Below, in pieces: positions 1 through 56,103 of a stretch of DNA of 56,103 nucleotides. The notes beneath the pieces are model-generated. The model searched no databases, was not told where the DNA came from, and saw nothing but the letters and a program-made list of their open reading frames with translations. Position numbers and translations under genes: made by a program. This stretch comes from a virus (lineage: Duplodnaviria > Caudoviricetes), in the IMG/VR virus record IMGVR_UViG_3300033076_000684, positions 1-56,103 of that record; one strand, 5' to 3'. How positions within the stretch are numbered: the first letter of the stretch is position 1; the number at the start of each line of letters is the position of its first letter.

Positions 1-1700
1 ATCTTAATTAGACCAATACGCTCTGCTTCTTCCATGTCTACCGCCACAACTGGGATACGCTCCTTGTTGCCTGGAGATGTACGTGTCTCCAATGGTGCAA
101 ACTTAAAGATAGGTTGCTTAGATGTAACAACACCTGCAGCGTGAATACCAGTACCACGAATTCGACCACGAAGAAGTTCTCCGTATGTTTCAATCTCAGG
201 GTACTTCTCACGGAACCACGCTGACTGCTTTGACGTACAATAGTCATCCCAGTCATCAACAACCTTTAGTACCTTGTTAACATCTGCCAATGGCACATTC
301 AGTGTGCGTGCAATGTCACGAACCATTCCCTTTCCACGGAACTGTAAGAATGTTGCAATAGAAGCAACATGCTTATACTGACGAACCAGATAATCCTTTA
401 CCTCTTCACGGCGTGAATCCTGAATGTCTGTATCAATATCTGGGAAGTCATTACGCTCAGGATTGATAAATCGGAAGAACAGCAATCCATGAACAATAGG
501 ATCAATATCAGTAATTCCTAGTGCATAGCAAAGCAAAGAACCTGCAGCAGAACCACGACCTGGCCCCACCATAATACCCTCCTTCTTAGCCCATGCAATC
601 ATAGAGCGTACCACAAGGAAGTATGGTCCAAAATTCTTAGCCTCAATTACTTCTAGCTCTTCATCAAGTCGTGCAAGATATTCTTCAGTTTCAATTCCAC
701 GCTCCTTGAGTCCTGCTAGAGCAAGTTCACGAAGTTCTTTATTAGGATTTTGATACTGTACTGGAAGCAAGTCTTGGTGGTCTTTAATCTTGTAGTCCTC
801 AACCTTGTCAACAATTTCACGAGTTGCCTCATACATATCTTCACGGTCGATGCCCTGTGCCTTCATAGCATTGTGCATTTCCTCATCAGATAGCAAGTGA
901 ATCTCAAACTTATTAAATGACATCTGACGATCAGCACCATATAGATAATCCAAGCGGTCCATAAGGTTGTCATACTTCTTAGAGCCTTCGTATGTTGCAC
1001 CCTTTTCAACCTTGTTTGAATATGAGTTTAGGATTAGTTTAAGTTCCTGAATCTCTTTCTGTGATGGATCAGAGTGGTGGCAGTCTGGAGTTACAACTGG
1101 CTTTACACCAAATTCATCTGCCAAATCTAGCAGTGCCTTATTTATTTCTGGTGGATTATGTGGCATTACCTCAATGTAATAGTCATCCCCAAATATTGTC
1201 TTGCACTTCTGAATGTGTTCCTTTGCATATGCAAACTCATTTGCCTCAATTGCTTTTGCAAGCACACCAGAAAGACATCCAGATGTGATAATTAGTCCAT
1301 CCTTGTATTCTTCAAGAACATCCCAGTCAATGCGTGGCTTCTTGTAGAAGCCTTCAGTCCAAGCAATTTCATTTAGCTTATTGAGATTCTGTAGACCCTT
1401 GGCATTCTTTGCAATAATAATCAAGTGATTGTAGTTAAGGTCTAGTGGGTCATTATTAGACTTCTTGTCTTCGTGGTGAAAACGATCTTTTGTAATATAT
1501 CCTTCAATACCAAGGATTGGCTTAATTCCTGCTTCTTTAGCAGCACGATACATTTCACGATGACCAGATAGAGATCCATGGTCAGTGATTGCAATTGCTG
1601 GCATTCCCAGCTCTACGGCACGGTCCACATATTCCTGTGGTGTTGCGATTCCGTCAAATAGCGAGTAGTGTGTGTGGACGTGTAGACCAGCGTAACTCAT
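1..1700 (-). CDS. dnaE: DNA polymerase III alpha subunit (5' part; runs off the left edge)
   Basis: Not in the ORF track. Translation from ATG 1700 gives MSYAGLHVHTHYSLFDG, AITDHG (PHP domain), GPGRGSAAGS, LLFFRFINPERNDFPDIDTD, GIHAAGVV and GLIK, all DnaE motifs. Confidence 0.97.
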   Translation of the reverse strand, partial: MSYAGLHVHTHYSLFDGIATPQEYVDRAVELGMPAIAITDHGSLSGHREMYRAAKEAGIKPILGIEGYITKDRFHHEDKKSNNDPLDLNYNHLIIIAKNAKGLQNLNKLNEIAWTEGFYKKPRIDWDVLEEYKDGLIITSGCLSGVLAKAIEANEFAYAKEHIQKCKTIFGDDYYIEVMPHNPPEINKALLDLADEFGVKPVVTPDCHHSDPSQKEIQELKLILNSYSNKVEKGATYEGSKKYDNLMDRLDYLYGADRQMSFNKFEIHLLSDEEMHNAMKAQGIDREDMYEATREIVDKVEDYKIKDHQDLLPVQYQNPNKELRELALAGLKERGIETEEYLARLDEELEVIEAKNFGPYFLVVRSMIAWAKKEGIMVGPGRGSAAGSLLCYALGITDIDPIVHGLLFFRFINPERNDFPDIDTDIQDSRREEVKDYLVRQYKHVASIATFLQFRGKGMVRDIARTLNVPLADVNKVLKVVDDWDDYCTSKQSAWFREKYPEIETYGELLRGRIRGTGIHAAGVVTSKQPIFKFAPLETRTSPGNKERIPVVAVDMEEAERIGLIK

Positions 1701-1724
1701 TTATATCCTTTGTTTATTATATTA

Positions 1725-1753
1725 ATTATTGCATTATAAAAATTATTTGTCAA
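1725..1753 (-). promoter_or_regulatory. sigma70-type promoter for dnaE
   Basis: TTGACA-17 nt-AATAAT with TG extension on the minus strand. Confidence 0.55.
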
Positions 1754-1761
1754 GAGGTAAG

Positions 1762-1791
1762 ATGAAATGGGGGCAACCGAAGTTACCCCCA
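1762..1791 (-). terminator. Intrinsic terminator after the SSB gene
   Basis: TGGGGGTAAC-TTCG-GTTGCCCCCA hairpin (C-UUCG-G loop) followed by TTTCATCTT. Confidence 0.8.
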
Positions 1792-1803
1792 AATCAAACT
1801 TAA

Positions 1804-2457
1804 TTACCAATCAATGTTGGTTGATGTTACAGATGGAGTGTCAAAGCCAAAGTAGAATGCTTCTTGCTCTGGGTAAGGAACTTCACGAACTACCTTTTCA
1901 AGGTTGTGGAATTCATAATCTCCCCAAGTAAATGGCTCTGAGTCTGGACCAGTAGGAATTAGAGTGTAGTTAGTCTCGGTTCCCTGACCATTACGCTTTA
2001 GCTTCCAAACTAGGTTTGAAATGCTTCCAGTCTCAAGTGCATACTCACGAATAGTGTTGAATGCAGACTGCTTTGTGACACCCTGTGACCAGACAGCGAT
2101 GTATGGTGCCTCAAGGCCATCGTCAACTAGAACGTTGCAGTAGAAGCGAAGCTTAGAACGCCATCCTGCCTTTGGCTCCTTGCGTGCCATCTCACATGCA
2201 AAGCAGCGACCTTCAGTTTCCATAGTACAAGCAGCCATACGCTTGTAGTCCTTTGGATTGGTGTGCTGTGCAATAACTACAGAAAGACCACGGTCTTCTG
2301 AATAGTGTGCTGAATCCTGATCAAGCTCCTCAACGAAGCGAATCTTTGCAGCCTGTCCGTCAGCTAGCTTTACCCAACGAACCTTTGCTCCTGTGCTTTC
2401 ATACTTTGGCTTATCAAGGATTGCATTAATATCCTTTAGCCCTTTAATTACACCCAT
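1804..2457 (-). CDS. Single-stranded DNA-binding protein (phage gp32-like)
   Basis: Cys/His cluster (H...C...CFAC), OB-fold-like KRNGQGTETNYTL, acidic/aromatic C-terminus, located between primase and polymerase. Confidence 0.75.
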   Translation of the reverse strand: MGVIKGLKDINAILDKPKYESTGAKVRWVKLADGQAAKIRFVEELDQDSAHYSEDRGLSVVIAQHTNPKDYKRMAACTMETEGRCFACEMARKEPKAGWRSKLRFYCNVLVDDGLEAPYIAVWSQGVTKQSAFNTIREYALETGSISNLVWKLKRNGQGTETNYTLIPTGPDSEPFTWGDYEFHNLEKVVREVPYPEQEAFYFGFDTPSVTSTNIDW

Positions 2458-2486
2458 GGTGTTCTCCTTATTTGTTGTTTGTTATA

Positions 2487-3404
2487 TTATTGTAGCATGG
2501 CCATTATTGATTTGTCAAATGACATATCTAGCCTTTTTATATCTTCGTCCTGCATGTCACCAATATCCTTGTAAGCAGAATCTAGCTTAACAGTTGTAAC
2601 CATTGGTCCAAGACTTTTAATAATCTTGTCTCTCATGTTACTTCCTGCCTCATCATTATCTGCGATAACAAAAATAGAGTTGAAATATTTACGAAGAAGC
2701 TCTATTTGTTTTGTAGAGACCATAGCCCCTAATGTTGCAACTGCTGGAATCCCAACCTGATCTAACCTAATAGCATCGAAAGACGATTCTACCACATAAA
2801 CCCTGCTAGATGTCTTTACTCTATGTAAATTAAACAGTACTTTAGACTTTGGTAATCCAGGAGTATTTTTAAAGTCTTTGCCCTCAATAGATCGTCCAAC
2901 AAAGCCAACCTCCATTCCGTCTGGTGCAGAAACTGGAATTGTTACCATATCCTGTTTTTCAGAAAAACCAAGCTGAAACTTTTTTACAGATGCTTCAGTG
3001 ATTAGCCTACCAGAATAATACCTCATTGCTCTTGGAGAATCAAGTGCTTGTTGATTAAGTCTCTTGATTAGAAGTTGGTCATACTGAGTATATTCTGGAA
3101 CAGTGATAAGCTTTTTCTCAATGTCTCCGATAATTGATGACAAGCCTTCTTTTGATTTTATATACCTAGCTGCTTCAAAATAGCTTCTTGCAGTTGTATG
3201 CATAACAACCTCAACCAAATCGGCTACGTGGTGACAAGAGAAGCAAAAAAACTTTCCAGTATTTTTATCTACTTCTCCAGCTGGAGTTCTATTGTTTGCG
3301 TGAAATGGACAAAAAACAATATAGTCAGAGTCAATCTCTTTCTCAATAGTAAGTCCTGCACCGATGAGAACCTTTTTAATTTGATCAGAAGTATAGTTAG
3401 CCAT
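2487..3404 (-). CDS. dnaG: DNA primase (CHC2 zinc finger + TOPRIM)
   Basis: CPFH...CFSC zinc finger, VGFVGRSI, VVESSFDA, IADNDEAG, KDIGD. Confidence 0.93.
   Translation of the reverse strand: MANYTSDQIKKVLIGAGLTIEKEIDSDYIVFCPFHANNRTPAGEVDKNTGKFFCFSCHHVADLVEVVMHTTARSYFEAARYIKSKEGLSSIIGDIEKKLITVPEYTQYDQLLIKRLNQQALDSPRAMRYYSGRLITEASVKKFQLGFSEKQDMVTIPVSAPDGMEVGFVGRSIEGKDFKNTPGLPKSKVLFNLHRVKTSSRVYVVESSFDAIRLDQVGIPAVATLGAMVSTKQIELLRKYFNSIFVIADNDEAGSNMRDKIIKSLGPMVTTVKLDSAYKDIGDMQDEDIKRLDMSFDKSIMAMLQ
2489..2518 (-). promoter_or_regulatory. sigma70-type promoter for the SSB gene (inside primase 3' end)
   Basis: TTGACA-18 nt-TACAAT with TG extension. Confidence 0.65.
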
Positions 3405-4624
3405 TACTTATCCTCAAAATCCTTGTACTTGTAGTATCCCTTATCAAAGTCTGCCTGAACCAAGAACTCACCCATAAAACCGTTTCTGTTCTTGCGGAAG
3501 ACACATTCAATGATATCAGAATTTGTTCCACGACCAAGAGCAAGAACCCAGTCAGCATCGTATGCAATCTGACGAGACCATGCAGTCTGACCAAGAGTTG
3601 GAACAGTATCAAGCTTTGTAACATCATCAGGTGTAGCAGATGAGATAGCAATGATTGGCACCTCTTCACTAATAGCCATAAGTTTTAGTTCACGAGAAAG
3701 GTTCTTCATTCGTACCGTCTCATTATCAGACTTTTGGTTAGGACTCATCAGCTGAAGGTAGTCAACTACAACGAAGTCTGGCTTGTATTGGTCAATCTTT
3801 CCACGCAATACTGATGGTGTAACCTCTCCACCCGAATCATTAGAGATGATGTGAAACTCTGGCTTTCCCTGAAGTGCCTTCTTGTGCCACATCTTAAGGT
3901 CATCTATCTCAATTTGACCTGCAGCAAGTTTTCTGTGTGACCATAGACCTTCTCCCATAATTGCAAATACACGGTTACGGACTTCTGTCTCACTCATTTC
4001 AAGAGATACAATCATTGGAGACTTACCTTGTTTCCATGCCTGTACAGCAAAGTATAGCGATAGCCATGACTTACCAATACCTGGATATGCAAGCATAACA
4101 CCAAGTTGGCCTGGCATAATTCCTGCTGGCAAGTAGTTGTCAAATCCTGGAAGTCCAGTCTTAATTCCAGCAGTTCCAAGCTCTGCTTGCTTCTTTACAT
4201 TTTCATAATACGCAATTGCAGAATCTAGATCTGTTGCATCAATATCACGAATTGCAGCGGTATTCTTACGCAGCTCAGATGTTTTTGAGATTAGTGCTTC
4301 AAGTGCCTCAATCCCCTTGTCTGCCTGCACATCGGCAGCAGCAGAGCGAATGATGTCCTTTAGACTGTCATTCATGTACTCTGCCTGAAGCTCTTCAAGG
4401 TGGTGCTTGGTTGCACCTACACTAGACTCTGGCTGAAAGTCACGAAACTTCTCTACAACGAGAGATACTGGTGGAACTGATGCGTTCTGCTCAAAATATA
4501 GACGGATAAAGTTCCAAATATCTTTATGGGTCTTAAGAATGTTTTCGACATTTGCCTGTAGCAAAACATGCATTTGCTTATCTTGCAGTACAGCAGAGAT
4601 TAGTTTAGATTCTGAATTACTCAC
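3404..4624 (-). CDS. dnaB: Replicative DnaB-like helicase
   Basis: Walker A AYPGIGKS, SLEMS, VVVDYLQLM, SRELKLMA, IAYDAD, KNRNG. Confidence 0.95.
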   Translation of the reverse strand: MSNSESKLISAVLQDKQMHVLLQANVENILKTHKDIWNFIRLYFEQNASVPPVSLVVEKFRDFQPESSVGATKHHLEELQAEYMNDSLKDIIRSAAADVQADKGIEALEALISKTSELRKNTAAIRDIDATDLDSAIAYYENVKKQAELGTAGIKTGLPGFDNYLPAGIMPGQLGVMLAYPGIGKSWLSLYFAVQAWKQGKSPMIVSLEMSETEVRNRVFAIMGEGLWSHRKLAAGQIEIDDLKMWHKKALQGKPEFHIISNDSGGEVTPSVLRGKIDQYKPDFVVVDYLQLMSPNQKSDNETVRMKNLSRELKLMAISEEVPIIAISSATPDDVTKLDTVPTLGQTAWSRQIAYDADWVLALGRGTNSDIIECVFRKNRNGFMGEFLVQADFDKGYYKYKDFEDK

Positions 4625-4925
4625 TTAGCCACCTCTTTGCCATTTGTCTTCTTATTTCCCTTTCTTTGATATCTTCTTCTATTTGTGCCTTTTTGTCAAT
4701 TATGTCTTGTGCATAGTTTGCGAAATACTTCCAGCTTGGATTTTGTGCAACATCAAAATAGTGTGCAAGTAAATCGTAGCACTCTGATATGCCATATGAC
4801 TCAATTAGAGCATCTGCAGCCCATTGCTCAACATTGATGTTGATCTGTGGCTTCTGTTCATATTTCTGAGTGTAGAGCTTTGAGTAGCGACTAAGCAAAG
4901 CCATACGGTCTTTGCGTTCTGCCAT
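4617..4925 (-). CDS. Hypothetical protein of the replication operon
   Basis: 102-aa ORF overlapping the helicase start. Confidence 0.7.
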   Translation of the reverse strand: MAERKDRMALLSRYSKLYTQKYEQKPQININVEQWAADALIESYGISECYDLLAHYFDVAQNPSWKYFANYAQDIIDKKAQIEEDIKEREIRRQMAKRWLSE

Positions 4926-5128
4926 TATTCTACTTCTGACTTAGCTTCTGTGATTTTTTCAGCAAGCTTGTTCTCTACGAAAGAGTAGACACGATCAAAT
5001 GCCTCATTAATGCTTTCACTCTCACGCTTGTTATCAATAACATTAAGGTCAATTCTCAATGACTGAAAGTTACCTAGATTAAGGGTGTAACCAAGAGTTA
5101 CACCAACTTTAGTGTTGTCGTTTTCCAT
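4925..5128 (-). CDS. Hypothetical protein (YTLNLGNFQSLRID-type small phage protein)
   Basis: Start moved to ATG 5128 behind AAGGAA SD; TAATG coupling to the next gene. Confidence 0.7.
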   Translation of the reverse strand: MENDNTKVGVTLGYTLNLGNFQSLRIDLNVIDNKRESESINEAFDRVYSFVENKLAEKITEAKSEVE

Positions 5129-5141
5129 ACCCGTTTCCTTA

Positions 5142-5693
5142 CTATATAGACTCAGACCATATTGGAATGAATCTGCCATCTTCTGTTTTTGTATATGTTA
5201 GTATACCATCTCCCATACGCCTTGTCAACTCTTGGCGTGTTGGAGTAATATTGTTTGTTATTAACTTGTCTTTTCTTGGACCACCGATGTGGTATGAAGC
5301 CAGTATATCACGAAGTTCAAAAACTTGCGACTCCGAATAGTATGACCTTACCTGCCATCCCGTTTTTCCGCCCTTCTGTGACCCCATGGCAGGAGGAACG
5401 ATCTTTCTCCTGACCAATGATGGCATGTACTTCTTATGACGATTAACTAAACTAGCAGTCTCGCCAACAGTAAAGGCTCTTTCTCTATTTTTCTTGAAAT
5501 CACTAATTAAACAGCTTTCTATTCTATCTTGAGTAATATTATAAACAGACATTATGCCATTTGATCTATTAAGATGGTGTACCCTAACTAGGTCACCATT
5601 TAAGAAATATACCTTTTTGCTACCAGGGATTACTGGTGCATTGTTATATTCTTCACGAGACATTGCCCCAAGGCGATGTGGCTTCTTTTCCAT
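5142..5693 (-). CDS. Putative MerR-like HTH DNA-binding protein
   Basis: FTVGETASLVNRHKKYM...RSYYSESQVFEL resembles a MerR/excisionase winged HTH; start 5693 behind AAGGA. Confidence 0.55.
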   Translation of the reverse strand: MEKKPHRLGAMSREEYNNAPVIPGSKKVYFLNGDLVRVHHLNRSNGIMSVYNITQDRIESCLISDFKKNRERAFTVGETASLVNRHKKYMPSLVRRKIVPPAMGSQKGGKTGWQVRSYYSESQVFELRDILASYHIGGPRKDKLITNNITPTRQELTRRMGDGILTYTKTEDGRFIPIWSESI

Positions 5694-5700
5694 TTTATCC

Positions 5701-6147
5701 TTAATTAGGAATGCCAACAAGAATTATATTAAGACCTACCGACAAGCTGCCTGAGCTAGCAAATGTGGCAGTTCCAGTAACAATGTTTTGTCCAACAGAC
5801 TTGATCATTACTGTTACGCCAGAACCAGCGTCAGCACCTGCAATTGCAATTGGTGTTGCTGTAACTACTGGAGGATACTTAAAAAATACTGGGAATGGGT
5901 ATTCCCAAGATACTGGTGTTCCTGCTGTAACGTTTCCACGAGAAATTTCTGTATATCCACCAACAAAACATGCCTCTGATGTCTTTACAGTCTGCACTCC
6001 TGCTGATGGTGTTTGAATACTTGTCAGCTTTGCTGTTGGTGATGAAGATATGCTTGATGCAACCTTATTGATTCCATCAGCTAATTCTAGCAGGTACGTA
6101 GCATCAATTGGCTGACCTGCACTTGGTGTTCTAACTATGTTTGCCAT
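5701..6147 (-). CDS. Putative minor tail/virion protein
   Basis: Beta-rich C-terminus (FKYPPVVTATP); last gene of the tail-tip cluster. Confidence 0.5.
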   Translation of the reverse strand: MANIVRTPSAGQPIDATYLLELADGINKVASSISSSPTAKLTSIQTPSAGVQTVKTSEACFVGGYTEISRGNVTAGTPVSWEYPFPVFFKYPPVVTATPIAIAGADAGSGVTVMIKSVGQNIVTGTATFASSGSLSVGLNIILVGIPN

Positions 6148-6171
6148 TTTTTCTCCTATACTAGTATACCA

Positions 6172-6600
6172 TTACCAGCTATAATTTCCTTCAAATACCT
6201 TAAGTAAGTTTGGTGTAGATACCCTTTTTTGAACCGAAGCTGCCTGGACTAATACGTATATAGCACTTTTTCCAGACGGCAATATTAGTGAATAATTAGA
6301 TGATTGAGATTGTCCATGATAAACATAAGAATCTGTATTACTATACTTAATAAAAATTTGATATAAAGGAAGGTTATTTGTATTTTCCCAAATAATATCA
6401 ATGGACTCACTAGAACCAATTTGGTTATGTCTAATAACACCATTTACAACAACTACTGGTTTGGCAGGTATTGCATAAAAGTGAGACCAGTCTGATGCCT
6501 TAATTTTGTCTTCTACAATACGATATCTAACTATATATTTATTTTCAAAATTAACCAATGGCAATTGACTCTTGTCTATTTTATTTTTTTTATTTGCCAT
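6172..6600 (-). CDS. Hypothetical tail-tip protein (Ig/FN3-like)
   Basis: Coupled ORF in the tail operon with a beta-strand pattern. Confidence 0.5.
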   Translation of the reverse strand: MANKKNKIDKSQLPLVNFENKYIVRYRIVEDKIKASDWSHFYAIPAKPVVVVNGVIRHNQIGSSESIDIIWENTNNLPLYQIFIKYSNTDSYVYHGQSQSSNYSLILPSGKSAIYVLVQAASVQKRVSTPNLLKVFEGNYSW

Positions 6601-7970
6601 TATATATCAACGCCAAATCTAAACTCAATGTGGTTTGTGGTGTTTTCTAGTTTTTTAATTGTAGCTCCGCCAGAAGTTTTCACTACAGAGTATCCAGACA
6701 TTCCGTATAATGGGTTAATCGTTGATACATTTTCTAGTCTAAGTGCGTCAAGACAAACATAGAATAGATCACTAATAGATCCAGCAGAATCTTTTACTGA
6801 TGAGAAAATCTTAATACTTGTGACCTGATTCCATGAAAAACCAGATGTTGTAAAAAGCTCACTAATCTTTTTAGAAACAACAAAATATCTATTATTTGTA
6901 AATCCAGCCTGAATATCTGATAAGTGCACCTCAAACTTTGCAGATTCTGATGAAGCTGAGTCAGAAAGAGCAAACTCCATTATTAGGTTTACCTCTGATG
7001 GATTTTCTAGCTCTCCGCCTCGCTTATTAATTACTGAAAACGCTAATCTTAGTTCGTCAGATGGGGAATTCTTGTCAAAGTTTAGTCTTACATTATTTAG
7101 GTGTATGTGATCTCCAGATACATATTCAACCCTCTTGCTTGAAGAGTTGTATGACAGATTTGTCGTATTTCCACGAATAGCAATAATATTATTTAAATAT
7201 CTACATGTTTCATATCTGCGAATTCTAGACTCATTTGCAAATAATGTATTATCTGCATTAGTATGAATAACCTTACAGTCTTTTAGCACACCATTAACTA
7301 GATATGTACCCTCCAAAACGTTGGCAGAGTTTGTATCAAGTGGTGAATAGACAACTGGAATTGGCTCTATACTTGTTCCATGGTATTGCCAGTTTTCATT
7401 TTGTGAAAAAGAATAAATGGTTTTGCTGTCAAATGATCCTGCATCTGGATTTGATTGTGCAGAAAATACTCCAACCTCTGTAATCTCATATCTTTCTTCA
7501 GTTGGTAGTTCTGCTGTCAAAACAATATCTGTATAATAGGTTTTTGCAGTACCTCCAGAAGTATATGTACCTGTAATTGGGTTGGTCACTGAAAAACTTG
7601 TTGGTGAAGAATCAATGATAATAGCATCAGAAATGTTAAATTGTGATGGCGTTATTCCAGAAACGGTTACACGATCACCAGTTATAAAAGAATTTGTACT
7701 TGTGGCATATGTCACAACTCCATTAGATATTGAGGCATTAGTGATGGTAGCTGATCCAGATTCTTCTGTAACATATCCTCTTGAGGTAATTGGTACACGA
7801 AACATTTCAAAATCTAAATTTTGCTTAAGTCTTTGAGCTGCAATCTCTGCCTGAGTCGGAGATGAGGTATATGGCATTGGCCCACAGCCTACGGCAATAT
7901 GAGATGCGTATGATGGTGCTTGACCAATCATATACTTTGTTATTAGCTGTTGCCCTTTATTTGTAATCAT
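6600..7970 (-). CDS. Minor tail/baseplate protein
   Basis: MITNKG...IAVGCG...ITEVGVF N-terminal pattern of tail-collar/baseplate proteins, plus a GDRVTVSGITPSQFN insert domain. Confidence 0.65.
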   Translation of the reverse strand: MITNKGQQLITKYMIGQAPSYASHIAVGCGPMPYTSSPTQAEIAAQRLKQNLDFEMFRVPITSRGYVTEESGSATITNASISNGVVTYATSTNSFITGDRVTVSGITPSQFNISDAIIIDSSPTSFSVTNPITGTYTSGGTAKTYYTDIVLTAELPTEERYEITEVGVFSAQSNPDAGSFDSKTIYSFSQNENWQYHGTSIEPIPVVYSPLDTNSANVLEGTYLVNGVLKDCKVIHTNADNTLFANESRIRRYETCRYLNNIIAIRGNTTNLSYNSSSKRVEYVSGDHIHLNNVRLNFDKNSPSDELRLAFSVINKRGGELENPSEVNLIMEFALSDSASSESAKFEVHLSDIQAGFTNNRYFVVSKKISELFTTSGFSWNQVTSIKIFSSVKDSAGSISDLFYVCLDALRLENVSTINPLYGMSGYSVVKTSGGATIKKLENTTNHIEFRFGVDI

Positions 7971-7978
7971 TTTTTACC

Positions 7979-8914
7979 TCAATATATTATATCATTAGTG
8001 TCTGCTGCCTGGAACTCAATCTCTATCTGGTTTGAGTTTGTCAGGTTTTCCAGCTCAATGACTAGGTTACCATCTGAGTCAAGGTATACTGGATTATTAA
8101 ATCCTGAAGGGTCATCAGTTTTGTTTGGAACATACTGATATCTTTTTAATGGAAACTTGCTAAAAATGTGTTCTGATGTTTCTTGTAGGGATATAAGCTT
8201 AGCAGCTCCATAAATAGTCTCAATTTTATCAAGATTTGATATCTGATGGTATTTAATATCAATGCCGTTTACTAGGTCATGCCTTGCAAAATTCAAAAGC
8301 TCTGTCCCACCAATATCTTCAAAAAGAAGATCTGTCATCATTTCTACAGGGAATGCTTCCTCATTAAGCTGAATTAAATCTGGCGTAGCAGCTTTAGCAG
8401 TTGGTGGAGAATATGAAGATGTAGATGCTGGAGCTGATGGTGTAGCTGATACCCCATTACCTTCTCCTGAGCTATCTGCTGGAAGCTTTGTTTGTGGTTT
8501 TTGTGGCTGTACAGCTGGTTTTTTTGATTTTGTATTACTTACAGGGGTTTTTGGTGCAGCCTTTGTTCCTGATGATTTTGATGCTGTCGCAGGTTTTCCA
8601 CCAATATTTAAAATCTTTTTTTCTGCAGCAGTAAGTGTTTGGCCACCAGTCAGCTTTCTTAGTGCTGCTGCAGCGTCATTAGCTTTTGCCAACGAACTTG
8701 CAGCATTTGCTTTTCTTTCTGCAGCATCTGCTGAAACTGGAGATTTGGTTGGTTGTTTAGGTGCAACTGGACCAATAAAGTTTTTGTCCCCTGGTTTTGG
8801 TGCTGGTGCCTTAAGTGATTCTGGAACTCCTACTTTAATTGGGTTTAGTCCAAAATTTGGTAAAAGTGGTTTTGGATTCTTTCCGCCACCAGAATCTGCA
8901 GATGATTTTGCCAT
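7979..8914 (-). CDS. Minor tail protein with low-complexity Pro/Ala/Lys/Ser N-terminal region
   Basis: Disordered N-terminal ~170 aa and globular C-terminal domain; coupled to the upstream large tail gene. Confidence 0.55.
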   Translation of the reverse strand: MAKSSADSGGGKNPKPLLPNFGLNPIKVGVPESLKAPAPKPGDKNFIGPVAPKQPTKSPVSADAAERKANAASSLAKANDAAAALRKLTGGQTLTAAEKKILNIGGKPATASKSSGTKAAPKTPVSNTKSKKPAVQPQKPQTKLPADSSGEGNGVSATPSAPASTSSYSPPTAKAATPDLIQLNEEAFPVEMMTDLLFEDIGGTELLNFARHDLVNGIDIKYHQISNLDKIETIYGAAKLISLQETSEHIFSKFPLKRYQYVPNKTDDPSGFNNPVYLDSDGNLVIELENLTNSNQIEIEFQAADTNDIIY

Positions 8915-11900
8915 TAGATTACCTCACTTAGATACACAGTTGTGCTTGGTCCATCAGATGATAATGAATACTCTATGCTATAGACAACAAACTTTTTATT
9001 TCTGTCAACAATTTGATCAATTCCTGCATCATCTGTCCAGAATATTTGAACCATATCTCCAAGCTGTATTACCGATCCTGCAAAAATAGAAAGACCAATG
9101 GATTTGCGTGGCTTAATAATTTTAGAAGAAAGCCATCCCATTAGATCTCTTGCAGAGTCTTCATTTTGAATATACTTAGCATCAATAGAGAATTCGTTTT
9201 TGCCATATGTAGATCTACTTGTTCTAATATCAAAATATTCTTTTTCTGCCTTAAGTGGTGAATTTGTTCCAGTAACCACAAAATCAACATTAGAAAAATC
9301 ACTATTATGCTTATAGTAGTCATCAATGGTCAGCTTTCTATCAGAGTTCTGTGTAAACGTAATACCCTGGATTCTAAGATAGTTACCTGTTGTTTCATCA
9401 AGGCTGATGACGCTATCTGTGTGGTTGAACACTAAGAACTCTGCTCCATAAGCTGTTGGCATAAAGCCAGAGACAGTATACCCCCTCACCTTATTAAAGG
9501 TTGGAGATATCTTTGCAGATAATGCTGGATATGCCTTATCATACTTGATATTGAAATATGCAGCCTCTCTCATAATAGAGCCAAACTCTTCAAAGAAGAT
9601 GTCGTGACCAGCCCCTTGCTGACCATTAATATCTGATAGATATGTTTTCTGTATTGCACCACTCATAGAATACTTTCTTAGCGATTCTGATATATCTAGT
9701 GTGCCATCATCAAATATTGATGTAAGAGGAGTAGAAAGACTTGCGGATGTATCTACAGAAACTTTCTTTGCAAGGGCATATACATTTTCAAACATAACCT
9801 TTGATGTACCACGAACAAATAGAGCCATATCTCTGTACTCTGGTAGTGGATCAGTATCATCGACAATAGCAACGCACTGATTATTAATATATAGGTAGAA
9901 TCGTCTAGCTGATGTCTTATCAATATTTTCATATTCAACAGCTAGGTCATATACTGTTGGATTTTGCTCAGAGTTTACTCTTGATTGCCCAGCAAAATTA
10001 CCTGAATCAACAATTATATTTCCTATTCCAGACCATAGCTTAATCGGTACTGAATTTCCACTACCATCACTTTTTATTTTATAAAAAATAATATTATTTA
10101 GTGTAACGTCTTCATCACCTATTACGGAGTCATCTGTTAGAGCAATCACCTCAAAGTAGTATCCGTTATTTGTTGATGGGTTTAGCATTACAGCCAAGCC
10201 TCCAGATGATCCACCAACCTTACCGTCTGCATAATAGCCCATAGATCCATATGGAGTTTGAAGCTTATTAGTTCCATTTTCAGCACGTCCAATGACTCTT
10301 AGTCTAGTGCCATAATGAGCAAATGGCCTTGATATTCCAACTGGAATATAGCTGATGTGGTCAGTTGCCTTTACTTCATTTGAAAATGTTGGTCCAGTAA
10401 ACACTAGTGCAGATGACTGCACAGTGCCAACTTCTGTAACTTTTAACTGGCTAAGCTGTGCATCAGTTTTATAGTTTCCACTAAGTGAATTTCTAATAAT
10501 ACCATTTCTTGTAGCACTGGATACAACGGAATTAGCAGGTCCTGCCGTTCCAATAAATGCCTCTTTGCTCTTTGTTTTTGCCTGATTGACATCGAATGTT
10601 AGCAAGTCAGACAAGTTCATCTTGCATCCACGTGTAGGATTGCTGCCATCTGAATTATTCCATTTGGCATCAAGTCCATATTTGTGCGACGTTATTTGTG
10701 TTCCAAACTGCCCACGTCCATGCTTGTTTACAGCACCATCTTTAAATCGTGTTATTCCGTCAACAGTTTCATATTTTGGCTCGCAGTATATTCTTACAAG
10801 CCCAGTTGGAAACATTGTTCCGCCAAACTTTACCTTTTGGAAATAGTTTGAGTATTCTTGTGTACTTTGTATCCAGACTGGTTCAGATTGTCCAGAAATG
10901 CTATACTGAACGGCATCAAATCTTATAATTTCTCCACTTGAGAAGAAGTATCCATTGTATCTTGTAATAAAGTAGATACCCTCTCCAAAATCAATAGTAT
11001 TATTAATTATTCTTCCATTTCTAACTTCTGGAAGACTTGTTCCAAGATCTGAATTTAGAGGAATAGCTGCAAGTGTGTAGGCTGACTGATTTGCAATCTG
11101 ACCATTTTGAGCTTTTGTATTAAGCGTTCCTGATGCCTCCCAAAGCAATGCAGGCTTATATATCCATGTCTTGTCTCTATCAATCATAGATGCTTGTTTG
11201 ATTGATCCATAAGATCTCTGAATATATTTCTCTTGAAAATTGATTGTTCCGCCATTGAAGACCTTTGATTCTTGAACAGAGATGTCTTCAATATTTGCAG
11301 AAAGCATTGATGTTTTTTCTCCACTCAAGATAATGTCTGTATCTCTTGGTGCAGTAGAATCTGGCAATAGGTAATTTCTTGACATAACAACAAAGTTATT
11401 ATCTTCATCAAAGAACATTGCAGACTGAGATGAGACAGCTAGGTCTTGTAGCACCTGCATGACAGACTGCTCATTGGTAGTATAGAAATATGGAATGATC
11501 AGATCATTATCATTTTCCATTCTTAAGAATTTGTAGTTTGAAAAACCAATAGAGTCAAGGAGTGTGGAGACTACGACACTTAAAGACACATCAACCATCA
11601 ATAACTCTGGAGCTGATGTTTGTTCGAAAAAGAATGATAAATCTCTAAGTTCAAATGATACTGTTCTATTGACACCCTTGATCGATGGTCTATTTGCAGA
11701 GTACAATGTCTTGATTGGTATTGTATAGACATTACCGTCTGAATCTGACATTTGCTGATAGATCATAAATTTAAACATTTGGTCTGCGTATTTAGCAATA
11801 ATACTTTGCTTATTATTTTCATTAAACACTTCGTTATAATCAAAAAGTGATATCGAACCAGTTCCTGCCAAAAGTTGTCCCACTGGCATTCCAGCATTTC

Positions 11901-13176
11901 CAAGATCTGACATGCTCTTTGTAACGTCTACAGATTCTGTCATATCTGTAAAATCGATAACTAATCTTGGAGACATTTCTATAAGGTCAAATGATGAATT
12001 ATTAGTATTCATTTGTTCAACAGCTACTCGCATTCCACGAATGTGCTGATATTTTGTATACTCTCTTTTGCCAGTTATTGGATTAATAAAAGAGTCATAA
12101 GGTGTAGACGCATTTACAACATTTCTAAAGTCAATTACCTCTGTGTGTAGCAATGACCAACCATATTTGGCAGCAAATGTTTTGTATCCATTTTTTGTGT
12201 ATACGTAAATAGTTCCAAGATCAGAATCTGATGTTTTTACTAAGTAGGCAGATCCTATGTCTGAAGTAAGTGGTACCATCTGACTAGAGATAAAAGAACG
12301 CTTATATTTAAAAATAGTAGAGTATTCTGTTGGAATTATAAGACCATAGTAAAGCTCTACATACCCATCATCACCAACAATTGGAGTGCCATCATTTCTT
12401 CTGTCAGATGGGACAAAGGAAACTGCATCAATCCATGTATCATTTTCATCAAGTACCTGGATTCTCCACTTAGATGGTGTTTTTGAATTGTTATATCCAT
12501 AAAATGGGTCATCAAAAGAGCTGCCAGATTTAGATATAAATGGTCCCTTATTTATTGATCCAACATGTGTTTGCATTTTGACTACTAATCTATTTACTGG
12601 AACACTTTGTGAATAAACGATAAATGGTGCTGCATCATCTATAAGATATGTTGTTGAATTGCCATTTTTTACTGGGTACGAGATTCCTCTGGTTCCATCT
12701 TCTATTCTGTCAGATGTCCAATATTTAAAAGTATCTTTTTTAGTTGCAACATAATATCTCGGTCTCTTTGCCATATCCTTATCTGCATAATGAAAGTATC
12801 TGTCTGCAAAATATTTAGCTTTATTGATTCCTGATCTTGGTCTAAATCTTCCAAAGCAATCCTCAAGTGAGTATAGTAATTTGGTTTGCTCTATTGGTGC
12901 TGTAAATTTTAGGGGTAGGTCTGACTCATCTATACCGCCATCAATTGTAATATCTGCATTAGTTGCATTAGTGTAGTATTGTCCTGCATCATTTTTATCA
13001 TATTTTGACATTAACGTATTGTATATTGATGATGGGTTGTTTGGACGATACCTATAATTACCAACCTTGGCAAAATTAGTTGCAATGTTCATATTGATTT
13101 CAGAAAACACAAAAGAAGAGACACTAACATTGTTAGATGACTGTAGATAATCTATAAGCTTTTGATTGCCAAACAT
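8914..13176 (-). CDS. Large tail-tip / central hub protein
   Basis: ~1420 aa, two genes after the tape measure; QSAMFFDEDNNFVVM and IQLGDMVQI hub-like motifs. Start at 13176 by TAATG overlap. Confidence 0.7.
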   Translation of the reverse strand: MFGNQKLIDYLQSSNNVSVSSFVFSEINMNIATNFAKVGNYRYRPNNPSSIYNTLMSKYDKNDAGQYYTNATNADITIDGGIDESDLPLKFTAPIEQTKLLYSLEDCFGRFRPRSGINKAKYFADRYFHYADKDMAKRPRYYVATKKDTFKYWTSDRIEDGTRGISYPVKNGNSTTYLIDDAAPFIVYSQSVPVNRLVVKMQTHVGSINKGPFISKSGSSFDDPFYGYNNSKTPSKWRIQVLDENDTWIDAVSFVPSDRRNDGTPIVGDDGYVELYYGLIIPTEYSTIFKYKRSFISSQMVPLTSDIGSAYLVKTSDSDLGTIYVYTKNGYKTFAAKYGWSLLHTEVIDFRNVVNASTPYDSFINPITGKREYTKYQHIRGMRVAVEQMNTNNSSFDLIEMSPRLVIDFTDMTESVDVTKSMSDLGNAGMPVGQLLAGTGSISLFDYNEVFNENNKQSIIAKYADQMFKFMIYQQMSDSDGNVYTIPIKTLYSANRPSIKGVNRTVSFELRDLSFFFEQTSAPELLMVDVSLSVVVSTLLDSIGFSNYKFLRMENDNDLIIPYFYTTNEQSVMQVLQDLAVSSQSAMFFDEDNNFVVMSRNYLLPDSTAPRDTDIILSGEKTSMLSANIEDISVQESKVFNGGTINFQEKYIQRSYGSIKQASMIDRDKTWIYKPALLWEASGTLNTKAQNGQIANQSAYTLAAIPLNSDLGTSLPEVRNGRIINNTIDFGEGIYFITRYNGYFFSSGEIIRFDAVQYSISGQSEPVWIQSTQEYSNYFQKVKFGGTMFPTGLVRIYCEPKYETVDGITRFKDGAVNKHGRGQFGTQITSHKYGLDAKWNNSDGSNPTRGCKMNLSDLLTFDVNQAKTKSKEAFIGTAGPANSVVSSATRNGIIRNSLSGNYKTDAQLSQLKVTEVGTVQSSALVFTGPTFSNEVKATDHISYIPVGISRPFAHYGTRLRVIGRAENGTNKLQTPYGSMGYYADGKVGGSSGGLAVMLNPSTNNGYYFEVIALTDDSVIGDEDVTLNNIIFYKIKSDGSGNSVPIKLWSGIGNIIVDSGNFAGQSRVNSEQNPTVYDLAVEYENIDKTSARRFYLYINNQCVAIVDDTDPLPEYRDMALFVRGTSKVMFENVYALAKKVSVDTSASLSTPLTSIFDDGTLDISESLRKYSMSGAIQKTYLSDINGQQGAGHDIFFEEFGSIMREAAYFNIKYDKAYPALSAKISPTFNKVRGYTVSGFMPTAYGAEFLVFNHTDSVISLDETTGNYLRIQGITFTQNSDRKLTIDDYYKHNSDFSNVDFVVTGTNSPLKAEKEYFDIRTSRSTYGKNEFSIDAKYIQNEDSARDLMGWLSSKIIKPRKSIGLSIFAGSVIQLGDMVQIFWTDDAGIDQIVDRNKKFVVYSIEYSLSSDGPSTTVYLSEVI

Positions 13177-13814
13177 TATACCTCTTCTAATGACACTGAA
13201 ATATTCCAAAGATCGTGTGTGCCACCACGCTTAACAACTTCATAATCTAGTGATGAGATATACATCTCTATTGCCTGTGGATATTCTCCAAGTCTTTCAA
13301 ATCTAAATTGATCTTTTTTAAACTCGTTAAACTTATCATATGATAGGTATACCCAAAATGATCCATTATTATTTTCATACCAATTCAAAATATCAACGCC
13401 ACCTGCACCGCCATCAGATGTAATAATTTGAGATGATACAAGAAGTGGATCAATTTCGCCAGTTGATGTATTAAAATTTGGATATGTTGTAAAGCCACGT
13501 GATGGCAAAAGGTTCCATGATGTGGAAAGATTTAGCTTATCTGCAACATGGTATGAACGCATTTGTCCATTTACCATGCGTTTACGTGTCTGAATTCTAT
13601 CTGTTTTAAAAGCTAGTGGCTCTCTATTATCATCAGATAAAATTAAAAACTGATCTTGTAGTGTAGCTGGGGTTTGAGAATCAACGTAATCATTTGTCTC
13701 TAAACCATAAGGAACATATTTGCCATTTATGATTAGTGGTGGCTGCTTTGACCACATCATTCCATGTGGACGTGAATATTTTTTACGCCCATCCATATAT
13801 GTCTGTGTGGCCAT
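13176..13814 (-). CDS. Distal-tail-like protein
   Basis: Directly after the tape measure; ends WNISVSLEEV. Confidence 0.6.
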   Translation of the reverse strand: MATQTYMDGRKKYSRPHGMMWSKQPPLIINGKYVPYGLETNDYVDSQTPATLQDQFLILSDDNREPLAFKTDRIQTRKRMVNGQMRSYHVADKLNLSTSWNLLPSRGFTTYPNFNTSTGEIDPLLVSSQIITSDGGAGGVDILNWYENNNGSFWVYLSYDKFNEFKKDQFRFERLGEYPQAIEMYISSLDYEVVKRGGTHDLWNISVSLEEV

Positions 13815-16800
13815 TAAATCTTAACTCCCCTTATTCTCTGTGAATCAATTGATCTAATCTTACCAATTACAGCATTTGCAATATCATTTGCACCTGCATT
13901 AGAAGATCCTACGTTCACATTTACACTATAATTATACACTGCTGAGCTTCCAGATGTTGCTGAATTTGATCCATTAACAACTGTAGGGGCAAAATTATTT
14001 CCAGAAGGAACTGAGATTGATGGTCCAGACATTGATGGCATAAAGTTTCCACTATTCATTGCACGCATCATTCCAACGCCATATTTGCCAACTGCAGACT
14101 TATTGACAACAAATTCTCCAGGGGTAAGCATTGCTGGAACAGTATCTGAGTTTCCTGTTCCTGGAACATGACCTCCAGAATTAAAGCCCATAGCTTTTGC
14201 AACACTACCATATCCAGACATGGTTGCAAATACAGATCCTGGAACTATTGACTTAGTTTGTGTTGCTGCTGGCTTATCTGCAATATTAAGATATGCCTTT
14301 TCATCAGCAGTTAAGGCTTGGCCACCAGTCAGTTTGGCTACAGCAGCCTGTTTTGCAGCAGCTGACAATCCAGTGTTCCCACTGCCACCAGTTGTGCCAG
14401 TACTACCAGCTGAACCAGTAGCTCCAGACTTTTCTTCTACTGTCTTGATAACGTGAGTTGTAGTGACTACCTTGCCATCAAGACCTCCCCACTTAGTGAC
14501 AAGGTCATTAACCATGCCAAGTGCTTTCTCAATTGCTGTCTTGTACTTGTCTGAATTAACTCTTGCAATATCAACAGCTGACTGTACTTCTTCCCATGCT
14601 GTCTTGTTTTTGCCAAGAACAGTGATTGAATCAATAGCAGCTTGTAGCTTTAGCTCAGCCTGTCTCTTTGCTTCAGTTGCTGGCTCAAGGGTCTGCTCCT
14701 CAATTGCAAAAATTTGCTTTTTAAGGTCAAGGCTTAGAGCTTCAATCTGTACTCTTGTTCTTCCCTGAGAATCTGTAAGTGATGCAAGTTCTTGTTCCTT
14801 TGCAGCATCCATAGCGTCTCTTTGTGATGTCATAGCAGCTTCTGCATCTTGTGCTCTCTTGTCTTCAATTGCTCTAGCAGCAGCTGCAATGTCACCTTGC
14901 GATAGAGCATCTGCAATTGTTAGTTGAGCTTTGTTTTGACGAGTAATAGCATCATTAGCCTTTTGAATCTTATCAAGTGCCTTGCTTCTATTGTCATACT
15001 TCTTGTTGACTTCTTCTTCCTGCCAGGCAATTTCTTGAATACCTGCGTCATAATCATCAATCTGGTATTGAAGTTTAGCAATCTTATCTTCAGCTTCACC
15101 AATTGTTGCATCTAGAGCATCCATATTGATAAGGTCTACGTTATTGCCACTTAGGTTCTTTCCTAGCTTATAGTCAAGAGTAATCTGTGCCTCTTTAGCA
15201 TCAAATGCTTCTTGAACCATGCTGTAGGCATCATCAAAGATTTGTTGCATGCCTTCTGCAGTTTGCATCTTAATCTTGACTTCAATTTCTTTATTTGCAC
15301 GAATCTTATCAATCGCTGACTGCAACTGCTCTGCACTAACAGTTCCAGCCTTAAAGCCATTTGCAAGGGCCTCATCTGATAGCAATGCATCCATTTCTTC
15401 TGCAGATGCACCAGTAGCACTAAGTGCAGATGCCATCTTTAGTTGATTATTCAAGGCTTCTTTTTGTGCAGCATTTTCCTTGCTCCAGTTGCCCCAGGCA
15501 TTCTTAATCTTTTCTGCCTCAAGTTTCTTAATGAGGTCAGTTAGAATCTTAACCTGTTTTGCAGTCTTTGCATTTGCAAGACCAGCAGCGATGGTTGCAT
15601 CATTTGCATACTGCCACGAAACTGCTGCACTTAGGTGTGCACTCTTAAGAAGCTTGTAAGCCTTAACAGAGTTTAGGATTTCTGTCCTTTGTGCCTTTAG
15701 CCCTTCTACAGCTTGCTGATATGGAGACTTTTGTCCACTTCCAGCAGAACTAATCTTATCCCACTGACGATCAGCAGTTACTAGACTATTTAGTGCACCC
15801 TTTAGGTCAGCTAGTGCTTGTGCGTATTTGTCTGTACCCTTTGCAGCTTCAACCTTTGCCATAGCATCTTGAATTGTTGCATTTGTGGCATACTTAATGG
15901 CCTCAGCAGTTGTCAGGTTTACTCCTTCAAGTGCAAGCAATGAATTATATGTATCAATGTTTGCTTGAACATTGTTTGCTTGTTCCTGAATGGCAAGAGA
16001 TACGTTAAGAGCATCTTGCTCTTTTCTTTGATTTTCAGTAGCAACTGCTGCTGTATTAATTGCATTGGTAATCTTTGTAAGAGTATTTGTATAGTCTTTT
16101 CCTGCAGCCTTACCCTTTTTCAAAACATTGAGTTGTTCTGGTGAAATTGATACACCTGCTGCAGTTGCCTTTAGAATCAGGAACTGATCATTAATATCAT
16201 TAATTCCAGCAATTGCATCTGTCATGCCCATAGCTTTTGCAATTTGAGGAAGAGCAATTAGTTTTGCCTCATCTGTTAGCGATGCAAAGCTAGTGCCAAC
16301 CTCACCAATTTTTTCTATCAGTGTTGTTGCATCTATTGTTCCAGACTCAAAACTGTTTGTCAATGCCTGTAGGCTTGTACCAATTTGACCACCTGCAACC
16401 TGTACTGATTTTTGCTCATCTGTTGTTAGTGTATTAGTTGCAGATGATGCATTAGCAGCACCACCTGTAACAAGACCGCTAAGGTCTGCTGAATGCTTTG
16501 AGGCAATATTGTTAAGTGATACAGCTGCTTGTGCTACCTGAGAATCAAGCTGTGCCTTGCCTTCTGGTGTATCAAGACCTAGATTAACACTAGCAAATGT
16601 TAAGTTAAGATCTTTTCTTCCAGCTGCTGCTGCAATAGCACGAATGATTCCGTCAACTGTTTCTGGGCCAAAACCAGAGTTTCCAAGTTGAAGTGCTAAT
16701 GATTGTAGTGATGATTGTGCATCACCCTTTGTGGCTGCACCAATAGCAGTAATATTCTCAGCAAAGTAATCCTTAAAGCTCTTTGCATCTGACCCATAAG

Positions 16801-19800
16801 TTGCACCCTCAACCTTTTGCTGCATTGATTGCTGATCTGCAGTTACGCCAGATGCAACACCAACACGATCTGCTAAATTAACTGTTGTAGTTGTAACTCC
16901 AAGGGCTTCTCCAAGTGCTGCTACCTTTTCAGCAGCCATGGCAGCAGTATCTCCAAGGCCACTAACCTTATCTGCCTCACCCTTAAAGAAATCAACAAGC
17001 CACTTTATACCAAGTGCTAGTGCTGCAAGTCCTGCAACAACAAGAGCAATTGGCCATACCATTGACCATATAGAAACCGCTCCTGCACCTGCAGCAACTG
17101 CCTCTGCAGCTTGTGCTCCAGTCGCAACCTTTGTTGCAGCATTCATTCCAAGAAGACCCATAATGAACATTCTTGAGGTTGCAGCAATCTTTGCTAGACC
17201 TGATGCAAAGTTTCCTTGTGCAATTATAGATGCAGCCTTAATGCCAAGCTCAAGTCTTTCTTTGCTTACAAGCAAATTGCTCATCATAGAAAGTGCAAAC
17301 ATTGCAGAAGAAACACCAGTAATTACTGAACCAAGTCCACCAAGATCATTTCCAAACATACCAGCAATCATTGTTACAGAACCTAGTACGCTAGAAATTC
17401 CCATTAATCTATTATTAAATGTAGAGAATGATTCTGTTGTCTTTTGTATTTGTGCTGTGAATGCTGCAGTATTTCTTGCCTGCTTCTTTTCAATGGCTGC
17501 ACCTACAATTGATTTTCTTTCTGCATTACGTCTCTTTGACTTATCAATTGATGTTGGCTGTGCACCACCATATAGGTTTTGTCTACTTGCTTCAGCCATA
17601 GATGTCTGAGTTGCCTTCTTAACATCATCCTTGCCTTCAACTACAGCCTCTACAACTCCATCAACTAGATTCTTTGCTGCCTTACGTGTTTTCTTTGAAG
17701 GAGATGCTGATTCAGATTCAGCATTAATTCCATCTGCAAAATTTTGTACAGTTCTTTCTCCTGCTGCTCTTACTGAGTCTTTTGCACTGTCTACCCCAGC
17801 AATAAACGCTGTCTTTTCTTGTGGGGTTGCAACACCAACTGATGGATCAGAAGAGAGTGCTCCTGGAACAGTTGCACCTGCAATTGCACGTTTAGCGTTA
17901 TTTGCAACTGCCTGATTACTCTTCCAATATTCTTCGTCAACTGATGTTATCTTCTTTAGGATCTCTGCCTGCTTTGCAAGCTCTACCTCTGATAGTGCAA
18001 GACCGTCATTAATCTTGCCCATCATAGATGTGTATTGATCCTCAGATATAGAACCCTTTTGACGCATGTCCTCTAGCTCTGCAACATACTTGTCATAGAA
18101 CTTAACAACACGTCGTTCTCCAGACGCTAGTGCTTCAGAGATTGCATTTTCACTGTGTGTCTGTAGGTTAGCACCCTTTAGGTCCCATGCTTCTGGGAAT
18201 GCCTTTGCAGAACCAGAAACTTTTACCCTGTGTGCTCTATCTACCTGATATTGTCCACCAGGCAATCCAAGCTGTTCTTCTGCTGCAAGGCGTGACTTTG
18301 CTCTTTGTAGTTCATCAGCTCTTCCAGCTTTATCTGCTTGCTGTTGAATTGTTCCAACACCAGTTGCTGCATGTGCTAGTGGCTTGCCCTTAACTCCAAG
18401 TTCTTCATTGTAGAATTTTTGAACTTGCTTTGCAACATTTTGCCCACTAACATCTTCTGCTGCAACTGCAAAAGCTTTAAGAAACTTTTTAACTGCTACA
18501 GTTCCCTCTTCTGATAAGGTTGCAAGTGAATCAAATAATTTTGTAACAACTTCGTCTTTTTGATCAACCTTGATTAGACCATTTGCAATTCCATCAAGTA
18601 TTTTCTGAATTCTGTCAACAGTAGTCTGTGATGCATTGATGTCCATAGCTGTTGATCCATATGAGATAGACCCCTTTGGAGATCCTGGACCACCACCAGT
18701 TTTGAATCCAGGAATCTTTACCTTTCCACCAGCTAGTAGTGCTGCAACGATGTTTGGATTTTGTTTTACAGTATCTGCTGTAAGTACAACTTCTCCATCT
18801 GAAAGATTTGCAGGAATCTTATCTCCCTTTGGGCCACCTGGACCTGAGACAACTACTCCACCATCAGCAAAACCTTTACGCTTTGGTGCTCCTCCTGCAA
18901 CGCTTGCACCACCAAATCTAGCTTGTGAGGCTGCAGCTCTATCCATTGCATCACGAAGTCTGTCAATAGCAGCAGCTTCAGATGTAAATGTTTGTGTTAG
19001 CTTTCCATGAACTTGGTCAAGTGATGATGCAACAGCAGCAGCTTGTAACTGCTCAGTAGTCATATACTGAGTTTGCTCACCAAGGTCTGTTGTCTCTTTA
19101 AGAGTTCCTTGCATTGCATTCTTAAGGAATAGGAATCCCTTCATACCGTTTGCAATTGCGTTAGCGATAAGACCAAATGCCATAATAAATACAGGAGCAA
19201 CAACACCTGCAAGTCCAACAATTGTTGTGATAAAGCCCTTTGCCCCATCAGTCATATTATTAAACATATTGAGAATCTTTGTTCCAAAATCGATGAATGG
19301 TGTGACCATCTTCATGAACTGCTCTCCAACTGGGGCCATTGCAGCTTGGAACTTTTCAAGTGCAGCCTGGAACTTGTATAGTGGAGAGTCTTCTACTGTT
19401 GAAAGCTCTTTTGCAGACAGTGCAGCAAGGTCTGATGCAGTCATGTTACTTAACTCAAGTACACGCTGTGCCTGTGTTCCTTCTGCGACTACGTTCTTAA
19501 ACAATGCAGATAGACGTGCAAACTGGAACTTTCCAAATAGCTGCTCAATAGCCTGTGCTCTTGCTGTAGGATCAAGCTTGTCTAATGCTTTTGCAAATTC
19601 TACAACAACTCCAGATACGTTACCCTCGTTGTCTGCGACAATCTTATTCATATCAATACCCATGCCAAGAAGCATTGTTCTTGCTTTTTCTGATGGGTTA
19701 ATCAATGATGCTAGACCAGACTTAAGTGCGTTGGCACCTTCTGATGCGTTAATTCCACCTTCCTTCATAGCTGTCATAAAGAATGATAGGTCTTCTACGT

Positions 19801-20860
19801 CACCACCAAGCTGCTTAATTACTGGACCAGCTTTTGGAATTGCTTCTGTTAAGTCCTGAATGCTAAGAACTGTTTGGTTTTCTACTGCGTTTAGGAAGTT
19901 AGTCTTATCTGCAAGCTCTTTAGTTGAATACCCAAAGGCATTTGTCAGGGATATAGTTGTATTTAGTGCATCTTGGGTATCTGTTTGACCAAGAACTGCA
20001 AGCTTTGTTGACTGCTCAACCTGTGCAATAAGTTGTGAACCTGTGCTACCCATTGCAGCAGCATCAGCAGCTAGGCCCAATGTCTTATCAAGACTTACAC
20101 CATATTTTGTTAGCTCAAGACCAACCTTTTTAATTTGGTCAAGCATTGCGTTGGTTTGTTCTGCTGGAGTAAATGCATCTCCATAAACTCTCTTAAACTT
20201 AATTGATGCTTCTTCAATTTTCTTGAATTCTTGTGCAGCAGCAGATCCAAAAATAGAAAGTGGGACTGTAAAACCAACCATAAGCTGACGACCAGCCCAC
20301 TGTGTATTCTTACCAAAGTTTAGTAGGTTAGTAGAACCCTGCTTAAGTACTTGATTAAAAATTTGTGTACGTTGTGCTGTAATTTGTGCCTTTGTACCAA
20401 GGTCTTCCATATCAAGTGCTAGTGGTCTAATAGCAATTGATTTAAGTGCACCAGATGCATCTCTACCAAGAGAAATATATTGTGTTTGAAGGTCTTTTAC
20501 TCTTTCACGAGCAACCTTATTTACCGTGTCAAATTCGGTTTGGAACATACGAGAAAAGCTCTTGCTAGAAGCCATTCCATAACGGAAATATTCTCCTAGC
20601 GAGAACTTATTCTTTTCAAGAGATCTCGTAAAAGTATCAGTTGTAGAACTGATTGTTTTTAGACTTGCTGAGAATTTACCAGTTGCATTGATATCGTCAA
20701 TAAGTGACTTTTGAAGATTCTTTGCTGCAAGAGCATTGGCAGCCGATGAGGTTGCCATCTCTTTCTGGAAGGTTGATATCTGTCTTTGGAGAGCCTTAAT
20801 AGCTGCCAGAGCTTCGGCAGTATCTATATTAACTCGGATATTTGATTGGATATCAGCCAT
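13814..20860 (-). CDS. Tape measure protein
   Basis: 2348 aa, Ala-rich helical; TMP core (GGINASEGANALKSGLASL), hydrophobic segments, two GGxV.G.G..D.(I/V)PA.L..GE.V motifs. Confidence 0.95.
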   Translation of the reverse strand: MADIQSNIRVNIDTAEALAAIKALQRQISTFQKEMATSSAANALAAKNLQKSLIDDINATGKFSASLKTISSTTDTFTRSLEKNKFSLGEYFRYGMASSKSFSRMFQTEFDTVNKVARERVKDLQTQYISLGRDASGALKSIAIRPLALDMEDLGTKAQITAQRTQIFNQVLKQGSTNLLNFGKNTQWAGRQLMVGFTVPLSIFGSAAAQEFKKIEEASIKFKRVYGDAFTPAEQTNAMLDQIKKVGLELTKYGVSLDKTLGLAADAAAMGSTGSQLIAQVEQSTKLAVLGQTDTQDALNTTISLTNAFGYSTKELADKTNFLNAVENQTVLSIQDLTEAIPKAGPVIKQLGGDVEDLSFFMTAMKEGGINASEGANALKSGLASLINPSEKARTMLLGMGIDMNKIVADNEGNVSGVVVEFAKALDKLDPTARAQAIEQLFGKFQFARLSALFKNVVAEGTQAQRVLELSNMTASDLAALSAKELSTVEDSPLYKFQAALEKFQAAMAPVGEQFMKMVTPFIDFGTKILNMFNNMTDGAKGFITTIVGLAGVVAPVFIMAFGLIANAIANGMKGFLFLKNAMQGTLKETTDLGEQTQYMTTEQLQAAAVASSLDQVHGKLTQTFTSEAAAIDRLRDAMDRAAASQARFGGASVAGGAPKRKGFADGGVVVSGPGGPKGDKIPANLSDGEVVLTADTVKQNPNIVAALLAGGKVKIPGFKTGGGPGSPKGSISYGSTAMDINASQTTVDRIQKILDGIANGLIKVDQKDEVVTKLFDSLATLSEEGTVAVKKFLKAFAVAAEDVSGQNVAKQVQKFYNEELGVKGKPLAHAATGVGTIQQQADKAGRADELQRAKSRLAAEEQLGLPGGQYQVDRAHRVKVSGSAKAFPEAWDLKGANLQTHSENAISEALASGERRVVKFYDKYVAELEDMRQKGSISEDQYTSMMGKINDGLALSEVELAKQAEILKKITSVDEEYWKSNQAVANNAKRAIAGATVPGALSSDPSVGVATPQEKTAFIAGVDSAKDSVRAAGERTVQNFADGINAESESASPSKKTRKAAKNLVDGVVEAVVEGKDDVKKATQTSMAEASRQNLYGGAQPTSIDKSKRRNAERKSIVGAAIEKKQARNTAAFTAQIQKTTESFSTFNNRLMGISSVLGSVTMIAGMFGNDLGGLGSVITGVSSAMFALSMMSNLLVSKERLELGIKAASIIAQGNFASGLAKIAATSRMFIMGLLGMNAATKVATGAQAAEAVAAGAGAVSIWSMVWPIALVVAGLAALALGIKWLVDFFKGEADKVSGLGDTAAMAAEKVAALGEALGVTTTTVNLADRVGVASGVTADQQSMQQKVEGATYGSDAKSFKDYFAENITAIGAATKGDAQSSLQSLALQLGNSGFGPETVDGIIRAIAAAAGRKDLNLTFASVNLGLDTPEGKAQLDSQVAQAAVSLNNIASKHSADLSGLVTGGAANASSATNTLTTDEQKSVQVAGGQIGTSLQALTNSFESGTIDATTLIEKIGEVGTSFASLTDEAKLIALPQIAKAMGMTDAIAGINDINDQFLILKATAAGVSISPEQLNVLKKGKAAGKDYTNTLTKITNAINTAAVATENQRKEQDALNVSLAIQEQANNVQANIDTYNSLLALEGVNLTTAEAIKYATNATIQDAMAKVEAAKGTDKYAQALADLKGALNSLVTADRQWDKISSAGSGQKSPYQQAVEGLKAQRTEILNSVKAYKLLKSAHLSAAVSWQYANDATIAAGLANAKTAKQVKILTDLIKKLEAEKIKNAWGNWSKENAAQKEALNNQLKMASALSATGASAEEMDALLSDEALANGFKAGTVSAEQLQSAIDKIRANKEIEVKIKMQTAEGMQQIFDDAYSMVQEAFDAKEAQITLDYKLGKNLSGNNVDLINMDALDATIGEAEDKIAKLQYQIDDYDAGIQEIAWQEEEVNKKYDNRSKALDKIQKANDAITRQNKAQLTIADALSQGDIAAAARAIEDKRAQDAEAAMTSQRDAMDAAKEQELASLTDSQGRTRVQIEALSLDLKKQIFAIEEQTLEPATEAKRQAELKLQAAIDSITVLGKNKTAWEEVQSAVDIARVNSDKYKTAIEKALGMVNDLVTKWGGLDGKVVTTTHVIKTVEEKSGATGSAGSTGTTGGSGNTGLSAAAKQAAVAKLTGGQALTADEKAYLNIADKPAATQTKSIVPGSVFATMSGYGSVAKAMGFNSGGHVPGTGNSDTVPAMLTPGEFVVNKSAVGKYGVGMMRAMNSGNFMPSMSGPSISVPSGNNFAPTVVNGSNSATSGSSAVYNYSVNVNVGSSNAGANDIANAVIGKIRSIDSQRIRGVKI

Positions 20861-20875
20861 TGATTAGCACCTCAT

Positions 20876-21193
20876 TTAGTTTTTGAGTGCTGCAAGTCCC
20901 TCTCCAAGGTTCGTTCCTGAAGCCTCTTCGATAATCTTGTACACTGTTGGTAGGTCTAGGTTTTCTTCTAGAGCCTTGATGTCTTCAGCGATCTCTGGCT
21001 TGTACTGCTGCATAGCAATCTGTACACACTCCATCAAAAGATCCATTGACTTGTCATTGCTTTCTGCAACCTTTGCTAGGCCCTCAAACTTCTTGAGAAA
21101 GGGACGTAGTAGAGAGACCTTTAGTGGCCTGATTGCAATCTCTGTTCCATCAATAAGGGTAACTTTCTTTTCTTCATTTATTGTGATTGACAC
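20876..21193 (-). CDS. Tail assembly chaperone (gpG-like, short)
   Basis: Between tail tube and TMP; paralogous to the N-terminus of 21250..21945. Confidence 0.7.
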   Translation of the reverse strand: MSITINEEKKVTLIDGTEIAIRPLKVSLLRPFLKKFEGLAKVAESNDKSMDLLMECVQIAMQQYKPEIAEDIKALEENLDLPTVYKIIEEASGTNLGEGLAALKN

Positions 21194-21249
21194 TGTTCCT
21201 CCTTATGAACATATACTGTGTGGTTATATTATTATATCATAAACAAGCA

Positions 21250-21945
21250 TTAATTTTGGCGTAAATCTTCATAGTCTAGACCCATACCAATACCAAAGCC
21301 TGCCTTTGTAGCATTGTTTCCTTGATAGGCCAAAATGTCATTTGCATCAGATGTTTTACCACCACTAAATACTCTGGCCTTCATAGCTTCCCAAGGATCT
21401 TCATCTTTTTTACCAGTCTTCTCATCAAGGTCTACACCTTGCAAAGCTGCTAAAAACTTCTTATCTTCATAATCTTTATCTCTTTTTGCCTCAAGGATTG
21501 CAGTTAATTCTTGCAATGATAATGAGCTTTCTAGCTCTTCAAAATCTTTCCATATTCCAAGAGCAAAGACTTCTGCTTCCAGTGACACCAAATCAAATGA
21601 TTCCCAAGATACGCCTTCTTTATCCTCTCTAGCCTGTTTAGCTAAATTATCATCTTCTGGATCAACATCAATTCCAGCAGCAACATTAAGTATTTGTCTC
21701 ATAGTAGCCAAATCAAACATGTCTTCTACCTCAACTACTGTGGTTACCTGTGGATAGAATTGCTGCATAGCTACCCTGACACAATCTGACATAAAGGTAA
21801 GAGCAATGCTATCGTTCTCTGCATCTTTCATCATATTAAATGATTCCATAAAGTCCCTCAAATATTTAATCTTGAGTGGAGATATAGTTATAGATATGCC
21901 ATCTATTGTGTCTACAGTTGCTGTTTTATATACCCTGGTTGCCAT
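21250..21945 (-). CDS. Tail assembly chaperone (gpGT-like, long)
   Basis: N-half similar to 20876..21193, plus a C-terminal WKDFEELESSLSLQEL domain; leaderless start 6 nt after TGCTATAAT. Confidence 0.7.
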   Translation of the reverse strand: MATRVYKTATVDTIDGISITISPLKIKYLRDFMESFNMMKDAENDSIALTFMSDCVRVAMQQFYPQVTTVVEVEDMFDLATMRQILNVAAGIDVDPEDDNLAKQAREDKEGVSWESFDLVSLEAEVFALGIWKDFEELESSLSLQELTAILEAKRDKDYEDKKFLAALQGVDLDEKTGKKDEDPWEAMKARVFSGGKTSDANDILAYQGNNATKAGFGIGMGLDYEDLRQN

Positions 21946-21960
21946 CATTTAATTATAGCA

Positions 21961-21996
21961 AAAGAAAATGCCCCACAGGTAAAAACCCATGAGGCA
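21961..21996 (-). terminator. Intrinsic terminator after the tail tube gene
   Basis: TGCCTCATGGGT-TTTT-ACCTGTGGGGCA followed by TTTTCTTT. Confidence 0.75.
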
Positions 21997-22015
21997 AATT
22001 CACTATATTCAATTA

Positions 22016-22624
22016 TTAGTATGTACGATCAACGATCTTGCCGTAAGATGCTGAGTCGTTTGGAAGCAGACGGAAAGATACTTCGAATTGAGTAGCTTCG
22101 TCACGCTTTGCTGCTACTGTAACATTCTCAATTGAGAGTGCACGGTAAGCAACATAGATTCTTTCCTCTTCTGCTGCACAGTCACCTGTACCAGGACCTA
22201 CTGCAACCAATCCACGCTCAACTGGGCATTCGCCAAGCTCACCTGCGGATAGATTAAGGGTCTGTAGACCAACACCTGAAGTAAGGTTTGTATCCTTGCT
22301 AGCAAGAGCAAAGAGCAAGTTCTCAAGTGTAGCCTCAGCAAAAGTGGTATTTAGGTTAACCTGCATGCCTTGCTTGTAAAGCTTAGCTACGTCAAGAACC
22401 TGGTCAACCTGTACTTCACCGAAGTCAGGCTGGAACTGTAGCTCAAGACCATTGCTGGTGTAACCAACGTTGCGGAAATCTGAGTCAGAAGTTAGATCTT
22501 CTTTAGCAGATGTATTCGCTGTCCATGTAGGCAAATCTGCATCTGTTAGTGTGCCAAGTTCGTATGTGAACAGAGCAGCAGCACCAACGATGATATTTGC
22601 ACTAGTACCACGTGTATATGCCAT
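22016..22624 (-). CDS. Major tail (tube) protein
   Basis: NIIVGAA, VGYTSNGLEL, TTFAEATLENL motifs; highly expressed codon usage; GAGGTG SD; position. Confidence 0.85.
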   Translation of the reverse strand: MAYTRGTSANIIVGAAALFTYELGTLTDADLPTWTANTSAKEDLTSDSDFRNVGYTSNGLELQFQPDFGEVQVDQVLDVAKLYKQGMQVNLNTTFAEATLENLLFALASKDTNLTSGVGLQTLNLSAGELGECPVERGLVAVGPGTGDCAAEEERIYVAYRALSIENVTVAAKRDEATQFEVSFRLLPNDSASYGKIVDRTY

Positions 22625-22699
22625 ATTTTTCACCTCTTATTTTATGGATAAGTGGGCGTTTGTTTCCTCGTTATAAGTATACCGCCCTTTTGTATATAA

Positions 22700-23236
22700 T
22701 TAAGATTTATGCCAGTCGTAATCAATAATTATTTTATTTCCTGCATAGGTTCTGGCAGTTCCAAAGTCTATGAGATCTCTGGTTTCTTCTAGCTGATAGA
22801 TTCTAATTTTGTGGAAAAATGGTGCTGGAAGCGTATTTCCTGCATCGTCTGTTATTGGAGAATTAGATGCCTGCTTTGCACGAATCCATGCATTAAGTTC
22901 CTGTGCTGACTCATCTTCCCTATCTAGCAGGTCTTGCACTACTTGGGTTGTTTCTATGAGATCTACAGGATCACCTGCCATTTTATAAAAATAATATAAA
23001 AGCTGTTCTTGCTTAATGTGTGGAAATGGACTACGTCTCATTTTTAGCATTCTGTCAAATACAGCAAAAACATTTGATGAGGCATCTGGAAATGTTTCAG
23101 TTAGTGCTTCTATGTCTGTTGGGCTGGCTGGAAAAAATTTCATTAACCCATTACTGAACCTACCTGAGCCAAGCTCTGCAGGAACTTTCTCTGCCAAATA
23201 AGCATTAATAAATGCTGGTGGATAATAAATTGCCAT
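22700..23236 (-). CDS. Putative tail terminator protein
   Basis: Immediately upstream of the tail tube gene; TAATG coupling. Confidence 0.55.
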   Translation of the reverse strand: MAIYYPPAFINAYLAEKVPAELGSGRFSNGLMKFFPASPTDIEALTETFPDASSNVFAVFDRMLKMRRSPFPHIKQEQLLYYFYKMAGDPVDLIETTQVVQDLLDREDESAQELNAWIRAKQASNSPITDDAGNTLPAPFFHKIRIYQLEETRDLIDFGTARTYAGNKIIIDYDWHKS

Positions 23237-23916
23237 TAGTTCTTTACTCCTGCTTCTGCCATCCATCTATACCCTGCTGATACACCAGATGCACGGCCTC
23301 CACCCTTTATACCACGCTGTAAGTATTTGTGGTAAAGAGTTGGTGATTTAAAATATCTGTTTATTCCGCTAGTCTCTAAAAATGACTGTGTAAAATAACT
23401 ATTAAAAAATGTGTCCATTGTCTGCTCAAAGCCACCCTGAACTTCTTGACCCCCAGGGTTGTTGATTGTGATTGGCTTCTTTGTAAACACCATCTCACCA
23501 TTTGATTCAAAAACTAAGACATTCTTTTTTGGTCTTATGGTAACAGGAATACCTTTTTCCATAATTGATGCCTTATTGTAAAATGGCTCTTTTGAGCCAC
23601 TGGAGGCTATTTTAGACTGTGTTAGGGTAGAGTTGATAGATAATCCGCCACCACTTATAGAATATGTTAAATCAAATAATCTAGCAGATGGACTTCCAGT
23701 CTGATTCCATTCGTATACGTGGTGTAGCATTTGGTGGTCTACCCTTGCCATAGAGTCTACAAATTCTTTAAGGGAGTCTACAGTGAGTCTACCAAGATTA
23801 TTAAGAAATGCTGTCTTTCCCTGTTCTACTCCACTCAAAAACCCTGTAGAATATTGAATCAAGTTTTCCATTTCTTTCTTAAATTGTAGATCATTCCATT
23901 TTACAGCGATAACCAT
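23236..23916 (-). CDS. Putative neck / tail-completion protein
   Basis: Position in the neck cluster; MEKGIPVTIRPKK...VFTKKPITINNPG resembles HK97 gp10-like proteins. Confidence 0.55.
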   Translation of the reverse strand: MVIAVKWNDLQFKKEMENLIQYSTGFLSGVEQGKTAFLNNLGRLTVDSLKEFVDSMARVDHQMLHHVYEWNQTGSPSARLFDLTYSISGGGLSINSTLTQSKIASSGSKEPFYNKASIMEKGIPVTIRPKKNVLVFESNGEMVFTKKPITINNPGGQEVQGGFEQTMDTFFNSYFTQSFLETSGINRYFKSPTLYHKYLQRGIKGGGRASGVSAGYRWMAEAGVKN

Positions 23917-24365
23917 TAAACGTCTACCCCCTGGTTTTCTGATCTACGAATCACAACCTTATAATATTCAACTCTACCAAATGGACCAACGATTGGCTCC
24001 TGTGATGCAATTTCAAATATTGTAGCCTTACCATCACGAACACCTGACGTTTCCATATAAATCTTATTGCCAGAGGTATCTTTTATATTGCTAATCACAA
24101 TATTAGTTATAGACTGACCGTCTTCTTGGCTATTTACTCTAATGTCACTCTTAACACGTCCAACCAAAACTAGCTCTCTAGTAATATTGACATTTGGGAT
24201 AACGTCTTCTTTTGATGCACCTGCTGCAGATGCAAAATAGCAGGCAATAGTTTTATTATGAATCCATGTTTTCTTGACGTTTCCATATGCCCCCTGCTCA
24301 ACAGTTGGGTAGAATACCTCTGCAGTCATGGGAAAAATAAAGTCTGTTTTTTCACATGTAGCCAT
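23916..24365 (-). CDS. Putative head-closure protein
   Basis: 149 aa, beta-rich, follows the adaptor gene. Confidence 0.55.
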   Translation of the reverse strand: MATCEKTDFIFPMTAEVFYPTVEQGAYGNVKKTWIHNKTIACYFASAAGASKEDVIPNVNITRELVLVGRVKSDIRVNSQEDGQSITNIVISNIKDTSGNKIYMETSGVRDGKATIFEIASQEPIVGPFGRVEYYKVVIRRSENQGVDV

Positions 24366-25273
24366 TAGAGAACTCCGACTTTAGTAATAGACTTCTTGTA
24401 CTTTTCAAGTATCTTGTCTACTATTGCGTTACCTGTTCCCTCTAAAAGCTTTTTGTCAAATTGAATTCTGAACTGATCAGTGTTGTATGTAGTAACATAC
24501 TTCTGATAGTAATCTAACTTTCCACACTTAATGTCTTCAATCAACATCTTAGTTGCCACCTCAACATCTGGTGGAATTGCACGGAATCCCTCGTCAAGAA
24601 CAAAAAGGTAGTCATAGGTTGCTGGGAATGATCCTGAGTTTACGATTCCAAAGGCCAAGTCTCCTCGTGCTATTGGTCTTCTGATTACTGGAGATTCTAG
24701 TCTATTTGTTAGACCAGTCTCCACTCTCTCAATAGCTGAGTTGTCTAGTGTTACCTTATATGTAAATTCATTAGTTGATGGTGTATCAATATCAAAAACT
24801 AGCACATTGTTTTCATATACTTTTAGAACACGGTTTGCGTCTCTCCATACTGGCAAATAGTCTGCACCGTTTCCAGATACTTGGTAAATTGATTTGTGGT
24901 TATAGAATCCACCGTCTGTATAAGTATCAATAATTGATCTTGCAATAAGTTCATACATCTTGTACTCCGCAATTTCTGATGCGGTGGTACCAAGTTTTGA
25001 TGGATCAGTGTATGGTCTAATGATATCTAGGTTTGATTCAAAGATAACATGCTCATGCTCTGCATCATAAAATCTAATAAGGAATTGTCTATCGAACTGT
25101 ACCTTAGTAAGTGGCAGTGTATAAACTACCCTTCCGTTTGAATCTGATGTGATTATAGATTCTTCGATTGAGTGGTCCACCAAATCCTCAACATATACGA
25201 TATAAGCGTAATTAGGATCTGGAAGATCCCATGTTGTTGTTAGTGGATATGGTGGAACCCTCAATACTTCCAT
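24365..25273 (-). CDS. Head-tail adaptor protein
   Basis: IPPDVEVATKMLI...TGNAIVDKILEKYK C-terminus typical of gp6/gp15-type adaptors. Confidence 0.7.
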   Translation of the reverse strand: MEVLRVPPYPLTTTWDLPDPNYAYIVYVEDLVDHSIEESIITSDSNGRVVYTLPLTKVQFDRQFLIRFYDAEHEHVIFESNLDIIRPYTDPSKLGTTASEIAEYKMYELIARSIIDTYTDGGFYNHKSIYQVSGNGADYLPVWRDANRVLKVYENNVLVFDIDTPSTNEFTYKVTLDNSAIERVETGLTNRLESPVIRRPIARGDLAFGIVNSGSFPATYDYLFVLDEGFRAIPPDVEVATKMLIEDIKCGKLDYYQKYVTTYNTDQFRIQFDKKLLEGTGNAIVDKILEKYKKSITKVGVL

Positions 25274-25735
25274 TTAGAGACCGTATCCCTTAGCTACTTC
25301 TTTTGGGTCAGCTAGGCGTACTGACTCTCTTGTAAGCCACTTTTCAGCTGCATCTTTTGACACAACATTGTAACCCTTAGAAAGTCTTCCTACGCCATCC
25401 CAGTGGATGTTCTTTGGAGAGTATAGTGCAACAACATCGTCACGCTTCACTTCTGCCTTAGCTGCCTTTGGAGCTGCTGGCTTCTTTGGAGCTGCCTTTG
25501 CAGTGCCGATTACACCATCTTCTACAGAACCAAGAGCCTGTGCTTCTGAAGTTCCTGAACCCTTTGGTCCAGTAATTACATCTTCTGCTGGCTTTGGTGC
25601 TTCTTCAATCTTAGCTTCTGCCTTGACTTCTTCAGCAATTTCTGCTGCCTTTTCAGCAACTTCTGGTGCAACAATTGGCTCATCTGCAACAACTGATGCT
25701 GGGACTACATCTTCATTCTTAATATCTTCAGACAT
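25274..25735 (-). CDS. Hypothetical head-associated protein
   Basis: Ala/Glu/Lys-rich ORF after the capsid gene with strong AAGGAGG SD. Confidence 0.6.
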   Translation of the reverse strand: MSEDIKNEDVVPASVVADEPIVAPEVAEKAAEIAEEVKAEAKIEEAPKPAEDVITGPKGSGTSEAQALGSVEDGVIGTAKAAPKKPAAPKAAKAEVKRDDVVALYSPKNIHWDGVGRLSKGYNVVSKDAAEKWLTRESVRLADPKEVAKGYGL

Positions 25736-25779
25736 AATTCCTCCTTAACTGTCTAGTTATATTATAACATTATTATATG

Positions 25780-25816
25780 AGATAAGGGGCAGGAGCTTGG
25801 ATGCCCCTGCCCCCTA
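25780..25816 (-). terminator. Terminator-like hairpin after the major capsid gene
   Basis: GGGGCAGGGGC-ATCCAA-GCTCCTGCCCC followed by TTATCTC. Confidence 0.7.
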
Positions 25817-25834
25817 AAAGGTACTGTTTACAGA

Positions 25835-26971
25835 TTAGTTATCTGCAGCAGCGTCAGCGAACGCAATAGCGTCCTGCTCTTCCCACTGAATACCAAAGCG
25901 GACGAATACTGTGTACTCAATTGTGTCCTTCTTTGGCTTGTATTCACGGTTTACAGTGATGTCTCTCTGCATACCCCAAACACGGTTTGATGGGAATGTA
26001 AGGTCAACGTAGCCTTCTGGGTAGTAAGGAACTTCCTGAACATCTACGCCAAGAACACGAGTAGTGCGAGCACCACCGAATGTCTGACCATTTCCGTCTA
26101 GGTAAGCCTGACGGTTTGCAGGTGTACCTGCTGGTGTACCAGCGAATGCTTCAGCAATTGCGTCAGCAAGGGTACCATTGTGCTTGACGATTCCCTGGAA
26201 TGCGTCAGTACCAGCGTAGAACTTAAGGTTGTTCTTAAGTGCACGGTACTTACGTGGCATAGCAAGGATAATCTTCTGCATAACCTCTGGGGTCCATGCA
26301 TTGTCAGCTACTGTGACTACTGCTTCGTGAGCATCTCCACCAGTCTTGACCTTGTTCACGAAACCATTCATGATTCCGAGGAACGCACCATCGTCACTGT
26401 CGCCAGTTCCGTTGATAGCAAGATCTTCGATGTCGTTTGCAAAAGCATTTGTCATAAGACGTACTAGGTGGTCTTCAAGAGCACCACCCTCAATACCATC
26501 TTCTAGAGCTTCAGCTGAAACTTCCCAGTCAAGACGAATCTTCTTGGTAGTAAGTTCAACCTTAGAGAATGTTGCACCAGTGTTTGTGTAGTCACCGTTA
26601 GCCTGTGAAGCAGCACGAATAACACGCTCACCAACGTTAACCTTCTCAAGTTCCATGGTGTTAGCTCTCATTGTTACACGACGACCATCGTTAGCAAGAA
26701 CAGTTGCATCCCAAACATAGTCGATAAAACGACGTGCTTGTTCAGGACGTAGAATACCGCTACCAGCATCACCTGAAGGATTTACTGCGTTAGGGCCTGT
26801 GGTTGTACCAAAGTTAGCTGTTGGGATATTGCCTACAGCAGCACCGTTACGGTAGTTGCCTGGGACATTAGCTCCAGCATCTGAACCTGATGCAAACGCA
26901 CCTTCTCCATTAAATAGACCAGAATCAGCTCCTGCTGCATCTGGATTGTTTTTCTTAATTTCTTCCGACAT
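25835..26971 (-). CDS. Major capsid protein (HK97 fold)
   Basis: GILRPEQARRFID, VSAEALED, FANDIEDLAINGTG; AGGAGG SD; follows the protease. Confidence 0.93.
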   Translation of the reverse strand: MSEEIKKNNPDAAGADSGLFNGEGAFASGSDAGANVPGNYRNGAAVGNIPTANFGTTTGPNAVNPSGDAGSGILRPEQARRFIDYVWDATVLANDGRRVTMRANTMELEKVNVGERVIRAASQANGDYTNTGATFSKVELTTKKIRLDWEVSAEALEDGIEGGALEDHLVRLMTNAFANDIEDLAINGTGDSDDGAFLGIMNGFVNKVKTGGDAHEAVVTVADNAWTPEVMQKIILAMPRKYRALKNNLKFYAGTDAFQGIVKHNGTLADAIAEAFAGTPAGTPANRQAYLDGNGQTFGGARTTRVLGVDVQEVPYYPEGYVDLTFPSNRVWGMQRDITVNREYKPKKDTIEYTVFVRFGIQWEEQDAIAFADAAADN

Positions 26972-26994
26972 ATTGTCACCTCCTAAGTGATGTA

Positions 26995-27543
26995 TTACTT
27001 AAATAGATCGGCATTTTTGAGGAAACGTCCGCCCCATATTGATTTTTCAACCTGTATCTCAGGCTGTTCCTGCACGATATCACCGATATCGCCAGACTTG
27101 CGGAAAGCAGTGTCAGCTTCTACTGCGTCTACTCTCTTTCCAAACTCATTAAACACACTCTTAGATTCAGTTACCTCATTTTTTACTGAATCAAGTGATT
27201 TTGTCAATACTGAAATTTCTTCTTGCATTGACTTGATTGTTGATACAAGATCGCTAAAGGCTGATGTAACAGATTCTTTAATTTCGGCAACTGCCTTTGA
27301 AAGTTCTGCTGCATCATCTGATTTCTTAGCCTTGTCTTCCTCTTCCTCATCTGCTGGTGTTTCACCAGCATCTTCAGCAGGGGTCTCCTCATCTGCATGT
27401 GGCTTCATAGCCTTTTCTGCATTTTCGTCATCTGGAGTTGACTCTGGCTTTTCTGCCTCTGGAGCGACCTCTGATTTTTCCACAACTACTTCTGGAGCTT
27501 CAGTAGTTTCTACTGTAGCTTCTGTTGTTGTTTCTTCTGTCAT
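26995..27543 (-). CDS. Nested in-frame scaffold protein (internal start)
   Basis: AAGGAGGT SD 7 nt before the in-frame ATG 27543 (MTEETTTEAT...). Confidence 0.6.
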   Translation of the reverse strand: MTEETTTEATVETTEAPEVVVEKSEVAPEAEKPESTPDDENAEKAMKPHADEETPAEDAGETPADEEEEDKAKKSDDAAELSKAVAEIKESVTSAFSDLVSTIKSMQEEISVLTKSLDSVKNEVTESKSVFNEFGKRVDAVEADTAFRKSGDIGDIVQEQPEIQVEKSIWGGRFLKNADLFK

Positions 27544-28302
27544 AGGACTTACCTCCTTTGTCATCTTAGAAAGATTAATGCCTTTAGCACTATCAACTAA
27601 GAACTTTATCATGTCTACTTTTTCATTATCGTCTTTTTCGACAAAACCAATATTCTGCATTGGCTCTCCAGAAACTGGACTAGACAATGACTCTTCTTCA
27701 GAAAGCAGTACAATTCCAGCTTCCTTATCATAAAAAACATTTTCAATTACTGTGTCAGCAACGATGCCTGATACGCCATCTGTACCATCTGCCTTTTGTA
27801 CTGACAAGATGTTGGCAAATTGATTTGCTGGATTGTCAACAAGTGATAGCTCAACTAGATCGTAATCTTTAATAATTCTAATGGTAGAATCCATCTTCTC
27901 ATCGTAGGCATCATCCCACTTATTCATTCTACCGCCAATGGAAAAACCTGATAGTGTGCCATCAAGAACTTTTTCCCAAGTGTCCTGAGCACCCTTTGAA
28001 ACATATGCAGAAACATAGATTCCGTTATACATCTTCTTTGTTTCTGGATCAAAATACTTTTCTTCTCTAAATGAAACCATCTTGCCAACAGAAATTGGCT
28101 GGTGCATTTCACGAATATTTCCACGAAAACGCTTAAACGCATTAACGCTAGCTTCTGGAGTTACGATATCTGCTTGCTTATCTAGATTATCTAGAGTTGC
28201 AAATCCAGAAACAATACGCTTCTCTGCATCCACCTTAGAAAGTGGCATTGACAGACGGATATCATTTCCGTCCGTGGTCCATTGAGCCTTAGAAATAGTC
28301 AT
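26995..28302 (-). CDS. Prohead protease fused to scaffold domain
   Basis: RIVSGFAT, IREMH, GFSIGG, ELSLVDNPAN (HK97-type protease) plus an acidic coiled-coil C-terminus. Confidence 0.9.
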   Translation of the reverse strand: MTISKAQWTTDGNDIRLSMPLSKVDAEKRIVSGFATLDNLDKQADIVTPEASVNAFKRFRGNIREMHQPISVGKMVSFREEKYFDPETKKMYNGIYVSAYVSKGAQDTWEKVLDGTLSGFSIGGRMNKWDDAYDEKMDSTIRIIKDYDLVELSLVDNPANQFANILSVQKADGTDGVSGIVADTVIENVFYDKEAGIVLLSEEESLSSPVSGEPMQNIGFVEKDDNEKVDMIKFLVDSAKGINLSKMTKEVSPMTEETTTEATVETTEAPEVVVEKSEVAPEAEKPESTPDDENAEKAMKPHADEETPAEDAGETPADEEEEDKAKKSDDAAELSKAVAEIKESVTSAFSDLVSTIKSMQEEISVLTKSLDSVKNEVTESKSVFNEFGKRVDAVEADTAFRKSGDIGDIVQEQPEIQVEKSIWGGRFLKNADLFK

Positions 28303-28374
28303 CGTAGTATAATTATAGAGCCTTTTTTTGCAATATTACGTTTTTATAACATTTGTTATATTATAACATATTTT

Positions 28375-30018
28375 TTATTGACTTGCTCTTCCTTCGCCTT
28401 TTGGATTTCTTCCTGAAATAGTTGCTGGGCTATCGGATGCATTATTTGCACGCTGAGCATCCCTTGCATCATTTCCAGTGCTATTTGGTCCAGCCTCTGG
28501 CTTTACCTCTAATGGCTTTCCACCATCACCATCAGGTCTTGCACCCATACCAAGAATTTCACGAGCTTCGTCTGGAACCATAATTTTGTTCTTTACATAA
28601 CGCTCAAGAATCTGTGACTGTGCAATCTCATCGGTAAGGGTCAACTCGTTGAATTTAAACTCAAGGATGTCTGTCTTTTCACGAATTAGTCTATTGATAA
28701 TTTTTTGCATAGCATCTTGTCTTGGACGAGCTACCTGCTCCTTAAATGTACGATCCTGTGCAAGAGCAGCTGCAATAGCAGCAGAGTCTCCTCCACCAAT
28801 CTTAGATAAAGGAACCTGATGTGCAACCAAAATGTCATCACGGTTACGAATACGATATTCGTTAAATGATGCTTCCTGTGTTCCAGTCTCTACAGCATCC
28901 ATCTTGAATTCAACCTTATTGGTGTCTGAGTCTCCAGGAAGTGGAATATAAAGTGTTCTGTGGTTTGATCCCTTAAGACTTGTCTGCAAGAATCTAAACA
29001 TCTTATCTTCTGCATCTTCTGAAAGCTTTGCACCCTTAAGTGTTACGACATAACGAGGAACACCTTTATTTATAAAGTAATCAATATTGTACTGTGATGC
29101 TAACATGTCCCCCTGCAAAGCAGAGATAGCTGAAATAATATCAGGCACACCATAGAATGTATTTAGTGGTGAATATGACTTAAAGTGAATAATCTCATTT
29201 GGTCTTGGATCTGCAGTAATTGGATTTGGGTTAGTAGCTTGGAAATTTCTAAAATAAACAATTCTATTCCCAATAATCTGCAAGTATCCATCACGCAATC
29301 TTCTGACACGCATAGTTGTAGATGGGATGTGGCCAACGTAACCAATCTCTCCCTTTACTGTTCTACCAATTTCAAGATAACCATTTCCAGTTGATTCATA
29401 ATCTGTCATTACCTTTGACATAACCTCTGTAAATGATTCATCAAGATTTAGGCTTTCTAACCAATCACGAAGTTCTACCTTCATACGTTCAATGCGTTTT
29501 TGTGCCTTTTCCTTGGCTGTATCCTTTGACTGTGCCTCAAGTGCCATCATCGTTCTCTTTGAGATTTGAAAATCATACCCAAGTCCAACAATGTTTTCTA
29601 CCTTTGCATCAATAGCAGCATGGTTAGCAAATGATGTATCATAATAGTTTGCAAGCTCATATAGATTCCATGGAGGAGTAATAACATCAAACATTCCATA
29701 GCCATTGCGATACACACGACCTGGATTAATTTCTTTTGATCGTGCTCCATCTTTACCACGGTTAACTGCAAGAGCACTGTCCTGATAACCAAGATCATTG
29801 ATATCAATTCCAGTATTTACAGTTCTATTCTCAATTAGAACGTCTGTTGACTTAGCAAGTCTTTCTGTTCTACGCTTGAAATTTTTCTCAATACCAACGT
29901 AATTTTTTAGTTCGTCCCAGTTTTTTGCAAATGGGTCATGGTCTTTAAATTGATCGATTGGTGCCTCTGCCTCTGGCAATGACGCATGAACGTATTTTAC
30001 TTCTTCATAATCTGACAT
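28375..30018 (-). CDS. Portal protein
   Basis: TGNGYLEI, NEIIHFK, FYGVPD, ILVAHQVP, MVPDEAREILG portal motifs. Confidence 0.93.
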   Translation of the reverse strand: MSDYEEVKYVHASLPEAEAPIDQFKDHDPFAKNWDELKNYVGIEKNFKRRTERLAKSTDVLIENRTVNTGIDINDLGYQDSALAVNRGKDGARSKEINPGRVYRNGYGMFDVITPPWNLYELANYYDTSFANHAAIDAKVENIVGLGYDFQISKRTMMALEAQSKDTAKEKAQKRIERMKVELRDWLESLNLDESFTEVMSKVMTDYESTGNGYLEIGRTVKGEIGYVGHIPSTTMRVRRLRDGYLQIIGNRIVYFRNFQATNPNPITADPRPNEIIHFKSYSPLNTFYGVPDIISAISALQGDMLASQYNIDYFINKGVPRYVVTLKGAKLSEDAEDKMFRFLQTSLKGSNHRTLYIPLPGDSDTNKVEFKMDAVETGTQEASFNEYRIRNRDDILVAHQVPLSKIGGGDSAAIAAALAQDRTFKEQVARPRQDAMQKIINRLIREKTDILEFKFNELTLTDEIAQSQILERYVKNKIMVPDEAREILGMGARPDGDGGKPLEVKPEAGPNSTGNDARDAQRANNASDSPATISGRNPKGEGRASQ

Positions 30019-30398
30019 TATTCGACATCTCCATATAACTCTAGAGTTTTCTTTGCAGCAATTACTGCACCAAGGTCATTCATAGATGGAATCAGACCAT
30101 TATTCATTCTGTCTACCTGCTCAGAGTATTCTTCATCTGAGATCTTTCTCATATTAGGAAAGAATACAGCACGACCTTCTGGCTGACCCCAGTACTTTGC
30201 TGCATCAGCAAGCTCCTTGATTCTAGCCTTGTCGTCTTTCATACCCTCAATAGATAGTGCATTATTGCTACCATCAGTAAATGGCTTTCCGTTTGGTTTC
30301 ATCCATACATATGTGCCGAATAGAGAGAAATTCTCTTCAATAACCTGAACCTTGGTTTCTCCAACCTGACCAGGAAAGCGTGGTTTTTGTCTTTTCAT
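30018..30398 (-). CDS. Hypothetical protein upstream of portal
   Basis: Coupled to portal by TAATG; start 7 nt after TGGTATACT. Confidence 0.65.
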   Translation of the reverse strand: MKRQKPRFPGQVGETKVQVIEENFSLFGTYVWMKPNGKPFTDGSNNALSIEGMKDDKARIKELADAAKYWGQPEGRAVFFPNMRKISDEEYSEQVDRMNNGLIPSMNDLGAVIAAKKTLELYGDVE

Positions 30399-30416
30399 AA
30401 CCACTAGTATACCATA

Positions 30417-33400
30417 TTAAACAGAATTAATAGTAAAAAGCTGTGCAACTGAGTTTGAAACTACACGATACTTGCTTCTGAATAACCGTAATATTGACTT
30501 ATCATCTACTGTAATCTTTGATGCTCCAACATAGGCTGCATATATATCTGATGGGTCAATTCCATAAAAGTTTCTACTTGATAAAACTAGAACCTCAAAC
30601 CATCTAAAAATACCCTTCCAGTCTTGCCAGTCAAATTTGATTCTTCCAGATTCTCTTACACTAAACCATGGTCTTACAGATATAGTCTGCACTTGCTGAA
30701 GACGTGAAGAGTTATAATAAGATATATTATTAATCATTAGTGGTCCAGTTATTCTTATTGCACCGCCAGCAAGACTACAGTCTATATAGTTTGAGAATCC
30801 AATACCAATAGCTGCCCACTGTTTAATTGTTAGAACTGGATCTTTTACAACTCGTCCATTAATGTAGTATCCAATACCATTTTCGATCTGCCCAGTCTTA
30901 ACATTAATTGCATAAATCTTTCCTCTAATGCCCTCTGGATGAGTAGCTTGAATAAAGAACTTGATATGTGTTGTGGCTGACTCTATCTCAAATACCTCTG
31001 TTGGGCTATATGGGAAAAAGTCATCGTCGTACATTGCAAAACACTGAAGGGCAATAATCTTGTAGTTAGATACCTTTTCTTGATTAATTGGAACTTCTAT
31101 TCCCCTTGAACGCTTGCTATCAAATAGTCCACGAAGCTTGATTCCACTTGTTTTTGTAAGATAAAGATATGGGGCACTTCCCTTATAAATGCTAAATGGA
31201 TTCTTTGACTTGTAGTCATAATAAAAACCATTTTGTGTAAAAGGATAGATATCCATGCCATAACGTGTTCCAACTGGAGTACGCTCATTGTTATTTAGTG
31301 CTATCGATGATAGCTCAAGGCTCTGAATAGCAATTGGTTTCTCTGATATGTTATCTGCAGATATAACAATCTCAACATGCATATTTGTCTTTGTAAAATC
31401 AACGTTGGCTGGTGGATAAATAATCATATTGTCTACAACCTCGTACTTGGTATTTACCCATTCTGTTCCTGGATAAATCATTCCATCCCTTGGTGCAGCA
31501 ACAATGTTTGTATAGTATTTAGATGAATAATTATCAGTCAAGGACATGTCTTTAAAGAATACGTATGTCTTAACAAGCGATGAGGATGTGTCAAATTTGT
31601 AAGTCTGTCTTGAGTTTAACTGAAGATCACCATAGTCCACATACCCTGTATAAAGATGATTGTCAAGGTCACTATATTTTTTCTGAGATGGGATAGAGAA
31701 CTTTAAAGATAAATCTTGGTATGTCCAAGCCTGATCCTGCTCTCTAACTGCTACGGAAGATGATGGTGATGGATATGAAACATTAAACTGAATAAAGTCA
31801 AGGTCGTACTGCTTTATTCCTGATTCTGTAGTGACATACTTTCCAAAATATGATAGTGGTATTGATGATGTCCATGTTCCATTGACTGACCCGTCGAAGT
31901 ACATTGTTGAAGAGTTTTTGCGTGGATAAGATGTATAGCTTGCCACATTTGAATCTATTAGTCCAGAGCCAACATGTTCTGCTACATTGCCACCATCTAG
32001 CAAAAACTGCCAAAATGTTGTGCTATACAAGCCAGCATCATTGTATCCAGAAACTTCGTTAATCATTTCTGCATCCCAAATTAATCCATTTGGAGCAAAG
32101 TATTCTGATAGCTTTTCTGTTGCAGCTGAATTTGAAAAAGAAATGCTGTAGATATTTCCATTAAATGTGTCATTGTTTCCTGTTCCACCAATATATAATG
32201 ATAATGTTTTATTCTTTGATAGGAAAAGAGCTACATCATTACCAAAGTATTTTGACATTCTTGAAAAATGAATTCCTACAGCAAACTTTTCTCCACGGAA
32301 ATATGGAACAGTTTCAACCACTGTAGAAACCTTATTTAAAAATGATAGTGTGTATTTTATGTTAGATGGTGTAAGCTGAACAGAAAGCTTGTCTCCCGTA
32401 AGCCTGTCCTTAATTTCAAAAAGTGTTTGAGTATTAGTTACTGAAGATATAGTTTTATACGTTGCATAAAAAGACTCTAGTCCATCTGGAAGTACATTTA
32501 AATTCTCATAGAACATATATGAATTTTGTGACAATCTAACAAACTCTGAATCTTCATTTTGAATCTCAAACATGTCCTGGAGTACTTGATCCTGTGTTTG
32601 AGTTGCAGAAACAATTGAAACGTTTGGATATGTTGGAAGTCTTAGATAGTCTGTATTTGTCAATAGGTTGTCAGAAATTCCCTTTGACCAGGCACCAACC
32701 TTTGGGTACGAGTAATTAGATGAATACTTTGCAAACTGATAGTCTATGGCAATACTCTTACCGCCATATGCAACATTTAGCGATTCTGGATTCTCCACAC
32801 CCTGGCCATATACCCATCTTCTTTTTGCAATAACCTTAGATACGATATATGTATAAATTGATACTGGTCCAATTTCAAATAAAGAAATGTTGTCATTAGA
32901 GTAAAATCCTATCCAGTCTTGCTCTACTGACCCATTCTTTTCTGATGGAAATTCTATAGATGAAGAGTTAATAGATATTTCGCCTATAACCTCTCCGTTA
33001 AGCATAAGAGTTGCCTTATCTTTTGATACTGCAACATGTACAAGCATTGGTCTGTACCATTCACCCACATAGTAAGAGCATGACATATTGCCAATTTTTA
33101 GTTTAATGAAAGGCCCACTAATATATACTCCGTCTAGAGAGGCTACTGGACCAATAATTCTAAAATCATCAGACATTGAGTGATCAATTTTTATCCAAGC
33201 CTCAAATGTATAGTTTCTATTTTTGCCAGATTCATTTAAAAATCCTAAGCCAGGAATTATTAGAGATGGCTTTCCATTCAAGTTAGGTAAAATTGAGGTT
33301 GAGCTATTTGCACCATAAATCATTGGAATACCCAAGTTTTTTGCAAGTATTCTGTTTCCAATACAAAGAGAATAGCCATCTTTTGTTGACTCTGCTGCTG

Positions 33401-34079
33401 CTAAGAGCTTAACTCCCTTAGTATTTGTATCAAGACCGAATATATTCTCTGTTATTACATCTGGGATCACACCAACAGATTCTGAATTAAACTCTTCAGA
33501 CCACTGCCCCAAAGAAAGTCCGTTGAATAGAAAAAATACTTCATCTGATGTATTATTTGAAAGAAATTCTGCTTCGATAAATATTTTAAATTTTGCTGAT
33601 AGGTCATATGGTCTATCAAACGTTTCTGATAGAAATGCCCACTTGCCATTAAACTGTGTAGAAAATCTTTTTGATACTCTAGACTCTCCGTATGTTGGGT
33701 CATCATAAATAAAACCTATTGTAACTGCCTGAGTATTTTCTGAAGATGCATAAAAGAATGTTGATAGGGTAAATGTAGATAGAAAGCTGTCCAATGAAGA
33801 GAAATCAGATATTTCATCACTAACCAAGCTAATAGACTTAATACTTGCGTTTCCAACATTATGTGTTATGACCTTAAAAACACTTTCTGACTCAATTGGT
33901 GTGCTTATTGTAGATGTATAGGATACGGATGTATCACTAGATACAACATTCCAATTTATCAGGTTTCTATTTGACGATGAAAGCATTGAGACATAGTCAG
34001 CTTTATCTTGGAGTGGCCAGTGACCCAGGGGATGCTCCCCAAGAATTTTAGAAGAATATAGGCTAAGAGATGTAGTCAT
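30417..34079 (-). CDS. Large virion protein with concanavalin-A/LamG-like domains
   Basis: EHPLGHWPLQD N-terminus, YTFEAWIK, MLVHVAV...LMLNGE LamG-like strands; 1220 aa. Confidence 0.65.
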   Translation of the reverse strand: MTTSLSLYSSKILGEHPLGHWPLQDKADYVSMLSSSNRNLINWNVVSSDTSVSYTSTISTPIESESVFKVITHNVGNASIKSISLVSDEISDFSSLDSFLSTFTLSTFFYASSENTQAVTIGFIYDDPTYGESRVSKRFSTQFNGKWAFLSETFDRPYDLSAKFKIFIEAEFLSNNTSDEVFFLFNGLSLGQWSEEFNSESVGVIPDVITENIFGLDTNTKGVKLLAAAESTKDGYSLCIGNRILAKNLGIPMIYGANSSTSILPNLNGKPSLIIPGLGFLNESGKNRNYTFEAWIKIDHSMSDDFRIIGPVASLDGVYISGPFIKLKIGNMSCSYYVGEWYRPMLVHVAVSKDKATLMLNGEVIGEISINSSSIEFPSEKNGSVEQDWIGFYSNDNISLFEIGPVSIYTYIVSKVIAKRRWVYGQGVENPESLNVAYGGKSIAIDYQFAKYSSNYSYPKVGAWSKGISDNLLTNTDYLRLPTYPNVSIVSATQTQDQVLQDMFEIQNEDSEFVRLSQNSYMFYENLNVLPDGLESFYATYKTISSVTNTQTLFEIKDRLTGDKLSVQLTPSNIKYTLSFLNKVSTVVETVPYFRGEKFAVGIHFSRMSKYFGNDVALFLSKNKTLSLYIGGTGNNDTFNGNIYSISFSNSAATEKLSEYFAPNGLIWDAEMINEVSGYNDAGLYSTTFWQFLLDGGNVAEHVGSGLIDSNVASYTSYPRKNSSTMYFDGSVNGTWTSSIPLSYFGKYVTTESGIKQYDLDFIQFNVSYPSPSSSVAVREQDQAWTYQDLSLKFSIPSQKKYSDLDNHLYTGYVDYGDLQLNSRQTYKFDTSSSLVKTYVFFKDMSLTDNYSSKYYTNIVAAPRDGMIYPGTEWVNTKYEVVDNMIIYPPANVDFTKTNMHVEIVISADNISEKPIAIQSLELSSIALNNNERTPVGTRYGMDIYPFTQNGFYYDYKSKNPFSIYKGSAPYLYLTKTSGIKLRGLFDSKRSRGIEVPINQEKVSNYKIIALQCFAMYDDDFFPYSPTEVFEIESATTHIKFFIQATHPEGIRGKIYAINVKTGQIENGIGYYINGRVVKDPVLTIKQWAAIGIGFSNYIDCSLAGGAIRITGPLMINNISYYNSSRLQQVQTISVRPWFSVRESGRIKFDWQDWKGIFRWFEVLVLSSRNFYGIDPSDIYAAYVGASKITVDDKSILRLFRSKYRVVSNSVAQLFTINSV

Positions 34080-34094
34080 TGTACATCTATTTTA

Positions 34095-34622
34095 TCATAC
34101 TATACGTGTAAACCAGCGTGGTGTTGTATATCTGATTCCTCCAGATATTGACTTAACTCCATGAACGTAATCTGGATTATCTGGGAAGGTTAGAAGGTCT
34201 CCTGGCTCTGGCTTATAAGAAATATCATATTCTGGGAAGTAAATATCTCCTCCATCGTAATCACTATTTATATATATTAGTGTAGCAATGTCATTTGGCT
34301 TACCTGCATCAAAATGCTCGTGCATTCCCCAACCTGGTTCAAATCTGGCTATATGAGACATTTGTGGATTGAACTCAGCAAAATTATCACCATACTCATT
34401 TAGAACAAAGTTATATACTTTTAGCCCCCACTCAGTTACCAGTGCACGAATATCATTGGTTTCTTGATCAAGACCTCTGAAAGTATTTACTGTAAATTCT
34501 TTTTCATTATTGCCGTACTCAACAAAATCTGAATCATTCTTTTTGGCATAACTGTGTATTTTTTCAACTACATCTTGTGGCATAAAACCTTTGACATATT
34601 TGATTTGATCTGTTTTACTCAA
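34095..34622 (-). CDS. 2OG-Fe(II) oxygenase, prolyl-4-hydroxylase-like
   Basis: HFD...IYINSDYDGGDIYFP...HGVKSI..G.RYT: HxD...H facial triad and RxT. Confidence 0.9.
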   Translation of the reverse strand: MSKTDQIKYVKGFMPQDVVEKIHSYAKKNDSDFVEYGNNEKEFTVNTFRGLDQETNDIRALVTEWGLKVYNFVLNEYGDNFAEFNPQMSHIARFEPGWGMHEHFDAGKPNDIATLIYINSDYDGGDIYFPEYDISYKPEPGDLLTFPDNPDYVHGVKSISGGIRYTTPRWFTRIV

Positions 34623-34774
34623 TTGAACCTACTTTCCTCTTTGTGGCTTGGCATGTTAGATATACCACAATCAATACAATCTAATCTTTTAATATTTGTA
34701 ACTGGGCATGATGCTCCAACAACTACTTTGTGCCCCAAAAAGAAGCACTTTGCTCTTATAATCCAATTTTTCAT
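34619..34774 (-). CDS. Small Cys/His (zinc-binding) protein, 51 aa
   Basis: Not in the ORF track: MKNWIIRAKCFFLGHK...CPVT...CIDCG; ATGA/TTGA overlaps with both neighbours. Confidence 0.7.
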   Translation of the reverse strand: MKNWIIRAKCFFLGHKVVVGASCPVTNIKRLDCIDCGISNMPSHKEESRFN

Positions 34775-35424
34775 GGGTATATCCTTGTCCAACTTTGAGC
34801 GTCTTCTTCACTAATATAAGCTTTTGGTGCAATATCATATGCAATGGTTACCCTAGGGCCATCTACTCTCCAGTTTCCCATACCATGCGGATGTCCTACT
34901 TCAGATACAATAAGTCTATTATTTTTATTAACATTTACTTTAATGTTATCTGGATCTTTAAATATCTGATATACGGTTACTGATGGCTCAGCATTTACAC
35001 AAAAATACCCATGAAATACTGGTGCACCAACCCCATTCATGTGCTCATGCCATTTTTCATTATTGTCTATTGGCGAAACATCCCACATATCTTCTTTTGC
35101 ATTTCTATTAAACCATCCATGTAGATACCATTCTTCAGAATCTTTGTTTATTCCATAGTATTTGCATGCTTCTTGTAGGGCATCCACAATTCCATCTTTT
35201 ATTTTTTCGACTTCACTATTGCCCATATTAAATATATTGTAATAGGAAAGTAGTGCTGTTCCTGCTCCAGATGGGCTATCCTTATAAACTGATAATAAGT
35301 CATTTGGTATGCTTAGGTCAATCTGCCCAGATCTAATGTTGGTATCAAGATCTAGCGTCCACGAAAGCAGCGAATCTAGATTAGTATTGATATCACGAAT
35401 AAAAAATTTATGCTCTTTTATCAT
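34771..35424 (-). CDS. Putative 2OG-Fe(II) oxygenase-like protein, paralog 3
   Basis: GWFN...WHEH...FHGYFCVNAEPS...GHPH...RVTIAYD, DSBH/cupin-like. Confidence 0.7.
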   Translation of the reverse strand: MIKEHKFFIRDINTNLDSLLSWTLDLDTNIRSGQIDLSIPNDLLSVYKDSPSGAGTALLSYYNIFNMGNSEVEKIKDGIVDALQEACKYYGINKDSEEWYLHGWFNRNAKEDMWDVSPIDNNEKWHEHMNGVGAPVFHGYFCVNAEPSVTVYQIFKDPDNIKVNVNKNNRLIVSEVGHPHGMGNWRVDGPRVTIAYDIAPKAYISEEDAQSWTRIYP

Positions 35425-36092
35425 ATTAAAGGTATCCAATGTTGCTCTAGTCCTGGGTCATTTCCAAATATGTCTCCAACACTTCTTGTATCGTATGCAA
35501 TTGTTACTCTACGTTTATTCTTGTCTCCCCACCAACCTCGTGCATGTGGGTGACCAGTTTCAGACAAAACTGCTCTTTTATTTTTATTAACATTGTCAAA
35601 TGGAGTGACTTTATCAATATTATAATATGTAGTTGATGGCTCAGCATTTACACAAAAGTATCCGTGTAAATCTGGAATACCAAGGCCACCACAGTGCTCA
35701 TGCATGTTTGGCTGAACATTATTGTTAACATAATAGTCTTCAGAACAGTCGTCTTCTGTTTCAACATTCATCCATCCCTGAATATAGTATGACTCTGATT
35801 TGAAGTCAGTACCATAGTACTCGCATGCTTCTTTTGTCATTTCTGTCACAGCAGATAGCAGTGATCTAATTACTGGATGATGAAGCTGAAAAACATTATA
35901 CTTTGAAAGAAGTCGTGTTGTCATTCCTCCAAGATTATGTGCTGCATGTGCTTCTTCTGGACTTATTCCTGGAAATTTTCCATTTAACATGTCCTGCTGT
36001 CTTTCAATACAGAAATTATAAAGACTGTCTAGATCTTCTTGAGATATATCAAGATATCTTTCAAAAAATTTTTGTGGTGGCTTTGACATCAT
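35421..36092 (-). CDS. Putative 2OG-Fe(II) oxygenase-like protein, paralog 2
   Basis: GWMN...MHEH...LHGYFCVNAEPS...GHPH...RVTIAYD. Confidence 0.7.
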   Translation of the reverse strand: MMSKPPQKFFERYLDISQEDLDSLYNFCIERQQDMLNGKFPGISPEEAHAAHNLGGMTTRLLSKYNVFQLHHPVIRSLLSAVTEMTKEACEYYGTDFKSESYYIQGWMNVETEDDCSEDYYVNNNVQPNMHEHCGGLGIPDLHGYFCVNAEPSTTYYNIDKVTPFDNVNKNKRAVLSETGHPHARGWWGDKNKRRVTIAYDTRSVGDIFGNDPGLEQHWIPLI

Positions 36093-36093
36093 A

Positions 36094-36759
36094 CTAACCT
36101 AGTGGAATCCAGTGTTGCTCATGTGCGTATCCACCACGCTTTAATGCTTCTAGTGGTGTTACGTCATATGCAATAGTAATTCTTGGCCCATCCCAGCTCC
36201 AGTCTCCCATTGCATGTGGATGACCCATTTCTGACAAGATTGCACGGTTATTCTTATTAATATTTTCTACTTCTTCATCAAAAACAATGTAGTGTGTTGA
36301 TGATGGTTCTGCTGCTACACAATAGTAGCCATGAAAATCTGGAGCTCCTGGTCCACCATGTTCGTGCCAGTTTAGCTTTCCATTTCCAGAGTGATTAATG
36401 TTAAACCATCCCTGAAGCATAAACTTTTGTGATTCAAAATCGATTTCGTAGTGATCACAGGCTTCACGAACCATTTCGCCAATTGCTTTATATAGATTAT
36501 AGATACCATCACTATGGAATTGAAAAACATTGTATTGTCTCCACTTCATTGTAGAGATACTGTTTGAGTCTTTCCATGCTTCAAATGGTGTTACTGGGGT
36601 TACCCCAGGAATTTTGGCATTTTCAATTAATGAATATCTATCTTGTAACTCTTTAGCCAATACATCTAAATCATTGTTTAGATATCTTTCAAAAAACTTA
36701 TGTCCTTGTGTAGTCTTGCTAATGCTACGCAAAGGTGTCTGATCCTTATACATCCTCAT
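36094..36759 (-). CDS. Putative 2OG-Fe(II) oxygenase-like protein, paralog 1
   Basis: GWFN...WHEH...FHGYYCVAAEPS...GHPH...RITIAYD. Confidence 0.7.
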   Translation of the reverse strand: MRMYKDQTPLRSISKTTQGHKFFERYLNNDLDVLAKELQDRYSLIENAKIPGVTPVTPFEAWKDSNSISTMKWRQYNVFQFHSDGIYNLYKAIGEMVREACDHYEIDFESQKFMLQGWFNINHSGNGKLNWHEHGGPGAPDFHGYYCVAAEPSSTHYIVFDEEVENINKNNRAILSEMGHPHAMGDWSWDGPRITIAYDVTPLEALKRGGYAHEQHWIPLG

Positions 36760-36807
36760 ACTCCGTTCTATGTATAGTATTATTATACACTATACCACGA
36801 AGCTGAT

Positions 36808-37599
36808 TTATCTGAATCCAAATACTGAGAATGATGGGGCAAAGCTAAATACCCCAAAGAATCCGAATACTCCAAAGAATGCAAAGAATCCAAATACCCC
36901 AAAGAAGCTAAAGACTGAGAATGGTACGAATCCAAATACTGAGAATGGTACGAACCCAAAGACTCCAAAGAAGCTGAATACTGAGAATGGCACAAATGAG
37001 AATGTTGTAATATTTCCAGTAGATGCTGATATTGCAGAGTTACCATTTGCATTTGTAGCATAGACAGTATATGATTGAGTTTCTCCAGCACCCTGTGAAA
37101 TATTAATTGATGTTGATGAAGTATCTCCAGATGTACCGTCGTTACCAATTACGTGATAGTTTGAGATCGCTTTACCACCATTATTTGGGGCATTCCAAGT
37201 AACTGTATCGTATGTTGCTCCAGATGGAGAAGATGCAGAAACGCTACTTGGTGCATCTGGTACTGTTGTAATGGTAATTGATGCTGATGCTGAAGATGGC
37301 TCTGATGTTCCATAGCTATTTGTAGCAGTTACAGTAAATGTTGGAGTTGCATTTGAAGCAATACCACTAATAGTAATTGGCGATGATGAGCCTGTTGCTG
37401 TTTGTCCAGTAGATGCTGTAACTGTATACGAAGTAGCTGGCTGAGAGTTAGATGGCAATGAAAATGAAACAGATGCTGCACCGTCATTGTATGCTCTTCC
37501 AGACCCAACGTCTGTTGCTGTTACACCAGTTGGTGCTAGCGGTTGCAAGAAGTCATTCGCTTGTTGCGAGTGTCTGCCTGATCTTTTTCCTGCTGCCAT
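36808..37599 (-). CDS. Fibronectin type III domain protein with Phe-rich C-terminal repeat tail
   Basis: Two FN3 repeats (PLAPTGVTAT...FTVTATNSYGTS; PDAPSSVSA...YTVYATNANGNS), then ~64 aa of F-x-(V/F) repeats ending FGFR. Confidence 0.85.
   Translation of the reverse strand: MAAGKRSGRHSQQANDFLQPLAPTGVTATDVGSGRAYNDGAASVSFSLPSNSQPATSYTVTASTGQTATGSSSPITISGIASNATPTFTVTATNSYGTSEPSSASASITITTVPDAPSSVSASSPSGATYDTVTWNAPNNGGKAISNYHVIGNDGTSGDTSSTSINISQGAGETQSYTVYATNANGNSAISASTGNITTFSFVPFSVFSFFGVFGFVPFSVFGFVPFSVFSFFGVFGFFAFFGVFGFFGVFSFAPSFSVFGFR
36811..37002 (-). repeat. Tandem coding repeats of the Phe-rich tail (FSV/FGF/FGV/VP units)
   Basis: Repeated aatactgagaatgg and ccaaagaa units on the plus strand. 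Confidence 0.85.
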
Positions 37600-37619
37600 A
37601 TTCTAGTCCTCGTTTTCTA

Positions 37620-47154: not shown

Positions 47155-47540
47155 AAACTTCCTCCATAAGTGACATCACCTAGGACTACAATGTTTCCAA
47201 GAACTGGTGTCCAAACTGTACCATCTTGTTTTGTAACCTGAAGATCAAAAAGTAGCTCTCCAATAACAGAGCCATAACCAGAACCCCAGAGCTTTGTAAC
47301 ATTTGCTGGGGCAGTAACGACAACATAGCCATTTCCAACACTAACATCCAGCTCGTCAATAGTATCTAATCTTGGGTCATAGGCACTTGCAACATAGCTC
47401 CATGTGGAGGTATTTATTGGAGTAGCCTCGTCAGTCTCGTAAAACTCAATGCGAATTTCAGATGTGTCTCCACGTACAACCTGCCATTTTACAATAGCTG
47501 GGTCTGAGCCAAAGGTTGAGGGTTCATAAAGTGATGCCAT
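47151..47540 (-). CDS. BppU-N-like Ig-fold adaptor
   Basis: WQVVRGDT...FDLQVT...WTPVLGNIVVLGDVT. Confidence 0.55.
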   Translation of the reverse strand: MASLYEPSTFGSDPAIVKWQVVRGDTSEIRIEFYETDEATPINTSTWSYVASAYDPRLDTIDELDVSVGNGYVVVTAPANVTKLWGSGYGSVIGELLFDLQVTKQDGTVWTPVLGNIVVLGDVTYGGSL

Positions 47541-47565
47541 AGTAATACCATTATACATCATAAAA

Positions 47566-47624
47566 TGAAAAAAGACTAGTATCTAGGCATGGTGGGTATG
47601 AGAGACAGACCTAGATACTAGCCA
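47566..47624 (-). ncRNA. Putative small hairpin RNA (own extended -10 promoter and U-tract)
   Basis: TGATATACT at 47630-47638, 12-bp perfect stem CTAGTATCTAGG/CCTAGATACTAG, 22-nt loop, then TCTTTTTT. Confidence 0.5.
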
Positions 47625-47815
47625 TTCAAAGTATATCATATTTTACTGTTTGCAGTCTTGTTACAAAAGAGTTATAAAAAAGTTATAAAGATTTTTCCAT
47701 TTTTGGCCTCAAAGAACAGAACTCTGTGCTACACTATTATTATTATATATATTAAAGAATATCTTTAAGTAGAGTATATCTCTTATATCTTATATATTAT
47801 ATATATTATATATTA

Positions 47816-48109
47816 TTAATTATGGTCATTCTTAGAAGCTACATAAGTAATCATTAAATCGTACAAACGATCAAGCTTCTTATCCATATTTCTTCTTACG
47901 ATGTCTGCTTCGTCAAGTCTTTCTTTCAAAACTAGCTGTTCGGCCTCTACTTTGTTAACTTTATCTTTTAAGCTTCCGCCACCATTAGGCTTGAGTTCTG
48001 CGAAATAATGTTTTACAAGCCATTTAATTCCAGCTGCAGATAATCCAATAAAAGTTCCGACGGAAACAAGGATTCCAACTATCATTTGAGTGATTTCGAG
48101 GCTTGTCAT
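47816..48109 (-). CDS. Membrane protein of actinophage lysis-cassette type
   Basis: One N-terminal TM helix, ELKPNGGGSLKDKV motif, coiled coil; start 48109 after TATAAT. Confidence 0.65.
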   Translation of the reverse strand: MTSLEITQMIVGILVSVGTFIGLSAAGIKWLVKHYFAELKPNGGGSLKDKVNKVEAEQLVLKERLDEADIVRRNMDKKLDRLYDLMITYVASKNDHN

Positions 48110-48140
48110 AATAAAACAATTATACTTTATTTTTTGACAG

Positions 48141-48161
48141 TTATTCACATGCTGTGGATAA
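48141..48161. promoter_or_regulatory. Inverted pair of DnaA boxes
   Basis: TTATTCACA-tgc-TGTGGATAA; both fit TTATNCACA. Confidence 0.6.
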
Positions 48162-48233
48162 AAGCGAAGCGACAAAATGTTTTTAAGTCCAGCGGACAAG
48201 TTCGGCGTGATATAGAGATATCCATCCCCAAAT

Positions 48234-48268
48234 AAGCAAAAAGCCCACTAGAAACTAGTGAGCAATTG
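48234..48268 (-). terminator. Intrinsic terminator after the methyltransferase
   Basis: GCTCACTAG-TTT-CTAGTGGGC followed by TTTTT. Confidence 0.75.
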
Positions 48269-48280
48269 CTAAAGTATGGG

Positions 48281-48973
48281 TTACTTTGTTGCTAGTGTGA
48301 ATCCAGCATCTACAACTGGTAGCAACTCTGAGACGTTTGAATCCTGGTGATATGAAAGATTTGAGAATCCACGCTCTGTAAGCATAGTTGCAATATCATC
48401 CTTTGCTGAACGTGCGTGAACAACAAGAATAATTCCACCAGTCTTAAGAGTCTGTGCAGCCTTGTCTAGGAATACGGTCTGTACCTCTAGTCCCTTGTAA
48501 CCACCAAATACTGCAGCTTCTGGATCATTCTGGTGTGGGTGTGAAATATTTGGAAGTGTCTTTACGACATCTGCATAGTATGGTGGTGTTGAGATGATAG
48601 CATCAAACTTTGTACGACCATCAATAGCTGCAACATCCATGATATTAATTTCTACTGCATTTTCTGCAAGACCTGCATGTACTGTAAGGTTTTCCTTGAT
48701 GTACTTTTCTGTAGCAGGATCGATATCATATGCCTTAACTGTCATTTCTGGGTATGTGTCTTTTGCCCATACTGCAAATTGTCCTGTACCAGTTCCGAAA
48801 TCTGCTAGGACAAGGCCATCTCTTGATGGTAGTGCAGCAAGTGCATCCTTGATTACAGACCAACCAAAGGCGGTCTCTGTAAGTGGCTGATAAACATCTG
48901 GGCCAGTAGTTAGTGCAATGATTTGGCCAGAGTTAACAACGTGCTGGCGTATAGAACTGTTCGGAATTGTCAT
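48281..48973 (-). CDS. PrmC/HemK-like class I SAM methyltransferase
   Basis: VYQPLTET, DFGTGTG (motif I), YDID, ISTPPY (NPPY variant), DPEAAVFGGYKGL. Confidence 0.85.
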   Translation of the reverse strand: MTIPNSSIRQHVVNSGQIIALTTGPDVYQPLTETAFGWSVIKDALAALPSRDGLVLADFGTGTGQFAVWAKDTYPEMTVKAYDIDPATEKYIKENLTVHAGLAENAVEINIMDVAAIDGRTKFDAIISTPPYYADVVKTLPNISHPHQNDPEAAVFGGYKGLEVQTVFLDKAAQTLKTGGIILVVHARSAKDDIATMLTERGFSNLSYHQDSNVSELLPVVDAGFTLATK

Positions 48974-49012
48974 ACTGAAATTATAGCATGTTTTATGATA
49001 AAATAGATCATT

Positions 49013-49222
49013 ATGACAGAAAATTCAGGGGATGTCAAGTTTACAGATCTTTTCGATCCTAGTAAACCACGCTCAGATAAAGACTTAATAGAACAACGTT
49101 TGGACATATGTAAGGGTTGTGAGTTTTTTCGATCAAAGAGTGCTAGGTGTGCTAAGTGCGGATGTTTTATGCATTTGAAGACTACGTTGATTCAAGCTAA
49201 ATGTCCTATAGGTAAATGGTAA
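49013..49222 (+). CDS. Small Cys-rich protein (RL.IC..C...C..CGCFM..K......CP.GKW family)
   Basis: Six-cysteine motif common in phages; divergent from the methyltransferase. Confidence 0.8.
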   Translation: MTENSGDVKFTDLFDPSKPRSDKDLIEQRLDICKGCEFFRSKSARCAKCGCFMHLKTTLIQAKCPIGKW

Positions 49223-49325
49223 GTCTTATTTGAGATCAGCTACGCTGATTGTGTACCGTCCCAAATTGCACTAATCCTCAAGATGTGCTATTATAGGTTT
49301 ACTACTAGTAGAAATGGAGACAGAT

Positions 49326-49520
49326 ATGCTACGTGATGAAGTTGTACAGCTCATGACAGAAGCTATTGACAATATGAATCGTCAAATGGCTATTCAGCAA
49401 AATGCTCCAAGCGATCAGGTTGAGCAAGCTCTTTCTCAGCAAAGACCTCAGCTAATGTATGTCAATGGCATGCTATACGATCTGCTTGTTGAGCATGGTT
49501 TGATCAATACAAACCGATAA
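49326..49520 (+). CDS. Hypothetical protein
   Basis: GGAGA SD before ATG 49326; followed by a hairpin. Confidence 0.65.
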   Translation: MLRDEVVQLMTEAIDNMNRQMAIQQNAPSDQVEQALSQQRPQLMYVNGMLYDLLVEHGLINTNR

Positions 49521-49533
49521 ATTAAAAATAACC

Positions 49534-49573
49534 AAATAGGCCAAATATGCTAAAATGTATTTGGTCTATTTTT
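49534..49573 (+). terminator. Intrinsic terminator
   Basis: AAATAGGCCAAATATG...TGTATTTGGTCTATTT followed by T-tract. Confidence 0.7.
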
Positions 49574-49589
49574 ATTGTTAGGAAAGTAT

Positions 49590-49742
49590 ATGTATTCAGT
49601 TAAATTCAAAGAACGTGATTTTCTCTATGAGCAGTTTATTGTACTCAAGAAGTCCCCTCGCCAAATTGCAGATATGTGTGGTGTCTCACATAAGCTTATT
49701 TTGATTTGGTTGGATAGTTTTGGCTTCCTGGAAAAATTCTGA
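49590..49742 (+). CDS. Small HTH DNA-binding protein, 50 aa
   Basis: Not in the ORF track: MYSVKFKERDFLYEQFIVLKKSPRQIADMCGVSHKLILIWLDSFGF; HTH pattern S..QIA..CGVS...I..WL. Confidence 0.7.
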   Translation: MYSVKFKERDFLYEQFIVLKKSPRQIADMCGVSHKLILIWLDSFGFLEKF

Positions 49743-49896
49743 AAAAAATTTTTTGTGGCTATTTTCAATTTGACAAAAATCTGAATATTTTTTACATGTG
49801 TACGATACATGTTTTATAACAAATAAGCAACAAAATATAGTGTGGATGCACCCCCACCCCGTTATCAAATTGTGATATAAAACACAGTATTTTGAC

Positions 49897-49925
49897 TTGA
49901 CTTTTGGGAAGATGTCTGCTAGTCT
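49897..49925 (+). promoter_or_regulatory. Early sigma70-type promoter (same class at 50562, 52008, 52107)
   Basis: TTGACT-17 nt-TAGTCT with TGC extension; the other three are TTGACT-17-TAGGAT, TAGTAT and TAGATT. Confidence 0.75.
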
Positions 49926-49959
49926 TATAACATAAAGAAAGATAAAGAAAGGACATCAA

Positions 49960-50304
49960 ATGTCACTAGTAATAACAAAAGAAAACTTCAATTCAATTCG
50001 TGAAAATGGAATTGGTTCTAACTTCTCAGTAATCAACCCTAGCGATGGTTTCCGTAAAGATAACCGCCTATGGTTTGGTACTTGTTCAGTATGTAATGAG
50101 TCAGTAACTAACTCTGCTGTATCAGGTAGGGGTTGGGAACACACTATCTACCTAATGAAGGGTTACTTTTCTAAGGATAACTACCTAAAGGGAATGACTA
50201 ACCACGCTAGTAGCCGTAGTGTAGACTACTGCCCTACCGCCAAAGGTGAAACCCACCCTTGCGAAATCTACTACCTAGAAAATGGGGAAAAGGTATTTGT
50301 ATAA
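49960..50304 (+). CDS. Early hypothetical protein (CxxC)
   Basis: AAAGGA SD; first gene of the early block. Confidence 0.75.
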   Translation: MSLVITKENFNSIRENGIGSNFSVINPSDGFRKDNRLWFGTCSVCNESVTNSAVSGRGWEHTIYLMKGYFSKDNYLKGMTNHASSRSVDYCPTAKGETHPCEIYYLENGEKVFV

Positions 50305-50353
50305 ATGTCTGCCCTATGTAATAATATAAACATATAAAGAAAGGGAAACTAAA

Positions 50354-50467
50354 ATGAAAAACTTCTTCTCAGACAACCTATATGTAATCCTTGCTGTAGT
50401 AGGGCTAATTGCTTTGGCTGTAGTAGAGTTAGCAATTGTTATCCACGAGTCTGGTGGCTTTATCTAA
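50354..50467 (+). CDS. Small membrane protein, 37 aa
   Basis: MKNFFSDNLYVILAVVGLIALAVVELAIVIHESGGFI; SD and promoter upstream. Confidence 0.7.
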   Translation: MKNFFSDNLYVILAVVGLIALAVVELAIVIHESGGFI

Positions 50468-50746
50468 GCCCACCTTCTGGGCGTGTCTACTTGACAAAAG
50501 CTCCGATCCCTGGTCGCCCCAAAATGTGACCTAAAACACATAAGAATGTCCGATTTGTCCCTTGACTTTTTGGACTATCTATGCTAGGATACTCCTATAA
50601 ACAATTAAATAAAGGACAGATAAGGTAATGAGCCTAATCAAATAAATGTGGTGTAAATCACAGTGAGCATTAGCAAATAAGTGCCCTATTTGTCAGACCC
50701 CTATGCTAGGATTTATCCTAGAAAGTTAAAAAGAAAGGACATAAAA

Positions 50747-50956
50747 ATGTCACTAGAAATATTCCGTATAGATGAAAACGGTGCTGGTTGGGTATCATTC
50801 GATGAGGCTACTACCTCAGAAAAACTTGATTTAGAATTAGCAATCTTAACTAATGCTAAAGTAACTCTACAATGTATCAAATGCCATGTAGAAATCCCTC
50901 GTGGAAATGTATGTGTTAATCACAAAGATGTGAAAGGTGCCGTTTATTTCGGCTAA
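50747..50956 (+). CDS. Early protein with C-terminal zinc-ribbon
   Basis: CIKC...CVNH; AAAGGA SD before ATG 50747. Confidence 0.75.
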   Translation: MSLEIFRIDENGAGWVSFDEATTSEKLDLELAILTNAKVTLQCIKCHVEIPRGNVCVNHKDVKGAVYFG

Positions 50957-50969
50957 AGAAAGGATAACT

Positions 50970-51146
50970 ATGTATAAAATAAGACTAGAAAGCTTTAATG
51001 GAAATGTTTCTACTGTATCTCTTCCTAGTGAAGAAAGTGTAAAACAATTCTTAGAACAATACCCTGCAAAACTTCCTAAAGGTGTTGCACTGCGTGTATC
51101 ATGTGATGCACTCTCTATTGTTGGTACCCTAGTAGGTACCGCATAG
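50970..51146 (+). CDS. Early hypothetical protein
   Basis: AAAGGA SD before ATG 50970. Confidence 0.7.
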   Translation: MYKIRLESFNGNVSTVSLPSEESVKQFLEQYPAKLPKGVALRVSCDALSIVGTLVGTA

Positions 51147-51288
51147 AGGTGCTTGACAAATGATCTAAAATGTGGTCGCCCCCCGTTATCAAATCGTTAT
51201 AATTAAATACACGACACGCCGATAAAAAGGCTTGACAATGTCTTACCCCTATGCTACTGTATAGGTATAGAAAGAAAAGGAACAGAAA

Positions 51289-51480
51289 ATGCTAAAAGGA
51301 CTTGCTTTTAACCCATACATCAACCACAACTCAACCCTAGAGGAAATCGAAACAGAGTTGTCTAGTCTGCTTGAGTATGCTGACAAGGTTCTAGATTGGG
51401 ATATCACAGACTATGAAGAAAAGCAACTAATGGCTTTGACCAAGTTGGCTAAGGCAAAAGGCTCAACCCGTAAGTGGTAA
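51289..51480 (+). CDS. Early hypothetical protein
   Basis: Promoter and AAAGGA SD. Confidence 0.7.
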   Translation: MLKGLAFNPYINHNSTLEEIETELSSLLEYADKVLDWDITDYEEKQLMALTKLAKAKGSTRKW

Positions 51481-51527
51481 ATGTCTGACCCTAATGCTAA
51501 ACTAAATACATAAAGAAAGGAAAACTA

Positions 51528-51761
51528 ATGAACAAGTTTCAGAATGTAGACAAAGACCTTCGTGTCTGTGTTTATTGCTACGGCACTACCTATGCGTATG
51601 TTTGCCCAAGTTGTAATGAGTATGACGGGCTAATGCCTGTAAACCAAGAAACCGAAGACTATCTAGGTGAAGACCTGCTAGAAATCGTTTCAGAAGAATG
51701 TGGCCGTTGTGGTCAGTTTGTTATCCCTAGTTCTCACCCTCAGATTGGATGTGACGCATAA
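51528..51761 (+). CDS. Early zinc-finger protein
   Basis: CVYC...CPSCNEYDGLM...CGRC...H...C. Confidence 0.75.
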   Translation: MNKFQNVDKDLRVCVYCYGTTYAYVCPSCNEYDGLMPVNQETEDYLGEDLLEIVSEECGRCGQFVIPSSHPQIGCDA

Positions 51762-51892
51762 TGATGTTCTATAACGGATTCAACCTATTGCTTGACATTG
51801 TATTTTGCTACATTGCGTTTCGTATTGGTAAGTCATTCGGATACTCAGAAGGGTATCGTGATGGCGAAGAGGATAACGCTCCACCATTCTAA
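51761..51892 (+). CDS. Membrane micro-protein ending EEDNAPPF, 43 aa
   Basis: Not in the ORF track; TAATG-coupled: MMFYNGFNLLLDIVFCYIAFRIGKSFGYSEGYRDGEEDNAPPF. Confidence 0.7.
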   Translation: MMFYNGFNLLLDIVFCYIAFRIGKSFGYSEGYRDGEEDNAPPF

Positions 51893-52179
51893 AAATACCC
51901 TGGCGTGTCAGCTTGACAAACTGATCCGCTTGTGGTCGCCCCCACGCTGTCGGGCGTGTCGTTATAAGAATGTTATAAAAAATGTCCGAATTGTACGGCG
52001 TGTCGTCTTGACTTTTTGGATTTTGTGTGCTAGTATTCTACTATAACAATTAAATAAGTAAAGATAATCCGTTATCAAAATGTTATCTAAATCACACGAT
52101 TTGGACTTGACTTTTAGAGAAATGTGTGCTAGATTTATCTTATTGAAATAAAGAAAGTCTCTTGAAAGGAGAACTAAAA

Positions 52180-52476
52180 ATGAAAAAGTTTCGTTCTATT
52201 GAAATCGGTTCTGATGTTGCGTTTTATTCTAACGCAGGTCGTAAGAAAATCGAAGGTTCAGAAAAGCCTAATGGTCAATTTCTAGCCCGTAAAATGTTCT
52301 ACACTAAGCCAATTGCTAATGGCGTAGTTGTAAAAATCAAGGGGCACAATGCCCACGCTTGCCAAATCACTTTTGATAATGGTAAGACTTTTGAAATGGG
52401 TTTAGATACTCACTACCACCTAAATGGTGAAATTGGTGATTGTGTTGCTCACCAAGACAATTACTCAATGTTGTAA
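52180..52476 (+). CDS. Early hypothetical protein
   Basis: GAAAGGAG SD before ATG 52180. Confidence 0.7.
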   Translation: MKKFRSIEIGSDVAFYSNAGRKKIEGSEKPNGQFLARKMFYTKPIANGVVVKIKGHNAHACQITFDNGKTFEMGLDTHYHLNGEIGDCVAHQDNYSML

Positions 52477-52526
52477 AATGTCAGACCTATAGACTATAAT
52501 AAGACTAATAAAGAAAGGACAACTAA

Positions 52527-52748
52527 ATGTCAAAAATTCAAGGTTACTCTGTAGAAGAAATCCTAATCGGAACTTACTACCGCTCTTCTGTTCGTCCCCG
52601 TTTCAATGATGGTTTGATTGTTGAAGCCGTCAAGCGTGATGATGTTTGGCTAAATGGTGCTGAGGCGTATGCTGTTCGTGTTCGTCCAACCTACAATGGT
52701 CAAATGTTGTTTGAAGACTTTTGGGCAACGATTGCGGTGAACAACTAA
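52527..52748 (+). CDS. Early hypothetical protein
   Basis: Promoter and AAAGGA SD. Confidence 0.7.
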   Translation: MSKIQGYSVEEILIGTYYRSSVRPRFNDGLIVEAVKRDDVWLNGAEAYAVRVRPTYNGQMLFEDFWATIAVNN

Positions 52749-52846
52749 TGACTATGACCTGTAAAGAATGTAATCGCAAGTTTGACCTGTGGAATGAAGA
52801 AGAAGCAGGGGAATGGTATTTTGGACACGATTGTGAGGCTAACTAA
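52748..52846 (+). CDS. Small zinc-binding protein, 32 aa
   Basis: MTMTCKECNRKFDLWNEEEAGEWYFGHDCEAN; TAATG coupling on both sides. Confidence 0.75.
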   Translation: MTMTCKECNRKFDLWNEEEAGEWYFGHDCEAN

Positions 52847-52953
52847 TGGAAATCTTTTTGTGTGATGAATGCGATACCCTCGCAACAGTAGAACTAAAAG
52901 GCAACACGCTAACAGTTGTTGCTTGCAAATGTCAGACCAATACACTAAACTAA
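52846..52953 (+). CDS. Small zinc-binding protein, 35 aa
   Basis: MEIFLCDECDTLATVELKGNTLTVVACKCQTNTLN. Confidence 0.65.
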   Translation: MEIFLCDECDTLATVELKGNTLTVVACKCQTNTLN

Positions 52954-52990
52954 TAACATAAACAAAAACAAGAAAAGGATAGAAAATAAA

Positions 52991-53179
52991 ATGATGACCC
53001 GTAAAGACTATGTTCAGACCGCTAACATTCTAAACCAGTTTGTTGATGAGATTGACTTTCTAGTTCTTCAAGAAATCGCAGATGGTTTCGCAGAAATGTT
53101 TGAAAACGATAACCCTAATTTCAACTATCAGAAGTTTATTGACGCAGTATTCGCAGAACTAACGGAGGGGGAAGAGTAA
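52991..53179 (+). CDS. Early hypothetical protein (MTRKDY...NPNF...KFIDA family)
   Basis: Recurrent small phage family pattern; SD AAAGGA. Confidence 0.75.
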   Translation: MMTRKDYVQTANILNQFVDEIDFLVLQEIADGFAEMFENDNPNFNYQKFIDAVFAELTEGEE

Positions 53180-53280
53180 TGGAATTTTTTATCATCCTAC
53201 TCATGTTCTCTAATGTTTGGGCCTTCACCAAGATATCGAAGCTGCAGAATGAAATTAGAGACTTAAAACCACCGTTCTAA
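53179..53280 (+). CDS. Membrane micro-protein ending PPF, 33 aa
   Basis: MEFFIILLMFSNVWAFTKISKLQNEIRDLKPPF; TAATG-coupled, GGAGGGGG upstream. Confidence 0.7.
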   Translation: MEFFIILLMFSNVWAFTKISKLQNEIRDLKPPF

Positions 53281-53307
53281 AATGGATCCCCTGGGATGGC
53301 TCTGTAC

Positions 53308-53328
53308 TTATCCACAGAGTTATCCACA
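53308..53328 (+). promoter_or_regulatory. Tandem perfect DnaA boxes
   Basis: TTATCCACA-gag-TTATCCACA. Confidence 0.75.
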
Positions 53329-53420
53329 GGGCCCGACCCGTTTATAACATTTTGGTAACATTTAAGAAAAACTAATTAAGTAGACTTGACAATGTCCCCC
53401 GTTCATGCTAGTCTTATGGT

Positions 53421-53597
53421 ATGAAGAAAGATAAGCCTAAGTTTAAGCCAACGGCTAACCCTGCCTATGCTGAGGGTATGCGTGAGATTCGTAAGTCTAA
53501 CGCTAGTGGCACTCACCTAGATAGAAGGACACGCCGTCAAAGGACTAGACAAAGTAGTATCTACCGTGCTATTATTGAACAAACGAAAGAAGGATAA
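53421..53597 (+). CDS. Small basic protein, 58 aa (leaderless)
   Basis: MKKDKPKFKPTANPAYAEGMREIRKSNASGTHLDRRTRRQRTRQSSIYRAIIEQTKEG; ATG 6 nt after the -10 TAGTCT. Confidence 0.7.
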   Translation: MKKDKPKFKPTANPAYAEGMREIRKSNASGTHLDRRTRRQRTRQSSIYRAIIEQTKEG

Positions 53598-53598
53598 C

Positions 53599-53886
53599 AT
53601 GGGCAGCAACATGGCAATGGAATTGGCAGACAAAGACCTATTCCCTAACATTACACTAGAAGACGCTATTGGTATGCACTTGCGTGGAAACCACTATCCA
53701 CCTGTACCCCTAAGCATGGTGCCTGTATGTATTGACGCTATTAACGCTTACAATGAAGACGAAGGCTCAAAGATGATTCCCCTGCCTGAAGGCGTATCGT
53801 GGCGTGGACAACTTGAGGCACCTGCCTATGCAATTATTGAGGCTCACCACCTAGACGCATGGCTTGACATAGACGAAGATTACTGA
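53599..53886 (+). CDS. Early hypothetical protein (HL.GNHYPPVP family)
   Basis: AAGGA SD before ATG 53599. Confidence 0.75.
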   Translation: MGSNMAMELADKDLFPNITLEDAIGMHLRGNHYPPVPLSMVPVCIDAINAYNEDEGSKMIPLPEGVSWRGQLEAPAYAIIEAHHLDAWLDIDEDY

Positions 53887-53916
53887 TAAAATAGTTTAAA
53901 GAAAGAAAGGACTACT

Positions 53917-54633
53917 ATGCTAATTCGTAGCAAAGATAGGAAAGTTACTAATGCAGTCTCACCAAACGGAAAAACCCCAACAATCGCAAACACTTTTGGA
54001 TTACCTAGTGGCAAGGCTTACTCGTGCCCTGGTGCAACCGTTGTATGTGAGAGCGTCTGTTATGCAGGAAAGCTTGAAAAAGTCTACAAGGGAGTAAAAA
54101 ACGTACTACTCTCAAATTGGGAGCAATTGAAAGACACTGATTATCTTACCATGTATAACTTATTGGATGAGATGATCGTTTCATTCAAGAAAGACTGTGA
54201 TAAGCGTAATGCAGAAAAACTATTCCGCTTGCACTGGGATGGTGATTTCTTTAATGAGACTTATGTGCTTGCATGGAAGGATGTAATTCTTAAGCATGCA
54301 GATACACAATTTTGGGCCTATACCCGTTCAGAATTCGCTGTTGAACCGTTAACTGGCATTGCTAACCTATCACTTTATTTTAGTACTGATAGTGCTAACC
54401 GTTCATTGGGTATTTCACTCAAGAAGAAACACGATGTAAAGCTTGCATACCTTGCTAAGACTTTTGCAGAAGGTAAGGCAGACTTTGCTAACATTCAAGA
54501 TAAGGCTGCAGTGCCATGCCCTGAAAACGCTAAGAAAATTAAACTTATTAGTGAGACTGGCAGTGCATGTGTAACCTGTTCACAATGTGTGTTTAATCGC
54601 AATGACATTCTGTTCAGTGCCACCAAAAAATAA
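53917..54633 (+). CDS. Gp88-like protein (mycobacteriophage gene 88 family; radical-SAM-like Cys motif)
   Basis: FGLPSGKAYSCPGATVVCESVCYA, FRLHWDGDFF, FWAYTR, C-terminal CP...CVTCSQC; promoter TTGACA-17-TAAAAT at 53865. Confidence 0.75.
   Translation: MLIRSKDRKVTNAVSPNGKTPTIANTFGLPSGKAYSCPGATVVCESVCYAGKLEKVYKGVKNVLLSNWEQLKDTDYLTMYNLLDEMIVSFKKDCDKRNAEKLFRLHWDGDFFNETYVLAWKDVILKHADTQFWAYTRSEFAVEPLTGIANLSLYFSTDSANRSLGISLKKKHDVKLAYLAKTFAEGKADFANIQDKAAVPCPENAKKIKLISETGSACVTCSQCVFNRNDILFSATKK

Positions 54634-56103: not shown

Follow-up and report, generated by a model that had tools for sequence, protein, structure and literature searches.

Micro-proteins of an uncultured phage with a membrane helix and a Pro-Pro-Phe C-terminus as possible copies of the host SSB tip

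The analysis described here reveals that two small ORFs of an uncultured phage, ORF1 and ORF2, belong to a real, new motif class of micro-proteins, in which a single hydrophobic helix is followed by a short tail with the consensus tip N-x-P-P-F-COOH. It is established that the genes are real, that the tip is selected at the protein level, that it is borne on at least four unrelated scaffolds, that its residue -3 (counted from the C-terminus) co-varies between genes of one genome, and that its PPF end is identical to that of the SSB in the candidate host class. Judged from sequence, the best reading of ORF1 and ORF2, to which we assign a probability of roughly 45%, is that they would be membrane-held copies of the host SSB tip, docking on the readers of that tip.

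The window, that is, the whole stretch of 56,103 nucleotides analysed, is a 56-kb phage fragment of 39% G+C with an estimated completeness of 52%; the metagenome runs carrying it are freshwater, riverine and aquatic, and no RNA run is among the public runs listed. The two PPF-ended ORFs had been singled out in an earlier note, and both were found at the positions and with the sequences given there (Table 1); they alone end in PPF among the window's 1571 stop-to-stop frames with a length of 20 aa or more. Their description as a hydrophobic helix with a short tail is borne out by the AlphaFold2 models, which show for ORF1 a helix at residues 3-28, a short helix at 32-37 and the last six residues as coil (pLDDT 73.7), and for ORF2 a helix at 2-29 with the last four residues as coil (pLDDT 83.1). 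The acidic residues of ORF1 (E36, E37 and D38) are set back from the tip, positions -5 and -4 being N39 and A40; the tail of ORF2 is net basic, with L29 and K30 preceding PPF. Neither ORF matches any Pfam-A family, the OB-fold SSB family PF00436 included, and in PHROGs ORF1 matches only phrog_26748 (E 0.0072 over 19 residues) and ORF2 nothing. A public protein collection holds a 43-aa protein 95% identical to ORF1, and the clusters found in the ESM Atlas all scored below 0.9.

Table 1. Positions in the window of the two micro-protein genes, their neighbours and the phage SSB gene
Feature	Position	Strand	Remarks
Phage SSB	1804..2457	-	217 aa; phrog_9721 'single strand DNA binding protein', E 2e-40; ends NIDW
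Cys-rich 77-aa gene 5' of ORF1	51528..51761	+	stop overlaps ORF1 start (TAATG)
ORF1 (family A)	51761..51892	+	43 aa; one helix; tail ...EEDNAPPF, ending ...GYRDGEEDNAPPF
ORF1 residues 3-28	51767..51844	+	hydrophobic helix, predicted membrane anchor (AF2 helix and invariant columns)
ORF1 terminal P41-P42-F43 and TAA stop	51881..51892	+	P42 and F43 invariant in alignment A1
Intergenic promoter region 3' of ORF1	51902..52036	+	three GGCGTGTC boxes (51902, 51953, 51997); TTGACA 51913..51918; promoter-like site 52008..52036
62-aa gene 5' of ORF2	52991..53179	+	stop overlaps ORF2 start (TAATG)
ORF2 (family B)	53179..53280	+	33 aa; helix 2-29; tail ...IRDLKPPF
ORF2 terminal P31-P32-F33 and TAA stop	53269..53280	+	K30, P31, P32 and F33 invariant in 3/3 aligned
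Intergenic region 3' of ORF2	53281..53420	+	TTGACA 53386..53391; next gene from 53421

The tip is found on four scaffolds, families A to D, among which no sequence similarity was detected, its carriers being 33-47 aa long. ORF1 has 472 database relatives at E<=1e-3 (family A), defined by the N-terminal motif M-[IM]-F-Y-N-G-F-N-L-L-x-D with F3, Y4, N5, G6, F7, N8, L9 and D12 as invariant columns; PF is the end of 102 of the best 120 of these 472, and in eight more PPF is present but the stop after it is read through. When family A was retrieved through the N-terminal motif, the PF tail was missing in 33 of 66 distinct proteins, which implies that the helix can function in the absence of the tip as well. 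Family B is rare: all three relatives of ORF2 found end in KPPF, and a wider search of related loci and protein cluster representatives gave no new relative beyond the same two contigs, the two cluster representatives (33 aa) being one identical to the L007 copy and one that is a single residue off the L012 copy. The conservation of the terminal PF in homologues, earlier proposed as a check, is therefore upheld for the best family A relatives and for those of ORF2, and fails for half of the motif-retrieved family A. In family C, 118 of the best 120 relatives end in PF, the remaining two being read-through gene calls, and family D is a fourth single-helix micro-protein scaffold with a PPF end, found in related loci. 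Over 80 related loci, PPF-COOH closes 22 of 6765 coding-strand ORFs versus one of 7037 on the other strand, and over 80 further loci 49 of 3478 versus none of 3647.

The DNA surroundings of the two genes raise the question of whether the tip is a matter of protein or of DNA. Each ORF was earlier considered the last gene of a cassette, which is confirmed by the TAATG overlap upstream and the intergenic, TTGACA-containing promoter-like stretch downstream of both (Table 1); a GGAGG lies 7 nt 5' of the ORF2 ATG, and the Cys-rich gene before ORF1 has a weak zinc-ribbon match, under the Pfam cut-off. Within 60 nt downstream of family A genes, TTGAC[AT] is present for 21 of 35 distinct PF-tailed genes versus three of 34 without the tail, and a GGCGTGTC box frequently begins directly after the stop codon. 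Both observations would fit a PPF-stop that has no function as protein and is part of a DNA module at the 3' cassette boundary beside a promoter, which recombination has spread or which arose by chance. However, all four Pro codons occur at both Pro positions in the family A relatives with the residues held constant, families A and C differ in the codons at the tip and in the direction of their downstream boxes, tails of 34 to 73 aa retain the tip in terminal position, and just two of the window's frames carry it. The synonymous variation indicates selection on the protein, a DNA-level motif was rejected on account of it, and we regard the DNA-module explanation as hardly credible; as judged from codons and residues, the tip is under protein-level selection.

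As for topology, Lys and Arg are absent before the helix and present directly after it in all four scaffolds, so that by the positive-inside rule the N-terminus would lie outside and the tail in the cytoplasm, and not outside the cell, in keeping with what had been proposed. In the reverse arrangement, with the C-terminus out, the Phe would be read outside the membrane, for instance by a PDZ-type protease or an envelope enzyme; periplasmic PDZ proteases of other bacteria do read C-terminal aromatic residues, and the hydrophobic stretch of ORF2 is short (about 16 residues). The charge pattern shared by the four scaffolds speaks against such an orientation, as does the lack of a signal-peptide-like N-terminus in the micro-proteins, and we hold it to be very improbable.

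The host is approached through the relatives of the phage. WhiB scores above the Pfam cut-off in all five complete relatives, and since whiB is described as an actinophage marker in the cited parts of two studies (PMC10202952; PMC10914622), its presence suggests an actinobacterial host; whiB is absent from the window itself. MAG bins containing phage relatives are of mixed taxonomy, a search for cultured relatives gave no nucleotide match to the stretch, and a tblastn search of 50,697 GenBank phage records gave no match to ORF1 or family C. Although the tip had earlier been quoted for mycobacteria, the phage is not a mycobacteriophage, and the host that we infer is not a mycobacterium.

In this candidate host class (Actinomycetes), PPF is the end of all 24 sampled SSBs, extended to DEPPF in 21, and positions -4 and -5 are acidic in 23; in the candidate order, 70 out of 151 genomes contain one DEPPF-stop. 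The M. smegmatis SSB C-terminus (SSB-Ct) is reported as GADDEPPF (PMC3575820). The Pro at -3 of ORF1 and ORF2 is that of all 24 class SSBs, the host itself being inferred. The likeness to the SSB tip claimed before holds for the PPF end and not for the acidic -4 and -5, which are not conserved in the micro-proteins. Among the 102 PF-ended members of family A, Asn is at -5 in 73 and Lys at -4 in 46, and in 59 the hexapeptide that precedes PF carries a net positive charge; among the 118 of family C, Asn is at -5 in 109 and Glu at -4 in 58. The Asn and Lys, together with the tipless half of the motif-retrieved family A proteins, speak against close mimicry. The tail seen most often in family C, ELEKNEPPF (37/118), has N in place of D as its sole difference from DEPPF.

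Residue -3 also bears on how many partners the tip has. In the 12 distinct contigs with two PF-tailed genes, the residue agrees in all 12 (10 P/P, one T/T and one A/A), with different codons in the T and A pairs (ACA/ACC and GCA/GCC), and this agreement between two genes of one contig points, at the level of sequence, to a single shared reader. No second PF-tailed ORF was found on five further contigs with T, A or I at -3, and in IMG/VR pattern scans the family C genes with T or A at this position all lay on the two contigs already known. Such strict agreement would be explained most simply by one co-evolving reader, and that reader might be a dedicated partner that does not belong to the SSB interactome, whether host membrane-proximal or phage-encoded, in which case the likeness to SSB would be fortuitous, the Pro-Pro-Phe carboxylate being a compact ligand. 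The Asn at -5, which in families A and C is second only to P-F in conservation and where SSB has Asp or Glu, fits a dedicated partner, as do the frequent Lys at -4 in family A and the SSB tips searched, none of which could be confirmed to have T at -3, the sole TPF match being due to chance. On the other hand, the last three residues with their free carboxylate are those of the phylum-typical SSB tip, and few host-like proteins end in PPF-COOH: in one 1.5-Mb genome of the candidate order it occurs only on SSB and one 253-aa protein. Furthermore, the minority residues at -3 in the micro-proteins (A, I and V besides P, with T also seen) overlap, through A, V and I, with the SSB tips verified in other lineages of this phylum (DEAPF, EEAPF, EEVPF and DDDIPF), although the verified APF tips are from genomes of 61-64% G+C versus 39-40% for the phages. 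No DE[TA]PF tip occurs among the 151 candidate-order genomes, and three non-PPF DE-x-PF matches in that order were discarded as chance matches. Taken together, we consider a dedicated partner unlikely, if worth keeping in mind.

In the predicted mechanism of SSB-tip mimicry, ORF1 and ORF2 would be made early, as the terminal products of their cassettes, and inserted by the single N-terminal helix in the host cytoplasmic membrane, from which the short flexible tail would show a free x-P-P-F-COOH to the cytoplasm, copying the host D-E-P-P-F-COOH. The tip would then dock in the host pockets that read the SSB tip, the candidates being genome-maintenance enzymes and, in this phylum, ClpX, and these readers would be competed off SSB or moved to the membrane. 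The phage replisome would be left untouched: Pol III alpha, primase, a DnaB-type helicase and SSB are all phage-encoded, and the phage SSB does end in NIDW, as had been stated. We put forward tentatively, as a proposal that may well prove wrong, that freshwater actinophages have grafted the host SSB tip on at least four dissimilar single-pass scaffolds, as decoys drawing replication-restart, repair or ClpX machinery off DNA during their own replication.

Recognition by proteases is commonly set by C-terminal residues, and the tip might instead be a turnover or stability signal that directs the micro-proteins to or away from a cytoplasmic protease, timing their action without any decoy. ORF1 and ORF2 are early genes in a lytic-type cassette, which would suit such timing. 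Activation of mycobacterial ClpX by an SSB tail peptide of 10 residues is reported, and this engagement requires the final Phe, but in the cited part of the same work SSB was not degraded by ClpXP1P2 and rather activated the protease (PMC7847540). A degron would also leave unexplained both the match with the host-class SSB tip and the Asn at -5 shared across scaffolds, and a turnover role appears improbable. For SSB-tip mimicry, the ClpX finding provides a PPF-ended tip read in the same phylum, and a tethered tip could act likewise, with the difference that it was SSB itself that was studied in the part of that report cited here, without a phage protein or a membrane tether (PMC7847540). RecO, proposed earlier as a candidate partner, was dropped because mycobacterial RecO is reported not to bind the SSB tip (PMC3575820), from which it follows that the set of SSB-tip readers in the phylum is poorly known.

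The micro-proteins are worth comparing with known systems. Like SSB-Ct, they end in P-F at the extreme C-terminus with a free carboxylate after a flexible stretch, have Pro at -3 and in some cases an acidic tail (EEDNAPPF in ORF1, ELEKNEPPF in family C). They differ from SSB in having neither an OB fold nor an SSB family match, in having Asn at -5 and often Lys at -4 in place of Asp/Glu, and in their carrier, a membrane helix of 33-47 aa instead of a DNA-binding tetramer. Phage T7 gp2.5 and gp4, soluble replication proteins that bind the phage's own polymerase, have acidic C-terminal tails ending in Phe and share the terminal aromatic residue with a free carboxylate, there a replisome docking element; their tails, however, have no membrane anchor and copy no host tip. 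The phi29 proteins p1 and p16.7, which organise replication at the membrane, are likewise small early proteins with an N-terminal membrane helix whose cytoplasmic part acts on DNA replication, whereas they show no sequence relation to the micro-proteins and bind DNA or terminal protein via folded or coiled-coil domains, not via a C-terminal tripeptide. Docking on the SSB tip of the host by recombinases of phages, as described for the C-terminal domain of Red-beta (PMC6393309) and in the mining of RecET by SSB-Ct (PMC13490951), provides, in the parts cited, a parallel for phage evolution around a host-specific SSB tip, with the difference that the recombinases read the tip and the present proteins would imitate it.

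Recruitment of many bacterial genome-maintenance enzymes goes through the SSB tip as their common handle, and this tip is reportedly under exploration as an antibacterial target. If the proposal is true, it would represent phage short-linear-motif mimicry of a bacterial interaction hub, tuned to the tip residue of the host, and a membrane-bound peptide that hijacks the SSB handle would amount to a new strategy of host takeover. It would also offer a ready probe for SSB-tip readers in Actinomycetota, where their set is poorly known and to which abundant freshwater lineages belong that are difficult to grow in culture. Should the SSB reading turn out wrong, there is still a clear motif with hundreds of members, N-x-P-P-F-COOH carried by a membrane helix, and this number together with the co-variation within genomes makes a search for the reader directly feasible.

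Several minor observations may be added. Mimicry of the FtsZ C-terminal peptide, as bound by a SepF-type anchor, was rejected because FtsZ ends in ...D[IV]DVPDFMK in three candidate-order genomes, its core being P-D-F and not terminal. The complete relatives G004 and G005 have no PPF-tailed micro-protein ORF, which weighs against SSB-tip mimicry, and Streptomyces phage Jay2Jay has no PPF-stop; among L5, D29, TM4, Bxb1 and phiC31, a PPF-stop occurs only in L5, on a non-membrane 43-aa ORF. Finally, by calculated placement, N5, N8 and D12 of ORF1 lie on one face of its helix.

ORF1 and ORF2, the two predicted membrane micro-proteins ending in PPF, agree exactly in coordinates and sequence with their description in the earlier note. 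Across the window's six reading frames there are 1571 stop-to-stop frames with a minimum length of 20 aa, and ORF1 and ORF2 alone end in PPF. Each start codon overlaps the stop of the preceding gene (TAATG), with GGAGG 7 bases 5′ of the ATG in ORF2, and 3′ of each gene lies non-coding DNA that contains promoter-like TTGACA sites. AlphaFold2 models from the family alignments consist of a helix at residues 3–28, a short helix at 32–37 and six terminal residues in coil for ORF1 (pLDDT 73.7), and of a helix at residues 2–29 with the last four residues in coil for ORF2 (pLDDT 83.1). The Pfam search gave no match for either protein; against PHROGs, ORF1 gave a single 19-residue match (E 0.0072) and ORF2 none. 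A third hydrophobic micro-ORF of the window also closes a cassette and lacks the PF tip.

None of 50,697 GenBank phage records matched the virus record (56,103 bp, estimated completeness 52%, G+C about 39%) at the nucleotide level. Its sequence is present in freshwater, riverine and aquatic metagenome runs, and the portal protein shares 45% identity with the portal of large Streptomyces phages, e.g., LukeCage. Short early-type cassettes follow in series on the + strand from about 49 kb on. The C-terminus assigned earlier to the phage's own SSB was borne out. In a 551-aa protein, the Mtd_N domain (N-terminal domain of the major tropism determinant) hints at a diversity-generating receptor-binding protein.

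Features of the window and of related sequences (window positions unless a locus or record is named)
Feature	Position	Strand	Remarks
Pol III alpha-type polymerase	3..1700	-	window-encoded
Phage SSB	1804..2457	-	C-terminus NIDW; phrog_9721, E 2e-40
Primase	2487..3404	-	window-encoded
DnaB-type helicase	3404..4624	-	window-encoded
Mtd_N-domain protein	37620..39275	-	Mtd_N, E 1.5e-14
Third hydrophobic micro-ORF	50354..50467	+	37 aa, ...VIHESGGFI
Octamer GGCGTGTC	50480, 51213, 51902, 51953, 51997, 53528, 56010		
ORF1	51761..51892	+	43 aa: MMFYNGFNLLLDIVFCYIAFRIGKSFGYSEGYRDGEEDNAPPF
ORF2	53179..53280	+	33 aa: MEFFIILLMFSNVWAFTKISKLQNEIRDLKPPF
Tandem nonamer TTATCCACA	53308..53316, 53320..53328		two perfect copies, 28 nt 3′ of ORF2
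GP88-family gene	53917..54633		anchor for related loci
Soluble P-F-ended proteins	L030 5735..5884; L031 4763..4912; L032 4554..4703; L038 5567..5743		loci of related phages
253-aa PPF-ended protein	L248 1501..2262	-	genome G047, ...HIPWPPF, no Pfam match
Mycobacterium phage L5 gene 67	L313, record 42213..42344		hypothetical, ...VIELYGPPF

Related loci were collected through the neighbouring conserved GP88-family gene, relatives of which were encoded in 595 of 599 candidate IMG/VR stretches; among the best 80, which were kept (97–63% identity), clear homologues of ORF1 and ORF2 occur at 20 and three loci, respectively. Alignment of 17 sequences of family A, to which ORF1 belongs, has invariant F3, Y4, N5, G6, F7, N8, L9 and D12 at the N-terminus, a variable linker and invariant terminal P42 and F43. 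By our own calculation N5, N8 and D12 share one face of the ORF1 helix, which suggests helix–helix contacts within the membrane. Searched against 5.8 billion proteins, the family profile gave 472 family A relatives (E ≤ 0.001), and 102 of the best 120 end in PF (86 PPF, 8 TPF, 4 IPF, 3 APF and 1 VPF); 8 others have additional residues beyond PPF, the first being Q or W, apparently because the gene caller translated a stop codon under another genetic code. Public gene calls that run past PPF with Q or W are P0031, P0038, P0055, P0058, P0071, P0086, P0096, P0104, P0124 and P0232. The best-120 sample favours proteins that resemble the profile, and a scan that started from the N-terminal motif alone is fairer; it confirmed 93 of 206 stretches, and the 80 kept gave 66 distinct family A proteins, 33 ending in PF and 33 having either longer, acidic-aromatic tails or very short ones. 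Retention of the terminal PF in homologues thus holds for most of the best matches, but not for the 33 motif-scan proteins that lack it. In one subgroup PPF still closes a protein of 73 aa. The tip is therefore modular: a family A helix may carry it or not, and wherever it occurs it forms the extreme C-terminus. In long-tailed members without the tip (loci L125–L193), the motif G-[YFW]-x-x-G-[YF] is repeated and the helix is followed by an acidic-aromatic tail. Family B, that of ORF2, is rare: beyond the three loci, a search of 1.84 billion representatives gave only two 33-aa clusters, both KPPF-ended.

The tip recurs on two further, unrelated single-helix scaffolds of related phages, family C (44–47 aa, tail ...EELEKN[ESQ]PPF; 344 relatives at E ≤ 0.001, the best 120 comprising 114 PPF, 4 TPF and 2 PPF with read-through) and family D (tail ...LNRPPF, three loci). 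The consensus over the families is N-x-P-P-F-COOH, with Asn at −5, counted from the terminal Phe as −1, in 73/102 family A and 109/118 family C sequences. In related loci PPF ends 22 of 6765 ORFs on the coding strand, where it is the fourth commonest C-terminal tripeptide, versus 1 of 7037 on the opposite strand; a second locus set gave 49/3478 versus 0/3647. PF is by far the most frequent ending (14/95) among distinct hydrophobic small ORFs that are free-standing on the coding strand. A family of soluble, acidic, Cys-containing small proteins (49–58 aa) of related phages also ends in P-F (...EELFAVPF, ...FFQLTTPF).

Selection acts on the tip at the protein level, because both Pro positions use all four Pro codons among 34 distinct family A gene ends (with TAA and TAG stops), and because families A and C differ in tip codons and in the orientation of their downstream boxes; a DNA-level artefact is the less likely explanation of the tip. 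The sequence TTGAC[AT] occurs within 60 nt past the stop of 21/35 distinct PF-tailed family A genes versus 3/34 without the tip, an enrichment that upholds the description of these genes as the last of a cassette and, by placing them at cassette ends, leaves a small possibility for modular spread. The octamer GGCGTGTC is present in 7 copies against 0.35 expected, all in the early region (50480..56017); the three copies after ORF1, the ones whose surroundings were read, lie just 5′ of TTGAC hexamers, and in relatives the octamer or its complement often begins directly 3′ of the stop codon of a PF-tailed gene, which suggests an operator or UP-type element associated with promoters. The nonamer TTATCCACA, which we take to be the DnaA-box consensus, has 3 copies in the window against 0.7 expected and follows the family A stop codon at locus L139; the tandem pair could be a DnaA-binding site or origin element.

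Where two PF-tailed micro-proteins of different families occur in one locus, they agree at −3 in all 12 distinct cases (P/P 10, T/T 1, A/A 1). The T/T and A/A loci, close relatives and the two informative ones, differ by the same first-base change in both genes (ACA and ACC versus GCA and GCC) with the third base of each gene kept, a pattern that argues for one reader common to both tails rather than gene conversion. A search for more informative pairs added none, and the co-variation rests on two contigs.

WhiB scored above the Pfam cut-off in all five complete relatives (105–117 kb), and no whiB was found in the window fragment; PMC10202952 and PMC10914622 treat the gene as Actinobacteriota-restricted and as the marker of actinophages. 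We infer an actinobacterial host. The MAGs into which anchor-gene relatives were binned come from several phyla and include two Actinomycetota MAGs (1.3 and 1.7 Mb) whose SSBs, set in rpsF-ssb-rpsR-rplI, end in NDEPPF and TDEPPF. In 25 published loci from the class of the candidate host MAG (four from unpublished genomes being left out), 24 have a full SSB and all 24 end in PPF (DEPPF 21, EEPPF 1, SEPPF 1, EDPPF 1). Among the 151 genomes of the candidate order (1.1–2.2 Mb), 70 have one DEPPF-stop each, confirmed as SSB in only two; three other tip-pattern matches there were chance matches. In one 1.5-Mb genome of the order PPF ends only two real ORFs, SSB and a 253-aa protein. In the rest of the phylum, [DE][DE]-x-P-F-stop with a non-Pro x occurs in 45/121 genomes (57 rows by our own count: I 37, V 13, A 4, M 2, T 1). 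Five of seven such matches examined are SSBs (DEAPF twice, EEAPF, EEVPF, DDDIPF), and the T match and one A match are chance matches. Since some SSBs of the phylum end in APF, VPF or IPF, the minority residues A, I and V at −3 of the micro-proteins occur naturally in SSB tips there, T not being confirmed.

The best reading of these sequences, a modification of the earlier idea, is that the micro-protein copies the tip of the host SSB, tethers this copy to the membrane and displays it in the cytoplasm, where it would engage host proteins that read the SSB tip. This reading is favoured because the tip equals the class-wide SSB tip, free carboxylate included, because the PPF ending is otherwise rare, recurs on four scaffolds and co-varies at −3 within genomes, because some tails are acidic (EEDNAPPF in ORF1; ELEKNEPPF in family C, one D-to-N change away from DEPPF), and because the phage encodes its own replisome. 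A serious rival is a dedicated reader unrelated to SSB, since −5 is Asn rather than Asp or Glu, −4 is Lys in 46/102 family A tails, the ORF2 tail carries a net positive charge, no tip is present in half of the family A members, and two complete relatives have no such gene. In all four scaffolds Lys/Arg is absent before the helix and present directly after it, from which the positive-inside rule, predicting the cytoplasmic side by such placement, would make the tail cytoplasmic and an outward-facing tail less likely. With a hydrophobic stretch of only about 16 residues, ORF2 may be anchored rather than fully membrane-spanning.

As candidate readers of a copied SSB tip we consider ClpX beside PriA, RecG, Ung and RecA; mycobacterial ClpX is activated by a 10-residue SSB tail peptide whose last Phe is required, according to PMC7847540. 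RecO, proposed in the earlier note, is disfavoured, as PMC3575820 reports no binding of the SSB tip by M. smegmatis RecO. A turnover tag is a less likely explanation of the tip. An FtsZ-tail mimic was excluded for the candidate host order, where FtsZ ends in DVPDFMK.

The micro-proteins are not SSBs, and their tip resembles the SSB C-terminal tip but lacks its defining acidic residues at −4 and −5; a docking motif already known would here have a new carrier and a new location. Full-text literature searches, whose output consisted of listings and abstract openings, gave no phage protein imitating the SSB tail; Red-beta and RecET, as described in such excerpts, bind the host tip, whereas the proposed micro-proteins would imitate it. 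GenBank phages contain no homologue of ORF1 or family C, and PPF-stop is absent from Streptomyces phage Jay2Jay and actinophages D29, TM4, Bxb1 and phiC31. Phage L5 has a single PPF-stop, in gene 67, a non-membrane 43-aa ORF with an acidic, non-hydrophobic body, possibly an example, from a cultured actinophage, of a soluble micro-protein with a PPF tip.
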